Shown here in pieces: positions 1-57,226 of a DNA stretch of 57,226 bases. The stretch is from the NCBI GenBank assembly GCA_035494915.1, contig DATJGP010000135.1, positions 1 to 57,226 of the forward strand. The letters are read 5' to 3'. The DNA comes from Candidatus Eiseniibacteriota bacterium (GTDB lineage: Bacteria; Eisenbacteria; RBG-16-71-46; SZUA-252). Made by a program: the position numbers and the translations under genes. Numbering within the stretch: the stretch's first letter is position 1; the number at the start of each line of letters is the position of its first letter. The notes below the pieces were generated by a model. It was not told where the DNA came from. It did not search any database and saw only the letters and a program-made list of their open reading frames with translations.

Positions 1-552
1 GGCCGCACGGACGAGGCACTCACGCTCAATCGCCGGGCCATCGATCTGGACCCCCTGAACATGCCGTCCCTCCACAACCTCGGCTGCGTTTACTATGAGG
101 CTGGACGGCTCGAGGAAGCGGAGGCCGCGCTCCGGAACGTCCTCGCCACCCAGGCCGCGCGACAGATCACGCACTCGGTCCTGGCGCAGGTGCTCGAGGA
201 GATGGGGCGGAGCGAGGAGGCGCTCGAGGAAGCGCAGCGCGAGCCAGACCCGGCGTACCGGTTCCTGGCGCTCGCGGTCATCCATCATCGCGAAGGACGG
301 ACCGCCGAGCGCGACCTGGCCCTGCGCGAGATGGAGGAGGCCTGCGGTGAGGGCGAGCCGGTGCAGATGGCGGAGGCGTATGGCGCCTGCGGGATGGCGG
401 ATGCTTCGCTCGAGTGGCTGGAACGAGCGGCCTTGACGCGCGACTCCGCCCTCGTTCATATCAAGCCGAGCCCGCACTTCCGCGCGATCCGATCGGATCC
501 GCGGTTTCGCTCGATTCTCAAGACCATCGGCATGGACGCCAACGGAACGTGA
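1..552 (+). CDS. TPR-repeat C-terminal region of a larger signalling protein (5' partial), probably a Ser/Thr kinase- or adenylate cyclase-TPR protein
   Basis: The frame is open from base 1 (GRTDEALTLNRRAIDLDPLN...). It has TPR-like helices and ends in 'IRSDPRFRSILKTIG', which resembles the tail of the next gene ('IRHDPRYGELVRRLNL'). Confidence 0.8.
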   Translation, partial: GRTDEALTLNRRAIDLDPLNMPSLHNLGCVYYEAGRLEEAEAALRNVLATQAARQITHSVLAQVLEEMGRSEEALEEAQREPDPAYRFLALAVIHHREGRTAERDLALREMEEACGEGEPVQMAEAYGACGMADASLEWLERAALTRDSALVHIKPSPHFRAIRSDPRFRSILKTIGMDANGT

Positions 553-2810
553 TCGGAACCACGCTGTCCCACTATCGCGTCATGACGCCCCTCGGCACGG
601 GGGGTATGGGCGAGGTCTATCTCGCGCGCGACGAGCACCTGGACCGCGAGGTCGCGGTGAAGGTGCTCCAGCGCGGCATGCTCGCCGATCCGGCCGCGCG
701 CGAGCGCTTCCGGCGCGAGGCTCGCGTGCTGGCGCGGCTCTCCCATCCCGGTGTCGCGACGATCTACGACTTCGGCACGCACGAGAGCGTCGACTTCCTC
801 GTGATGGAGTACGTCCCCGGCGGCACCATCTCGGCGAGGCTCGCTTCCGGCCCCTTTTCCGTCCCGGACGTGCTCCGGCTGGGAGCCTCGATCGCCGACG
901 CCCTCGAGGAGGCGCACCGACGCGGGTTCCTCCATCGCGATCTCAAGCCGGGCAACGTCGTGCTCACCGCCGACGGCGCGCCGAAGCTCCTCGATTTCGG
1001 ACTCGCGGGACTCCTCAGCGCGGGGACGGGACAGGCGACGGAGCTCACGCAGGAGGGCACCGTGATGGGTTCCCTTCCCTACATGGCGCCCGAGCAGCTC
1101 CGCGGCGAGCCCGCGGATCTCCGGAGCGACGTCTGGGCCTTGGGCGCGCTCCTCTACGAGATGACGACGGGACGGCGCGCGTTCGAGAAAGCCCGGCCGG
1201 AGGCGCTCATGTTCGAGATCCTCCACACGATGCCACGTCCGGTCCGCACCGTTCGCCCGGACGCTCCTCCCACCCTCGAGCGGGTGGTCGAGAGCTGTCT
1301 CGACAAGGACCGCGCGCGGCGCCCCGGGTCGGCGGGAGAGGTCGCGCGCATGCTGCGTGCCGTTCAATCCGGAGCCGGCGGCGATTCGACCACGCATCAC
1401 GACCCGCCGACGGAAATCTCGCGCGACGCGATTCGATCCCTCGCGGTGCTGCCGTTCGACAACGTGTCCCGCGACCTCGCACAGGAGTGGTTCGCGGACG
1501 GCATGACGGAAACCTTGATCGCGGATCTCGCGCGGCTGCAGGGTCTCCGCGTGATCTCGCGCACGTCGGCGATGAAGTACAAAGGGGTCGCGCGATCCTT
1601 GCCGGAGATCGGCCACGAGCTGGGCGTGGATGCCATCCTCGAAGGATCGGCGCTCCTCGTGGGGCCGCGGGTCCGGGTCACCGTGCGCCTCGTGTCGGCA
1701 CGCACCGACGAGACGCTCTGGTCCCAGCGCTACGACGACAAGCTGGAGGACGTGCTGGACGTGCAGAGCAAGGTCGCCGCCGCGGTCGTGAAGGAGATCG
1801 AGCTGCACCTGGCGCCACACGAGGTGAAGCGCTTCGCCCGGCGGCAGACCGTCAAGCCTGAAGCGCATCTCGAGTACCTGAAGGGGCTTCATACGATCGC
1901 GGGAACGTCGCCGCAGGCGGTGGAGGTGAGCCTCCGGCACTTTCGACGCGCGCTCGAGATCGATCCGAGCTACGCGCCCGCGTGGGCCGGCATCGCCGAT
2001 TGCCATTCGATCCGCGCGTCGCGCGGTATGGCCCCTCCGGCCGAGGCCACCCATGAAGCGGAGGACGCGGCGCTCAAGGCGCTGACCCTCGACGATTCCG
2101 TGGCGAACGCCCACTCCATCCTCGGAACCGTCCGGCTCCATCAGCTCGACTTCGCGGGGGCGATCCGCGAGCTCAAGCGCGCCATCGAGCTCAATCCGGG
2201 ATTGGCGGACGCGTATCAGATCCTCGGGCGCGTCCTCTACTGCACGGAACAGCACACGGACGCGCAGGCGGCCATGCTCGAGGCGCTGCGGCTCGACCCG
2301 ATGTCGATGATCATCCACACGTCGGTGGGCGACGCCTACTACTACGCGCGAGAGTTCGAGCGGTCCGTCGTCTACTACCGCAAGGCCATCGAGCTCGACC
2401 CCAGATTTGACGGGGCCCACACCGATCTGGCGCGGTCCCTCGAAGCGCTCGGCCGCTTCGACGAGTCCCGGAAGGAGTACGAGGAAGGGAGACTGCTCAG
2501 CGGAGGCGTCGCCGGCCCCTCGTTCGGACTCGCGCACCTGGCCGCGAGCCGTGGGGACACGGCGGAAGCGCGACGCATGCTCGCCGAGCTCACCGAAGCG
2601 CGGTCGCGCCGCGTCGTGTCGGCCTGGGGGCTGGGCGCCCTCCATGCGTCCCTCGGTGACATCGACGAGGCGTTCGGCTGGTTGGAGACCGCGGTGAAGG
2701 AGCAGGCGACCGGGCTAGCCTTCCTCCGCGTGCATCCGCGGATCGATTCCATCCGCCACGATCCGCGCTACGGCGAGCTCGTGAGGCGCCTCAACCTCCA
2801 CGCCGTCTGA
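549..2810 (+). CDS. Hanks-type Ser/Thr protein kinase with a TolB_N-like domain and TPR repeats
   Basis: Kinase motifs LGTGGMGEVY, VAVK, HRDLKPGN, DFGLA and YMAPE; 'SLAVLPFDN...FADGMTETLIADLA' (TolB_N-like); C-terminal TPRs. The GTG start at 549 overlaps the upstream TGA (GTGA). Confidence 0.93.
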   Translation: MIGTTLSHYRVMTPLGTGGMGEVYLARDEHLDREVAVKVLQRGMLADPAARERFRREARVLARLSHPGVATIYDFGTHESVDFLVMEYVPGGTISARLASGPFSVPDVLRLGASIADALEEAHRRGFLHRDLKPGNVVLTADGAPKLLDFGLAGLLSAGTGQATELTQEGTVMGSLPYMAPEQLRGEPADLRSDVWALGALLYEMTTGRRAFEKARPEALMFEILHTMPRPVRTVRPDAPPTLERVVESCLDKDRARRPGSAGEVARMLRAVQSGAGGDSTTHHDPPTEISRDAIRSLAVLPFDNVSRDLAQEWFADGMTETLIADLARLQGLRVISRTSAMKYKGVARSLPEIGHELGVDAILEGSALLVGPRVRVTVRLVSARTDETLWSQRYDDKLEDVLDVQSKVAAAVVKEIELHLAPHEVKRFARRQTVKPEAHLEYLKGLHTIAGTSPQAVEVSLRHFRRALEIDPSYAPAWAGIADCHSIRASRGMAPPAEATHEAEDAALKALTLDDSVANAHSILGTVRLHQLDFAGAIRELKRAIELNPGLADAYQILGRVLYCTEQHTDAQAAMLEALRLDPMSMIIHTSVGDAYYYAREFERSVVYYRKAIELDPRFDGAHTDLARSLEALGRFDESRKEYEEGRLLSGGVAGPSFGLAHLAASRGDTAEARRMLAELTEARSRRVVSAWGLGALHASLGDIDEAFGWLETAVKEQATGLAFLRVHPRIDSIRHDPRYGELVRRLNLHAV

Positions 2811-2828
2811 CGCCCGGACGCGCCCTCG

Positions 2829-4334
2829 TCAGGACAGCCCGTAGAGCGGCCGGAACTTCCCTTCCAGGTACGCCATGTAGGGCTCGATCGTGAGCTCGCT
2901 CCCCGTCACCCGCTTCGTGAGCTCGGCCGGCGTGAACTTGGCGCCGTGGCGGTAGATGTTGTCCTTCAGCCAGTCGTGCAGGCCTCCGAAGGAGCCGCGC
3001 CGGATGTCCTCCGGGATCTCGGGGCGCGCCTTCACCGCGGTCCCGTAGAACTGCGCGGAGAGGATGTTCCCCAGCGTGTATCCCTGGAACTGGCCGCCGA
3101 TCAGACCGTGGTACCAGTGGACGTCCTGCAGCACGCCGTTCGTGTCGTCGGGCACGGCCACTCCCATCGACGCCTGGAACCGCTCGCGCCAGACGCGCGC
3201 CAGGTCCTTGACCGCGAGGTTTCCCTCGAGGAGATCGAGCTCCAGGTCGAAGCGGAGCATGACGTGGAGGTTGTACGTGGCCTCGTCGGCATCCGTGCGG
3301 ATCAGCGACCGCTCGACGCGGTTGATGGCGCGGTAGAACGCGTCGACGCTCACCGTGGCGAGATCGCGTCCGAAGGTCGCCTGCATGCGGGGAAGGAAGC
3401 ACTCCCAGAACCCCCGGCTCCGTCCCACCAGGTTTTCCCACAGGCGGGACTGGCTCTCGTGCACCCCTGAGGAGGCCCCGCCCGAGAGCGGTGTCCCCTC
3501 GAGCGCGGGATCGATGCCCATCTCGTACAGAGCGTGGCCGCACTCGTGGAGCGTGGAGAAGAGCGAGTCGGTGACGTCGTTGTCACGCGACCGCGTCGTG
3601 ATACGCACGTCGCCGTGCGCGAACTTCGTCATGAAGGGGTGGTGCGTCAGATCCTGCCGGCCGCGCGTGAAGTCGAATCCGAACGCCCGGATCACCTCGA
3701 GCCCGAACCGGAGCTGGGTCTCGAGCGGCACCGACTTCCGGACCGGCGAATCGTCGAGCTGGGGGCGGGCCGCGATCGCCTGCACCAGAGGCTCGAGCCG
3801 CCCGCCGAGCGCGTGGAAGAGCCGACGAATGTCGGCGGCCTTCATTCCATGGTCGTGCGTGTCGATCAGGGGATCGGCGATGTGATCGTAGCCGGGATGG
3901 CATTCGGCCGCGCGGCGCGACAGCTCGAGGGAGCGCTCGAGGTAGGGCCGCACCCGATCGAAATCGTTCGCCGGCTTCGCGACGGTCCAGGCCTGATAGC
4001 TGAGCGCCGCGTTCTCCTCGATCTCCGAGACGAGCGACGCGGGCATCCGGCGATCGCGGTCATAGCGGCGCCGCGTCAGCCGGATGAGCGACGCCTCGTC
4101 CGAATCGTAGGGGGCGGGCTCCGTCTCCTTGGCCGCGGCGTCGAGCAGCCGCCCCGTCTCCGCATCGATGAAGCTCTGGTGCGCGAGCCTCGAGAGCGTG
4201 GCCATCTGCCGTCCGCGCGCCGTGCCGCCGGCGGGAGGCATGTACGTCGTCTGGTCCCAGCTCAGCACGGCCGTGGCGCGTCGCAGATCATCGATCTCGG
4301 TGAGCCTTTGCTTCAGTTTCTGGAGCGCGTCCAT
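2829..4334 (-). CDS. Carboxypeptidase Taq, family M32 metallopeptidase
   Basis: Motifs LSWDQ, HPF, DVRITTR, HECGH (HEXXH), HESQSRLWEN, IRTDADE, QDVHW and YTLGN. Start placed at MDALQK. Confidence 0.95.
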   Translation of the reverse strand: MDALQKLKQRLTEIDDLRRATAVLSWDQTTYMPPAGGTARGRQMATLSRLAHQSFIDAETGRLLDAAAKETEPAPYDSDEASLIRLTRRRYDRDRRMPASLVSEIEENAALSYQAWTVAKPANDFDRVRPYLERSLELSRRAAECHPGYDHIADPLIDTHDHGMKAADIRRLFHALGGRLEPLVQAIAARPQLDDSPVRKSVPLETQLRFGLEVIRAFGFDFTRGRQDLTHHPFMTKFAHGDVRITTRSRDNDVTDSLFSTLHECGHALYEMGIDPALEGTPLSGGASSGVHESQSRLWENLVGRSRGFWECFLPRMQATFGRDLATVSVDAFYRAINRVERSLIRTDADEATYNLHVMLRFDLELDLLEGNLAVKDLARVWRERFQASMGVAVPDDTNGVLQDVHWYHGLIGGQFQGYTLGNILSAQFYGTAVKARPEIPEDIRRGSFGGLHDWLKDNIYRHGAKFTPAELTKRVTGSELTIEPYMAYLEGKFRPLYGLS

Positions 4335-4395
4335 TTGGGTCTCTCCGGGGTCTGGTCCCAGCCGATCGAGGCAAGACCGGGGAGTATACTGAGGC

Positions 4396-4505
4396 ATGAA
4401 CCGTCGTTTGAAGGACGATCAGCTGGACCTCTTCACGCCCCCACAGGCGCTCCCCGAAGGCCTCCGGTACCGCGCGGAGGTCCTGTCCCCCGATGAAGAG
4501 CTCAG
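4396..4505 (+). pseudogene. N-terminal remnant of an AlkB-like 2OG-Fe(II) oxygenase
   Basis: MNRRLKDDQLDLFTPPQALPEGLRYRAEVLSPDEE resembles the N-terminus of bacterial AlkB-family proteins as I recall them. The similarity ends at the terminator of the opposing gene. TATACT lies 5 nt upstream of the ATG. Confidence 0.5.
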
Positions 4506-4517
4506 GGTCCCCCTAGA

Positions 4518-4555
4518 AACGAAAAGGGACGGGAGGCCGAGCGCATCCCGTCCCT
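4518..4555 (-). terminator. Intrinsic terminator of the protease gene
   Basis: 10-bp stem agggacggga/tcccgtccct (4525-4555), followed on the minus strand by ttttcgttt. Confidence 0.75.
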
Positions 4556-4575
4556 CGTGTCGTTGTGGTGCTGTC

Positions 4576-5610
4576 TTACTTGACCGTGGCCGAGAACCTC
4601 GAGAGCACCGGCCCGATCGGATTGGCGAACGATCCGCCGCTCCCGCCCGCGAAGCAGAGACCCACCGGGTTCGCGCCCGTCTCGGTGACCATGAGCGAGC
4701 CCGAATCCCCGGAGCGGATGAAGCTTCCCGGCGTCTGGATCTGATTCACGAACGTCGCGATGCCGCCGTTCGAGTACTGGACCTGGATCGTCACGTTGAT
4801 CGCCTGGATGTTCGCGTGGGTGAGGTTCGACGTACGACCGGTCTTCTTGACCGCGAGCCCGACGGAGGGGCTCACCACGGTCGACGACGGATCGTAGCCG
4901 CTCGCCTCGACCGACGTGTACGCACGCCCCGCGCTCGGAGCGGCGATGGCGGCGTCGAACGTGTTGTTGCTGGTGAAGCTGATCGCCTGGAAATCCGCCA
5001 GGGTCGCGCACTGCGGCGACGGATCGCAGATCGGGTGCGAGTCGTAGCGGCCCGGCGCGTCGATCCGCTCGCCGTTCGAGGCGGCGTTCTCGCGCGCGAA
5101 CACGTGGTTGTTCGAAAGGAAGTACTCGTTTCCTCCCTTGATCACGACGCAGCCGAGCGTGCCCGCAGCGCACTCGAGGTCGTTGCCCGTGGAGGTGCCC
5201 ATCTGGAGCGTGCCGCCGCCGCCCGGCTTGGCGTACGGGATGACCGTCCCCGTCATGTTGACGCGGGTCGGGTAGCCCTCGATGGTGGCAGGGACCGCGA
5301 CGCCGGGACGGCTGGTATAGACGACGATGACGGGATAGCCCTGGGCGTCGGCCGAGGTGCCGGTGCCGATGATGCCACTCCGCTTGAGCAGCTCGGGGGT
5401 GGCGCGATTCTGTGCCGCCATCGCGGACATCATGGCGGGTGAGTCACCGGGGACGAACCGCGAGCCATAGTCGAGGGCGGTCGTGTTGGTGGATTTCGGA
5501 GCGATGGGACCCGAGTGATCCTCACCGCACCCCGCCGCGAGCAAGAGCGCGAGCGCGAGAACCGCGAGGACGAGGAAGAGTTCCGACCGGAGGGGAGGGG
5601 TTCCGTGCAT
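4576..5610 (-). CDS. Lipoprotein trypsin-like serine protease (Nal1-like, S1 fold)
   Basis: Lipobox LAAGC; GTLGC; catalytic triad motifs SNNHV, FDAAIA and GDSGS; KKTGRTS. AGGAGG lies about 10 nt upstream of the ATG at 5610. Confidence 0.85.
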   Translation of the reverse strand: MHGTPPLRSELFLVLAVLALALLLAAGCGEDHSGPIAPKSTNTTALDYGSRFVPGDSPAMMSAMAAQNRATPELLKRSGIIGTGTSADAQGYPVIVVYTSRPGVAVPATIEGYPTRVNMTGTVIPYAKPGGGGTLQMGTSTGNDLECAAGTLGCVVIKGGNEYFLSNNHVFARENAASNGERIDAPGRYDSHPICDPSPQCATLADFQAISFTSNNTFDAAIAAPSAGRAYTSVEASGYDPSSTVVSPSVGLAVKKTGRTSNLTHANIQAINVTIQVQYSNGGIATFVNQIQTPGSFIRSGDSGSLMVTETGANPVGLCFAGGSGGSFANPIGPVLSRFSATVK

Positions 5611-5797
5611 GGTTCGAGGACCTCCTAGCGCATGGTGCATACCGGCGTGCGCCGCGCGATCTCCCGCTCGGCCCGGGCATCGCGAAGCGCGGGGAAGGAA
5701 CGACTCGTGGACACTACTCCTCGACCCAGGAGAGGACCAAGCGGTTTTCGGGGGGCGTCGAGCCCCGTCGCGGTCGTAGACCCAAGGGTCCGGGCCC

Positions 5798-6784
5798 CTA
5801 CCCGTTGATCGTCAGCATGCCCCCTTCGGGATAGCGGGTGCCCGCGGTCGCCCCCACCGGCGCCACCTCGTCGATCCGGTGCGCATCCTCGGGCGTGATG
5901 CGAACGTCCAGCGCCTTCACGTTCTGCTCGAGGTACTCGCGTCGCTTCGTGCCGGGGATGGGCACGATATCGCCTCCGCGCGACAGGAGCCACGCCAGGG
6001 CAAGCTGGGCGGGCGTGCAGCGCTTCTCCCGCGCGATCTCCTCGACCCGGTGGACGAGGTCCAGATTCTTTCTGAAGTTATCGCCCTGGAATCGCGGATG
6101 GTTGCGGCGTGCGTCGTCCGCGGGGAGGTCGGCCTCGCTCTGGAACCGCCCCGACAGGAATCCGCGACCGAGGGGGCTGTAGGCGACGAAGCCGATCCCC
6201 AGCTCGCGGCACGCGGCCAGCACTCCCTCTTCGGGATCCCGGGTCCACAGTGAGTACTCGGTCTGGAGGGCCGTGATCGGATGGGTCCGATGCGCGCGCC
6301 GGATCGTGTCCGGAGCGGCCTCGGAGAGTCCGAGGTGGCGAATCTTCCCCGCCCGCTGGAGCTCCCCCATGGCGCCAACGGTGTCCTCGATGGGCACGGA
6401 ACGGTCGACGCGATGCTGGTAGTAGAGATCGATGTGGTCGACGCCGAGCCGGCGGAGCGAAGCGTCGCACGCCCGTCGCACGTAGTCCGGCCGGCTATTC
6501 TGGCCCAGCCACGCTCCCTTCTCGTCCCGCAGGTTGCCGAACTTGGTGGCGAGCACGACCTCGTTCCGGCGGCCCCGGATCGCCCGTCCCACCAGCTCCT
6601 CGTTCGTGTAGGGGCCGTACACGTCGGCCGTGTCTATGAACGTGACGCCCAGATCCAGCGCGCGATGAATCGTGGCGATCGACTCCTCATCGTCGCGCGA
6701 ACCGTAGAATTCGGACATTCCCATGCAGCCGAGACCCAGAGCCGAGACCTCGAGCCCCTGCCCCAGCGAGCGCTTCGAAACCAT
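5798..6784 (-). CDS. Aldo/keto reductase
   Basis: Motifs [41 protein letters not shown] and PIPGT. Confidence 0.96.
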
Positions 6785-6814
6785 CGCAGTTCTCCTTTCG
6801 ATCGAGCGCCGCGC

Positions 6815-7663
6815 TTAGCGGGCCGTCGGGTGATCCATGGACGGACGTCTCGCGACCGCCAGCAAGTGCGCGCTCGCTCCGCGTATGGAGGGCTCCGCCT
6901 CCACCTGTCGAGCCACGCGCAGGAGATCCTCGCGCGTGCGTGGGTCGCTCCAGCGCGCGTCGAAGTCGTGCAGCAGCCAGCCGGGACCCTCGACGCCGTA
7001 GACCTCGTGCAGGTCGAGCCCCGCCGCCGACACGTCGGCGGCCAGGTCTTCGGGCCTGTGGAAATAACTCGTGGTGAAATAGTCCTCCCGCTCGGTCGCG
7101 TTGCGATGCTGTCCCTCCGCGAGATCTCGTTCGACGATTGCCCCGAACCGCGGGTCCTGGAACAGATCGCGCGTCAGTCCGTCCAGCGACGACGCGAAGC
7201 GGGAGATCGCAGCCGCGAAGAGCCATCCTCCGGGTCGAAGCGCGCGGCATGCCTCGCGAAGCGCCGTGATGCGGTCCTCGCTCGACGTCAGATGATAGAG
7301 CGGCCCGAGCAGGAGGACGACGTCGGCGAACGCGTCGGCCACGGGAAGCGCGCGGGCATCGCCAACGCGCAGCGACGCCAGGCGGCCGCCGCCGCGGCGC
7401 GTCGCTTCCTCGACCAGTCGATTGGACGCGTCGAGGAGATGCACCTCGTAGCCCCGATGCGCGAGACCGAACGCATACGCCCCCGCGCCGCCCCCGACGT
7501 CCAGCACGCGCGCCGGCGGAGACGGGGCGTGTCGCGCGATCAGCTCTTCGGTCCGGACGCGCTCCAGCTGGAACGGGCCTCGTTCCAGACGTGTCTCTTC
7601 GGGGATCCGGGCGTAATATTCCTGGATCTCGGGATCGAGCGACGGCTTCGGATCGCGACTCAT
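6815..7663 (-). CDS. Class I SAM-dependent methyltransferase
   Basis: Motif I VLDVGGGAGAY, then VGDARALP, DVVLLLGPLYHL and ALRPGG. The true start (MSRDPKP) is far inside the tracked ORF. Confidence 0.9.
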   Translation of the reverse strand: MSRDPKPSLDPEIQEYYARIPEETRLERGPFQLERVRTEELIARHAPSPPARVLDVGGGAGAYAFGLAHRGYEVHLLDASNRLVEEATRRGGGRLASLRVGDARALPVADAFADVVLLLGPLYHLTSSEDRITALREACRALRPGGWLFAAAISRFASSLDGLTRDLFQDPRFGAIVERDLAEGQHRNATEREDYFTTSYFHRPEDLAADVSAAGLDLHEVYGVEGPGWLLHDFDARWSDPRTREDLLRVARQVEAEPSIRGASAHLLAVARRPSMDHPTAR

Positions 7664-7675
7664 GGAGGCTTCATC

Positions 7676-8563
7676 ATAGACCAGACGAGAATCGGCGGTG
7701 TCGCGCTCCTCGTGGCGAATCTCGAGCGGTCGCTCGACTACTACCGCAACGTGCTCGGCTTCGTGCCGCTCGATGGCGAAGCACCTTCGCGCGCCGCGCG
7801 CCTCGGCGTTCCGGGCAGTAGAGCGCCGCTCCTCGAGCTGCGGGAGCACCGGGGCGCGCGGCCGGTCCCGCGGCGGGGACGCATCGGCCTCTACCACGTG
7901 GCCGTGCTCCTCCCCTCTCGCGGCGATCTCGGTCGCTTCCTCGATCACGTGATGGCGCGCGACCAGCGTCTCGGCGCATCCGATCACGGGGTGAGCGAGG
8001 CGCTCTACCTCACCGATCCCGACGGCATCACGATCGAGGTCTATCGAGACCGGCCGCGAAGCGAATGGCCGACGCAGCGAGGGGGCGTCTGGATGGGCAA
8101 CGAGCCCCTCGACGGAGACGCGATCCTGCGCGCCGGAGGGGGCGCTCCCTTCGACGGTCTTCCCGAGGGCACGACCGTCGGCCACGTGCACTTCTACGTC
8201 GAGGATCTCGAGAAGGCGCGCGTGTTCTATGTGGACGCGCTTGGGTTCGAGGTGACGTTCGAGGGCTATCCGGGCGCCCTCTTCGTCGCTTCGGGCGGCT
8301 ATCACCATCACGTCGGACTCAACACATGGGCCCTGGGCTCGCCCATCGCGGGGCCGGAGGACGCGGGGATCGTCCACTGGGACCTCGTGCTGCCGGATGC
8401 GCACGCCGTGAACGCGACGGCGGCGCGGGCCCGCGCCGCGGAGTTCGACGTCGCCGCGGAGGGGACCGTGGTGCGCGTCCGCGATCCGTGGGGCATCACC
8501 GTGCACCTCATCGATGGCCGCGCGGTGCGAACCGGCGCTTCGTCGCGAGAGTCTTCGGCGTGA
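7676..8563 (+). CDS. Two-domain VOC/glyoxalase protein (CatE / catechol 2,3-dioxygenase-like); start codon uncertain
   Basis: Motifs GLYHVAVLLP, ASDHGVSEALYLTDPDGITIEVY, GHVHFYV, GGYHHHVGLNTW and DPWG. No in-frame ATG near the N-terminus. Candidates are ATA at 7676 (after GGAGG) or GTG at 7712. Confidence 0.85.
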   Translation: MDQTRIGGVALLVANLERSLDYYRNVLGFVPLDGEAPSRAARLGVPGSRAPLLELREHRGARPVPRRGRIGLYHVAVLLPSRGDLGRFLDHVMARDQRLGASDHGVSEALYLTDPDGITIEVYRDRPRSEWPTQRGGVWMGNEPLDGDAILRAGGGAPFDGLPEGTTVGHVHFYVEDLEKARVFYVDALGFEVTFEGYPGALFVASGGYHHHVGLNTWALGSPIAGPEDAGIVHWDLVLPDAHAVNATAARARAAEFDVAAEGTVVRVRDPWGITVHLIDGRAVRTGASSRESSA

Positions 8564-9165
8564 CCGACCCGCTCGACCCCGTCGACGACTGCCCGCCGGC
8601 TCCCGAGCTCATGATCACGGGCGATCTCCTGAGCCGCGCCAAGGGAGGCGATCGGCTCGCGCTCGGCGCCCTGATGGAGCGCTATCGGCCGCGCCTCGTG
8701 CGCTGGGCCAGCGGACGGCTCCCGGCCTACGCGCGCTCCCTGCTCGACACCAACGACCTGGTCCAGGAGACCCTCCTCCGCGCGATCGAGGTCCTGGATA
8801 CGATCGAGGTGCGCGGGCCCGGGGTGTTCCAGGCCTATGTTCGCCAGGCGGTGCTCAATCGTATTCGGGATCAGGTGCGGTGGGCGCGTCGGCGGCCGGG
8901 AGAGGACGGCGTGCCCGAGACCCTGGAGGACGCGGCCCCGTCTCCGCTGGAGCGCGCCATCGGCACCGAGACCCTGGACCGGTACGAGCGCGCGCTCGAG
9001 AGGCTGACGGACGATGAGCGCCGCCTGCTCCATCTGCGCATCGAGCTCGATTTCAGCTACGAGGAGGTGGCCGCCATCACCGAGCGGGGAAGCAGGGACG
9101 CGGCACGCATGGCGGTGCAGCGCGCGCTCCGGAAGCTGGCGGACGTCATGGGCCATGAGCGCTGA
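8560..9165 (+). CDS. ECF-type RNA polymerase sigma-70 factor
   Basis: Sigma2 region 'LMERYRPRL...DTNDLVQETLLRA...VLNRIRD' and sigma4 region 'LERLTDDERRLLHLRIELDFSYEEVA...ARMAVQRALRKL'. The GTG start overlaps the upstream TGA. Confidence 0.92.
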   Translation: MTDPLDPVDDCPPAPELMITGDLLSRAKGGDRLALGALMERYRPRLVRWASGRLPAYARSLLDTNDLVQETLLRAIEVLDTIEVRGPGVFQAYVRQAVLNRIRDQVRWARRRPGEDGVPETLEDAAPSPLERAIGTETLDRYERALERLTDDERRLLHLRIELDFSYEEVAAITERGSRDAARMAVQRALRKLADVMGHER

Positions 9166-9403
9166 CGACAAGCTGGACTCGCTCGCCGAGTCGGTGTCCG
9201 ATGGACGTCCCGTGGACTGGGTCCACGAGGAGACGGAAGCGGACGCCGACGAGGAGCCGAGCGTGCGCGCGCTCCGGGACGTATCGCTGATCGCGGAGTT
9301 CAGCCGGGACCTCCAGCGCGGCGCCGTCGCGACGCCGGATGAAATCGGGACGAACGAGGACCATGCGGACGACGTGAGAGGAATTGCGGAGGATGACAAA
9401 TGA
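9155..9403 (+). CDS. Small acidic protein resembling the N-terminal extension of ECF-associated Ser/Thr kinases, with no kinase domain
   Basis: 82 aa, overlapping the 3' end of the sigma gene. Sequence 'LAESVSDGRPVDW...VRALRDVSLIAEF'. Confidence 0.6.
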   Translation: MSADDKLDSLAESVSDGRPVDWVHEETEADADEEPSVRALRDVSLIAEFSRDLQRGAVATPDEIGTNEDHADDVRGIAEDDK

Positions 9404-9458
9404 CCGGGACCCGTAGAAGGGCCCCGGTCATCGCTCCCTGCGCACTTCACGATCGGCG

Positions 9459-10415
9459 TCAGTCGCCGATGGTTTCCATGCTCCCGAGCTTGCTCCCGCG
9501 CTGCTCCGACTCCTTCACCTCGCGCGGAACGCTTCCCTTGTCGACGTACACGAACGGACCGCGCCAGGAATAGGAGCGCGTCCACCCGCCCGCCTCACGC
9601 CGGTACCACGAATTCTGGAACTGGAACGCATCGGGCTGGCTGCGCACTTCCTCGGCATAGCGGGCCGCGGCCGTCCGCATCGCGGACACGCCCGTGTTCT
9701 CGGCCGGCTCGCGCCGCTCGGCCGCCGCCGTCTGGTAGCCGGCGTGGTAACCTTTCCGGTATGCGTTGTGCCGTGCGTACGAGGCGTTGGACGCGGACGT
9801 GGTGCGGTGATGATGCTTCTTCATCGTCGCCGTCTTGGCGGACGACGCCTTGTGATGGCGGTGGTACGTGGCGCGCCGCGCCGAGGAGGCGCCATTCGCG
9901 CTCGTCGTGCGGTAGCGGCCGTTGTCGCGGACCCGCTGGTCGAAATAGAGGGGTTGACCGTTTGCGCCGTACACGCGATCGCTCGAGACCACGATCATCG
10001 TCGGCACCGCGGTCGATACCATGCGCGACGGGACGACCGTGCGCACGGGACGATCGCCTGCGGCGACCGCCATCCAGTTCTGACGATACTCGGCCGGGAT
10101 GGCCACGACCTCGTGGGCCCCGGGCGAGGTCTTCACGAGAGCCACCGGGACTCCCTTCGCCCCGGCACGGTAGGTGCTCCCATCCTCGACCAGATAGACC
10201 GTCTCGTTGGACCCCGAAAGGTCGTATTTCGGATCGTCCACGATGTAATAGATGCGAGTCCCTGGAACGACCGCCATGCCGGACTCGAACACCGTAGCCC
10301 CACGTACAGCGGACCAATATCGCACGTCATCATCTTTGTCATTGGCCCGAACCGTGGGCGCTAGAGCGAGCAATGACAGGGCGGTCCCTACAACAGCGGC
10401 AGACAGGTTTTTCAT
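9459..10415 (-). CDS. Secreted hypothetical protein with two copies of a Tyr/Trp-rich domain and a basic His/Lys/Ala-rich linker
   Basis: Signal peptide MKNLSAAVVGTALSLLALAPTVRA; GGAGGAG SD; internal similarity to the 22374-22970 product. Confidence 0.75.
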   Translation of the reverse strand: MKNLSAAVVGTALSLLALAPTVRANDKDDDVRYWSAVRGATVFESGMAVVPGTRIYYIVDDPKYDLSGSNETVYLVEDGSTYRAGAKGVPVALVKTSPGAHEVVAIPAEYRQNWMAVAAGDRPVRTVVPSRMVSTAVPTMIVVSSDRVYGANGQPLYFDQRVRDNGRYRTTSANGASSARRATYHRHHKASSAKTATMKKHHHRTTSASNASYARHNAYRKGYHAGYQTAAAERREPAENTGVSAMRTAAARYAEEVRSQPDAFQFQNSWYRREAGGWTRSYSWRGPFVYVDKGSVPREVKESEQRGSKLGSMETIGD

Positions 10416-10508
10416 TGGACCCACTCCTCCTTGCGCGTTTGCTTCAGGTTGGGCGGCATCGGCTCCCCAGGTGCATACCGTATGCCCGCTCTCTGATAGT
10501 CTTCAGAA

Positions 10509-11417
10509 ATGAAGTCACTGCTCCGGAACCTCCGCCGGACCCTGCGCCGCTTTCAGGAGCATGAAGGCCCGCGCGTCGCCGCCTCGATCGCGTTCTATAT
10601 CCTCTTCTCGTCCGTCCCCGCGCTCGCGTTTCTCATCGCTTCGGTGACGTGGGTCATCCACGATCCTCACGATCAAGCGCACATCGTGAGCCACATGCTC
10701 GATCTCCTGCCGACCGGATCGGAGCAGAATCGCGAAACACTCATGGCGATCGTGAACGCGGTGCGGAAGGCCAGCGCCGGCCTCACCGTGCTCGGCTCGC
10801 TCGGCCTCGCGTGGTCGAGCCTGGGAATGTTCGGCGCTGCTCGCTGGGGACTCAATCGCGCTTGGGGGACGAAATCGCGCGCGAATTTTCTAGGCGTGCG
10901 CCTCATGGATTTCGCCGCCGCGGTGGGAATCTGGATGCTGTTGCTTCTCTCGGCGCTCGCGACCGCGGCGATTCACCTGGTGGCGGGGCACGGGACGCCC
11001 TTGCCGGTGACGTCGTGGCTACCGGGGCTCGCGTGGGCCGCGGCCCAGAGCTCGATTCCCGCGGCGCTCAGCTTCGCTGCGTTCCTCTTCGTCTACCGGT
11101 ACATTCCGAGCGTCGAGCATCGGATGAAGGACGTGTTCCCGGCCGCGCTCGTCGCGACGTCCGCCTTCGAGATCACGAAGCATATCTTCGCCTTGTACGT
11201 CCGGTTGATGACGAAGACCTCGCCGCTCTTCGCCGCGCTCGGAGGCACGCTCGGATTCATGCTCTGGGTGTATCTCTGCGCCGTGATCCTGCTCCTCGGG
11301 GCGGAGCTGGGCTACGTGTCGAGCCGGTATGCCCTATCGGAGGAAGTGGCGCTGGATCAGGTGAAAGGCAAGAACCGTCGCCCCCAGCACCAGAGCAAGT
11401 CGGACGAGAAAGCCTAG
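10509..11417 (+). CDS. YihY / virulence factor BrkB family membrane protein
   Basis: 'AASIAFYILFSSVP', 'GLNRAWG', 'YRYIP' and 'LWVYLCAVILLLGAEL'; about 6 TM segments. Confidence 0.92.
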   Translation: MKSLLRNLRRTLRRFQEHEGPRVAASIAFYILFSSVPALAFLIASVTWVIHDPHDQAHIVSHMLDLLPTGSEQNRETLMAIVNAVRKASAGLTVLGSLGLAWSSLGMFGAARWGLNRAWGTKSRANFLGVRLMDFAAAVGIWMLLLLSALATAAIHLVAGHGTPLPVTSWLPGLAWAAAQSSIPAALSFAAFLFVYRYIPSVEHRMKDVFPAALVATSAFEITKHIFALYVRLMTKTSPLFAALGGTLGFMLWVYLCAVILLLGAELGYVSSRYALSEEVALDQVKGKNRRPQHQSKSDEKA

Positions 11418-11584
11418 GTAGCTGTTCTGGTAGTTCCGCATGCGTCGTGCAGAATGCATGGGATGTGCCCAAACTTGTAATTTCGACAAGGCGATGGGGT
11501 ACAGTTACTTGCGTCGTATCAGGCTCGGAGGGCGTTGGGTCACTCCGCGACAACGTCCTCCGGGCCTGGGTGGATTCGCCCAGA

Positions 11585-12055
11585 TCAGTGCTTGGTCTCC
11601 GGGGCGCAGACCTCGCATCCCTTGTCGAACACGACCCTCCACCGGCCGTCCTTCTCCAGGCGCCAGATCGTGCTGAAGGTCCCGATCAAGGTCCCCTTCG
11701 GATCTCGCACCGGTCCCGACGTGAGCGCGAGCGTCCCGGACGGAAGCACCTCGACGGTCTCCGGCTCCCAGGAGAACGGCGCGTCCTTCCCGTCGAAGAA
11801 ACGCGTCCATGCCGCAACGACGGCGGCGCGGCCGCGCAGCGGCCCCTTGCCGCCGAAGAAGACGCCTTCCTCCGCGACATAGCCTCCGAACGAGGCGAGA
11901 TCCCGATCGGCCATGGTCTTCGCGAACGCGCGCTCCGAGTCGCGCACCTCGGACACGAGATCGCGCTTGGCCGGTGCGGCGGCATCGGCCGCGCGCCCCG
12001 CCTGGGGCGTGAGAGCGAAGAGGGCGAGCATGGCGAGGACGGTGCAGCGGTTCAT
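11585..12055 (-). CDS. Secreted NTF2-like / DUF4440 family protein
   Basis: Signal peptide; 'ERAFAKTMADRDLASF', 'FSWEPETVEV', 'ALTSGPV' and 'FSTIWRLEKDGRWRVVFDKG'; AGGAGG SD. Confidence 0.88.
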   Translation of the reverse strand: MNRCTVLAMLALFALTPQAGRAADAAAPAKRDLVSEVRDSERAFAKTMADRDLASFGGYVAEEGVFFGGKGPLRGRAAVVAAWTRFFDGKDAPFSWEPETVEVLPSGTLALTSGPVRDPKGTLIGTFSTIWRLEKDGRWRVVFDKGCEVCAPETKH

Positions 12056-12166
12056 GGAGATTCCTCCTGGGAGGCCGGCGCCGCGCGTGAGGGATGCGCG
12101 AGTACAGGCGAAGGATGCACCATCGGCGCGCGCGCATCAATCGCCCGCATGACGTACACTGCGGTC

Positions 12167-14038
12167 ATGCGCGATACCCCGGAACGGATTCCCGTCGTCA
12201 TCGCCGACAGCTACGACAAGCTCGCGCTCCGCGTGGCGCGCCGGATCGCGGCGCTCATCTCGGAGCGCCACAAGATGGCGCTCCCGACCGTGCTCGGGCT
12301 CGCCACCGGATCCACTCCCATCGGAATCTACCGCGAGCTCATCCGCATGCACCGGAACGAGGGGCTCGACTGGTCGCGCGTCGTGACGTTCAACCTCGAC
12401 GAGTACTATCCGATGGCTCCCGACAGCTTCCACAGCTACCACCGATTCATGTGGGAGAACCTGTTCAGCTCGGTGAACATCGACCGGAAGAACGTGCACA
12501 TCCCTCGCGGCGATCTGCCCCGCGACCAGGTGGACGCCCACTGCGCCGAGTACGAGAGCCAGATTCGCGAGGCGGGGGGCATCGATTTCCAGATCCTCGG
12601 CATCGGGCAGACCGGACACATCGGTTTCAACGAGCCCGGCTCGAGCGCCGCATCGAGGACCCGGCTCGTCACCCTGGACACCATCACCCGGCGCGTGGCC
12701 GCGTCCGACTTCTTCGGCGCGGAGAACGTGCCGGTCGAGGCCATCACGATGGGTGTCGCCACGATTCTCGAGGCGCGCGAGATCGCGCTCCTCGCAACGG
12801 GCGAGCACAAGGCCGCCATCGTGAAACGCGCCGTCGAGGGCGAGGTCGACCGCTCGGTCGCGGCCACCTATCTCCAGGGACACCCTGCCGCGACCGTCTT
12901 CCTCGATTCCGCCGCGGCGGCCGAGCTGACCCGGGTCAAGACCCCGTGGCTCCTGGGCGAGATCGCCTGGACCGAAGCGCTCGAGATCCAGGCGGTCATC
13001 TGGCTCGCGGGCGAGACCGGCAAGTCGATCTTGAAACTGGACGACATCGACTACCGGGAGCACCGCTTGACCCCGCTCCTCGCGCGACACGGCTCCTCGG
13101 GCGCCATCAACGGCGTCGTGTTCAACGCGCTGAGCGCCAAGGTGCGGGGACGGAGCAAGCTCCCCAGCGGCAAGCGCGTCATCGTCTTCTCCCCGCATCC
13201 GGACGACGACGTGATCTCCGCCGGAGGAACGCTCCGGAAGCTCCATCAGAACGGAAACCACGTGGTCGTCGCCTACCAAACCTCCGGCAACATCGCGGTG
13301 TTCGATCACGAGCTCCGGCGATATCTCGACTTCGTCTGCCGCGCATCCCAGGACTTCGGCATCGCGAGCGATCGGCTGCCGCGCTTCGTCGCGGAGGTGG
13401 AAGCCTTCCTCAAAGCGCGGACGCCGGGTGAGGTGGATTCGGGCGAGGTGTTGCTCCTCAAGCGCCGCATTCGCGAAGTGGAAGCGCGCTCCGGTCTCGA
13501 GACGCTCGGCATCGGCGCCGATGCCTCGCGATTCCTGAACCTTCCCTTCTACCAGACGGGGCAGGTGCGCAAGGATCCGATCGGGGACAAGGACGTGGCG
13601 ATCATCCAGGAGCTGCTCCAAGCGGAGCGGCCGGATCTGATCCTCGTCGCGGGGGATCTCTCCGACCCGCACGGCACGCACCGCATGTGCTACGAGGCGG
13701 TGGCGCGCGCGCTCGAGCGCTACGACGGGAAGCCGCCCGAGGTGTGGCTCTACCGCGGCGCCTGGCAGGAGTGGCCGATCGCCGAGGCGGATCTCCTCGT
13801 GCCCATGTCCGAGGAGGAGCTGCGGCTCAAGATCGCCGCCATCTTCAAGCATCAGAGCCAGAAGGACCGCGCCCCCTACCCCGGCGTGGACGAGCGCGAG
13901 TTCTGGCAGCGGGTGGAGGAGCGGAACAAGGGGACGGCCGCGCTCGTGGATCGTCTCGGGTTGCCGGAGTACTACGCCATGGAGGCGCTCGTGGTCCGGA
14001 GCGCACGCGCGCTCGCGGACTATGACGGGCGGGACTAG
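12167..14038 (+). CDS. nagB: Glucosamine-6-phosphate deaminase fused to a C-terminal PIG-L-like domain (NagB-II type)
   Basis: NagB motifs LGLATGSTP, FNLDEYY, LGIGQTGHIGFNEPGS and AITMGV; then FSPHPDDDVIS, DLSDPHGTH and HQSQKD. Confidence 0.93.
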   Translation: MRDTPERIPVVIADSYDKLALRVARRIAALISERHKMALPTVLGLATGSTPIGIYRELIRMHRNEGLDWSRVVTFNLDEYYPMAPDSFHSYHRFMWENLFSSVNIDRKNVHIPRGDLPRDQVDAHCAEYESQIREAGGIDFQILGIGQTGHIGFNEPGSSAASRTRLVTLDTITRRVAASDFFGAENVPVEAITMGVATILEAREIALLATGEHKAAIVKRAVEGEVDRSVAATYLQGHPAATVFLDSAAAAELTRVKTPWLLGEIAWTEALEIQAVIWLAGETGKSILKLDDIDYREHRLTPLLARHGSSGAINGVVFNALSAKVRGRSKLPSGKRVIVFSPHPDDDVISAGGTLRKLHQNGNHVVVAYQTSGNIAVFDHELRRYLDFVCRASQDFGIASDRLPRFVAEVEAFLKARTPGEVDSGEVLLLKRRIREVEARSGLETLGIGADASRFLNLPFYQTGQVRKDPIGDKDVAIIQELLQAERPDLILVAGDLSDPHGTHRMCYEAVARALERYDGKPPEVWLYRGAWQEWPIAEADLLVPMSEEELRLKIAAIFKHQSQKDRAPYPGVDEREFWQRVEERNKGTAALVDRLGLPEYYAMEALVVRSARALADYDGRD

Positions 14039-17022
14039 GCGGGGCGGGCGGCCTCGGGCTTGTAGATGAGCCCGAGGTTCTTCCTCCCGTTCATCTTCAC
14101 GACGAGCGGTCGATCGAAGATGAGATGGCGGACCGCCTCCGCTTCTCCGACCTGCGGCTGTCCCTCGATCCACTCCCAATCGATGAATCCTTCCCCCAGG
14201 TCCTCGTTCACCGTGAAGTAACCGACGCCGAACGACGTCAGGTTCTGGAAGAAATGGCTTCCTTGCGATGGCGTCACGCGCACGTCGCGGAATCCTGATT
14301 CCACGATCACGCGCGCCCCCGAGATTTGATCCCAGGTCACCGGAATCCCGAGCCACGGATCGGTCGATCCCCAGCGTCCGACTCCGATGAGGAGATAGGG
14401 ACGCTTCGTCTGGAGGAGCTCGGCGTTGAATCGCGCCACCGCGGAGGCGGCGCCCCGGCTCCGGGAGCGATCGAATCGGTGGAAGTCGACGACGACGACG
14501 TCCCGGATGTCGTCCACGAGGCCGTTCCCCATCACCTGCGTGCTCCGGCACAGGAGGGCGTCCTTGGGCGGCTCCTCCAGCTCGAGATTCTCGGTCTCGT
14601 GCGCGAGCACGAGCGGACGCATCTGGAGAAAGCCGAAGTGGTGCGGCCTCGATGGGTCCTTGGAGAGCACGGTCGCGAATTCGATCTCCGCGGGGCGATT
14701 CATGCCGCGGCTCCCGGCGTCGAGGAGGATCGAAAGGATCTCCGCGAGCGGGAACACGCCGTGCTTCAGGACCGGCGCGAAGGTCACGAGTCGCACGCCC
14801 GGGCGCGCGAGCCCGTCGTACACCGCCTGGTTCTCCGCCGACCACGTGGATCCGAGCGCGTACAGCGTGCCGTCCGCCTCGGCCGCCTCGAGCCCGAAGC
14901 GCTTCTCCCGCATCCCCTGCACGCCGTCCCCATCGCTCCCGTTCAGCTCCACGGCCCAGAAGTCGCGCTGCGAGTTGCGGACGATCTCGTCGGGCGTCGA
15001 GAACTGGAGGATGGCCTGCGGATGGCGCGGGCAGAAAGTGAGGCAGCGCTCCCCCTCGACCACGCTCCGTCCCATGCCGAGCGCCACGGCGGCGATCCCA
15101 TCCTCGGTGTGGAGCGGCGCGGCGGCGTAGTAGTTGTAGGAGCGGGCCACACCGGAGAAGTCGGGGTAGAAGCGGCTCCCGTGGTGCGCGCCGACGACGC
15201 GCTGGATGGCGACCGCCATCTTCTCCTCCTCGAGCCGGTACGGCGTGTTGTGGAGGAAGTCCTTCGTCTGGCTGAGGAACGTGGAGGCGTACACGCGCCG
15301 CACGGCGCCGACGAGCTGACGAAGCCGCACGCGCGGATCGGGATGGTTGTTCGGGAGCATGAAGGTCTCGTAGACGCCGGTGAACGGCTGGTACTGCGAG
15401 TCTTCGAGGAGGCTCGAGCTCCGGACGGCGAGCGGCCAGCGCGCGGACTCGACGAACGCGCGCAGCTTCCGCATGACGTCCCGCGGGAGCGGCGCCTTCA
15501 GGAACTCCGCCAGGATCTTCTCGTCGTCGCGGCTGTTGAGCGCGAGATCGTAGAGCTCGTTCCGCTCGAGATAGCGATCGAAGCAGTCGGTCGCGAGCAC
15601 CACGGTCTGCGGGACCGCGATCCGCACCCCCGGAATGCCCCGCCCGATGCCGAGGTAGTTGATGAGGTAGCGGACGAACGCGAGCCCGCGCGCCTTCCCG
15701 CCCAGCGATCCCGTTCCGATCCGCGCGAAGTAGTTGCTGTCGGGATCGAACGTGGCCGGATCGAAGTCGGCGACCAGCGCCTCGGTCTGCTCGCGGCGGT
15801 ACTCTCCGATCGATTCGATCAGGTTGTGACGAAGCCCCTCGAGCGAGCCGAAGTCCTCGACGCGCCGGGGCCGGAGCTTCCGCGCGAGCGCGAACTCGGT
15901 GCGCGCTCCGAGCCAGTTGGAGAAGTGGTTCCGCTGCGCGTGATAGCCGATGCTCTCGGCGGGAACCGTCCGGAGCTTCTCCTCCAGCGACTTGAGATCC
16001 CGCGCGCGGGCCACCTCGGTGCCGTCGGGGAGCCGGAAGACGAACTCGCCGAACGCGAAATTCTCGACGAGGATCGCGCGGAGGTCCGAAAGGAGCGTCT
16101 CGGAATACTTGCGGAGGAACGCCGCGCCCACCTGGGCCGCCCCCGCCGCGAACTCGGCGCGGCTCGACTGGAGCACGATCGGCAGGTCGGGAATGCGGCT
16201 CCGGACGAGCTTCGCGAGCTCGAAGCCCGCGTTCCGATCGCGCGTTCCTCCCCGTGGAAACTCCACATCGGTGATCAGGCCGAGGAGGTAGGGCTCGTAT
16301 TTCTGCACCAGGTCCCACGCCTGCTCGAACGTGCTCGCGAGGAGGAGCTTCGGCCGCGCGCGCGTTCGAACGAGCTTGTGGGACGGGTTGATCCCCTCCG
16401 AGAGGAGCCGCTCCGACTGGCGGATCAGCTCGGTGTAGATCTCGGGAAGGAACGACGAGTAGTACCGGACGTTGTCCTCGACCACGAGGAGCACCCGCAC
16501 GCCCATCGCGGCCGTGTCGTGGAAGACGTTCCGGCGATCCTCGACGTACTTGACGATCGCGACGAGGATCCGCGCGTTCCCTTGCCAGAGGAAGAGCCCG
16601 TCCAGCTCCGAGACGTCGTGGGTCGCCTCGAATTCCTTCCGCTCGTCGTTGTCGTACGCCATGCCGACGACCGGAATGTCGAGGCCCGCGCGCTTCACCT
16701 CGCGCGCGATCTCGGTCGCGTCCATGTCCGCCGGACTCAAGGTGCTGAGGATGAGGTTGAACCGCCGCTCCGACCGAGCGAGAGCGAGTGCCTCGTGCCC
16801 TGAAGAGACGTGGGTGAGGCCGGGCGTGTGGTGCAGGGACAGCTCGAGGAACTCCCCGGCGATCAGCTCGTTGAGCCGCCCATCCTCCTGCAGCGTGAAC
16901 GAGTCGTAGAGGCTCGAGACGAGCAGGATGTCCTGGACCCGGAACGGCATGAGGTCCTGGAACGCCTGGAACGGATTGCTGGCATCCTGAATCGGATCTT
17001 CGGGCGGGCTCACAAGGAGCAT
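14035..17022 (-). CDS. PEP/pyruvate-binding (PPDK_N, ATP-grasp-like) protein with N-terminal receiver-like domains
   Basis: 'GSLGGKARGLAF', 'AVRSSSLLEDS', 'YETFML', 'EEKMAVAIQ', 'SGVARSYNYY' and 'EIEFA'; receiver-like 'VLLVVEDN' and 'LITDVEFP'. I see no His phosphocarrier domain. Confidence 0.88.
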   Translation of the reverse strand: MLLVSPPEDPIQDASNPFQAFQDLMPFRVQDILLVSSLYDSFTLQEDGRLNELIAGEFLELSLHHTPGLTHVSSGHEALALARSERRFNLILSTLSPADMDATEIAREVKRAGLDIPVVGMAYDNDERKEFEATHDVSELDGLFLWQGNARILVAIVKYVEDRRNVFHDTAAMGVRVLLVVEDNVRYYSSFLPEIYTELIRQSERLLSEGINPSHKLVRTRARPKLLLASTFEQAWDLVQKYEPYLLGLITDVEFPRGGTRDRNAGFELAKLVRSRIPDLPIVLQSSRAEFAAGAAQVGAAFLRKYSETLLSDLRAILVENFAFGEFVFRLPDGTEVARARDLKSLEEKLRTVPAESIGYHAQRNHFSNWLGARTEFALARKLRPRRVEDFGSLEGLRHNLIESIGEYRREQTEALVADFDPATFDPDSNYFARIGTGSLGGKARGLAFVRYLINYLGIGRGIPGVRIAVPQTVVLATDCFDRYLERNELYDLALNSRDDEKILAEFLKAPLPRDVMRKLRAFVESARWPLAVRSSSLLEDSQYQPFTGVYETFMLPNNHPDPRVRLRQLVGAVRRVYASTFLSQTKDFLHNTPYRLEEEKMAVAIQRVVGAHHGSRFYPDFSGVARSYNYYAAAPLHTEDGIAAVALGMGRSVVEGERCLTFCPRHPQAILQFSTPDEIVRNSQRDFWAVELNGSDGDGVQGMREKRFGLEAAEADGTLYALGSTWSAENQAVYDGLARPGVRLVTFAPVLKHGVFPLAEILSILLDAGSRGMNRPAEIEFATVLSKDPSRPHHFGFLQMRPLVLAHETENLELEEPPKDALLCRSTQVMGNGLVDDIRDVVVVDFHRFDRSRSRGAASAVARFNAELLQTKRPYLLIGVGRWGSTDPWLGIPVTWDQISGARVIVESGFRDVRVTPSQGSHFFQNLTSFGVGYFTVNEDLGEGFIDWEWIEGQPQVGEAEAVRHLIFDRPLVVKMNGRKNLGLIYKPEAARPA

Positions 17023-17059
17023 GGTGCCACGGCCGAGGGATTAGCGCACCAGCGGACTC

Positions 17060-17095
17060 GGCCAGGGCGGGGAGCCACGCGTCCCCGCCCTGGCC
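17060..17095. terminator. Strong GC hairpin between gdhA and the downstream PPDK_N-like gene (terminator or RNA stability element)
   Basis: Perfect 14-bp stem ggccagggcgggga/tccccgccctggcc, with no U-tract. Confidence 0.55.
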
Positions 17096-17107
17096 ATCAA
17101 CCGGGTT

Positions 17108-18517
17108 TTAAACGAGCCCCTGGTCCAGCATGGCGTTCGCCACCTTCACGAAGCCGCCAATGTTGGCACCGTTCAGCAGATTCCCCGGCGTGCCGTACTT
17201 CTCGGCGGTTTCGTAGCAGGTCTGGTGGATGGCGACCATGATCTGGTGGAGCCGGTGATCCACCTCGTCGCGCGTCCACGCGAGCCGCATCGAGTTCTGC
17301 GCCATCTCGAGTCCCGACGTGGCGACACCGCCCGCGTTCGCGGCCTTCGCGGGGCCGTAGAGGATGCCCGCGTCGAGGTAGACCTGCACGGCTTCGATCG
17401 TGCTCGGCATGTTCGCCCCCTCGGCGACGAGCATGATGCTGTTCTTGACCAGGTTCGACGCGTCCTTCTGGTTGATCTCGTTCTGCGTGGCGCTCGGGAA
17501 GGCGCAATCGGCCTTGATGTTCCAGATCGGGTTCATGCCCGCCTTCAAGTCCACGGCGGTGTAGGTGGAGCCCTTCCACTTGTCGGCGTACTCCGCGATG
17601 CGGCCGCGGCGCGCGTTCTTCAGCTCCATGACCCACGCGAGCTTTTCGCGGTTGATGCCGTCCGGATCATGGATCATGCCGTCGGAATCGGAGAGCGTGA
17701 CCGGCTTGGCGCCGAGGTCGAGCAGCTTCTCGACCGTGTACTGCGACACGTTGCCGCTTCCGGACACCAGGCAGGTCTTCCCCGCGAGCGACTGGTTCTG
17801 GCTCTTCAGCATCTCGTCCGCGAAGTAGACGCAGCCGTATCCGGTCGCTTCCGGCCGGATGAGCGAGCCGCCCCAGTTGATGCCCTTCCCGGTGAGAACG
17901 CCGGTGAACTCGTTCGCGAGCCGCTTGTACTGACCGAAGAGGAAGCCGATCTCGCGGCCGCCCACGCCGATATCCCCGGCGGGAACGTCGGTGTCCGGAC
18001 CGATATGGCGCCACAGCTCGGTCATGAAGCTCTGGCAGAAGCGCATCACCTCCGAGTCGCTCTTCCCCTTGGGGTCGAAGTCGGAGCCCCCCTTGCCGCC
18101 CCCCATCGGAAGCGTCGTGAGGGAGTTCTTGAAGACCTGCTCGAACGCGAGGAATTTGAGGATGCCGAGATTCACCGAGGCGTGGAAGCGCAGCCCCCCC
18201 TTGTAGGGACCGATCGCGCTCGACATCTCGATCCGGAAGCCGCGGTTCACCTGCACCTCGCCGCGGTCGTCCATCCACGGGACGCGGAACATGATCACGC
18301 GCTCCGGCTCCGAGATCCGCTCGAGGAGTTTCGCCGAGCGATACTCGGGATGGCGCTCCAGCACGGGCACGAGCGAGTCGAACACCTCCTGGGTCGCCTG
18401 ATGGAACTCGGGCTCGGCCGGATTCTTGGCGCGGATCAGCCCCAGGACCTGCTGCACGTACTCTTTCACGCTGGGCGTACTCGTGGGCCTTTTCACGGAG
18501 ACATCGAGGGCACTCAT
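17108..18517 (-). CDS. gdhA: NADP-specific glutamate dehydrogenase
   Basis: Motifs GPYKGGLRFH, FEQVFKNSLTTLPMGGGKGGSDFDPKGKS, DVPAGDIGVG, RPEATGYG, SGSGNV, AEGANMP and ANAGGVATSGLEM. Confidence 0.97.
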   Translation of the reverse strand: MSALDVSVKRPTSTPSVKEYVQQVLGLIRAKNPAEPEFHQATQEVFDSLVPVLERHPEYRSAKLLERISEPERVIMFRVPWMDDRGEVQVNRGFRIEMSSAIGPYKGGLRFHASVNLGILKFLAFEQVFKNSLTTLPMGGGKGGSDFDPKGKSDSEVMRFCQSFMTELWRHIGPDTDVPAGDIGVGGREIGFLFGQYKRLANEFTGVLTGKGINWGGSLIRPEATGYGCVYFADEMLKSQNQSLAGKTCLVSGSGNVSQYTVEKLLDLGAKPVTLSDSDGMIHDPDGINREKLAWVMELKNARRGRIAEYADKWKGSTYTAVDLKAGMNPIWNIKADCAFPSATQNEINQKDASNLVKNSIMLVAEGANMPSTIEAVQVYLDAGILYGPAKAANAGGVATSGLEMAQNSMRLAWTRDEVDHRLHQIMVAIHQTCYETAEKYGTPGNLLNGANIGGFVKVANAMLDQGLV

Positions 18518-18726
18518 GCCGGATCTCCTTGGTGGTCGGCTGCGTCGTAAGGAAGGCTAATGGGGCGAGTGTACCCGGGAGAGCCGGGACGGAGCATCCC
18601 CGTTCTTGGCATGCCTTGGTGCCCCTTGCATGGGGCCAGCCGTCCCCCTAGGCGAAAGGGCGGGAACAGGCTACACTCAGGGGCCGTACCCGAATTTGAA
18701 ACCATACTCAATGGATGGGCTGAGCC

Positions 18727-19401
18727 ATGAACGAGACGATCTGGGCGGATGTCGATCGCTACATCGGCGACACCGTCGTGCCGCAGGACGAGGTTCTTAC
18801 CGAGGCGATCCGCGCGAGTGAAGCCGCCGGCCTCCCTTCCATCGCCGTGTCGGCGAGCCAGGGCAAGCTCCTCCACATCATCGCCAGGGCCATGGGCACG
18901 CGCTCCGCGCTCGAGATCGGCACGCTCGGCGGATACAGCACGATCTGGATCGCGCGCGCGCTCCTCGGGGGCGGCCACATGATCACGCTCGAGGCGGACC
19001 CGAAGCACGCCGAGGTCGCGCGGGCCAACATCGCCCGCGCGGGCTTCGCCGAGATCGTCGACGTGCGCTTGGGCAAGGCGCTCGACACGCTCCCGAAGCT
19101 CAAGGCCGAGAACCAGGGCCCGTTCGATCTCGTCTTCATCGACGCGGACAAGGTCAACATTCCCCAGTACTACGAGTGGTCGCTCAAGCTGACCCGCCCG
19201 GGGAGCCTCATCGTGGTGGACAACGTCGTCCGTGACGGTGGCCTCATCAACCCGAACGGGGACGAGTCGGTCCAGGGGGTCCGGAAGCTCCACGAGATCC
19301 TGACGAACGACAAGCGCGTCTCCGCGACCACCATCCAGACCGTCGGGTCGAAGGGGTGGGACGGCGTCACCTTCGCCCTGGTGGCCGCCGAGACTCGATG
19401 A
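18727..19401 (+). CDS. O-methyltransferase (Methyltransf_3 / caffeoyl-CoA OMT-like)
   Basis: Motifs [31 protein letters not shown] and [10 protein letters not shown]. Confidence 0.94.
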
Positions 19402-21221
19402 TCGCTCCGAATCTCCGACAGGACCGCCGCGCGCTCGCCATCGTCGCTCACGTCGACCACGGCAAGACGACGCTCGTCGACGCGCTCCTCCGCCAGTGCG
19501 GCACGTTCCGCGTCGGCCAGCACGTGGAAGAGTGCGTCATGGACTCGGGCGAGCTGGAGCGCGAGCGCGGGATCACGATCCTCGCCAAGAACACCGCGGT
19601 CAGGTACCGGGACACGATCGTCAACATCGTGGACACCCCCGGGCACCGCGACTTCGGCTCCGAGGTCGAGCGCATCCTCACGATGGTGGAGGGCGTGCTG
19701 CTCCTCGTGGACGCCGCCGAGGGGCCGCTCCCCCAGACGCGCTTCGTGCTGAAGAAAGCGCTCGAAGGGGGCAAGTGCCCCATCGTGCTCATCAACAAGG
19801 TCGACCGCAGCGACGCGCGGCCCCTCGAGGTGGAGGAGGAGATCCACGATCTCTTCCTGTCGCTCGCGACGCGCGACGAGCACCTGGACTTCCCCATCCT
19901 GTACGGATCGGGCCGGCTCGGCTTCGCTTCACCCAAGGTGGACGCGACATCGGGCGACCTCCGCCCGCTCCTCGACGCCATCCTCGACCACGTCCCCGCT
20001 CCCGTGGTGGGCGATTCGCCGTTCAAGATGATCGTGGCCAATCTGGACTACTCCGACTATCTCGGCCGGCTCGCCGTGGGGCGCATCTATTCCGGGCAGC
20101 TCACGAAGAGCACCGAGCTCGCCGCGATGAAGCCGGACGGCGCCACCGTCCAGCGCGGCCGCGTGGGCAAGATCTACCTCTTCGAAGGCATCCAGCGCGT
20201 CGAAGTCACCGAAGCCTCGGCCGGCGACATCGTCGTGCTCTCGGGCTTCCCCGAGATCGAGATCGGGCAGACGATCCTCGACCCGACCGATCCCGCGCCG
20301 CTCGAGGGCATCCGGGTCGACGAGCCCACCCTCTCGATGGAGTTCCGGGTCAACGACTCGCCCATGGCCGGGCTCTCGGGCAAGTACCTGACCTCACGAC
20401 ACCTCCTCGACCGCCTCGAGAAGGAGCTGGAGCGGAACGTGGGGCTCCGCATGGAGCGCACGCCCGACGCCAACGCCTTCCTCGTGCTGGGACGGGGCGA
20501 GCTTTCGCTCGCCATCCTCGCCGAGACGATGCGCCGCGAGGCCTACGAGTTCTCGCTCGGCCGTCCCCAGGTGATCCTGAAGCGCGACGAGGGCGGCGCG
20601 CTGCAGGAGCCCTATGAAGAGCTCGTGATCGACTGCGGCGACGAGTTCACCGGCGCCGTCATCGCCGCCGTCGGCGAACGCCGCGGCGAGCTCCAGCACT
20701 TGGGCAAGCACGGGGACCGTGCGCGCATGGAGTTCACCATTCCCTCCCGCGGGCTGCTCGGCTTCCGAACCGAGTTCCTCACCCTCACCAAGGGCACCGG
20801 GCTCCTCAACCACCTCTTCGATCGCTACGGCCCGCACAAGGGCACGCTCCCCAACCGGAAGCGCGGCGCCATGATCGCGAAGGAAGCGGGGGACGTCACG
20901 GCCTACGCCCTCGATGACCTGGGCGATCGGGGCATCTTCTTCGTGAAGCCGATGGAGAAGGTCTACGCGGGACAGGTGGTGGGCGAGCAGGTGAAGGATG
21001 GCGACCTGGTCGTGCAGGCCTGCCGCCGGAAGCACCTCACCAACATGCGCGCCTCGACGGCGGACATCGCGGTCAAGCTCCAGCCGCCCCGGGACCTCAC
21101 CATCGAGTCCGCCATCGAGTGGATCAACGACGATGAGCTGGTCGAGGTCACGCCCACGGCGATCCGGGTGCGGAAGCGCGTGCTGGATCACTCGCGGCGG
21201 AGGGTGACCGAGAAGGTATGA
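19398..21221 (+). CDS. typA: Translational GTPase TypA/BipA
   Basis: Motifs [50 protein letters not shown] and [12 protein letters not shown] overlap with the upstream gene. Confidence 0.96.
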
Positions 21222-21724
21222 GGCGGCTCCTGGCTCACGCGGCGGTCGCGGTCGTGGGCGTGCTCGCGACAGGAGGCTTCGCGATGGCGGCGGATACGAA
21301 GCACACGCTCGAGGATCTGAGCTGGCTCGCCGGGGACTGGGAGACGGCGAACGCAGCCGAGCGCTGGACGGACGAGCACTGGACCACCCCCGCGGGCGGC
21401 GTGATGCTCGGAATGAGCCGGACGGTGAAAGCCGGAGCGCTCTCCGAGTTCGAATACCTCCGCATCGTCCAGAAGGGGGACGATCTCGTCTACATAGCGC
21501 AACCGGGCGGACGCGCCCCCGGCACCGAGTTCAAGATGACCTCGCTTTCCGATGGGGCGGCCGGGTATCACCGGGTGGTGTTCGAGAACCCGGAGCACGA
21601 CTTCCCCAAGCGGATCCTCTACGTGCGGCGGTCGGACGGCACCCTCGTCGCCACCGTCGACGCGGGCGAAGGCGAGAAGGCCGTCACCTACGAGTATCGC
21701 CCCCTGCGAGCCGCCAAACCCTGA
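21218..21724 (+). CDS. Secreted DUF6265-like protein
   Basis: Signal peptide; 'LSWLAGDW', '[18 protein letters not shown]', 'FEYLRI' and '[15 protein letters not shown]'. Confidence 0.85.
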
Positions 21725-21755
21725 ATCTCCGCCGCACCCCGGAGCATCTGAAGCG

Positions 21756-21783
21756 TTGATTCGGTAGCAGGTGGAAGTACGGT
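21756..21783 (+). promoter_or_regulatory. Candidate sigma70 promoter for the cold-shock gene
   Basis: TTGATT-N16-TACGGT. Confidence 0.45.
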
Positions 21784-21794
21784 AGAGCAGAGCC

Positions 21795-21827
21795 AAGCCC
21801 TCCGGCGAACCCGCTGGGGGCTTTTTT
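21795..21827 (+). terminator. Intrinsic terminator or attenuator hairpin upstream of the cold-shock gene
   Basis: aagccctccggcg-aacc-cgctgggggc followed by tttttt. Confidence 0.8.
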
Positions 21828-21945
21828 CGTGCCGTCGTGCGCCGTCTGAATCCGACACCTGGTCACAGAGACCGGGCGCTGGCCGTCGCGGCATGACGGC
21901 GCTCGGCCGGGCACGATCCCGGCAGTTGCAAAGGAGAGTTGTACC

Positions 21946-22146
21946 GTGACTCAAGGCACTGTGAAGTGGTTCAACGAGGCGAAGGGTTTTGGCTTCATCG
22001 CTCAGGACAAGGGTGAGGACGTGTTCGTCCACTACTCGGCGATCCAGGGTGATGGCTTCAAGAACCTCGCGGACGGCGATCGCGTGGAGTTCGAGGTGAC
22101 CAACGGCCCGAAGGGGCTGTCGGCGGCTCAGGTCCGCAAGATCTAA
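21946..22146 (+). CDS. Cold-shock protein (CspA family)
   Basis: [15 protein letters not shown] (RNP1) and DVFVHYSAI (RNP2); AAGGAG SD before the GTG. Confidence 0.97.
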
Positions 22147-22169
22147 GTACGTAGAACCCGGAATCACGA

Positions 22170-22222
22170 AGGGCGGCGCGGGCGGGGCCTTACGGGGCCT
22201 CTCCCCACCGCCCTGTTTCTTT
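22170..22222 (+). terminator. Probable terminator after the cold-shock gene
   Basis: Imperfect GC stem agggcgg...ccgccct followed by gtttcttt. Confidence 0.55.
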
Positions 22223-22373
22223 GCCGCACCACGTGTGGCAGAGGTTTGACCCTTCGTCTCATCTTCGCCACGAGCTCGACCCTCGTCGTGATTGGCGTGT
22301 CTCAACGTTCAGAAAGGTCGGGCCACCAGCGCCGGCCGTCACGCGCCACTCACCTCCACAACGGGGGAAGACA

Positions 22374-22970
22374 ATGAAACGAATCTTGATGATGGCCGCG
22401 CTTCTGGCGCTCCTGATCCCGGCCGTGCTTCCGGCGCAGTCCGAGGCCGCGGTGAGCGTCGGCGTCTCGCTCCATGTGGGCGATCCGTACCGGGGACTCT
22501 CCCTCCACTTCAGCTCGGCGCCGCGGCTGGCCCTGATCCCCGCGTCGCAGGTCTACTACGTGCCGAGCTACGATCGCGATCTCTACCGCTACGGCAACGC
22601 GTGGTACACCACGCAGGACGACTGCTGGTACCAGTCGAGCTCGTACAACGGTCCGTTCGTGCAGATCGACGTGAGCTCCGTGCCGCGTCCGATCTGGAAC
22701 ATCCCGAACCGCTACCGGAGGAGCTGGGGCGGGTCGCAGGCGCAGGCGTACAGCGACCCCGGGTCCCAGGCGCCGACCAGCCACGACCGCGGGTGGAATC
22801 GCGGCGGCCACCAGGGCTGGAATGGCAACCGGGGTCAGAACGGTTGGCAGCAGAACGACCGGAACGATGACCGGCGGAACGATCGGTGGACGAACGACGA
22901 TCCGCGCGGCCGCGAGCGGCAGGGCCACGACCGGAACCACGTCCAGGACGGTCGCTACGGAAGCCGCTAG
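22374..22970 (+). CDS. Secreted hypothetical protein with a Tyr/Trp-rich domain and a disordered G/N/D/R-rich tail
   Basis: Signal peptide MKRILMMAALLALLIPAVLPAQSEA; 'VYYVPSYDRDLYRYGNAWY...GPF...VPR..IP..YR'. Confidence 0.8.
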   Translation: MKRILMMAALLALLIPAVLPAQSEAAVSVGVSLHVGDPYRGLSLHFSSAPRLALIPASQVYYVPSYDRDLYRYGNAWYTTQDDCWYQSSSYNGPFVQIDVSSVPRPIWNIPNRYRRSWGGSQAQAYSDPGSQAPTSHDRGWNRGGHQGWNGNRGQNGWQQNDRNDDRRNDRWTNDDPRGRERQGHDRNHVQDGRYGSR

Positions 22971-22987
22971 CCACGGATCGCAACGAG

Positions 22988-23020
22988 GCGGGGCTCCCTT
23001 GGATGGGAGCCCCGCGTTTC
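22988..23020 (+). terminator. Hairpin terminator between convergent genes
   Basis: 11-bp stem gcggggctccc/gggagccccgc followed by gtttc. Confidence 0.7.
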
Positions 23021-23046
23021 GTCAGGTCCGGATTTAGCCTGGGATG

Positions 23047-24681
23047 CTACGAGCGACGCGCCCCGCCCAGCGCTTCGAGGAGCGGCGGGTCGAGGTCGTA
23101 AGGATCCCGCGTGTAGCGCACCTCGCCCGAGGCCCCCACGCTCACGGTCCAGTACACGATCACGACCGGAATCCGGTGCTCGAGCTCCACGTTCGTGGTT
23201 TTCCCATCCGCGATGACCTGCTCCATCTTGGCTCGATCCCAGCCGTCCTGCCCCGAGAGAAGGATCTCCGCGAGATCGAGCGGGCGCTCGATCCGGATGC
23301 AGCCCGAGCTGTACGTCCGCTTGTTCGACTCGAACAGGCTCTTGCTCGGCGTGTCGTGGAGGTAGATCGAGTACTTGTTCGGGAACAGGAACTTCACCCG
23401 GCCGAGCGCGTTGTCCTCGCCCGGGTCCTGCTTGAGCGTGTAGGGGAAATTGTCCGCCGAGGCGTTGTCCCAGTCGATGGAGCTGGGGCTCACCTCGTTG
23501 CCGTCCTTGTCGTAGACCTGGAGCCGCTTCTCGGCGAGCACGTTCTTGCCCTGCTTCATACCGTCGAGGACGTCCTCCGCGAGGATCGTCGGCGGCACCG
23601 TCCAGTCTGGATTGAACACGACCGTCTGCATGGTGGCGCGGAAGGTCGGTGTCTGGCGCGCTTCCTGTCCGATCACGATGCGCGACTCCCAGATGTTCCG
23701 GCCGCCGCGGATGAGATACGCCTTGAACGCCGGCAGGTTCACGAGCACGAAGTCATTGTCCAGTCCGCCGAGCACCCAGCGCGCGCGCTCGAGGTTCACG
23801 CGGACCTGGCCGATACGCGCGGCGACGGGCACGTTGAGCTCGGCCAGAACACTCTTCCCCACGACGCCGTCCTCGTCGAGCCGATGACGCGCCTGGAAGA
23901 GCTTCACCCCGCGGTCTACGTCCCCGTCGAACCGCATCGGATTGGCGGGGCGCCCGGCCTCCAGCTCGCCCGACTTCTGGAGTCGCTCACGGAGTGCGGT
24001 CACGCGCTCGCTTTGCACGCCCATCTTGAGCGTCGGCCCGGCGGGGATGGTTCCCCACCCACCTTCCGATTCGATCTTCCGGAGATCCGCGAGCGCCTTC
24101 ACGAGACCTTGATAGATGAAGTGCTTCGGCCGCTCCGCCTGGAGCGCCGTCCGCACACGGTCGGCGCCGACCACCTTGTCGAGCTCCGTCTCGAGCGGCG
24201 GCGCGCCCTCGCGCGGATCCATGTTCCAGGCCGGATTGACGCTCGCGGGGCGCACGCGACCGTACCGCATGTCATCGATGATCGCGGCCACCGCGTCCGT
24301 CATGAGTACGTCGAGGTCGGCCTGAATCGCGGGATCGTGCGCGGTCTTCTGCTCGTCGAGGAGCTTCCGGATGGAATCGGGGTGATAGTCCGACGGCGTG
24401 AGGCCGTCGGCCTGCACGTCCTGGATGGCGCTCAGGAGATCGTCCGAGCTCCGCCCGGAGGGCCACGCCGAGCGGTACTGGCGCGCCTGGTAGAACTTGG
24501 CGACCGCCTCGCGCTCGAGGAGGGGCTCGCCGCGCACGGTCGCGCCGGGCTTGCCGACGACGCTCGTGACCTGGGTCTGGAGCTTGCCCTGGACTTCGCG
24601 CGGAGCCGGCTGGGAGCCGCATCCCACGGGCGAGACGGCGATGAGAATGGACGCAGCGATCGGAGCGAGACAGCGGTTCAT
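23047..24681 (-). CDS. Murein L,D-transpeptidase (YcbB/LdtD type) lipoprotein with a peptidoglycan-binding domain
   Basis: Probable lipobox (PVGC); PG-binding 'VKLFQARHRLDEDGVVG'; 'VNLERARW', 'NPDWTVP', 'NALGRVKFLFPN' and 'IYLHDTP...SSGCIR' (HxxSxGC-type catalytic motif). Confidence 0.94.
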   Translation of the reverse strand: MNRCLAPIAASILIAVSPVGCGSQPAPREVQGKLQTQVTSVVGKPGATVRGEPLLEREAVAKFYQARQYRSAWPSGRSSDDLLSAIQDVQADGLTPSDYHPDSIRKLLDEQKTAHDPAIQADLDVLMTDAVAAIIDDMRYGRVRPASVNPAWNMDPREGAPPLETELDKVVGADRVRTALQAERPKHFIYQGLVKALADLRKIESEGGWGTIPAGPTLKMGVQSERVTALRERLQKSGELEAGRPANPMRFDGDVDRGVKLFQARHRLDEDGVVGKSVLAELNVPVAARIGQVRVNLERARWVLGGLDNDFVLVNLPAFKAYLIRGGRNIWESRIVIGQEARQTPTFRATMQTVVFNPDWTVPPTILAEDVLDGMKQGKNVLAEKRLQVYDKDGNEVSPSSIDWDNASADNFPYTLKQDPGEDNALGRVKFLFPNKYSIYLHDTPSKSLFESNKRTYSSGCIRIERPLDLAEILLSGQDGWDRAKMEQVIADGKTTNVELEHRIPVVIVYWTVSVGASGEVRYTRDPYDLDPPLLEALGGARRS

Positions 24682-24779
24682 GGTTGAACCCCCAGTGTAT
24701 GAAATAGGACCCGCGCAGCGGGGCCTCGTCGGGGGTCCAGGGGGAAGCAAGAACCGGACCGCATCACGTCCGAGCTACG

Positions 24780-25766
24780 TCACTTCAGGACAGCGACTTT
24801 GCCCATGTGCCGTGCGCCGTTCCACCGGAATTCGTAGAAATAAATACCCGAGCCGAGTGTCGATGCATTCGGCAGGCTTTGTAATGGAAGCTCCCGAATG
24901 CCGCCACTTCCACTGTTGGAGGAGGTGAAGGACACCGCGCGGCCGTGAACATCATAGAGGGTGAGACTCGTGCGCCCGGGTCCAGGCACGTAATAGCGGA
25001 AGCCCGGGGAGGGACCCCCCACGACGCGGAGCCACGAACCCGTCGACGGGGACGAGGTCTCCTCCACGCCAGTCGTCGGCAACGCGTAACGGACCTCCTC
25101 GAAGCCGCCCGACGAGCCATACTTCCGCGTCGAGATCGTTCCCGCCCTTCCAAAGTACATCCAGACATAGATGAAGTCTCCTGCGGCCAGGCCGTCGAAG
25201 CGGGAGGCGGGGATGTCGATCTCGAGATCGGTGGACCCGCTCCCAAGGAGGAGATTCCCATCCATCAGGACGACCTGGTTGCCGAGCGCATCCATGTCGT
25301 AGCGCAGCGCGCCCGCGGCTTGCACCGCGGCCATGGAGCTCAAGCCACCCCCGCTCGCGGCGGGCACCGAGTACACCTGAAGCGAATCGAGGGAGAGGTA
25401 GCTGTCGCCGCTGGTCGAGGTCTCGTTCACGTCCACGAAGAGCGAGTAGAAGCGGTAGGACCCCGCCGCGTCCGTCAGGATTCGCGGCGCAAGCGAGCCG
25501 AACGTGAGCGAATGTGTGACGACGAGGGTTCCGACTGCGTCGGGGGGCAAGGGGCGGAAGTCGGTGTTGAAGCCCTGCTCCGTCCCCAGCGCCATGATTC
25601 GAAGGAACGGAGCGAACGATGTGCTTCCCGCGAAGGTCGTGCCCTGGTACCAGCGCGCTCCATCCGCGCCGAAGTAGGTCGCTCCCGAGGTCGTGAGGTC
25701 GATGGTTTGGGACCGTGCGAGCGCGGGCGTGAGGCAGGCGAGCAGGATCAGCAGGATGCGTTTCAT
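24780..25766 (-). CDS. Secreted protein with a C-terminal FlgD-Ig / T9SS type A-like sorting domain
   Basis: Signal peptide; C-terminus 'TTGVE...SLTLYDVHGRAV...LGSGIYFYEF...KVAVLK'. Confidence 0.75.
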   Translation of the reverse strand: MKRILLILLACLTPALARSQTIDLTTSGATYFGADGARWYQGTTFAGSTSFAPFLRIMALGTEQGFNTDFRPLPPDAVGTLVVTHSLTFGSLAPRILTDAAGSYRFYSLFVDVNETSTSGDSYLSLDSLQVYSVPAASGGGLSSMAAVQAAGALRYDMDALGNQVVLMDGNLLLGSGSTDLEIDIPASRFDGLAAGDFIYVWMYFGRAGTISTRKYGSSGGFEEVRYALPTTGVEETSSPSTGSWLRVVGGPSPGFRYYVPGPGRTSLTLYDVHGRAVSFTSSNSGSGGIRELPLQSLPNASTLGSGIYFYEFRWNGARHMGKVAVLK

Positions 25767-25851
25767 GGTGTCCCCCCGGTCACCGCGTGGCGCCCGGCGC
25801 AGGGCGGCATGCAGCGCCGCCGCCGGACCCCATGATTGTACCGTACAGCGC

Positions 25852-28773
25852 TCAGTCCCGATCCGACGAAAGGGCGTAATCGATCCCCGCGCGGAACCCC
25901 ATCGCGCGGCCCTCCCGCTCGGCCGCCGCGGCCTCGGGTCCCACACGCTCTCGCGCGGGCCTTAGGAACCGATCGATGAGCGCATCCCAGAAGCGCACGT
26001 GGAAGTCGACCCCGATCCGCTCGCGCTCGGCCTTCAGAGCTCCAACGAGAACCATCGCTTTCCGGTCCCGCCCCTGTCCCGCGAGGGCCATGGCGATCCC
26101 CTCCATCTCGAAGCACATCTCGGAGGTGTCTCCGGCGTCGATGGCCGCGCGAAGGCTGTCGGCGTAGAGCACCTCCGCGCTCGTGGCGTCCCCCGCGATG
26201 AGCGCGCAGTCGGCCCGGAAGTGGAGCGCGAAGTGGATGTCGCGCGCGTTCCGCTGCTCGATCGCGGACGGGAGCACGTCGCGCACGATGGCGAGGGTGC
26301 GATCGAGTTCGTGAAGGCCCACCAGGACCTGCGCGACGGCCAGCTTGGCGCGGTTCACCATCGGCGCATCTCCGAGCCGTTCGAAGGTGGCCAGTCCCTC
26401 CTCGAACGCCGCGATCGCTCCGGCGTCGTCCTCGGCGATCCACCGGCTCCATCCGATTCCCTCGAGCGCGGCCGCGACCTCGCGCGCGTCCCCCAGCTCG
26501 CGCCAGATCGCGAGGCTCTCCTCCGCCGCCCCCGCGCCTCCTCCCGCCTCACCGCCCCAGGCTGCCAGCACACCCGCCCCCGCGAGAGCGCGCGCCGTCT
26601 CGCGCGTCCGCCCTCGCTCGCGCTCCAGCACGCGGCGGAGCGCCTGACGCCCTTCGCGGTAGTGGCCGTGCATTTGCCAGAACCAAGCGAGCGCCCCGGC
26701 CAGCCTGAGATCGAGCGATGGATCGTGCGACGCCGCCCAGGCGAGCGCCACGCGCAGATTGTCATGGTCGCGCTCCAGGCTCGCCACACATCGGACCGGC
26801 TCCCGGATCCGCTCCTCGTACGCTCGGTCCGCGAAGCCGGCCATGTGCTCGGCATGACGGCGCGCCACCGTCTCGAGCTCCCCGGCGCTCCGGAGGAGCT
26901 CTTCGGCGTGCTGTCGCAAGGGCTCGAGCAGCCGGTACCGCGTGCGATCCTCCTCATCGCGGCGCGAGACGACGAGCGACTTGTCCACGAGACGCGCGAG
27001 CGTGTCGAGAACGTCTTGCTCCGGCAGGCCGTCGAACCCACAGACCGACTCCGCCTGCTCCAGGTCGAAGCCCCCCGCGAACACCGCCAGTCGCCGGTAC
27101 AGAACGCGCTCCGGATCGGAGAGGAGGTCGTGGCTCCAGTCGAGCGCCGCGCGCAGCGTCTGGTGGCGCGCGGGACCGCCGCGGCGTCCGCCGCTCAGGA
27201 CGCGGAAGCAGTCGTCGAGCCGGCGCTCGATCTCGGCCGGCGCCATGGCGGGAATGCGCGCCACCGCAAGCTCGATGGCGAGCGGGATGCCTTCGAGGCG
27301 CCGGCAGATCTTGAGGACCGCCTCGACGTTCGCCTCGGTGATCGCGAAGCGCGGATCGCGCGCGACCGCGCGATCCTGGAAGAGCCGGACGGCGTCGGAT
27401 CTCAGGGCGGTCTCCACCGCGATCCGGCCCGATTCCTCCGGCAGCGACAACGGCGGCGCCGACCAGACCCGCTCCCCGGACACGTTCAGGCTCTCGCGGC
27501 TCGTCGCGAGCACGCGCAGCTTCGGGGCCCCCTCCATCAGCGATTCGAGCGCGCGCGCCGTCTCGTCCAGCACGTGCTCGCACCCGTCCACGACGAGGAG
27601 GAGCTCCTTCGCGCCGATCTCGGCGGCGAGCCGGTCGAGCACCGTGGACTCCTCCTGGTCCACGACGCCGAACGCCTCGGCGATGGCGGAGGCCACGAGC
27701 GACGGATCGAGCTCGGGATCGAAGCTCACCTGCCGAACGCCCGCGCCGAATCTCGGAAGCGCGCGGCGCGCGGTCTCCATCGCGAGGCGGGTCTTTCCCG
27801 AGCCGCCGGCTCCCGTGATCGTGACGAGCCGGCTCGCGCCGGTCAGCGCGAGGAGCTCCGCGATCTCGAGCTCCCGTCCGATGAAGGAGGTGGCTGGGGG
27901 CGGAAGATTGTGGGGATGCTCGCGCGGAGCGCCGTCCGCCAATCGTGCGAGATCGGCCTTGAGCTCCGCCATCGAGGCGTAGCGCTCCGCCGGGTCGCGC
28001 TCGAGACAGCGGCGGAGCACCCGCTCGAGGGCCACCGGCAGCACGCCGTTTTCGATGCGCGGCCATTCCGCGGCCGCGATGGCGAGGAGCGTCTCGAGCG
28101 CTGTGTTCCCCGTGAAGGGGAGCGTTCCGGTCGCGAGCTGGTAGAGCACGACGCCGAGGCTGAAGACGTCGGACCGCGCGTCGATGTCGCGTCCGCGCGC
28201 GTGCTCCGGGCTCATGTAGGCCACCGTGCCCAGGATCACGCCCGGCGAGGTCTCGAGCTGGGTCGCGTCGACGGGTGATGCGGAATCGGCGCCCGCCTTG
28301 GCGAGACCGAAATCCACCACCTTGATGTTCCCACCGGGCGTCACGATGAGGTTGCCGGGCTTGAGATCCCGGTGGATCACGCCGGCGCGGTGCGCCGCCT
28401 CCAACGCTTCGGCGATCTGCGTTCCGAACCGGACGACCTCGCTCTCGGGCACGGCGTCCCCCTTCATGCGCGTCGCGAGCGTGTCCCCCGGAATGAGCTC
28501 CATCACGAGGTAGTCCGTGCCCCGCTCGCTCCCGATGTCGTAGAGGGTGCAGATGTGGGGATGGTTGAGCCGGGAGATGGCGCGGGCCTCGCGCTCGAAG
28601 CGCGATTTGGCCTCCGCCGAGGCCGTGGCGTTTTCGGGAAGGACCTTGAGCGCGACCTCGCGTCCGAGGCGCGTGTCGCGGGCGCGGTAGACCTCGCCCA
28701 TGCCGCCCTGGCCCAGGCGGTCGATCAGCTCGTAGGGACCGAAGCGGCTTCCTGGAGCGCGGGAGACGAACAT
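25852..28773 (-). CDS. Ser/Thr kinase fused to a STAND (NB-ARC-like) ATPase, winged helix and TPR region
   Basis: Kinase motifs LGQGGMGEVY, HRDLKPGN, DFGLAK and YMSPE; STAND motifs 'HNLP...SFIGRE', GAGGSGKTRLA, LLVVDGCEH, LATSRE, LEGIPLAIELA and RHQTLRAALDWSHDLL. Confidence 0.93.
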   Translation of the reverse strand: MFVSRAPGSRFGPYELIDRLGQGGMGEVYRARDTRLGREVALKVLPENATASAEAKSRFEREARAISRLNHPHICTLYDIGSERGTDYLVMELIPGDTLATRMKGDAVPESEVVRFGTQIAEALEAAHRAGVIHRDLKPGNLIVTPGGNIKVVDFGLAKAGADSASPVDATQLETSPGVILGTVAYMSPEHARGRDIDARSDVFSLGVVLYQLATGTLPFTGNTALETLLAIAAAEWPRIENGVLPVALERVLRRCLERDPAERYASMAELKADLARLADGAPREHPHNLPPPATSFIGRELEIAELLALTGASRLVTITGAGGSGKTRLAMETARRALPRFGAGVRQVSFDPELDPSLVASAIAEAFGVVDQEESTVLDRLAAEIGAKELLLVVDGCEHVLDETARALESLMEGAPKLRVLATSRESLNVSGERVWSAPPLSLPEESGRIAVETALRSDAVRLFQDRAVARDPRFAITEANVEAVLKICRRLEGIPLAIELAVARIPAMAPAEIERRLDDCFRVLSGGRRGGPARHQTLRAALDWSHDLLSDPERVLYRRLAVFAGGFDLEQAESVCGFDGLPEQDVLDTLARLVDKSLVVSRRDEEDRTRYRLLEPLRQHAEELLRSAGELETVARRHAEHMAGFADRAYEERIREPVRCVASLERDHDNLRVALAWAASHDPSLDLRLAGALAWFWQMHGHYREGRQALRRVLERERGRTRETARALAGAGVLAAWGGEAGGGAGAAEESLAIWRELGDAREVAAALEGIGWSRWIAEDDAGAIAAFEEGLATFERLGDAPMVNRAKLAVAQVLVGLHELDRTLAIVRDVLPSAIEQRNARDIHFALHFRADCALIAGDATSAEVLYADSLRAAIDAGDTSEMCFEMEGIAMALAGQGRDRKAMVLVGALKAERERIGVDFHVRFWDALIDRFLRPARERVGPEAAAAEREGRAMGFRAGIDYALSSDRD

Positions 28774-28811
28774 GAGCGACCGATGATAGCCCATGCGTTA
28801 CTCTCCGTCAC

Positions 28812-29549
28812 ATGGACCCGGCCCTCGAGTCTCTGCCTCCGAACCCGCGCGTCTTCGTGCTGACCGGAGCGGGCATCAGCGCGGAGAGCGGCATCCCCAC
28901 GTTCCGCGGCGTGGACGGGCTCTGGCGCGGCTACGCGATCGACTCGGTGGCCACGCCGGAAGCGTTCGCGCAGGATCCGCTGCTCGTCTGGAGTTTCTAC
29001 TCGGAGCGGCGGGATGGAGCGCGCGACAAGGAGCCGAACGCAGCCCACCTGGCGCTCGCGCGGCTCGAGGAGCGCATCCAGGACCGGTTCTTCCTCTGCA
29101 CCCAGAACGTCGATCCGCTCCACGAGCGCGCGGGGTCGCGCCGCGTGGCGCACATGCACGGCCGCCTCTTCGAGACCCGGTGCTCCGATCCGGAGTGCGC
29201 GCGCCCCCCCTACCCGGACGGCGAGACCTACACGCGCCGCGAGGACCTGCCCCGCTGCACGGTCTGCGGCGCGCTCGCGCGGCCGCACATCTGCTGGTTC
29301 GGCGAGATGCCGTTCGAGCTCGAGACGATCTTCGCCGCGCTGGAACAGTGCGATCTGTGTCTGGTGGTGGGCACGTCGGGCGTCGTGCAGCCGGCCGCGG
29401 GATTCGCGTCGGCCGCCGCCGCGCGGGGGGCGGTCACGATCTACGTGGGGCCGGAGGATCCGGGGAACGCCGAGGTGTTCACGTCGATCGTGCGCGGGCC
29501 GGCCGCCCAGGCGCTCCCGCCGCTTCTCGACTCCATCGCCGAGCGCTGA
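28812..29549 (+). CDS. cobB: NAD-dependent protein deacylase (sirtuin)
   Basis: Motifs LTGAGISAESGIPTFRG, PNAAH, TQNVD, HMHG, Zn-binding Cys pairs, RPHICWFGE and GTSG. Confidence 0.94.
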   Translation: MDPALESLPPNPRVFVLTGAGISAESGIPTFRGVDGLWRGYAIDSVATPEAFAQDPLLVWSFYSERRDGARDKEPNAAHLALARLEERIQDRFFLCTQNVDPLHERAGSRRVAHMHGRLFETRCSDPECARPPYPDGETYTRREDLPRCTVCGALARPHICWFGEMPFELETIFAALEQCDLCLVVGTSGVVQPAAGFASAAAARGAVTIYVGPEDPGNAEVFTSIVRGPAAQALPPLLDSIAER

Positions 29550-29565
29550 GCCGGAGCGGCGTTGG

Positions 29566-30126
29566 CTAGCGCTTCAGCCGCGCGATCCAGCTCTCGAACG
29601 CGTCCAGGAATTTCCGGAGGAACACCTTCGTGTCCTCCTTGGCGAGATTCCCATGCTCGTCGAAGTGCCCCGCCGCTCCACCGACATAGGCCTCGGGCTG
29701 CTGCAGCGTCGGCATGTCGAGGAAGACGAGCGCCTGGCGGATGTGATGGTTCGCGCCGAATCCCCCGATCGCGCCCGGAGACACGGTGATCACCGCCGCC
29801 GGCTTCCCCTTGAACGCGCTCTGCCCGGACGGGCGCGATCCCACGTCGATCGCGTTCTTGAGCGCGCCTGGGATGGATCGGTTGTATTCCGGAGAGACGA
29901 AGAGGATGGCGTCCGCCGCCCGGATCCGGTCCCGGAACTCGACCCAGGGGGCGGGCGTTTCCGGCTCGAGGTCCTGGTTGTAGAGCGGGAGTCCGCCGAT
30001 GGGAACGTCGGTGAGCCGAAGCGACGACGGCGCGAGCCCTTCGAGGGCCCGCGCCATCTTGCGGTTCAGCGAATCCCGTCTCAGGCTGCCGATGAGGACG
30101 GCGACCGAGTACGGCCCGTCGGTCAT
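29566..30126 (-). CDS. NADPH-dependent FMN reductase (ChrR/SsuE-like)
   Basis: Motifs GSLRRDSLN, PEYNRSIPGALKNAIDVGSRP, SPGAIGGFGANHH and QQPEAY. Confidence 0.95.
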   Translation of the reverse strand: MTDGPYSVAVLIGSLRRDSLNRKMARALEGLAPSSLRLTDVPIGGLPLYNQDLEPETPAPWVEFRDRIRAADAILFVSPEYNRSIPGALKNAIDVGSRPSGQSAFKGKPAAVITVSPGAIGGFGANHHIRQALVFLDMPTLQQPEAYVGGAAGHFDEHGNLAKEDTKVFLRKFLDAFESWIARLKR

Positions 30127-30779
30127 CGAGAGCCCGTCTTCGCCTCGGTGCCCGGCTGCGGCACGATGCGGATGTACGGCTTCGGCGCCTTCCATCCTTC
30201 CGGGAACCTGTTCTTGGCGTCCTCGTCGTTCAGGCTCGACGCGATGATCACGTCCTGGCCGTGCTTCCAGTTCACAGGCGTCGCCACGGCGTACTTGGCG
30301 GTGAGCTGCAGCGAATCGATGACGCGGAGGATCTCCTCGAAGTTGCGCCCCGTGCTGGCCGGATAGGTCAGCGTGAGCTTGAGCTTGCGGTCGGGGCCCA
30401 CGACGAACACCGAGCGCACCGTGAGGGTGTCGTTCGCGTTCGGGTGGATCATGCCGTAGAGATCCGACACCTTGCGATCGTGGTCGGCGATGAGCGGGAA
30501 GTTGAGCGCGTGTCCCTGCGTCTCCCGGATGTCCTCGGCCCACTTGCTGTGCGCGTCGATCGGATCCACGCTGAGTCCGGCGACCTTCACGTTCCGCTTC
30601 TCGAACTCGGGCTTGAGGCGCGACACCTCGCCCAGCTCGGTCGTGCAGACCGGGGTGAAGTCCTTCGGGTGCGAGAAGAGGACCGCCCACCCGTCGCCCA
30701 TCCACTCGTGGAAGTTGATGGTGCCCTGCGTGGTGGTCGCCGTGAAATCGGGAACGGGGTCGCCCAGCTGAAGCGGCAT
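30123..30779 (-). CDS. 1-Cys peroxiredoxin (Prx6 family)
   Basis: Motifs FSHPKDFTPVCTTE, TVRSVF, YPASTGRNFEEILR and ATPVNW. Confidence 0.96.
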   Translation of the reverse strand: MPLQLGDPVPDFTATTTQGTINFHEWMGDGWAVLFSHPKDFTPVCTTELGEVSRLKPEFEKRNVKVAGLSVDPIDAHSKWAEDIRETQGHALNFPLIADHDRKVSDLYGMIHPNANDTLTVRSVFVVGPDRKLKLTLTYPASTGRNFEEILRVIDSLQLTAKYAVATPVNWKHGQDVIIASSLNDEDAKNRFPEGWKAPKPYIRIVPQPGTEAKTGSR

Positions 30780-30888
30780 CTCGAGCCTCCCAAAGGTAGT
30801 GGTCCCAACGCGGGGAGCGGAAGGCGAAAACTATAGCACTCTGCGAGCACGTTCCCAACGGCCCGCTCCGGCGGTTACTCTCAGCGTC

Positions 30889-32331
30889 ATGGACTCACCC
30901 CTCGGCACCATTCGCGAGATCGGCGCCTCCTTCCGGCGCGGGGCGGTGTCGCCGACCGCCCTCGTCGAGCGGTGCTTCGCGCGCATCGACGCGATCGACC
31001 CCGCGCTCCATTCGTTCCTGAGGCTCACGCGGGATCGCGCCCTCGGGGAGGCCCGGGCAGCAGAGGCCGCGCTCCGCGCGGGCGCGGATACGGGCCCGCT
31101 CCAGGGAATTCCCTACGCGGCCAAGGAGCTGTTCGACGTTCGGGACGAGCCGAGCACGGGTGGAACGCATCTCCTCGAGCACCGGATCGCGCGCGACGAC
31201 GCCGAAGCGGTGCGGCGCCTCGCCTCGGCCGGGATGGCGCTCGTCGGCAAGACCCACACGGTGCAGCTCGCGTACGGCATGGTGGGTGTGAACAACGATC
31301 AGGGCACGCCACGCAATCCCTGGAGCCGCGTTCCCCATGCGACCGGGGGATCCTCCAGCGGGAGCGCGGTCGCCGTGGCTGCCGGATTCGTGCCGATGGC
31401 TCTCGGTACCGACACCGGCGGATCGGTGCGCGTACCCGCGGCGCTGTGCGGTGTGGTCGGACTCAAGACGACGGTCGGCCAGGTCAGCCGCGCCGGAGTG
31501 CACGCGCTCAGCTGGACCCTGGACAGCGTCGGGCCGATCACGCGCACGGTCGAGGACGCGGCGCTCGTCTACCAGGAGCTCCAGGGGGCCGACTCGCGCG
31601 ACGATGCGACGTCGCGGGCCGCGCCGCGTGATGTCCTCTCCACCCTCGAGGATGGCGTGGGCGGCCTTCGAATCCGCTTCGCCGAGACCTTGTTCTTCCA
31701 CGATCTCGATCCTGACGTCGAGCGCGCCGTGCGAGACACGGGCGAGGTCTTCCGCTCCCTGGGCGCTGACGTCGATTCGATGGAGGTGCCGGAGATCGCC
31801 GAGGCGTGGACGCTCCCCAAGCGCGCGCTCCTCGTCGCGTCGGAAGGGATCGCGGCAAACCGGAAGCTCTTCGACGAGCACTTCCACGAGCTCGATCCCA
31901 TCGTGGCGCTTCGCATGGCGCCGGGACGCGAGCTCGAGGGGGCGGACTACCTCATTCTCCTCCGCTCGATCGCCGAGCTTCGTGACCGGCTCCAACAGCG
32001 GCTTCGAGGCGTGGATGCGCTCCTCGTTCCCACGGCCATGGTCCCGGCCCGGCCGCTCGAGGGGCTCGACAAGCCCACCCAGGACTACTTCGACTACAAC
32101 CTGAAGCTCAACCGGAACGCCGGCCTCGGCAACCTGCTCGGTCTCTGTGGCGTCTCGGTTCCCTGCGGCTTCACCGCCCTGGGCCTCCCGATCGGGCTCA
32201 TGGTCTACGCGCTCCCGTTCCGGGAGGACCTTGCCCTGCGGGTCGCCCACGCCTACGAGCGAGCGGCCGCCTGGACGCCCCGGGTGCCCGATCTTTCCTG
32301 GGCCGTAACGCCCACGCTACCAACGCCTTAA
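30889..32331 (+). CDS. Amidase signature family protein
   Basis: Motifs GPLQGIPYAAKE, GKTH, GGSSSGSAVAVA and GTDTGGSVRVPA. Confidence 0.93.
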   Translation: MDSPLGTIREIGASFRRGAVSPTALVERCFARIDAIDPALHSFLRLTRDRALGEARAAEAALRAGADTGPLQGIPYAAKELFDVRDEPSTGGTHLLEHRIARDDAEAVRRLASAGMALVGKTHTVQLAYGMVGVNNDQGTPRNPWSRVPHATGGSSSGSAVAVAAGFVPMALGTDTGGSVRVPAALCGVVGLKTTVGQVSRAGVHALSWTLDSVGPITRTVEDAALVYQELQGADSRDDATSRAAPRDVLSTLEDGVGGLRIRFAETLFFHDLDPDVERAVRDTGEVFRSLGADVDSMEVPEIAEAWTLPKRALLVASEGIAANRKLFDEHFHELDPIVALRMAPGRELEGADYLILLRSIAELRDRLQQRLRGVDALLVPTAMVPARPLEGLDKPTQDYFDYNLKLNRNAGLGNLLGLCGVSVPCGFTALGLPIGLMVYALPFREDLALRVAHAYERAAAWTPRVPDLSWAVTPTLPTP

Positions 32332-32334
32332 GCC

Positions 32335-32393
32335 TCGCCACAAACTGCAGGGCGGCTGCCACGGATCTGCCACAGGTCCAGGCGTCTTACGGT
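32335..32393 (+). promoter_or_regulatory. Tandem direct repeats of about 11-bp period upstream of a candidate -10 box
   Basis: tcgccacaaa / ctgcagggcgg / ctgccacggat / ctgccacaggt, then TACGGT at 32388-32393. Confidence 0.5.
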
Positions 32394-32487
32394 ACAGACA
32401 CGGGCAGGGGGCTCGTGCCGGGCAGGCCGAGGCGCCAAGGCTTCGGTGGCCACTGACCCCCCAGGGTGAGAACCCGAGGATAGGACC

Positions 32488-33063
32488 ATGAATCGACGCA
32501 CGGTTTGGAGTCTCGCGCTGGCGGCTCTCGTCACCGCCTTCATGACGGTCGACGCGTCGGCCCGCACCATCGTCCCGACGCCGAATTTGAGCGGCACGTG
32601 GCGTCTCGATCAGCGCCACAGCGACAGCAGCGCCGGCCGGGACTTCGGCAACCGCGGCGGGGCCGCGGACCTGACGCTCCCCCGAAGGATCCAGATCACG
32701 CAGGGCCCGAACCGCCTTCGCGTGACGAACCGCCAGGGTGACCTGGTCCAGATGGTCCTGCTGGACGACCACTTTGGATTCGGCGGGCGTGATCGCGACA
32801 ACGGCCGGTACGGCAACAACGGCCGCTTCGGCAACAACGACAGCGATTGGAACGGCTACCAGAATCAAAGTGGACGCGAGGTGCTCGTCGGCCAGTGGCA
32901 TGGCTCCATGCTCGTAGCCGAGCAGACGGGAGCGCGCGGCACGCAGGTGACGCAGACGTTCCGGCTCGCGAACGGCGGCCGCACGCTGGTGGTGCGCACC
33001 GAAGTCGCCCGGGGCCGCTTCGGCCAGACGATGCAGATCGACCAGGTGTTCCAGCGGGCGTAA
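32488..33063 (+). CDS. Secreted hypothetical beta-barrel-like protein with a G/N/R-rich insert
   Basis: Signal peptide; 'PNLSGTWRLDQRHSD' and 'TQTFRLANGGRTLVV'. Confidence 0.75.
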   Translation: MNRRTVWSLALAALVTAFMTVDASARTIVPTPNLSGTWRLDQRHSDSSAGRDFGNRGGAADLTLPRRIQITQGPNRLRVTNRQGDLVQMVLLDDHFGFGGRDRDNGRYGNNGRFGNNDSDWNGYQNQSGREVLVGQWHGSMLVAEQTGARGTQVTQTFRLANGGRTLVVRTEVARGRFGQTMQIDQVFQRA

Positions 33064-33119
33064 CGACGACAACCAACGGGCGAGCCTTCCGCCCGGGGCC
33101 GTGCAGGCCTGAGATGCGA

Positions 33120-33147
33120 ACGGCGCCGTCCACCCGGGCGGCGCCGT
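33120..33147. terminator. Hairpin between convergent genes
   Basis: Stem acggcgccgtcc/gggcggcgccgt. Confidence 0.5.
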
Positions 33148-33169
33148 CACGCTTTCATGGAGTCTCGGT

Positions 33170-33673
33170 CTAGTCGAATTCGAACTTGGGATCGGGCGGC
33201 GTCTGATCGAGGCCCACGCGTCCGATCCGGATGTCCGCGCGATTGTAGCTCTCCCCCTTCATCTTGAATCCGGAGAGGCGCCTCAGCATGGCGAGCTGCC
33301 CCGTGTGCGTGAGCGCGTCCGCGAGCGCGCCCTGGAACAGGCGAGCCGGCTCGTACTGGATCGTGGCTCCCGATGCGAGATAAGCGTCGAGCGCGCCGAG
33401 CGACGTGAAGAAGCGCCGGATCTCCTCGTCCCAGGGAAGGGGCGTCGCCTGCGTGAAGCTCGGCTTCCCCTCCGCCGTGCGAAGCGCCCAGTCCATCAGA
33501 TCCCCCATGTGCGCGAGGATCTCGACCACAGAGGTCGACTGGGGCGTGGCGCGAAAGCCGCCGAACTCCTGGGGAGTCCCTCGGACCGTTTTCCCCGCGC
33601 GGTACGCGAGCGTGGCCAGGGTGTGTCTCAGGAACGCGCGAATACTGGGATCGGATGCGTCGAGGTCGGTCAT
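33170..33673 (-). CDS. DinB/YfiT-like four-helix bundle protein
   Basis: 'LRHTLATLAYR', 'EILAHMGDL' and 'ADALTHTGQLAMLRR'. Confidence 0.8.
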   Translation of the reverse strand: MTDLDASDPSIRAFLRHTLATLAYRAGKTVRGTPQEFGGFRATPQSTSVVEILAHMGDLMDWALRTAEGKPSFTQATPLPWDEEIRRFFTSLGALDAYLASGATIQYEPARLFQGALADALTHTGQLAMLRRLSGFKMKGESYNRADIRIGRVGLDQTPPDPKFEFD

Positions 33674-33727
33674 GAGTGTCCCCCAGGAGCGAAGCCGGCG
33701 AATCGGACCGCCCGAGCCTACGCGCCC

Positions 33728-33756
33728 TTGCCGAACGGGGCAACGCTGGATACCCT
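33728..33756 (+). promoter_or_regulatory. Candidate sigma70 promoter for the META lipoprotein
   Basis: TTGCCG-N17-TACCCT. Confidence 0.45.
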
Positions 33757-33814
33757 CTGGGGCCCCGGCCATCCGCCGGGAGCCCTTTCATCCCAATCGA
33801 GGAGGCCCAACCCG

Positions 33815-34780
33815 GTGTTCGACCGTCGGCTCGTTTCTCTCTGCCTCGCGCTCGCGCTCATCCTTCCCGCCTGCGGCAAGCGCGAACCCGAACCGCCCCA
33901 GACCGAAACGCCGGAGAAGGAGCCGATGATCACGCTTCCGGTGGTCGAGAACATGACCTACCTGGGTCTCGAGGAAGGCGTCGCCGTCACGCTCGATCAC
34001 GGACGGTGGCAGAGCGACACGGCGGTCCCGGGAAGCGACGCGCGCGCGACCGTCACCCTCGTGCGCCACTTCGTCCTCATCGGGGACGTGGACGGGGACA
34101 ACTCCGAGGACGGGCTCGTCTTCCTGGAAGGGCGCGAAGGCGGGAGCAGCACCAACATGTACTGGGCTCTGATACAGCACCGAGACGACGAGATCGTGAA
34201 CACCGCCATTCGCCGGATCGGCGATCGCGTCCAGATCCGGGCGGCTCGATTCGAGCACGATCGCATCCTACTCGACGTGGTCCAGGCCGGCCCGGACGAC
34301 GAGCTCGATTTTCCCGGCCAGCTCTCGACCCTCATCTGGGAATGGAACTCGGGGACCTGGCAGGTGCGGACGAACCCCAATCCGCCCGATCGGCTGTCCC
34401 TGAACACGATCGAGGGCACGCGCTGGCGGCTCCGCGCCCTCAACGACAGCACGTCGACGCCAGACTCGCCCGAGGTGACTCTGTCGTATTCGGGCGGCCG
34501 CTTCTCGGGGAAGGCGGGCTGCAACACCTACTCGGCCGCGGTTCGCGTGAAGCACGCCCCCGGAGAGATCGGCGTCACCCCTCCCGTGGCGACGCGCATG
34601 GCCTGCGCCGACTCCGTCATGCGCCTGGAATCGCGCTTCCTGTCGCTCCTCGCGAAGGCGGACCGCTTCGGGTTCGCCGCGACGGATCTCCTCCTCGAGT
34701 ATCCGTCGGGCGACCTGAAAGAGCGCCTCTACTTCGAGCGCATCACGTCAGAGGGTGGCCACGGCGAGCTTTCGCCGTAG
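33815..34780 (+). CDS. META (HslJ-like) domain lipoprotein
   Basis: GGAGG SD and GTG start; lipobox LPAC; C-terminal 'GTRWRL...SGKAGCNTY...ATRMAC...LESRFLSLL'. Confidence 0.87.
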   Translation: MFDRRLVSLCLALALILPACGKREPEPPQTETPEKEPMITLPVVENMTYLGLEEGVAVTLDHGRWQSDTAVPGSDARATVTLVRHFVLIGDVDGDNSEDGLVFLEGREGGSSTNMYWALIQHRDDEIVNTAIRRIGDRVQIRAARFEHDRILLDVVQAGPDDELDFPGQLSTLIWEWNSGTWQVRTNPNPPDRLSLNTIEGTRWRLRALNDSTSTPDSPEVTLSYSGGRFSGKAGCNTYSAAVRVKHAPGEIGVTPPVATRMACADSVMRLESRFLSLLAKADRFGFAATDLLLEYPSGDLKERLYFERITSEGGHGELSP

Positions 34781-37700
34781 CTGGAGCACGCGGACGTCGG
34801 GATCGACCACGATCCGCTCCGGCTTGAAATCGCAGTGGAGCGTGACCGTGCGCGATTCCCCCGCGCCGAGGGTGACGGTCGTGCGCGCGTCATGGTAGGC
34901 GGGGTTCGGCGTGGAGGCCGGGCCCGTCGCGTCCTTCGCCTTCGTCCAGCGCTCCCCCTCGGCGGCCGCGATCTCGACCGGCATGATGCCGGTGCCGATG
35001 TTCTTCACCGTCGCGGTCACGGTGTAGCCCGGCCCGGCCGTGATCCGCTTCGCGCCGGAGACGCGGTACTCGGGCACGACCCTGTCCTCCATCCACTGCT
35101 TCACGAACGCGTCGTAGGCAACCGGGTCCTGCGCGTAGGGGCGCATGGCCGCGACGAAATCCTGGAGCGCCGGATGGTCGCGGCTCACGCTCCAGGTCTG
35201 GATGAAGTTCCGGTAACCCGCGAGCGCGCGATCGTGTCCCAGGTAGTCGTACAGCATCCAGAAGACCCACCCTCCCCGGTCGTAGAGAACGGTGTTGTCC
35301 GCGTCGCGCTTTCCGTCCACGTCGTACATGGCGCGCTCATCGTCCACGCGCCGCCGGTCGTTGTAGCGCGACTCGATCCCCTTCGCGAACTCCATCCGCG
35401 CGGCCGGCCCCTTCACCTGGTTGAAGAGGAGCATGGTCGAGAAATGCGCCGCCCCCTCGCTCAGGAAGTCGCCGTTCGGGCCGTCGGCCGGGGTGAGGAT
35501 GTTGCCCCACCACTGGTGCGCGGCCTCGTGGGCGGTGACGAGGAAGGTCGCGTCCGTCTTGTCGTCGTTCCGCGTCAGGAAGCCGATGTTCTCGCTGAAG
35601 GTGATGTTGGTGCCAAAGCCCTGCGCGTAGCCGGCGAGCGCCGGGAACTCCGATAGCTTGAGCTCCTTCCACGGGTAGGGCAGGAACCACTCGGAGTAAT
35701 ATTTCCGCGCGGCGTCGAGCGTGGTCGACATCTCGCCGATGTTGTACGGATGCACGGCGCTGTAATAGATCGTCGTGCCGTGCCCCTCCTTCTCCTTCCA
35801 TCGCCCGCAGACCACGTTCAGGATCTTGACCGGATGGTCGGTGGTCTCCCAGACCTGCGTCCTCTGGCCGTTCTTCACCGTGTTGCTGGTGCACACGCCG
35901 ACCGAGTTCAGGGTGTACGCCTCCGGGCCGGTCACCGAGATGCGGGCCGGGAACCATGCCGTGGCACCGAACCCGGCGCGGGTGACCCCCTTCCAGTAGT
36001 CGCGCGGGTAGCGGCGCGGCTCGAGCTTGTTCTCCTTCGTCTCCCCCACCGCGTCCATGTAGCCCACGACCGGCATGAAGCTGGGCGTGAAGCCGGTCAG
36101 GACGACGCCCGACGGAAGGATGAACTCGTCCGTGTTCTCGCCGTTCTTGGTGACGCCGCGAGGGAACCGTCCGTCGAAGCTCCACCCCAGGACCACGCTG
36201 TCCCCGGGAGCCAGCGGGTGTGGCGGCTCGATCACGTAGAGATGCTCCGTGGTCTCGGGCTTGTACTCCTTCCCGTTCATCGTCCAGGCCACATGCTCCC
36301 AGTGCTGCGCTCCCGTCAGCGGGAACCGTGCGAGCGTGGAGTCGCTGCCGTTCACGAGCGTGAGCGTGCCCTTGCTCACGATTCCGTGTGTCGCGGGATC
36401 GAGCTTGAGCGCGATGTCCGCGCGGCCGATGTCGGGAAGCGGCGCGTTGATCCACGTCTTCAGATTTTTCGCCCAGTAATCCTTGCCCGCCTTCTTCGCC
36501 ACCCCGCCGCCGACGCCATCGTGGATCTGGAACAGAAGGGTGCAGATCGCGATCGCAGGCACGGCCGCGTAGGGCGAGAGCCGGACCAACGACCCCATGA
36601 GGCTCTTGGGTGAGAGCCTGTGGATCGTCTGCACCGCATCCGAGCCCCGTCGCGCGAAGAGACGGACCGCCAGCACCGTGAAGAAGACGGCGAGCCCGAG
36701 CACGCCGATCCGGTTCCACACGAGCGCCGTCCGATCGGTCTCGAAGAAGCCGAGATCGCTCCAGCGGAGCGCGCCCCACAGCGGCCAGTTGAACGCCCAG
36801 CTGATCTGCTTGAAGAGGGCCTTGAAGAGCGTGAGGGCGAGCGCGGCGAGCGCGATGCCGTACGCCGCGTAGCGGTTCCCCACCCAGGCATAGGCGGCCG
36901 TGACGAACGCGGTCCAGGCCAGGAACGTCGGGATGAGAAGGATCCCCCATACGAGCGTGAACGGCACGATGGAGAAGGGCACCGTGTGCTGCACCAGCAC
37001 CGCGATGAAGGACGCGATGAGACAGGCCACGAGGACAGCCGCCCCGATGAGCGCGTTCGCGAGCGCTTTGCCCGCCAGGAGCGCGCCGGTCCGGATCGGC
37101 GTGGCGTAGACGATCGGCGCGAGATCGGCCGCGCGCTCGCGCTCCAGCGATTCGACGGTGTAGAACATGAGGAGCAGGCACAACCAGCCGGTCAGCTGTC
37201 CCGCGAGCTGGACGGCGGTGATACCGGGCGTGAGCAGGATCGGCGTGTCGAACGCCCCCACCGCCACGAGCTCGCTGCCGAGCGACTGGAGCAGGATCAG
37301 CGGAATGAAGACGTAGAGTCCCTTCTGGCGGGAGAGCTCGCGCATCTCGGCGCCCGCCACCGCCCGGATGCTGGCGAGGAAGGACGGCCGTTTCGCGGTC
37401 ATTCCGAGCGCCGCCACGCCCTGAGCGCCTTCCGGCCAGGGGTTGAGCGCGGGGGCGCCGGCGTCGGCCTCCACCTTGACCTTCTTCACGCGGGACGCAA
37501 TCGCACCCCGCTTGGCGTGCGCCACCGACCTCTGCGTCAAGAGCACCGACCCGAGGCCAATCGCGATCATGGCGAGCCGGTTGATCCAGAAGAGGCCGTC
37601 ATAGGCGACATGCGCCTTGTTGTAGTACGCGACGCCTCGATCCACTTTGAGGAGCGCCTCGTTCAGCCAGCGATATCCGGACGGATCCAGTACCTGTAAA

Positions 37701-38356
37701 AGGCGGTTGACCCGCCAGTCGAGCCAGGACGGAGACCACGTCCAGAGGAAGAAGCCGCAGACGAGGAGCAGGGCGACCGACATGAAGAAGACCAGGATTC
37801 CGTTCTGCGTCCGCTGCCCCACGAACATGGCGAGGCCGGCGTAGAAGACGAGGAACGGGAGCCCGATGGTGAGCACCGGCAGGCCGTAGCTCACGAGCGA
37901 GAAGGGGCCCCGGATCTCGTTGGCGTTCGCATTCGGCACCACGTGGTTGAAGAACGCGTTCACCGCTACCTGCCACGCGAGGAGCACCACGAAGCCGGTC
38001 GTGATCGCGAGGTAGCGTCCCCACACGTACTCGCCGGCGGTGAGCGGTGTCGAGTAGAGGAGCGTGTCCACCTTGGTCTCTCGGTCGCGAATGAGGGTGA
38101 GCCCGGCCCCGATCGCGATGAAGAACGCGTAATAGAGGAGCACGATGTACGTCATCATCTGCGTCTGCGCGAATTCGGAAGTGATCCACGCTTTCGTGCC
38201 GCCGACGGCGCTGTCCCCCGAGGAGATCTGGACGTGACCCGTGGAGAGCCCCCATCCGTTCAGAAGGAGCATGAGCCCCAGGATGATGAAGAGGGGGCGG
38301 CGGAAGGTGTGGCTGAGCTCGACCCAGTAGGTCGCGCCAAAGCGGCGGAGACTCAT
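34748..38356 (-). CDS. ABC-2 type permease fused to an M1-family aminopeptidase domain
   Basis: Two multi-TM permease modules ('IRDRETKVDTLLYSTP', 'ERERAADLAPIVYATP') and C-terminal 'HEAAHQWWGN...LSEG' (HEXXH...E) plus 'YDRGGWV'. Confidence 0.9.
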   Translation of the reverse strand: MSLRRFGATYWVELSHTFRRPLFIILGLMLLLNGWGLSTGHVQISSGDSAVGGTKAWITSEFAQTQMMTYIVLLYYAFFIAIGAGLTLIRDRETKVDTLLYSTPLTAGEYVWGRYLAITTGFVVLLAWQVAVNAFFNHVVPNANANEIRGPFSLVSYGLPVLTIGLPFLVFYAGLAMFVGQRTQNGILVFFMSVALLLVCGFFLWTWSPSWLDWRVNRLLQVLDPSGYRWLNEALLKVDRGVAYYNKAHVAYDGLFWINRLAMIAIGLGSVLLTQRSVAHAKRGAIASRVKKVKVEADAGAPALNPWPEGAQGVAALGMTAKRPSFLASIRAVAGAEMRELSRQKGLYVFIPLILLQSLGSELVAVGAFDTPILLTPGITAVQLAGQLTGWLCLLLMFYTVESLERERAADLAPIVYATPIRTGALLAGKALANALIGAAVLVACLIASFIAVLVQHTVPFSIVPFTLVWGILLIPTFLAWTAFVTAAYAWVGNRYAAYGIALAALALTLFKALFKQISWAFNWPLWGALRWSDLGFFETDRTALVWNRIGVLGLAVFFTVLAVRLFARRGSDAVQTIHRLSPKSLMGSLVRLSPYAAVPAIAICTLLFQIHDGVGGGVAKKAGKDYWAKNLKTWINAPLPDIGRADIALKLDPATHGIVSKGTLTLVNGSDSTLARFPLTGAQHWEHVAWTMNGKEYKPETTEHLYVIEPPHPLAPGDSVVLGWSFDGRFPRGVTKNGENTDEFILPSGVVLTGFTPSFMPVVGYMDAVGETKENKLEPRRYPRDYWKGVTRAGFGATAWFPARISVTGPEAYTLNSVGVCTSNTVKNGQRTQVWETTDHPVKILNVVCGRWKEKEGHGTTIYYSAVHPYNIGEMSTTLDAARKYYSEWFLPYPWKELKLSEFPALAGYAQGFGTNITFSENIGFLTRNDDKTDATFLVTAHEAAHQWWGNILTPADGPNGDFLSEGAAHFSTMLLFNQVKGPAARMEFAKGIESRYNDRRRVDDERAMYDVDGKRDADNTVLYDRGGWVFWMLYDYLGHDRALAGYRNFIQTWSVSRDHPALQDFVAAMRPYAQDPVAYDAFVKQWMEDRVVPEYRVSGAKRITAGPGYTVTATVKNIGTGIMPVEIAAAEGERWTKAKDATGPASTPNPAYHDARTTVTLGAGESRTVTLHCDFKPERIVVDPDVRVLQLRRKLAVATL

Positions 38357-39315
38357 CGTTCCGCTCCTGCCTGGGGCGCGATCGCACCCGGCACTCCGTC
38401 GCCCCGTTGGATGGGCGGGCTCGCGCCGCGATCGCGCGACGGGAGGGCGCCCAGGCGCATGAGGACGAGGTATGCGTCCTCGAGCGTCACCGGAACCGGA
38501 GCGAATCCCTCCGGCGGCGTGCCCGACGGCTCGTAGAGGCGCGCCTTGTTCTTCCCTTCCACGAGGAGCGCCTGCGTCACCACGCGCTCCGCGCGGAGCC
38601 GCGGCAGGTCCGCCACCTCGACCGTTCCCTCGTACATGCACCCCGCGATCGCGGACCGCGCCTCGCCCGGCGTGGTGACCGCGAGCAAGCGTCCCGACCG
38701 GATCACGGCAAAGCGAGGACAGAGCACCGCGACGTCCTCGACGATGTGGGTCGAGAGGATCACGATCCGGTCCTGCGCGAGCTCGGAGAGGAGATGGTAG
38801 AAGCGGAGGCGTTCCTCGGGGTCGAGGCCCGCCGTCGGCTCGTCGACGATGATGAGGCGCGGATGGCCGGCGATCGCCTGAGCGATGCCGAGGCGCTGGC
38901 GCATGCCGCCGGAGTAGCCCTTCACCGCGCGCTTCGCGGCGTGGCTCAGGTTGACGCGCTCGAGGAGCTCGGCGACGAGCTTCTTCAGTCCCTGCGGCGC
39001 GGTCACGCCCTTCAGCTCGAGGAGATGCGTGAGCATCGCCTGCCCGCTCAGATGCGGATAGAAGCCGAACTCCTGAGGCAGGTATCCGAGCCGCGGCCAG
39101 AGCGTCTCGGGCCGGCTCAGGGTGTCGGCGCCATCCAGGGTCACCGAGCCGGAGGTCGGCTCGAGCAGGCCGGCCAGGATCTTCATGAAGGTCGACTTCC
39201 CGGCGCCGTTCGGACCCAGGAGTCCGAACATTCCGGGGGCCACATCGAGATCGACGCCGTTCAAGGCGGTGACCGGGCCGGGATAGACCTTCACCAGGCC
39301 GCGCGTGCTAAGCAT
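38353..39315 (-). CDS. ABC transporter ATP-binding protein
   Basis: Motifs GPNGAGKST, YSGGMRQR, IIVDEPTAGLD and STH. Confidence 0.96.
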   Translation of the reverse strand: MLSTRGLVKVYPGPVTALNGVDLDVAPGMFGLLGPNGAGKSTFMKILAGLLEPTSGSVTLDGADTLSRPETLWPRLGYLPQEFGFYPHLSGQAMLTHLLELKGVTAPQGLKKLVAELLERVNLSHAAKRAVKGYSGGMRQRLGIAQAIAGHPRLIIVDEPTAGLDPEERLRFYHLLSELAQDRIVILSTHIVEDVAVLCPRFAVIRSGRLLAVTTPGEARSAIAGCMYEGTVEVADLPRLRAERVVTQALLVEGKNKARLYEPSGTPPEGFAPVPVTLEDAYLVLMRLGALPSRDRGASPPIQRGDGVPGAIAPQAGAER

Positions 39316-39480
39316 GAGATCCTCCTCGTGGGGTTGGGACTCGAGGCCGGCGCCATCCGGACGCACGGAGGGAGCGACGTCCGTGCGCCCCGCGATGTCC
39401 CGCGGCGCCTGACATCGTCCCATACGCCACCTCGAGCTTCCATGTTTCGAAAGAGCGGCCTCCGACGGGTCGGAGCGAGA

Positions 39481-40080
39481 TCATGACTTCCTCCGGATCC
39501 TCGGCTGCCGCTGCTTCTTGCGCGCGCGATGCCCGAGCGGAGTGAGCAAGACGGTGATGGCGTACAGATCTCCTCGCGAGCGAGGGCGGCCGACGGCCTC
39601 CTCGAGCGAGACGATGTGCCGGTTCACATCGACGAGCTGGTCCGGCGTGAGCCATCCGGTGACCCGAAGACCCCACAGCTCCCGCCGTGGCCCGTGGGTG
39701 CGAACTCGCGCCGAGCCGGCGGCTTCCTTGAAGTCCCGGATCCCCAGGCGGAGCATCGACCCGACGATCGCGGTCACGGCCGGTGAGTTGCCTCCCGGCG
39801 ACGGATCGTGACGGAGCGACGGCTCTCGATACGCCGTTCGAAAGATCGCCTCCCGATGTCGTCCTCGCACCCGCGTTCCCGCCGGGGCGACGAGGCCGAC
39901 TCGCTGGAGCTCGCGGAGGTGATAGTAGAGACCGTCGGCGGGACGCCGGATGAGGGCGCCCAGCTCCGCGGCCGTCGTGGGGCCGGTGCGGGCGAGGAGG
40001 TCCACCAGCTCCTGGCGCACAGGGCTGGCCAGAGCACGGAGCTGGTGGCGATCCGAGATCGCCCGTCGGGAGGCGGCCAT
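39481..40080 (-). CDS. ArsR-like winged-helix transcriptional regulator
   Basis: 'LRALASPVRQELVDLL...TTAAELG...LYYHLRELQRVGLV'. Confidence 0.88.
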   Translation of the reverse strand: MAASRRAISDRHQLRALASPVRQELVDLLARTGPTTAAELGALIRRPADGLYYHLRELQRVGLVAPAGTRVRGRHREAIFRTAYREPSLRHDPSPGGNSPAVTAIVGSMLRLGIRDFKEAAGSARVRTHGPRRELWGLRVTGWLTPDQLVDVNRHIVSLEEAVGRPRSRGDLYAITVLLTPLGHRARKKQRQPRIRRKS

Positions 40081-40210
40081 GGCGGGAACGATACGCCGGC
40101 ATCACTGAAAAGCAAGGTCTACTTTCAAAGGTCCCACGTCCCGAGAGGCGGACGGGGCGGCCGGCTCGCGCCGTGCCGCCCCGGGTTTGGGCCTGCATGG
40201 AAACGTCTTG

Positions 40211-40687
40211 TTAGAGAACGAGCGTCCCCGTGCGGATGAGGTAGGCGAGCCGCTCGCGCTGCGCGGGATCGAGCAGCTCGTGGAGCTGGCGAACCGCCTT
40301 CACGACGGCCGCCTCGAGACGCTGCGTGCTCGCCGATTTCAAGGACGCGGCTTCCTCGGCCTTGGCCTCGGCGAACGACTCCGACCCCACCGCCTCGGCG
40401 AGCGCCGAGAGGCGGCGCCGCTCGTCCACCGCGTGCTGCGCGCGCTCGGTCTTGAGCTCGTCCAGGATTCGGGCGAGCTGGACGACCTGAGGCTCCGCGA
40501 GGCCGAGCTTGAAGGCGAGGAATCGAAGAGGACGGCGCACTCCGAAACCACCACCGCCGGCATCGGCCGCGGCGTCACGCGTGTCGGCATGACCCCAGGG
40601 CGATGCGTGGAGTGGAATGGAGTGGCGGGCCTGGCCTGGGTGAGAGCAGCGGGCGTGGACCAGGGCACGACGGAACGAATGGTGCAT
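40211..40687 (-). CDS. Spy/CpxP-like helical protein with a His-rich N-terminus
   Basis: 'KLGLAEPQ' and 'LHELLDPAQRERLA' (LTxxQ-like motifs); AGGAGG SD. Confidence 0.7.
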   Translation of the reverse strand: MHHSFRRALVHARCSHPGQARHSIPLHASPWGHADTRDAAADAGGGGFGVRRPLRFLAFKLGLAEPQVVQLARILDELKTERAQHAVDERRRLSALAEAVGSESFAEAKAEEAASLKSASTQRLEAAVVKAVRQLHELLDPAQRERLAYLIRTGTLVL

Positions 40688-40762
40688 CTTGTACCTCCTC
40701 GCGCCGGGGCGTTCGCTCCCGGCGGGTTCATGACGCGTGGGCACCATGCCTCACGCTTCCAC

Positions 40763-42085
40763 TTACGATGCGCCGCGCTCCGCTCTGGGTGCGGGGGCTT
40801 TGATTCCGAGCGGTCCCATGAGAGGCAGCACGAGCACGCTCAAGAGGCCGAACGCCCCGTCGAGGACCAGGGTGGCCGGATAGCCCCACGCCACGGCCGC
40901 GTGTCCCTGCCAGGCCGAGGTATAGGAGAAGACGAGGTTACAGAGCGCCATGTAGCCGGTGAACTGCGTGGCGGCGACGAGCGGATTCGTCACGTCCATG
41001 AAGATGGCGGTCCCGACGCCGTACATGAGCCCCTGGAAGACGGCGTACGCGAGGGTGAGCGACCAGAAGAGCGACACCAGGTCGGGCGCCGGGACGGGCC
41101 GGTTCGGAAGGAGCGGGCTCACGGGCAGGATCCAGTGGAAGTGCTGCATCGCGGCGGCCAGGGCGAAGGTCGGGAGCGTGGTCCCGATGATGAACACGGC
41201 GAGCGAACGGCGACGCCCCCACCGGTCCGAGATCCAGCCTCCGAGCACGCAGAAGCCGGCCGAGAGAAGCGTCGAGAGGAGCGACAGCGTCCCCACCTGG
41301 CGATCGCTCAGCCCCAGCTCGACCGCCAGGTTCGACTGGAGCGAGAGCGACAGCGCGTAACCGCCCATGGGAAGGAGCGCAAGAGCGATCGCGGCGAGCG
41401 CGGCCCGGCTCCCGGTGAAGGAGCGCGCCGTGTTCCGGACGAAAGTCGCGATGCCCCGCCCGACGGACGCGAGCCCAAGCGGCGGCCGCGGCGGGCCGGG
41501 CGGCTCGCGCATGGGCCAGGCGACGACCGCGGTGATGACCGCGATCGTGGCCGAAACCGCGACGAACGTGATCGGAAAGCCGGCGGCCGACGCCAGGAAC
41601 AGAGTGCCGGTCCCTCCGATCGCCGTTCCCAGGTACTGCCCTCCAAACATGAGCCCGTTGGCCAGTCCCCGCTCGTCGCCGCGCAGCACTTGCACCGCGA
41701 GCGCGTCGATCGCGACGTCCTGGATCGCGCTGCAGAGGTTGTGCACGACGAGAACCGCGGTGAACAGAGTGAGACTCGCGCGCATGTCGACCCCCATCGC
41801 GAGCAGGATCGTCAGCGACATGAGGCTCTGCGTGCCGAGAATCCATCCGCGCCTGCGCCCCCATCGATCGCTCGAGATCACGTCCACGAAGGGACCGAAC
41901 GCCCACTTCACCGCCCAAGGGAGCAGCAGCGCCGCGGTGAACATGCCGATGGCCGCGGGATCGAGCCCGAGGCGCCGCATGCGCGTCGCGACGGCGACAC
42001 CGGTGAAACCCGACGGAATGCCCTCGGTGACGTAGAGGAGGAAGAACGCGGCGAGCCGTCCTCGCCTCGTCGCGAGGAGGTTCAT
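40763..42085 (-). CDS. MFS transporter, AmpG-like
   Basis: 'LYVTEGIPSG', 'PWAVKWAFGPFVD', 'GRRRGWIL', 'SAIQDVAIDA' and 'ATQFTGYMA'. Confidence 0.9.
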   Translation of the reverse strand: MNLLATRRGRLAAFFLLYVTEGIPSGFTGVAVATRMRRLGLDPAAIGMFTAALLLPWAVKWAFGPFVDVISSDRWGRRRGWILGTQSLMSLTILLAMGVDMRASLTLFTAVLVVHNLCSAIQDVAIDALAVQVLRGDERGLANGLMFGGQYLGTAIGGTGTLFLASAAGFPITFVAVSATIAVITAVVAWPMREPPGPPRPPLGLASVGRGIATFVRNTARSFTGSRAALAAIALALLPMGGYALSLSLQSNLAVELGLSDRQVGTLSLLSTLLSAGFCVLGGWISDRWGRRRSLAVFIIGTTLPTFALAAAMQHFHWILPVSPLLPNRPVPAPDLVSLFWSLTLAYAVFQGLMYGVGTAIFMDVTNPLVAATQFTGYMALCNLVFSYTSAWQGHAAVAWGYPATLVLDGAFGLLSVLVLPLMGPLGIKAPAPRAERGAS

Positions 42086-42326
42086 GCGCCCGGTGAGTCT
42101 CCCGGGCCCGACCTATGCACGCACCCCGCTGGCTTCATGCGCCGCCCCCACGAGCTCCGAGCCATTGAGAGCGACCGCGGCCGAAACCGACGGCTCCGAT
42201 TGGGGTTGCGGGCGAAGGGTGAAGTGATGCGACAGCGCGTCCCGGCCGGGTGTCACACGCCGCGGCCGTGGGCCTTACAACGACGTGCAGTTTTGACCTC
42301 CGCCAAGCGCGGGGAGAGGAGAGGTC

Positions 42327-42581
42327 ATGGGGCGCTGCGAATGTTGCGGCAACGAGTATGACAAGTCCTTCGACGTGGTCATGGAGGGAAAGAGCCACAC
42401 GTTCGACAGCTTCGAGTGCGCGATCCATCTTCTCGCCCCGACGTGCGAGCACTGCGACTGCCGCATCATCGGGCACGGCGTGGAATCGGGCGGCGCGCTC
42501 TACTGCTGCGTGAGCTGCGCCCGTCAGACCGGGGTCGGCGGACTCCGCGACCGCTCCGAGACGGGACCGATGGCGCACTGA
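42327..42581 (+). CDS. Small Cys/His-rich putative metal-binding protein
   Basis: CECCGN, FDSFECAIH, CEHCDCRIIGHG and YCCVSCA; GGAGAGG SD. Confidence 0.85.
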   Translation: MGRCECCGNEYDKSFDVVMEGKSHTFDSFECAIHLLAPTCEHCDCRIIGHGVESGGALYCCVSCARQTGVGGLRDRSETGPMAH

Positions 42582-42594
42582 GCGGCGCCTAGCC

Positions 42595-43116
42595 TTACTT
42601 GGCCGGCTCGATCACCCCGCAGCCGACGCGCGCTCCCGAGTTGCCGGAGGGCTGCGTCACGAAGTCGTCCTCGCCCGCGTGGACCAGGATCGAGAGACCG
42701 GACAGGCTCTCGTAGACGAGCATCGAGTCCACACGATCGTAGTTCGCCTTGCCGTTGGCATCGGCTTCGAGATTCCCGAGATCCCCCGCGTGCCTCGCCG
42801 TCGGCGGAGCGGTCGGCGCGCCGTGGGGCGAGCCCGTGGGATTGAAATGCCCCCCCGCCGACGTCGCGTCGGGAGCGGAGCAGTCCCCTTTTTCATGCAC
42901 GTGGAATCCGTGCTTCCCCGGCGTGAGCCCCTCGATGGACGCGATCACGCGCACGCCTCCGTCCACCTTGTAGAAGCGGACTTGACCCTTCGCGTTGTTC
43001 CCTTGCGTCGGCGCGATCGTGGCGACCTGGTACTCCTTCGCGTTGCACGCCGTCAACAAAACGGTCGCGGCGCAGACCGCCACGACCCGTCCCAACCGTA
43101 GCTTCGATCCCATCAT
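42595..43116 (-). CDS. sodC: Cu/Zn superoxide dismutase lipoprotein
   Basis: Lipobox LTAC; HGFHVHE, SAGGHFNP, HG, HAGDLGN, VHAGEDD and GARVGCGVI. Confidence 0.95.
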   Translation of the reverse strand: MMGSKLRLGRVVAVCAATVLLTACNAKEYQVATIAPTQGNNAKGQVRFYKVDGGVRVIASIEGLTPGKHGFHVHEKGDCSAPDATSAGGHFNPTGSPHGAPTAPPTARHAGDLGNLEADANGKANYDRVDSMLVYESLSGLSILVHAGEDDFVTQPSGNSGARVGCGVIEPAK

Positions 43117-43310
43117 CCCCTCCTTGTTGACTCCCAGGAGTGACGCGCGTTCCGGCGTCCCCCGCTCCCCGTCCCCGGCGACACCCTAACGGCTGCGCGG
43201 CACGACGGCAATCCCCAGAAGGAGGGTGAGGCTCCACGAAGCAACCTGTATGCGAGGCTGGAGAGAAACTGCGTCGCGCGGGACGGCGCGAGCCTGGCTG
43301 GGGCGGCGGA

Positions 43311-44669
43311 CTAGCTCTGGGCGAACGCCTCGAGGATCCGGACGACGTGCTTCGCGTGCTTCAGGTAGTGGTCGACGCGGAGGTTCTCATCGGGAGCGTG
43401 CGCGCGCGTGTCCGCGTAACCCATCCCGGCGGTCGCGATCGGCAGGCCGAGGATGTGGATGAAGGAGTGGGTCGGCCCCGAGCCGCCGATCATCGGGACG
43501 ATCTGCGACGTCACACCGTACACCGGCTCCGCGGTACGCGAGACGAGGGCGAGGAAAGGATGATCGGGATCGGTGCGGCCGGGACCGGTCCCGCCCAGGA
43601 GCACCGCCTCCACGTCGTGGAACCCTTGCGCGTCGAGATGCGCGCGGAGGGAGCGGAACACGTCCTCGGGCATCATGTCGGGCACGAGCCTAAAATCCAC
43701 CTTCGCCGACGCGTACGCGGGGAGCACCGTCTTCGATCCGGGCCCCTGGTATCCGGCCGTGATCCCGCAGATCGTGCACGTGGGCTCGAACACCTCGGCG
43801 ATCTTGAGATCCTCTCCCTCGAGACCGCGAATGAAGCTCTGCACGCCGTAGAGCTCTCGAAATTCTCCAGTTCGATCCTTCGTCTCCGCCATGAGCTCGC
43901 GGTCGCGCGCCGAGGGAGCGCGCACCTTGTCGTAGTGCCCGGGAATCCGGATCCGCTCGTCCGGGCCCTTGAGGGTCGCGAGCGCCCATGTGAGCCGCCA
44001 GGCGGCGTTCGGGAAGATGGAGCCGCCGATGCCCGAATGCGCGTCGTGCGCTGCGGTGCGCACGCGCAGCTCGACGTAGCAGATGCCCCGGAGCCCGGCG
44101 TGGAGGAGCGGCCGCTCGTCGGGATCCACGTAGCCGAACTCCCACAGGCAGGCGTCGCCGCGCAGGCGGTCCTTCTCGCGCGCGAGGAAGGCGGGCATGT
44201 GGACGCTCCCGACCTCCTCTTCCCCCTCGATCACGAACTTGATCCGACACGGAAGCTCGCCGGCCGAGGCGAGAATGGCGTCCATCGCGTGGAGTCGCGC
44301 GACGAGGTGTCCTTTGTCGTCGCTCACGCCGCGACCGTAGAGCTTGCCGTCTCGAAGCGTGGCCTCGAAGGGAGGGCTCGTCCAGAGCTCGAGGGGCTCG
44401 GGGGGCTGCACGTCGTAGTGGTTGTAGATGACGAGCGTCTTGTCGCTCCGGCCGCCGCGCTCGGCGACGACCACGGGCGATCCTCCCGTCGGCAGGACTT
44501 CGGTGGCGAAGCCGCGCGCGCGGAGCATGGAGGCGACGAGGTCGGCGCATGGCTCGATGCCGAGCTTCTGGGCGACAACGCTGGGCTGGGCCACGAGCCG
44601 CTTGAGCTCGTCCAGACTCTGGTCGAGATTCGTTTCGAGCCAGCGGTCCATGGCATGGAGATCGGCCAT
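43311..44669 (-). CDS. M20/M25/M40 family metallopeptidase/deacylase
   Basis: Motifs YNHYDVQP, GRGVSDDKG, EGEEEVGS and AHAPDEN. Confidence 0.94.
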   Translation of the reverse strand: MADLHAMDRWLETNLDQSLDELKRLVAQPSVVAQKLGIEPCADLVASMLRARGFATEVLPTGGSPVVVAERGGRSDKTLVIYNHYDVQPPEPLELWTSPPFEATLRDGKLYGRGVSDDKGHLVARLHAMDAILASAGELPCRIKFVIEGEEEVGSVHMPAFLAREKDRLRGDACLWEFGYVDPDERPLLHAGLRGICYVELRVRTAAHDAHSGIGGSIFPNAAWRLTWALATLKGPDERIRIPGHYDKVRAPSARDRELMAETKDRTGEFRELYGVQSFIRGLEGEDLKIAEVFEPTCTICGITAGYQGPGSKTVLPAYASAKVDFRLVPDMMPEDVFRSLRAHLDAQGFHDVEAVLLGGTGPGRTDPDHPFLALVSRTAEPVYGVTSQIVPMIGGSGPTHSFIHILGLPIATAGMGYADTRAHAPDENLRVDHYLKHAKHVVRILEAFAQS

Positions 44670-44721
44670 GGCGTGGACTCTACGTTGCGCTCTGCGGAAC
44701 CACAAGGACGCAGGTGCGGAG

Positions 44722-45900
44722 TTAGAACCCCACGCTGAGCTGCGCCGCGAGGAGCGACGGCTCGAGGTCGTGACCTTCCAGGTGCGTGTGCTGGTAGACC
44801 AGCTTCGCGAAAATCGTGCGATCGATGCGGTAACCGGCGCCGATCTCCCAGCGCGCGATGTTCGAATCCCAGGTGTGGCTCACACCACTCGAATCCTCGA
44901 TGTCCGAGAAGCGCATGCCGTCGATGCGTCCCGCGGCGAACGCGCCGAACGGAAGGGAGTACTTCATCTCGACATAGCCCGTCGTGACGTCCAGGTCGCC
45001 CACGGTCGGGGTCTGCCAGGTATTCCATGCCCCCTCGCCGCGCACCTCGAGATGGCCTGTCGCGAACTCCATGTCCACCATGCCGAGCACCTGGTGGAAG
45101 TCGTTCACGCTCTGGCCGGGAGCGAGCTCCTCGTTCAAGCCATCGACGAGATACGGCCCGTACGCTCCCGAGACGCCGAAGCGCAGTCCCGGCGTCGGAG
45201 CGAGGCCGATCCGTCCCAGGACCGTCTTGCCGGTGTTCTCGTCCTCCACCGTGTTCCCCCAGCCCGGCGTGCCGGCCGTGATCCCCATCGAGTATTCGAG
45301 GCGCCCCTGACTGCCCACCGCGGTCACCCCGGCGTCCCACCACGAGTCGTCCACCACCGCCATGCCCTTGCTCATGGGAAAGCCGAAGTAGTCGACGCCG
45401 AGCTGCCCGGTCCCTGAGCTTGCGATCAGCACGTCGGCGCTCGGCGGCAGCGCGTACCAGAGAAGGGTCGTGTGGTACTGGTACAGGAGCGGCGTCGCGA
45501 TGAGAGGATTCTTGTTGGAGTACGTGCGTGGCCCGTAGGTGCCGATGGGCCACGGAATCTTGCCCGCCAGAAGGTGCGTGTCATGTCCGGCGAAGGGCGT
45601 GACGAGGACATAGGCCCCGTCCACGTAGGGAGTCGTCCCATCGCGCAGGACGACCTGTCCGAAGACGTCGACGCGCTCGTTCACGTTGCCTTCGATGAAG
45701 AGGCGCAGCCCGTAGGGATCGTACGGCGAATCGCCGCGCGTGAGCTGGTTGAGGACGTACGTGTCGCCACGCTGCGCCGCGACCACATCGAGAAGCCCGT
45801 GAAGCCGAAGCTCGGACGCCTGAAGCGGCGGGGTCGAGAGGAGCCCTGCCAGGACCAGGACGGGCCATGCCCAGAGGACCTGGCGGATGCGCGTGGTCAC
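44722..45900 (-). CDS. Outer-membrane beta-barrel (porin-like) protein
   Basis: Signal peptide, amphipathic beta-strands and a C-terminal Phe (AQLSVGF). The GTG start overlaps the kinase stop. Confidence 0.75.
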   Translation of the reverse strand: MTTRIRQVLWAWPVLVLAGLLSTPPLQASELRLHGLLDVVAAQRGDTYVLNQLTRGDSPYDPYGLRLFIEGNVNERVDVFGQVVLRDGTTPYVDGAYVLVTPFAGHDTHLLAGKIPWPIGTYGPRTYSNKNPLIATPLLYQYHTTLLWYALPPSADVLIASSGTGQLGVDYFGFPMSKGMAVVDDSWWDAGVTAVGSQGRLEYSMGITAGTPGWGNTVEDENTGKTVLGRIGLAPTPGLRFGVSGAYGPYLVDGLNEELAPGQSVNDFHQVLGMVDMEFATGHLEVRGEGAWNTWQTPTVGDLDVTTGYVEMKYSLPFGAFAAGRIDGMRFSDIEDSSGVSHTWDSNIARWEIGAGYRIDRTIFAKLVYQHTHLEGHDLEPSLLAAQLSVGF

Positions 45901-47738
45901 GCTGCGGCCTCCTCCCTCTCGAACGCCGGCTTGGCCGGGATCCGGAGCGTGAACACGGAACCCGCGCCGGGGCGGCTTCGAGCCGTGAGCGATCCACCGT
46001 GCGCCTCGGCGACGCCGCGCGCGATCGGGATCCCGAGGCCCAGCCCTTCCGAGCCGAACTCCAGCGTGGACGACGAGTGGTGATTCAGCGTGTCGCGGAA
46101 CGTGAAGCTCCGATCGAGCAGCTTCTCCAGGCGATCCTCGGCAATACCCTGGCCGGTGTCGGCGACATGGATCAGCAGATCGCTCCCCTCGAGCGCGGCG
46201 GAGGCGGTCACGCTGCCACCGTCCGGAGTGAAGCGGACGCCGTTCGAAACGAGGTGCGCCACGGCCTCCGTGAGGCGGGTGCCGTCGATCAGGAGGGGCG
46301 GGATCCCGGAGGGATGCTCCATGCGAATCTCGACGCGCCGGCCGCGCCCCGCGACGCGCGCGCGGCCGACCCCTTCCTCGAGGATCGTGCCCACGTCGTG
46401 GGCCCCGGTCTCGAGCACGAGCCGCCGGCTCTGGATCTGCGAGACGCGCCACGCGTCTTCCGCGATCCGCGTGAGGGCGGAGACGCCTCCCTCCATCGCG
46501 GAGACCGCTTCCTTCTGATGCGGCGTGAGCGGGCCCAGGCGCTCGAGCGACAGGAGCTCGAGGAAGCCCTTGAGCACGCTCAGCGGCGTGCGGAGCTCGA
46601 GCGACGCCACGTCGATGAAGTCCCCCTTGAGGCGCGCCACCTCCTCGAGGCTCTTCACGTACACGCGCTGCCGCTGGCGCATGTCGCGGAAGCGGATGGC
46701 GAGGTAGCCGATCTCGTCCAGGCTCTTGACCTGAAGCGGGTAGTCGTAGTTGCCGCGCTCCATCTCCTCGGCGCCACGCACGAGCGTGCGCACGGGCGCC
46801 GTGATGCTGCGCGAGATCACGTACCCGAGTGCGATCGAGAGCACCGCGCCGAGGAGCCCCAGCTCGAGGAGCGCCGTGCGCATGCGCGAGAGGAAGGCGG
46901 TCTCGGTGGCGAGCGAGCGCTGGATCGCGAAGAGCTGTCCCTCGCCCGGAGCCGATCCGCGGATGGGGCCGGCGACGGTGACGTACTGCGACGTCGCGCC
47001 CGCGAAGGTGAAGACCTCCGCGTCGCTCGGGCCGCGCTTCGAATCGCGCACCGGCGAGCGTCCCGAGGAGAGCGTCGAGGCGAGCGCGTGACGGTCGGAG
47101 CTCGCCTCGAGGGTGGATCCCGTGAGGGTCCCGTTCGAGACGAACGTGACTTCGCTCCGCGTCAAGGTGCGAAGGCGCTCCGCCAGGTCCTGTCCGATGC
47201 CCGCGCCCAGGAGAAGCAGGCCCACCCGGCGCGGCCCCGCGAGCACGGGGATCTCGGCGATCTGGAAGTGCCGGCCTCCGTCCGCGAGGATGCCCGAGCG
47301 CGGGTGTGCGTCATCCGGAACGCCGTGGAGTCCCTGGCTCGCCGACGCGCCGAGCCGGTCCCGGCTCGCATCGGCGACCACGCGCCCCTTCGCGTCGAAG
47401 ACGACGAAGAGATCGGCCCGGGTGATGGCGTTGAAGTCGGCGGCCACGCCTTCCGCCGTGGCCCTGACCTGGGGATCGGTGGCCGAGCCGGGGAGCGTGA
47501 GGATGGAGAAGAATTTCGGATCCTGCACGATCACCTGCCCCGCGATCGCGAGCTCCTCCGACCGCGCGCCGAGCATGTCCTCGAAGATCGACGCGGCGCG
47601 GATCAGATCCTCGCGCACGTTGCGCTCCGCCTGCTCGGTGATGCTCTGGTTCACCGTCCAGAGAACGGCGGACGTCAGCGCGAGCAGAGGCAGAACGGTG
47701 GCGAAGAGGATCTTCCAGTGGAGCCGGACGCCCTTCAT
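45897..47738 (-). CDS. Membrane sensor histidine kinase (Cache-like / HAMP / HisKA / HATPase) lacking the phospho-acceptor His
   Basis: Two TM segments; HAMP 'SITAPVRTL...DEIGYLA'; H-box reads ASLELRTPL; then 'LVSNGVRFT', 'DTGQGI' and 'GLGLGIPI'. Confidence 0.9.
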   Translation of the reverse strand: MKGVRLHWKILFATVLPLLALTSAVLWTVNQSITEQAERNVREDLIRAASIFEDMLGARSEELAIAGQVIVQDPKFFSILTLPGSATDPQVRATAEGVAADFNAITRADLFVVFDAKGRVVADASRDRLGASASQGLHGVPDDAHPRSGILADGGRHFQIAEIPVLAGPRRVGLLLLGAGIGQDLAERLRTLTRSEVTFVSNGTLTGSTLEASSDRHALASTLSSGRSPVRDSKRGPSDAEVFTFAGATSQYVTVAGPIRGSAPGEGQLFAIQRSLATETAFLSRMRTALLELGLLGAVLSIALGYVISRSITAPVRTLVRGAEEMERGNYDYPLQVKSLDEIGYLAIRFRDMRQRQRVYVKSLEEVARLKGDFIDVASLELRTPLSVLKGFLELLSLERLGPLTPHQKEAVSAMEGGVSALTRIAEDAWRVSQIQSRRLVLETGAHDVGTILEEGVGRARVAGRGRRVEIRMEHPSGIPPLLIDGTRLTEAVAHLVSNGVRFTPDGGSVTASAALEGSDLLIHVADTGQGIAEDRLEKLLDRSFTFRDTLNHHSSSTLEFGSEGLGLGIPIARGVAEAHGGSLTARSRPGAGSVFTLRIPAKPAFEREEAAA

Positions 47739-48424
47739 GGCGCGAGGGAGAGCTCGACGTCGCGAGTCTCGTTCTCGCCGACCGTGACCGAAGCGGTCTG
47801 GTCGCCGAGATCCGGATGCCACACCCGCACCGTGTACGTGCCGGCTGGGAGTGGCGGAAGCGTGAACTTCCCCTCCGCGTCCGGCTGCGCGAACCAGGCG
47901 TTCGGCAGCACGACGATGAATGCTTCCATGTTGGAGTGAATGTCGCAGTAGACGTTCACGAGCCCGGCCTTGTCGAACACGAGCGACTTGGACTTGCCTT
48001 GTCCGAACTTGCCGAGGTCGAAGCGCTTGGGCGGCGAGACGCTGAACACGTTGTGATAGATCGGATCCTGATTCGGGAAGTCGACCCTCGCGCCCACCGT
48101 GACCGGGAGCACGCGCGGCACGAAGCCCTGGTTCTTCTGCGCGAGGCGCCCGCCGCGGAGCGCGCTCGCGCTCGGGTCGTTCGCGAGACCCTGCCAGGGG
48201 CCGGGCGCGGGGCCCGCGATCGAGACGACCGCGTCGGTGACCGCGCCGCGCTTCACCGCGGACGCGCGCATCGACGATGCGCGCCCCGGGTACGGATTCG
48301 AAGGTCCGGGCGACGACGAGCCCGAGCCCGATCCGGGCACGCGGACGACCCCCCGGATCGTCGCCGCTTCGGAGGAAGTCGCGAGAAGGAGCAACACGAA
48401 TGTCACGATGACGTGATGGCGCAT
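47735..48424 (-). CDS. Secreted cupredoxin-like protein with a carboxypeptidase regulatory-like domain
   Basis: Signal peptide; 'FVPRVL...VDFPNQDPIYHNVFS...VYCDIHSNM'; 'PAGTYTVRVWHP'. Confidence 0.87.
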   Translation of the reverse strand: MRHHVIVTFVLLLLATSSEAATIRGVVRVPGSGSGSSSPGPSNPYPGRASSMRASAVKRGAVTDAVVSIAGPAPGPWQGLANDPSASALRGGRLAQKNQGFVPRVLPVTVGARVDFPNQDPIYHNVFSVSPPKRFDLGKFGQGKSKSLVFDKAGLVNVYCDIHSNMEAFIVVLPNAWFAQPDAEGKFTLPPLPAGTYTVRVWHPDLGDQTASVTVGENETRDVELSLAP

Positions 48425-48487
48425 GGACTGGCGTGAATCCCCGACGAATGGAGTTCGGGGAGCCCTCCTGGGCTCCGTCGATCATGC

Positions 48488-48512
48488 ATCGGCCTTCGGG
48501 CACATGGACTTA
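48488..48512 (-). promoter_or_regulatory. Candidate sigma28 (FliA/WhiG)-type promoter
   Basis: Minus strand TAAG-N15-GCCGAT. Confidence 0.45.
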
Positions 48513-48618
48513 AGGCTTTCGACCGATCGACGCATCCAACCGGGAGTGCCCCGGAGCCGGCTCGGCCGGCAGGGGTATAATGGGCGTGTCCCAGGACCCG
48601 ATTCGGAGAGCTCACCCG

Positions 48619-51600
48619 ATGCCGCTCGACTTCTTCCATCCCGCTGTACGTCAATGGTTTCTGGAGCGAGTGGGCACGCCCTCCCCGCCGCAGACGGAGG
48701 GATGGCCGCTCATCGCCGGCGGGAAGCACACCCTCGTAGCCGCCCCCACCGGGACCGGAAAGACGCTGGCGGCGTTCCTCTGGGCGCTCGACGGTCTCCT
48801 CCGGCAGGGGGCCGCGCTGCCGGACCAGACCCTCGTCCTCTACGTCTCGCCGCTCAAGGCGCTCGGGAACGACGTGCGGAAGAATCTCGACGCGCCGCTG
48901 CGGGAGCTCGAGAAGCGCGATCCTTCGTTCGCGGCGGTCCGCGTGCTCGTCCGCACGGGCGACACGCCGGCGAGCGAGCGCGCGTCCATGACGCGAAAGC
49001 CGCCCCACATCCTCGTCACCACGCCGGAGTCGCTCTACATCCTCCTCACGAGCCAGGGGGGCCGCGCGATGCTTCGCACGGTCCGCACGGTCATCGTCGA
49101 CGAGATCCACGCGATGGCGGGCAACAAGAGGGGGGCCCACCTCGCGCTATCGCTCGAGCGCCTCGAGGCCCTGGTGGAGGGACCGCTGCAGCGCATCGGC
49201 CTCTCCGCGACCCAGAAGCCGGTCGATGAAGTCGCGCGCGTGCTCGCCGGAGTCGGCCGCGAGTGCTCGATCGTGGACATCGGCCATCGGCGCGATCTCG
49301 ATCTCGCGATCGAGGTTCCGGAGTCGCCGCTCGCCACCGTCTGCTCGCACGAGCAGTGGGACGAGATCGTGGCGCGCGCGGCGGTGCTCATCCAGGCGCA
49401 CCGGACCACGCTCGTCTTCGTCAACACGCGGAAGCTCGCCGAGCGGATCGCGGCCAAGCTCACCGCCGTTCTCGGCGAGGACAAGGTGACGAGCCACCAT
49501 GGGAGCCTCGCGCGTGAGCGGCGGCTCGAGGCGGAGCGTCGGCTCAAGGCGGGCGAGCTCCGCGCCCTCGTGGCGACAGCATCGCTCGAGCTCGGGATCG
49601 ACATCGGGGACGTGGACCTGGTCGTCCAGATCGGCGAGACATCGTCGATCTCGGTGCTCCTCCAGCGGGTCGGACGGAGCGGGCACGCGCTCGGAAGGAC
49701 GCCCAAGGGGCGCATCTTCCCGCTCACGCAGGACCAGCTCGTCGTGGCGGCAGCCCTCCTCGACTCCGTGCGGCGCGGCGAGCTCGACCGCCTCCACGTG
49801 CCCGATCGCCCTCTCGACATCCTCGCCCAGCAGGTCGTGGCCGCGTGCGTGGCCGAGACCTGGGAGGAGGCGGCGCTCCACGAGACCTTCCGGCGCGCGT
49901 GGCCGTATCGCCGGCTCGAGCGCTCCGAGTTCGACGAGGTGGTCCGCCTCCACACGCAGGGGCGCGCCGCGCTCCTCCACCGGGACGGTGTGAACGACCG
50001 GCTGCGCGCCACCAAGCGCGCTTCGATCACAGCGCTCACCTCGGGGGGCGCGATCCCGGACACCGGCCAGTACCGGGTGGTGCTCGAGCCGGAAGGAACG
50101 CTCGTCGGATCGCTCGACGAGGACTTCGCGGTCGAGGCGAACGGGGGCGACATCTTCCAGCTCGGAAACGCTTCGTGGCAGATCCTTCGCGTGGAGCCGG
50201 GCGTGGTGCGCGTCTCCGACGCGCGCGGCGCACCGCCGACCATTCCCTTCTGGCTCGGCGAGGGCCCCGCGCGCACCGACGAGCTCGCCGCGGCCGTGGG
50301 CCGCGTGCGCGAGGAGGGGCGCGATCTCAGGTGGCTCTCCGAGGAGGCGGGCGTCGCTCCCGCTGCCGCGACCCAGCTCGCGGAGTACCTCGAGGAGGGG
50401 GCGCGCGCGCTCGGCGCGATCCCAACCCCCGAGTGCGTGGTGCTCGAGCGCTTCTTCGACGAGTCGGGGGGCATGCAGCTCGTGGTGCACGCTCCCTTCG
50501 GGAGCCGCATCAATCGCGCATGGGGGCTCGCCCTCCGGAAGCGCTTCTGCCGCGGCTTCGGGTTCGAGCTCCAGGCCGCGGCCAATGAAGAGGCGATCGT
50601 CATCTCGCTCGGACCCCAGCACAGCTTCCCGCTCGAGGACGTGTTCCAGTTCCTGCACGTGGACGTGGCGCGCGATCTCCTCGTGCAGGCGCTTCTCGAC
50701 GCGCCCATGTTCGGCACGCGCTGGCGCTGGAACCTCACCCGCTCGCTCCTCGTCTCGCGCACGCAGGGAGGCGGCAAGCGCGTCCCCACCCCGCTCATCC
50801 GGATGCGCGCGGAGGACGAGCTCGTCCGCGCCTTCCCGAGCGCGCTCGCCTGCCCCGAGACGATGCCTCCGGGCGACCTCCCCGTGCCGTGGGAGCATCC
50901 GCTCGTGCGGCAGACCATCGAGGACTGCCTCCACGAGGCGATGGACGTGGACGGATTCCTCGAGGTCCTGCGCGGCCTGCGTGACGGACGCATTCGCCGC
51001 CACGCGGTCGACACGCGCGAGCCCTCGCCGTTCGCGCGCGGCATCCTGAACGTGATGCCCTACGGGTTCCTCGACGACTCGCCGCTCGAGGAGCGGCGCA
51101 CTCAGGCCGTGAGCGCGCGGCGCGGTCTCGATCCCCAGATCGCGGACACGCTCGGCGCGCTCGATCCGGACGCGGTGGCGCGGGTGCGCGAGCAGGCCTG
51201 GCCCGAGCCGGAGAGCGACGAGGAGACGCACGAAGCACTCCTCTGGATGGGCTACGTCACCGAAGCGGAAGCCGAGGACTCGGGCTGGACGGAGTGGATC
51301 GAGTCGCTCCGCGAGGGAGGGCGCGTCGTGCCCTTCCAGAGCCTCGAGGGGCCGGCCTGGCGCGCGGTGGAAACGGCGGTCGATCCGGTGGCACTCATCC
51401 GGGGACGCATGGAAGCGCTCGGCCCGGTGGTGATCCTGGCGGAAGGCGAAGCGCCCCTCCGCCGAGCCGAGGATGGCGCGCGAGCGGTTCCATTCCTCCC
51501 GCGCGAGGCCGAGACGGCGCTCCTCCAGCTCGAGGTCGAGGGATCGGTGCTCCGGTGCCGCATCGAAGCGAGGCGCGCGTTCTGCGATCGCCGGCTCCTC

Positions 51601-52659
51601 GCGCGCATCCATCGCGACACACTGGAGAAGCTGCGCCGCGAGATCGAGCCCGTCACCGCCGCCGAGTTCTGGCGCTTCCTCACGTGCTGGCAGCACGCGG
51701 CCGACGGATATCGTCTCGAGGGACCGCGCGGGGTCGCCGAGGTCGTGCGGCAGCTCGCGGGATTCGAGATCGCCGCGGCCGAGTGGGAGGCGAGCGTCCT
51801 TCCGGCCCGCGTACAGGGATACCGGCAGGAATGGCTCGACCAGGTCACGCTCTCGGGCGAGATCGCGTGGGGACGGCTCTGGGGTGGAGGGCGCTCTCCG
51901 ATCCGGACCACGCCCCTCTGTCTCGTGCCGCGCGAGGACCTCGATCCCTGGCTCGCGCTCGCATCCGGGATCGCGGCGCCCGAGCCGTCGTTCGAAGAAA
52001 AGGGCGAGCCCGATGGATCGGAGCGGTCGTCCTACGCGGAAGTGCTGCTCGAGCTGCTCGACCGGAGCGGCGCCATGTTCACGCGCGATCTCGAGCGCCG
52101 CTCCGGCATGCTCCCATCCCACGTCGCGATGGGGCTCGCGGAGCTGATCGCGGCGGGGGCCATCACGTGCGACTCCTTTGGCGGCATCCGGCGCCTCGTC
52201 ACGCCGCCGAGCCGGCGTCGCGGCGTGATGAAGCACGCCGCGTTCACGCCCTCGGGCCGCTGGTCACGCCTCCGAGGATCGATGGCCGGATCCGCGAGAG
52301 CGGTGGATCCCGCGCTCGTCGAGTTCACGGCGACGCAGCTCCTCGCGCGCTACGGCGTGGTCTTCCGGCGCGTGCTCGATCGCGAGCGGATTCCGGTCCC
52401 CTGGCGGGATCTCGTGCGGGTCTATCGGCTCCGGGAATTGCGCGGCGACGTGCGCGGCGGACGGTTCGTGCAGCGGTTCGCGGGTGAGCAGTATGCGCTG
52501 CCGGAGGCCGTGGACCTCATGCGCCGGCTCAGGCGCGAGCGCGCGGACCGGGGCAAAGGACTCGTGGTTTCCGCGGCCGACCCGCTCAACCTGGACGGAA
52601 TCCTGACTCCGGAGCCGCGCGTTCCCGCGCAGGCTAGGCGGCAGGTGCTGGTGGCCTGA
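48619..52659 (+). CDS. lhr: Lhr-family ATP-dependent DEAD/DEAH helicase (long form)
   Basis: Motifs APTGTGKT, YVSPLKAL, VRTGDTP, TTPESL, DEIH, GLSAT, HHGSL, ASLELGIDIG, QRVGRSGH and HAPFGSRINRAWG; TATAAT at 48576-48581. Confidence 0.95.
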   Translation: MPLDFFHPAVRQWFLERVGTPSPPQTEGWPLIAGGKHTLVAAPTGTGKTLAAFLWALDGLLRQGAALPDQTLVLYVSPLKALGNDVRKNLDAPLRELEKRDPSFAAVRVLVRTGDTPASERASMTRKPPHILVTTPESLYILLTSQGGRAMLRTVRTVIVDEIHAMAGNKRGAHLALSLERLEALVEGPLQRIGLSATQKPVDEVARVLAGVGRECSIVDIGHRRDLDLAIEVPESPLATVCSHEQWDEIVARAAVLIQAHRTTLVFVNTRKLAERIAAKLTAVLGEDKVTSHHGSLARERRLEAERRLKAGELRALVATASLELGIDIGDVDLVVQIGETSSISVLLQRVGRSGHALGRTPKGRIFPLTQDQLVVAAALLDSVRRGELDRLHVPDRPLDILAQQVVAACVAETWEEAALHETFRRAWPYRRLERSEFDEVVRLHTQGRAALLHRDGVNDRLRATKRASITALTSGGAIPDTGQYRVVLEPEGTLVGSLDEDFAVEANGGDIFQLGNASWQILRVEPGVVRVSDARGAPPTIPFWLGEGPARTDELAAAVGRVREEGRDLRWLSEEAGVAPAAATQLAEYLEEGARALGAIPTPECVVLERFFDESGGMQLVVHAPFGSRINRAWGLALRKRFCRGFGFELQAAANEEAIVISLGPQHSFPLEDVFQFLHVDVARDLLVQALLDAPMFGTRWRWNLTRSLLVSRTQGGGKRVPTPLIRMRAEDELVRAFPSALACPETMPPGDLPVPWEHPLVRQTIEDCLHEAMDVDGFLEVLRGLRDGRIRRHAVDTREPSPFARGILNVMPYGFLDDSPLEERRTQAVSARRGLDPQIADTLGALDPDAVARVREQAWPEPESDEETHEALLWMGYVTEAEAEDSGWTEWIESLREGGRVVPFQSLEGPAWRAVETAVDPVALIRGRMEALGPVVILAEGEAPLRRAEDGARAVPFLPREAETALLQLEVEGSVLRCRIEARRAFCDRRLLARIHRDTLEKLRREIEPVTAAEFWRFLTCWQHAADGYRLEGPRGVAEVVRQLAGFEIAAAEWEASVLPARVQGYRQEWLDQVTLSGEIAWGRLWGGGRSPIRTTPLCLVPREDLDPWLALASGIAAPEPSFEEKGEPDGSERSSYAEVLLELLDRSGAMFTRDLERRSGMLPSHVAMGLAELIAAGAITCDSFGGIRRLVTPPSRRRGVMKHAAFTPSGRWSRLRGSMAGSARAVDPALVEFTATQLLARYGVVFRRVLDRERIPVPWRDLVRVYRLRELRGDVRGGRFVQRFAGEQYALPEAVDLMRRLRRERADRGKGLVVSAADPLNLDGILTPEPRVPAQARRQVLVA

Positions 52660-54160
52660 GCTTCGCGCGCATCGCGCGATCGACCTCCGCTCCCACGCGC
52701 GCCGAGATCTCGGGCACGGCGTCCACGTCGGCGGTCTGCGTGCGGAAGTTCACGATGCAGGCCCGCAGCACGTAGCGTCCCTCGACGATCGCATTCGAGA
52801 CGAAGATCTCCCCCTCTTCCTGCAGCCGCTCCAGGATCGCCTGGTTCAGCTCGTCCAGGTACCGCGCGACATCCTCTTCCTGCGCGCGCGCCTTGAGATC
52901 TTCGGGCAGGTAGCGGTAGGTGGCGATGCTCAAGACCTGCGTCGTGAGCTCGAGATCGGGGCGCCGGGCGATCGCCTCCGCCATCCGCTGCGAGAGGCGG
53001 ATGTCGTCCCCGATCATGCGGCGGTAGCCCGCGGCGCCCGCCTGGCGCAGCATCAGCCACACCTTGAGCGCACGGAACCCGCGGGAGTTCTGCGGGCCGA
53101 GATCGAGGAAGTTGATCGCTTCCTCGTCGAGATGATAGTAGGGCGGACGATACGAAAACGCGCTCCGGAGCCGCCCTGCCTCGCGGATCAGCGTGCATCC
53201 CGCTTCCAGCGGAGCGTACAGCCACTTGTGCGGATCCACCGCGATGGAATCCGCGGCGAAGAGCCCGCGCAGCGCGACGGGCGCATCGGGAAGCGCCGCG
53301 GCCAATCCGCCATAGGCGCCGTCGACGTGGAACCAGAGCCCCCGCTCGCGGCAGAACGCGGCGATCTCCGGGAGCGGATCGATCGCGCCGGTGCTCACCG
53401 ATCCGGCCGTGCCGACGACGAGGAACGGCTTGTCCCCCGCGGCCCGGTCCGCGTCCACCTGCGCGCGCAGCGCGTCCAGGTCCATGGTCTGGTCCCGCTT
53501 CACCGGGATCCATCGAACGGCCTGCTCGCCGATGCCGGAAAGATCGGCCGCCTTCTGGATCCAGGTGTGTGTCTCGGCGGATCCGTAGACGCGGAGCATC
53601 GGCCCCGCCGCCACGCCCTTGGCGCGCACCGGCCAGTCCGCCTGCGCGGCGCGCGCGGCGTAGAACGCGACGATGTTGGCCATGTTGCCGCCGCTCACGA
53701 GGATTCCTTCGGCCGCCGGGAATCCGATCAGCTCCGCGATCCAGCGAAGGGTTTGCGCCTCGATCTCCGTGGCCGCGGGAGAAAGAACCCAGCCCCCGAC
53801 GTTCGGATTGGCGGAGGCGGCGAGGAGATCGCCGAGCATTCCGATGGGAGCGGGCGAGGCCGTGATGTAGCCGAAGAAGCGCGGGTGGCCGTTGAAGAGC
53901 GAATGGTCGAAGAGCTTCCGGGCCGTCTCCTCGAGGAGCGCGCCGCCGTCCATTCCCGCCTCGGGGAGCGGTCCGTTCAGATCGAGTGCGTCCCGCACCT
54001 CGGATGGCGTCTCGCCCGGCGTCACCGGACGGGACGGAACCGAATCGAGGAGCGATGCGATCTGGTCGACGAGCGCGTGTCCCCAGCTCCGGAACGTGGC
54101 GGAGTCGATCGCGAGCGGCGCGTCGCGGCGCGGCCCTGGATCGTCGCGCTTCACGGTCAT
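52634..54160 (-). CDS. Group II PLP-dependent decarboxylase (aromatic amino acid / glutamate decarboxylase family)
   Basis: Motifs HPRFFGYI, SGGNMAN, GTAGSVSTGAIDP, HVDGAYGG and DPHKWL (PLP Lys). Confidence 0.94.
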   Translation of the reverse strand: MTVKRDDPGPRRDAPLAIDSATFRSWGHALVDQIASLLDSVPSRPVTPGETPSEVRDALDLNGPLPEAGMDGGALLEETARKLFDHSLFNGHPRFFGYITASPAPIGMLGDLLAASANPNVGGWVLSPAATEIEAQTLRWIAELIGFPAAEGILVSGGNMANIVAFYAARAAQADWPVRAKGVAAGPMLRVYGSAETHTWIQKAADLSGIGEQAVRWIPVKRDQTMDLDALRAQVDADRAAGDKPFLVVGTAGSVSTGAIDPLPEIAAFCRERGLWFHVDGAYGGLAAALPDAPVALRGLFAADSIAVDPHKWLYAPLEAGCTLIREAGRLRSAFSYRPPYYHLDEEAINFLDLGPQNSRGFRALKVWLMLRQAGAAGYRRMIGDDIRLSQRMAEAIARRPDLELTTQVLSIATYRYLPEDLKARAQEEDVARYLDELNQAILERLQEEGEIFVSNAIVEGRYVLRACIVNFRTQTADVDAVPEISARVGAEVDRAMRAKLRPPAPAA

Positions 54161-54999
54161 CGAAGTCCCTCGAAGAGATCGCGCTCCTTGGCGCGGCCTC
54201 CGTTCACGGTGCTGAGCGCCCGATAGAACTCCTGCGCGCCCCAGAGCGCCCGGTGGCGCTCGGGGTCGAGGTCCTTCAGCTGGTCGTAGACCGCGATCTG
54301 CGAATCGTGGCAGGAGACCGCCTTCCACGCGACCTCCCAGTGCTTCGTCGTGTCGACGAGCGTCGTGATTTCCCATTCTGGCCATGCGTGCGCCACGCGC
54401 TCCACGCCGTCGACGGTGGACGCGAGACGCTTGAAGGCGTGCTGGTAAACCTCCCAGCGCGCCGGCGAGTTCACCATGTAGTAGAGCTTCGACACCGAGT
54501 GCGGCGCGCCCGCGGGATCCGTCGCGTGCGCGGAGTCAGCCGCGGCGAGGACCGCCGCCGTGGTGAACTGGCAGATCGCGATGTGGTCCGGGTGGCCATA
54601 GGCGCCGTCGGGCGGGAACGTGAGCACGACGTGCGGCCGCACGGCGCGGATGCGTCCCGCGATCCGGCCCACGATCTCGCGCGGGTCCGCCTGGTCCAGC
54701 GCCCCGTCGTGGTACCCGAGGAGCCACAATCCACGGATCCCGAGCACCTGGGCGGCACACCGCACCTCGGCCTCCCGGATCTCGCCCAGCCGCTCCCGTC
54801 CGGGGTGGCCGGGGCCCTCCCGATGCTCGTGGTACCGCCCCCCCTCGCCGCGCGTGGCCGTGACGAGGGAGACCTCCACGCCCTCGGCTGCGTACTTCGC
54901 GAGCACGCCTCCCACGCCGAGCGACTCGTCATCGGGATGCGCGAGCACCGCCATGAGGCGGAGCGGAGCGGGTTTGCCGTCCTGGAGTGGGGGGCACAT
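54157..54999 (-). CDS. PIG-L family deacetylase (MshB/Mca/BshB-like)
   Basis: Motifs AHPDDES, TATRGEGG, YGHPDH and CHDSQ. The start could instead be at 54954. Confidence 0.92.
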   Translation of the reverse strand: MCPPLQDGKPAPLRLMAVLAHPDDESLGVGGVLAKYAAEGVEVSLVTATRGEGGRYHEHREGPGHPGRERLGEIREAEVRCAAQVLGIRGLWLLGYHDGALDQADPREIVGRIAGRIRAVRPHVVLTFPPDGAYGHPDHIAICQFTTAAVLAAADSAHATDPAGAPHSVSKLYYMVNSPARWEVYQHAFKRLASTVDGVERVAHAWPEWEITTLVDTTKHWEVAWKAVSCHDSQIAVYDQLKDLDPERHRALWGAQEFYRALSTVNGGRAKERDLFEGLR

Positions 55000-55091
55000 G
55001 GAACGGAGGAGGATACACGGAAAGGCGTTCTTGCGCTCGCCTCCGAAGGGCGTACGCTGAAAGGAGCGCCAGCCTGGGATGGGAGGTCGTC

Positions 55092-55661
55092 ATGGCCACG
55101 ATTCCATGGATCCGGGACGTCGACGCCGCACTCGCCAAGGCGGTGTCGGAAGGGAAGCCCGTTCTCCTGGATTTCAGCGCCGCACCGATGTGAAGCGGGT
55201 GTGCCCGGCTGGAAGCCGAGGTCTACCCCGATGAGCGCATCGCGCGGTTCATCACCGAGAATTTCATCCCCGCCAAGGCCCACGTGAAGGATCAGCCCGA
55301 TACCTTCCGCCGGTTTGGCGCGCCCTGGACCCCGACGCAGCTCGTGCTGGACGAGTCGGGCAAGGAGCGCTATCGGATCGAAGGGTTCCTGCCCGCCGAG
55401 GATTTTCTGGCCCAGCTCAAGATGGCGCTCGGCCGGCTCGCGTTCGAGAGCGAGCGCTTCCGCGAAGCGGAGCAGCGGTTCCTCAACGTGTGTCGCGAGC
55501 ACCCGGAGGCCACCTCGGCGCCGGAGGCTTGCTACTGGCGGGGTGTCAGCGAGTACAAGGAGAAGCACGAACCATCGCCGCTCAAGGAGACCGCCGAGTT
55601 CCTCATGAATCGGTATCCGGAGAGCGAGTGGACCAAGAAGGCGTCGGTCTGGGCAGGATGA
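55092..55661 (+). CDS. Thioredoxin-fold selenoprotein (UxxC) with a C-terminal TPR region; TGA 55191-55193 read as Sec
   Basis: GGAGG SD and ATG at 55092. The reading is KPVLLDFSAAPM-TGA-SGCARLEAEVY...WTPT...RIEGFLP, in one frame with tracked ORF 55284-55661. Confidence 0.88.
55197..55228 (+). promoter_or_regulatory. Candidate bacterial SECIS element
   Basis: Hairpin starting 3 nt after the TGA: gggtg/taccc, gcc/ggt, a bulged A, cggct/agccg, and apical loop GGA beginning 17 nt after the UGA. Confidence 0.7.
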
Positions 55662-55741
55662 GCCGGCCGCGCTGAAGCCCGCACGGGCCGGAGGGCCCGC
55701 GCGCGACAACGAGGGCGTCACGCCGCGAGGCGGGGCGTCCT

Positions 55742-56965
55742 CTACTCGTAACGGAGCGCGATGATGGGATCGAGGCTCGCCGCGCGCCGCGCGGGCCAGA
55801 CCCCGAACAGGATGCCGACCGCCGCGGCGAAGATGAACGAGACCACGATCGAGAAGGGATCGACCGACGTGGTCCAGCCGAAGGCGACGCGGAGCATCGT
55901 CGCCATGCCGGCGCCGAGCAGGATGCCGGCAATGCCTCCGAGGAGACAGAGCACGACCGCCTCGATCAGGAACTGGAGGAGGATGTTGGCGCGGGTCGCG
56001 CCGAGCGCCTTCCGGATCCCGATCTCCCGCGTCCGCTCCGTCACCGAGACGAGCATGATGTTCATGATGCCGATCCCCCCCACGAGGAGGCTCACCGCGG
56101 CGATGCCGGCGAGGAGGAGCGTGAACACCTGCGTGGTCTCGCCGAGGGTCGTGAGGAAGTCGGCCTGGCTCCGGATCACGAAGTCGTCCGGGGCCCCCGA
56201 GCGGAGCCGGTGCTCGCGGCGGAGGATGCGCTGCACGTCGGCCATCGCGTTCGGGATCTCGTCCTCCGATGGAGCGAGCACGTTGATGGAGCGCAGGCGG
56301 TCGGTGCCGAAGAGCCGGAAGCGCGCCGTCTCGATGGGGATCAGCACCTGATCGTCGGGGTTGTTGAACCCGCCCCCGGTCCCCTTCGACGCGAGCACGC
56401 CGACGACTGTGAACTGGATGCTGCCGATCCGGACCGGCTCGCCGATCAGCGCCTCGGGCGCCGTGATGCCGAGATCGCTCGCCACCTGGGATCCGAGCAC
56501 CGCCACGCGCCGCCGCGCGTCGTTGTCCGCGTCCGTGAACATGGCGCCCGCGCCGATCGTGAAGTTCCGGACCTCGGGGTAGTTGGCGGTCACACCGGAG
56601 ATCGAGGTGTTCGTGTTCTGGTTCAGGTACTGGACCTGGAACTGCCGGGTCATCTCGGGCTGGATGCCCCCGAGAACCGTCGAGCGGCGCTCGAGCGCGT
56701 CGGCGTCGTCCATCGTGAGGATGGAGCGATCCGTGCCGGAGGCGATGCCGCCGGGGCCGCGCGCCGACGTGGGCATGACGGTGAGGAGCGTCGTGCCGAG
56801 GGACGCGATCCGCGCCTTCACCGAGGCCTGCGCCCCGCGTCCGAGGGCCACCATGGCGATGACCGCGGCCACGCCGATCACGACGCCGAGCATGGTGAGG
56901 AACGAACGAAGCTTGTTCGCGCGGAGCGCCGCGAGCGCGACCGCGAGGATCTCGTGGACGATCAT
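55742..56965 (-). CDS. MacB/FtsX-like ABC transporter permease
   Basis: 'NKLRSFLTMLGVVIGVAAVI' and 'SLLVGGIGIMNIMLVSVTERTREIGIRKALGA'. Confidence 0.95.
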   Translation of the reverse strand: MIVHEILAVALAALRANKLRSFLTMLGVVIGVAAVIAMVALGRGAQASVKARIASLGTTLLTVMPTSARGPGGIASGTDRSILTMDDADALERRSTVLGGIQPEMTRQFQVQYLNQNTNTSISGVTANYPEVRNFTIGAGAMFTDADNDARRRVAVLGSQVASDLGITAPEALIGEPVRIGSIQFTVVGVLASKGTGGGFNNPDDQVLIPIETARFRLFGTDRLRSINVLAPSEDEIPNAMADVQRILRREHRLRSGAPDDFVIRSQADFLTTLGETTQVFTLLLAGIAAVSLLVGGIGIMNIMLVSVTERTREIGIRKALGATRANILLQFLIEAVVLCLLGGIAGILLGAGMATMLRVAFGWTTSVDPFSIVVSFIFAAAVGILFGVWPARRAASLDPIIALRYE

Positions 56966-56966
56966 G

Positions 56967-57226
56967 CTACCGCCCTCCTCCGCCACCCCCGCGCCCACCG
57001 CCACCGCTGCCTCCGCCACCACCAGCACCGCCGCGGCCTCCGCCGCCTCCGGTGCCTCCGGTGCCCGGAACGCCGAGGCCGCCGCCCATTCGCTGGCGGA
57101 TGTTCTGCATGCTCTGCTCGCGCTGCATCTGGAGCGTGGCCGCGCTCAAGAGGGCGACCTGCTCTCCTTCTTGTAGACCCGAGAGAACCTGGGCGTAGTC
57201 GTAGTTGGAGACGCCGATCCGGACCA
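56967..57226 (-). CDS. C-terminus of a MacA-like periplasmic adaptor subunit (partial), with a Gly-rich tail
   Basis: Open frame 'VRIGVSNYDYAQVLSGLQEGEQV' followed by a poly-Gly tail, directly upstream of the MacB-like permease. Confidence 0.8.
   Translation of the reverse strand, partial: VRIGVSNYDYAQVLSGLQEGEQVALLSAATLQMQREQSMQNIRQRMGGGLGVPGTGGTGGGGGRGGAGGGGGSGGGGRGGGGGGR

Follow-up and report, generated by a model that had tools for sequence, protein, structure and literature searches.

Towards the 3' end of the window (the whole stretch of DNA analysed here, 57,226 nt), the list of open reading frames contains two ORFs on the + strand, at 54987-55193 (68 aa) and at 55284-55661 (125 aa), which are in a common frame because they are offset by 297 nt. 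From the ATG at 55092 to the TGA at 55659-55661, the TGA at 55191-55193 is the sole internal stop; reading of the frame thus bears out the original observation that a single TGA interrupts it. When TGA is translated as U, a 189-aa protein is obtained, MATIPW...DFSAAPM-U-SGCARLEAEVY...WTPT...RIEGFLP..., and translation places U at codon 34, in the position of the first Cys of a CxxC motif, as had been proposed. We are highly confident, judging from the sequence comparisons described below, that 55092-55661 (+) is one intact gene encoding a predicted selenoprotein of 189 residues. Its features are the following.

55081-55086, + strand: Shine-Dalgarno-like GGGAGG, 5 nt 5' of the ATG, read from the sequence
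55092-55661, + strand: predicted selenoprotein gene, 189 codons including Sec34, followed by the stop TGA 55659-55661; orthologues are 52-95% identical
55092-55391, + strand: thioredoxin-fold domain (residues 1-100) of the DsbD-gamma / Thioredoxin_2 / Thioredoxin_7 type, without a signal peptide
55191-55193, + strand: in-frame UGA, predicted Sec34, first position of the U-S-G-C redox motif
55197-55228, + strand: SECIS-type hairpin, with a lower stem 55197-55200/55225-55228, an upper stem 55204-55210/55214-55220 and an apical loop GGA 55211-55213
55200-55202, + strand: TGT codon of Cys37, resolving cysteine in the U-x-x-C motif; the residue does not vary among the 33 aligned sequences
55326-55334, + strand: W79-T80-P81, putative cis-proline loop facing the active site, invariant in 33/33 sequences
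55392-55658, + strand: all-helical TPR-like domain (residues 101-189) with five helices, from the AlphaFold secondary structure, VIA-align and the profile search

The gene stands alone, between a diverging gene for a PIG-L family deacetylase upstream and a converging gene for a MacB-type permease downstream, and a promoter and terminator scan of 54900-55800 found none. On the - strand at 52634-54999, an ORF for a PLP-dependent decarboxylase (52634-54385) adjoins that of the PIG-L family deacetylase (54157-54999); as these longest-start ORFs overlap by about 230 nt, the start of one or the other is probably further in. Just upstream of the permease gene, another ORF on the - strand (56967-57224) runs off the end of the window; the protein it encodes finishes with a long tail of low complexity, rich in Gly and Arg (..GGGGRGGAGGGGGSGGGG..).

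An in-frame TGA can of course mark a nonsense pseudogene, or be an assembly or sequencing error for TGC or TGT, and two observations agree with such a reading: standard gene calling splits the frame, and the gene is sometimes lost, as 6 of the 9 genomes from its genus have no orthologue. A search of the genome itself and of 60 related genomes recovered full-length orthologues in 11 of the 60 (E 1e-66 or better, 52-95% identity), each with exactly one internal TGA; this TGA is found at the identical column, within AAPxU[SG]GCARLEAEVYP, in the gene itself and in 11/11 orthologues. The residues 5' of the TGA are also conserved: I4, W6, D11, L14, L25, D27, F28, A30, A31 and P32 are invariant in the 12 sequences, and in the confidently predicted fold they make up the first strand and helix. 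As for an error, a contig of 1240 nt assembled from a different soil run covers 54900-55800 and differs there by one deletion and four substitutions, with the TGA intact, and two contigs from RNA libraries (524 and 311 nt, from two metatranscriptome runs with two study codes) bridge an unchanged TGA, carried-over DNA being possible in both cases. The 524-nt contig corresponds to 55131-55654 and is on its own no proof of a transcript. Since the contigs from other runs keep the TGA, assembly error is excluded; the TGC or TGT expected in the reads under that explanation appears neither in the independent DNA assembly nor in the two RNA-library contigs. With the TGA also kept in 48 of 49 loci of the wider scan below, and with a hairpin with frozen synonymous sites that a pseudogene would not hold, we regard a pseudogene or an error as extremely improbable. 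The patchy distribution of the gene (3/9 genomes of the genus, 11/60 relatives) indicates that it is dispensable.

We extended the comparison with a wider scan of one genome per species, which returned 63 loci, partly from genomes already in the 60-genome search, 49 of them covering the active site. TGA was present in 48 of these 49; the remaining locus, from an uncultured Geobacter MAG, has Cys (CIAC). The scan did not favour TGA, since one of its two search patterns had Cys at this column. Members were found in Eisenbacteria, Acidobacteriota, Verrucomicrobiia, Dormiibacterota, Binatia, Thermodesulfobacteriota and others, the nearest relatives of the window protein (95% and 88% identity) being Candidatus Eisenbacteria. 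In the Geobacteraceae, 40 matches with TGA and 20 without were spread over 54 of the 81 genomes sampled, 34 of which have the TGA form; of the 20 loci without TGA, one did not fit the motif and is not counted for Cys, and the column is Cys in all 19 that could be parsed. Cys or U (TGA) is thus what homologues carry at this position in the related genomes, in the wider loci and in the Geobacteraceae, as anticipated for a selenoprotein. Several genomes, namely G062 (the genome of locus L075) and the Geobacteraceae G065, G068, G084, G089 and G103, have the family in two or three copies, all with a TGA of their own. We also observed that many otherwise divergent soil and rhizosphere contigs align to the window only at 55173-55232, over 40-60 nt and at 90% identity or more; this short stretch comprises the active site, the TGA and the hairpin, and the loose ends upstream of it read VLLDFSAAPA. 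The SECIS core is thus conserved across organisms in its nucleotide sequence.

Protein databases give quite another picture of the family. The active-site motif is absent from 214 of the 240 homologues listed, nearly all of which begin 3' of the TGA, which agrees with the claim that gene callers split the gene. In the others the residue at the Sec column is W (19), Cys (4), R (1), S (1) or a misaligned P (1). The shortened homologues go by the names “TolA-binding protein”, “TPR repeat protein” or “BamD”, and their called starts vary, giving proteins of 105-176 aa. Two full-length relatives (P0021 and P0022) have Arg and Ser at the Sec column; CGA (Arg) and TCA (Ser) are each one base from TGA, and these residues could be real substitutions or errors. 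A second search of the protein database, with a Syntrophaceae query, gave no record naming Syntrophus or Geobacter among the matches listed.

Taken at face value, the shortened form called in 214 of the 240 listed homologues would fit two separate products, a 33-residue peptide ending at the TGA and a TPR protein starting downstream, for example at the GTG at 55284. Such a protein, however, would start halfway through the thioredoxin fold and would lack the active site, the first strand and the first helix; its called starts are inconsistent from one homologue to another, whereas Cys forms are called at full length, and conservation is continuous across the TGA. We therefore find this arrangement very unlikely.

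Selenocysteine insertion calls for a dedicated machinery, and the original prediction implied that the host has selA, selB, selC and selD. The genome (97% complete, in 247 contigs) indeed contains them all above curated cut-offs: tRNA-Sec with anticodon TCA (68.7 bits against a cut-off of 47), selB (376 against 242, on contig C82), selA (395 against 268, split over two contig ends) and selD (357 against 125, with one in-frame TGA of its own). The two selA fragments are on contig C192 (3-872) and contig C80 (5-619) and cover model positions 1-294 and 250-454, which is most simply explained by an assembly break rather than by a broken gene. The selD gene is on contig C197 (23691-24819; loci L019, L001 and L151) with tRNA-Sec about 110 nt downstream, and, its in-frame TGA being located at the motif SCAGUAAK, SelD is itself a predicted selenoprotein. 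Contig C28 contains a second thioredoxin-TPR ORF (about 3013-3940; locus L150, 614 to about 1540, +) of about 308 aa in all. Its single in-frame TGA is read within DFYTDWUSWC, its N-terminus resembles that of a lipoprotein (..LVGAC) and its TPR tail is longer; similar ORFs of about 300-330 aa with one TGA occur in most of the related genomes. From its sequence, this ORF looks like an exported paralogue of the window gene. As the window gene, selD and the ORF on contig C28 all carry a TGA, the organism has at least three candidate selenoproteins.

The W found at the Sec column in 19 of the 240 listed homologues might suggest that UGA is decoded otherwise, either by a near-cognate tRNA that inserts Trp or Cys or under a reassigned code. 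These W residues presumably come from gene callers that read TGA under a Trp code on short contigs. Against such a decoding, TGA is also the terminal stop of the gene itself, and 5 of the 12 orthologue sequences end in TGA, so that these genomes do use TGA as a stop; all of the Sec machinery is present; the forms without TGA have Cys, and a genomic TGG was never seen among the loci examined; and the hairpin co-occurs with the TGA and is lost in the Cys forms. A non-Sec decoding is, in our opinion, very improbable.

A G-led, imperfect hairpin had been proposed 3 nt after the TGA. It is present at 55197-55228, beginning 3 nt past the TGA, with a distance of 20 nt between the U of UGA and the start of its GGA loop. 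The bSECISearch method reportedly asks for a stem-loop immediately 3' of the UGA whose apical loop contains a G and lies at a distance of some 16-37 nt; both the position of the hairpin and its G-containing loop agree with these criteria. In single-sequence folding the expected hairpin does form, at -31.9 kcal/mol, but it is no more stable than shuffled sequences (z -1.76; 13 of 200 shuffles as stable). Taken alone, the window hairpin is indistinguishable from chance, and its support comes from the relatives. The second pair of the upper stem is a C.A mismatch in the window's genus, and the same mismatch occurs in seven rows of the alignment overall. A scan of 54000-57226 against Rfam (E up to 10) gave no match at the hairpin and three chance-level matches elsewhere.

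In the relatives, codons +5 to +9 (CGG CTG GAA GCC GAG), whose 15 nt make up most of the upper stem and the loop, are each represented by a single codon in 12/12 sequences, while the gene's other invariant Arg, Leu and Ala columns use 2-5 codons in the same 12 sequences. We then aligned 50 rows without gaps from the TGA onward and scored the structure that we had specified: 88.8% of the cells are paired, against 25-50% with slid partners, double changes occur in four pairs, and none of 500 shuffles equals the covariation score. The hairpin is thus conserved in register and covaries. In the Syntrophaceae branch, the peptide is UIGCQQLAAV, yet a 7-bp stem and a GGN loop occupy the same columns; between the window type and the Syntrophaceae (ARLEAE -> QQLAAV), the stem exchanges are CG->AU, UA->AU and GC->AU. 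Because most exchanges separate two clades, the independent compensatory events are few. Seven rows of the alignment have an alternative hairpin a few bases further 3'. The Geobacter-type alternative hairpin is paired in 95% of cells in 33 Sec forms, with an AU->GC exchange, and in only 57% in 19 Cys forms, with slid controls at 22-71%; the stem-loop therefore accompanies the UGA and decays without it.

The thioredoxin fold that had been proposed for the read-through protein was confirmed by Pfam, with Thioredoxin_2 (PF13098) at 1.3e-13 and 51.7 bits and Thioredoxin_7 (PF13899) at 1.5e-09 and 38.3 bits, both against a cut-off of 27, and Thioredox_DsbH also above its cut-off, as well as by the structure. 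The AlphaFold model, built from the 33-sequence alignment (pLDDT 97, pTM 0.91), consists of a thioredoxin fold from residue 1 to about 100 followed by five helices (102-187), with U34-S-G-C37 at the start of helix 35-44. Column 34 (U), C37, W79, T80 and P81 are invariant in 33/33 sequences; W79-T80-P81 would be the cis-Pro loop of the thioredoxin fold. The thioredoxin part is nearest to DsbH-type proteins and to the C-terminal domain of DsbD; Foldseek matched the latter at E 4e-07, with about 30% identity and, for some 118 aligned columns, an rmsd of 2.8-3.0, and the profile search against the PDB found DsbD (5e-13) and the TPR of YbgF/CpoB (1.2e-10 and 4.6e-10). The TPR tail was the other part of the proposed architecture. 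The TPR families of Pfam remain below threshold for the single sequence (TPR_16, 16.5 bits against 32.7), and the tail is established instead by the YbgF profile match at 1.2e-10 and by superposition on BamD; VIA-align of the tail gave BamD at Z 14.2 (rmsd 1.8, 89 residues aligned), the YbgF TPR at Z 13.1, YfgM at Z 12.4 and a designed TPR at Z 10.5. As the sequence starts directly with the fold, with no hydrophobic leader, a cytoplasmic location is the most likely one for the window protein.

A conserved UGA, a covarying hairpin, the Sec machinery and a U-x-x-C thioredoxin fold all agree with the original proposal of a Sec-containing oxidoreductase, which we keep as a prediction. As the ribosome meets the UGA at 55191-55193, the hairpin at 55197-55228 would recruit SelB with Sec-tRNA(Sec), and selenocysteine would then be inserted rather than translation terminated; this SelB-dependent insertion of Sec34 is proposed on the model of the established bacterial Sec pathway, of which the UGA, the hairpin and the machinery were shown here. 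In the folded protein, Sec34 would most likely be exposed and act as the nucleophile towards a client, either at a disulfide or at some other oxidised form of sulfur or selenium; Cys37 would resolve the mixed intermediate into an internal selenylsulfide, from which a cellular thiol-reducing system could recycle the protein. The TPR domain, a putative partner-binding module, would most likely keep a particular client or partner near the active site. Such a protein would be a targeted reductase or a redox adaptor, not a general thioredoxin.

Genes next to the family members do not tell more about this client. An all-against-all comparison of the flanking ORFs of 50 loci found nothing in common beyond close relatives. 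One cluster of flanking ORFs from 35 loci was considered as a conserved neighbour and rejected, as it was made of antisense or overlapping ORFs. When 38 of the flanking ORFs, taken from 17 loci, were scanned with Pfam, the functions were unrelated and the only two redox neighbours were a VKOR-AhpC-redoxin fusion (L049) and a DsbA-like protein (L085). No neighbouring gene being conserved across phyla, the neighbours give no functional clue.

Several known systems resemble the window protein in part. The C-terminal (gamma) domain of DsbD and the Thioredoxin_7/DsbH types have the thioredoxin fold and the position of the active site in common with it; DsbD-gamma, however, is a periplasmic domain of a membrane electron transporter and has CxxC, whereas the window protein is soluble, without a signal peptide, with a predicted Sec and with a TPR domain attached. 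CnoX/YbbN is a “chaperedoxin”. It has a common architecture with the window protein, an N-terminal thioredoxin-like domain followed by TPR in one soluble polypeptide (PDB 3qou, 3qdn), but is without the Sec predicted at position 34. Foldseek aligns about 200 columns of it over both domains at an rmsd of 11 Å and a TM of 0.43-0.45, values that indicate a different arrangement of the domains; VIA-align matches the thioredoxin domain only of 3qdn (Z 10.7, residues 2-114), and CnoX/YbbN is absent from the best 60 of 203 profile matches. YbgF/CpoB and BamD are periplasmic envelope proteins whose likeness to the window protein is at the level of the TPR domain only. The resemblance of the tail to their TPR accounts for the misleading names “TolA-binding protein” and “BamD” in databases. 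Among the selenoprotein models of NCBIfam, the VPGUxxT thioredoxin-like types 1 and 2, TsoB and Trx7/PDZ gave weak matches to the thioredoxin domain (20-38.5 bits), whose scores fall well short of the 275-805 bits set as cut-offs; none of 33 family members reached any NCBIfam cut-off, the best E-value being 2.2e-17 for the DsbD-like end of TsoB.

The gene had also been described as hidden. This is true for annotation and does not hold for science, since the family is very probably a catalogued family of predicted selenoproteins. A “thiol:disulfide interchange protein” selenoprotein family was predicted in 2004 in Syntrophus and Geobacter, and a 2006 paper (PMC1794560, Table 3) gives it in Syntrophus aciditrophicus, Geobacter metallireducens and G. 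uraniumreducens; in the part of a review that concerns it, this family is without an NCBIfam model. According to the passages of these sources that deal with it, the catalogued family has the same top Pfam family (PF13098) and the UxxC motif, and its taxa are ones in which the window family is abundant as a TGA form (Syntrophaceae, Geobacteraceae); an NCBIfam model is lacking both for it, in the same passages, and for the window family, of which 33 members were tested. Those passages make no mention of a TPR tail or of a cytoplasmic location. The name given in 2004 would be explained by the nearest solved relatives, which are named “thiol:disulfide interchange protein DsbD”. We consider it likely that the window family is this catalogued “thiol:disulfide interchange protein”, a match made through the Pfam family, the motif and the taxa and not through a reference sequence. 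Between the Eisenbacteria branch, with AAPxU[SG]GCARLEAEVYP, and the Syntrophaceae/Geobacter branch, identity is only about 40%.

Our searches of the literature, by title and abstract, found no bacterial thioredoxin-TPR selenoprotein, and nothing on Eisenbacteria and selenocysteine. The terms “TPR”, “TolA”, “BamD” and “disulfide interchange” are absent from the main text of PMC13326102 and PMC12013277, whose supplements may list the family, and PMC1914089 does not mention it, although its supplementary tables may list it. With a small but real chance, the window family could be an undescribed “chaperedoxin-like” class, cytoplasmic and nearly obligate in its Sec, in which a TPR clamp would present one client to the selenol; such a class would extend over at least half a dozen phyla and, in Eisenbacteria, would be paired with the lipoprotein-anchored thioredoxin-TPR selenoprotein, one inside and one outside the membrane.

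Under the reading that we prefer, that of the catalogued family, the window gene adds a member from a little-studied soil phylum to a known kind of bacterial selenoprotein. The family appears to be widespread and almost always in the Sec form, on the sequences sampled. The gene is mis-annotated nearly everywhere; a dedicated family model would correct many records and would enlarge the range of selenoproteins known from Eisenbacteria and other soil phyla. For the evolution of SECIS elements, three hairpin variants at one place constitute a natural experiment, and the Geobacteraceae, with Sec and Cys forms side by side, are useful for SECIS comparison. The combination of a thioredoxin fold and TPR with a predicted Sec in 48 of the 49 sampled loci suggests a demanding and specific redox task, and Geobacter offers a tractable host for finding the client of the family.
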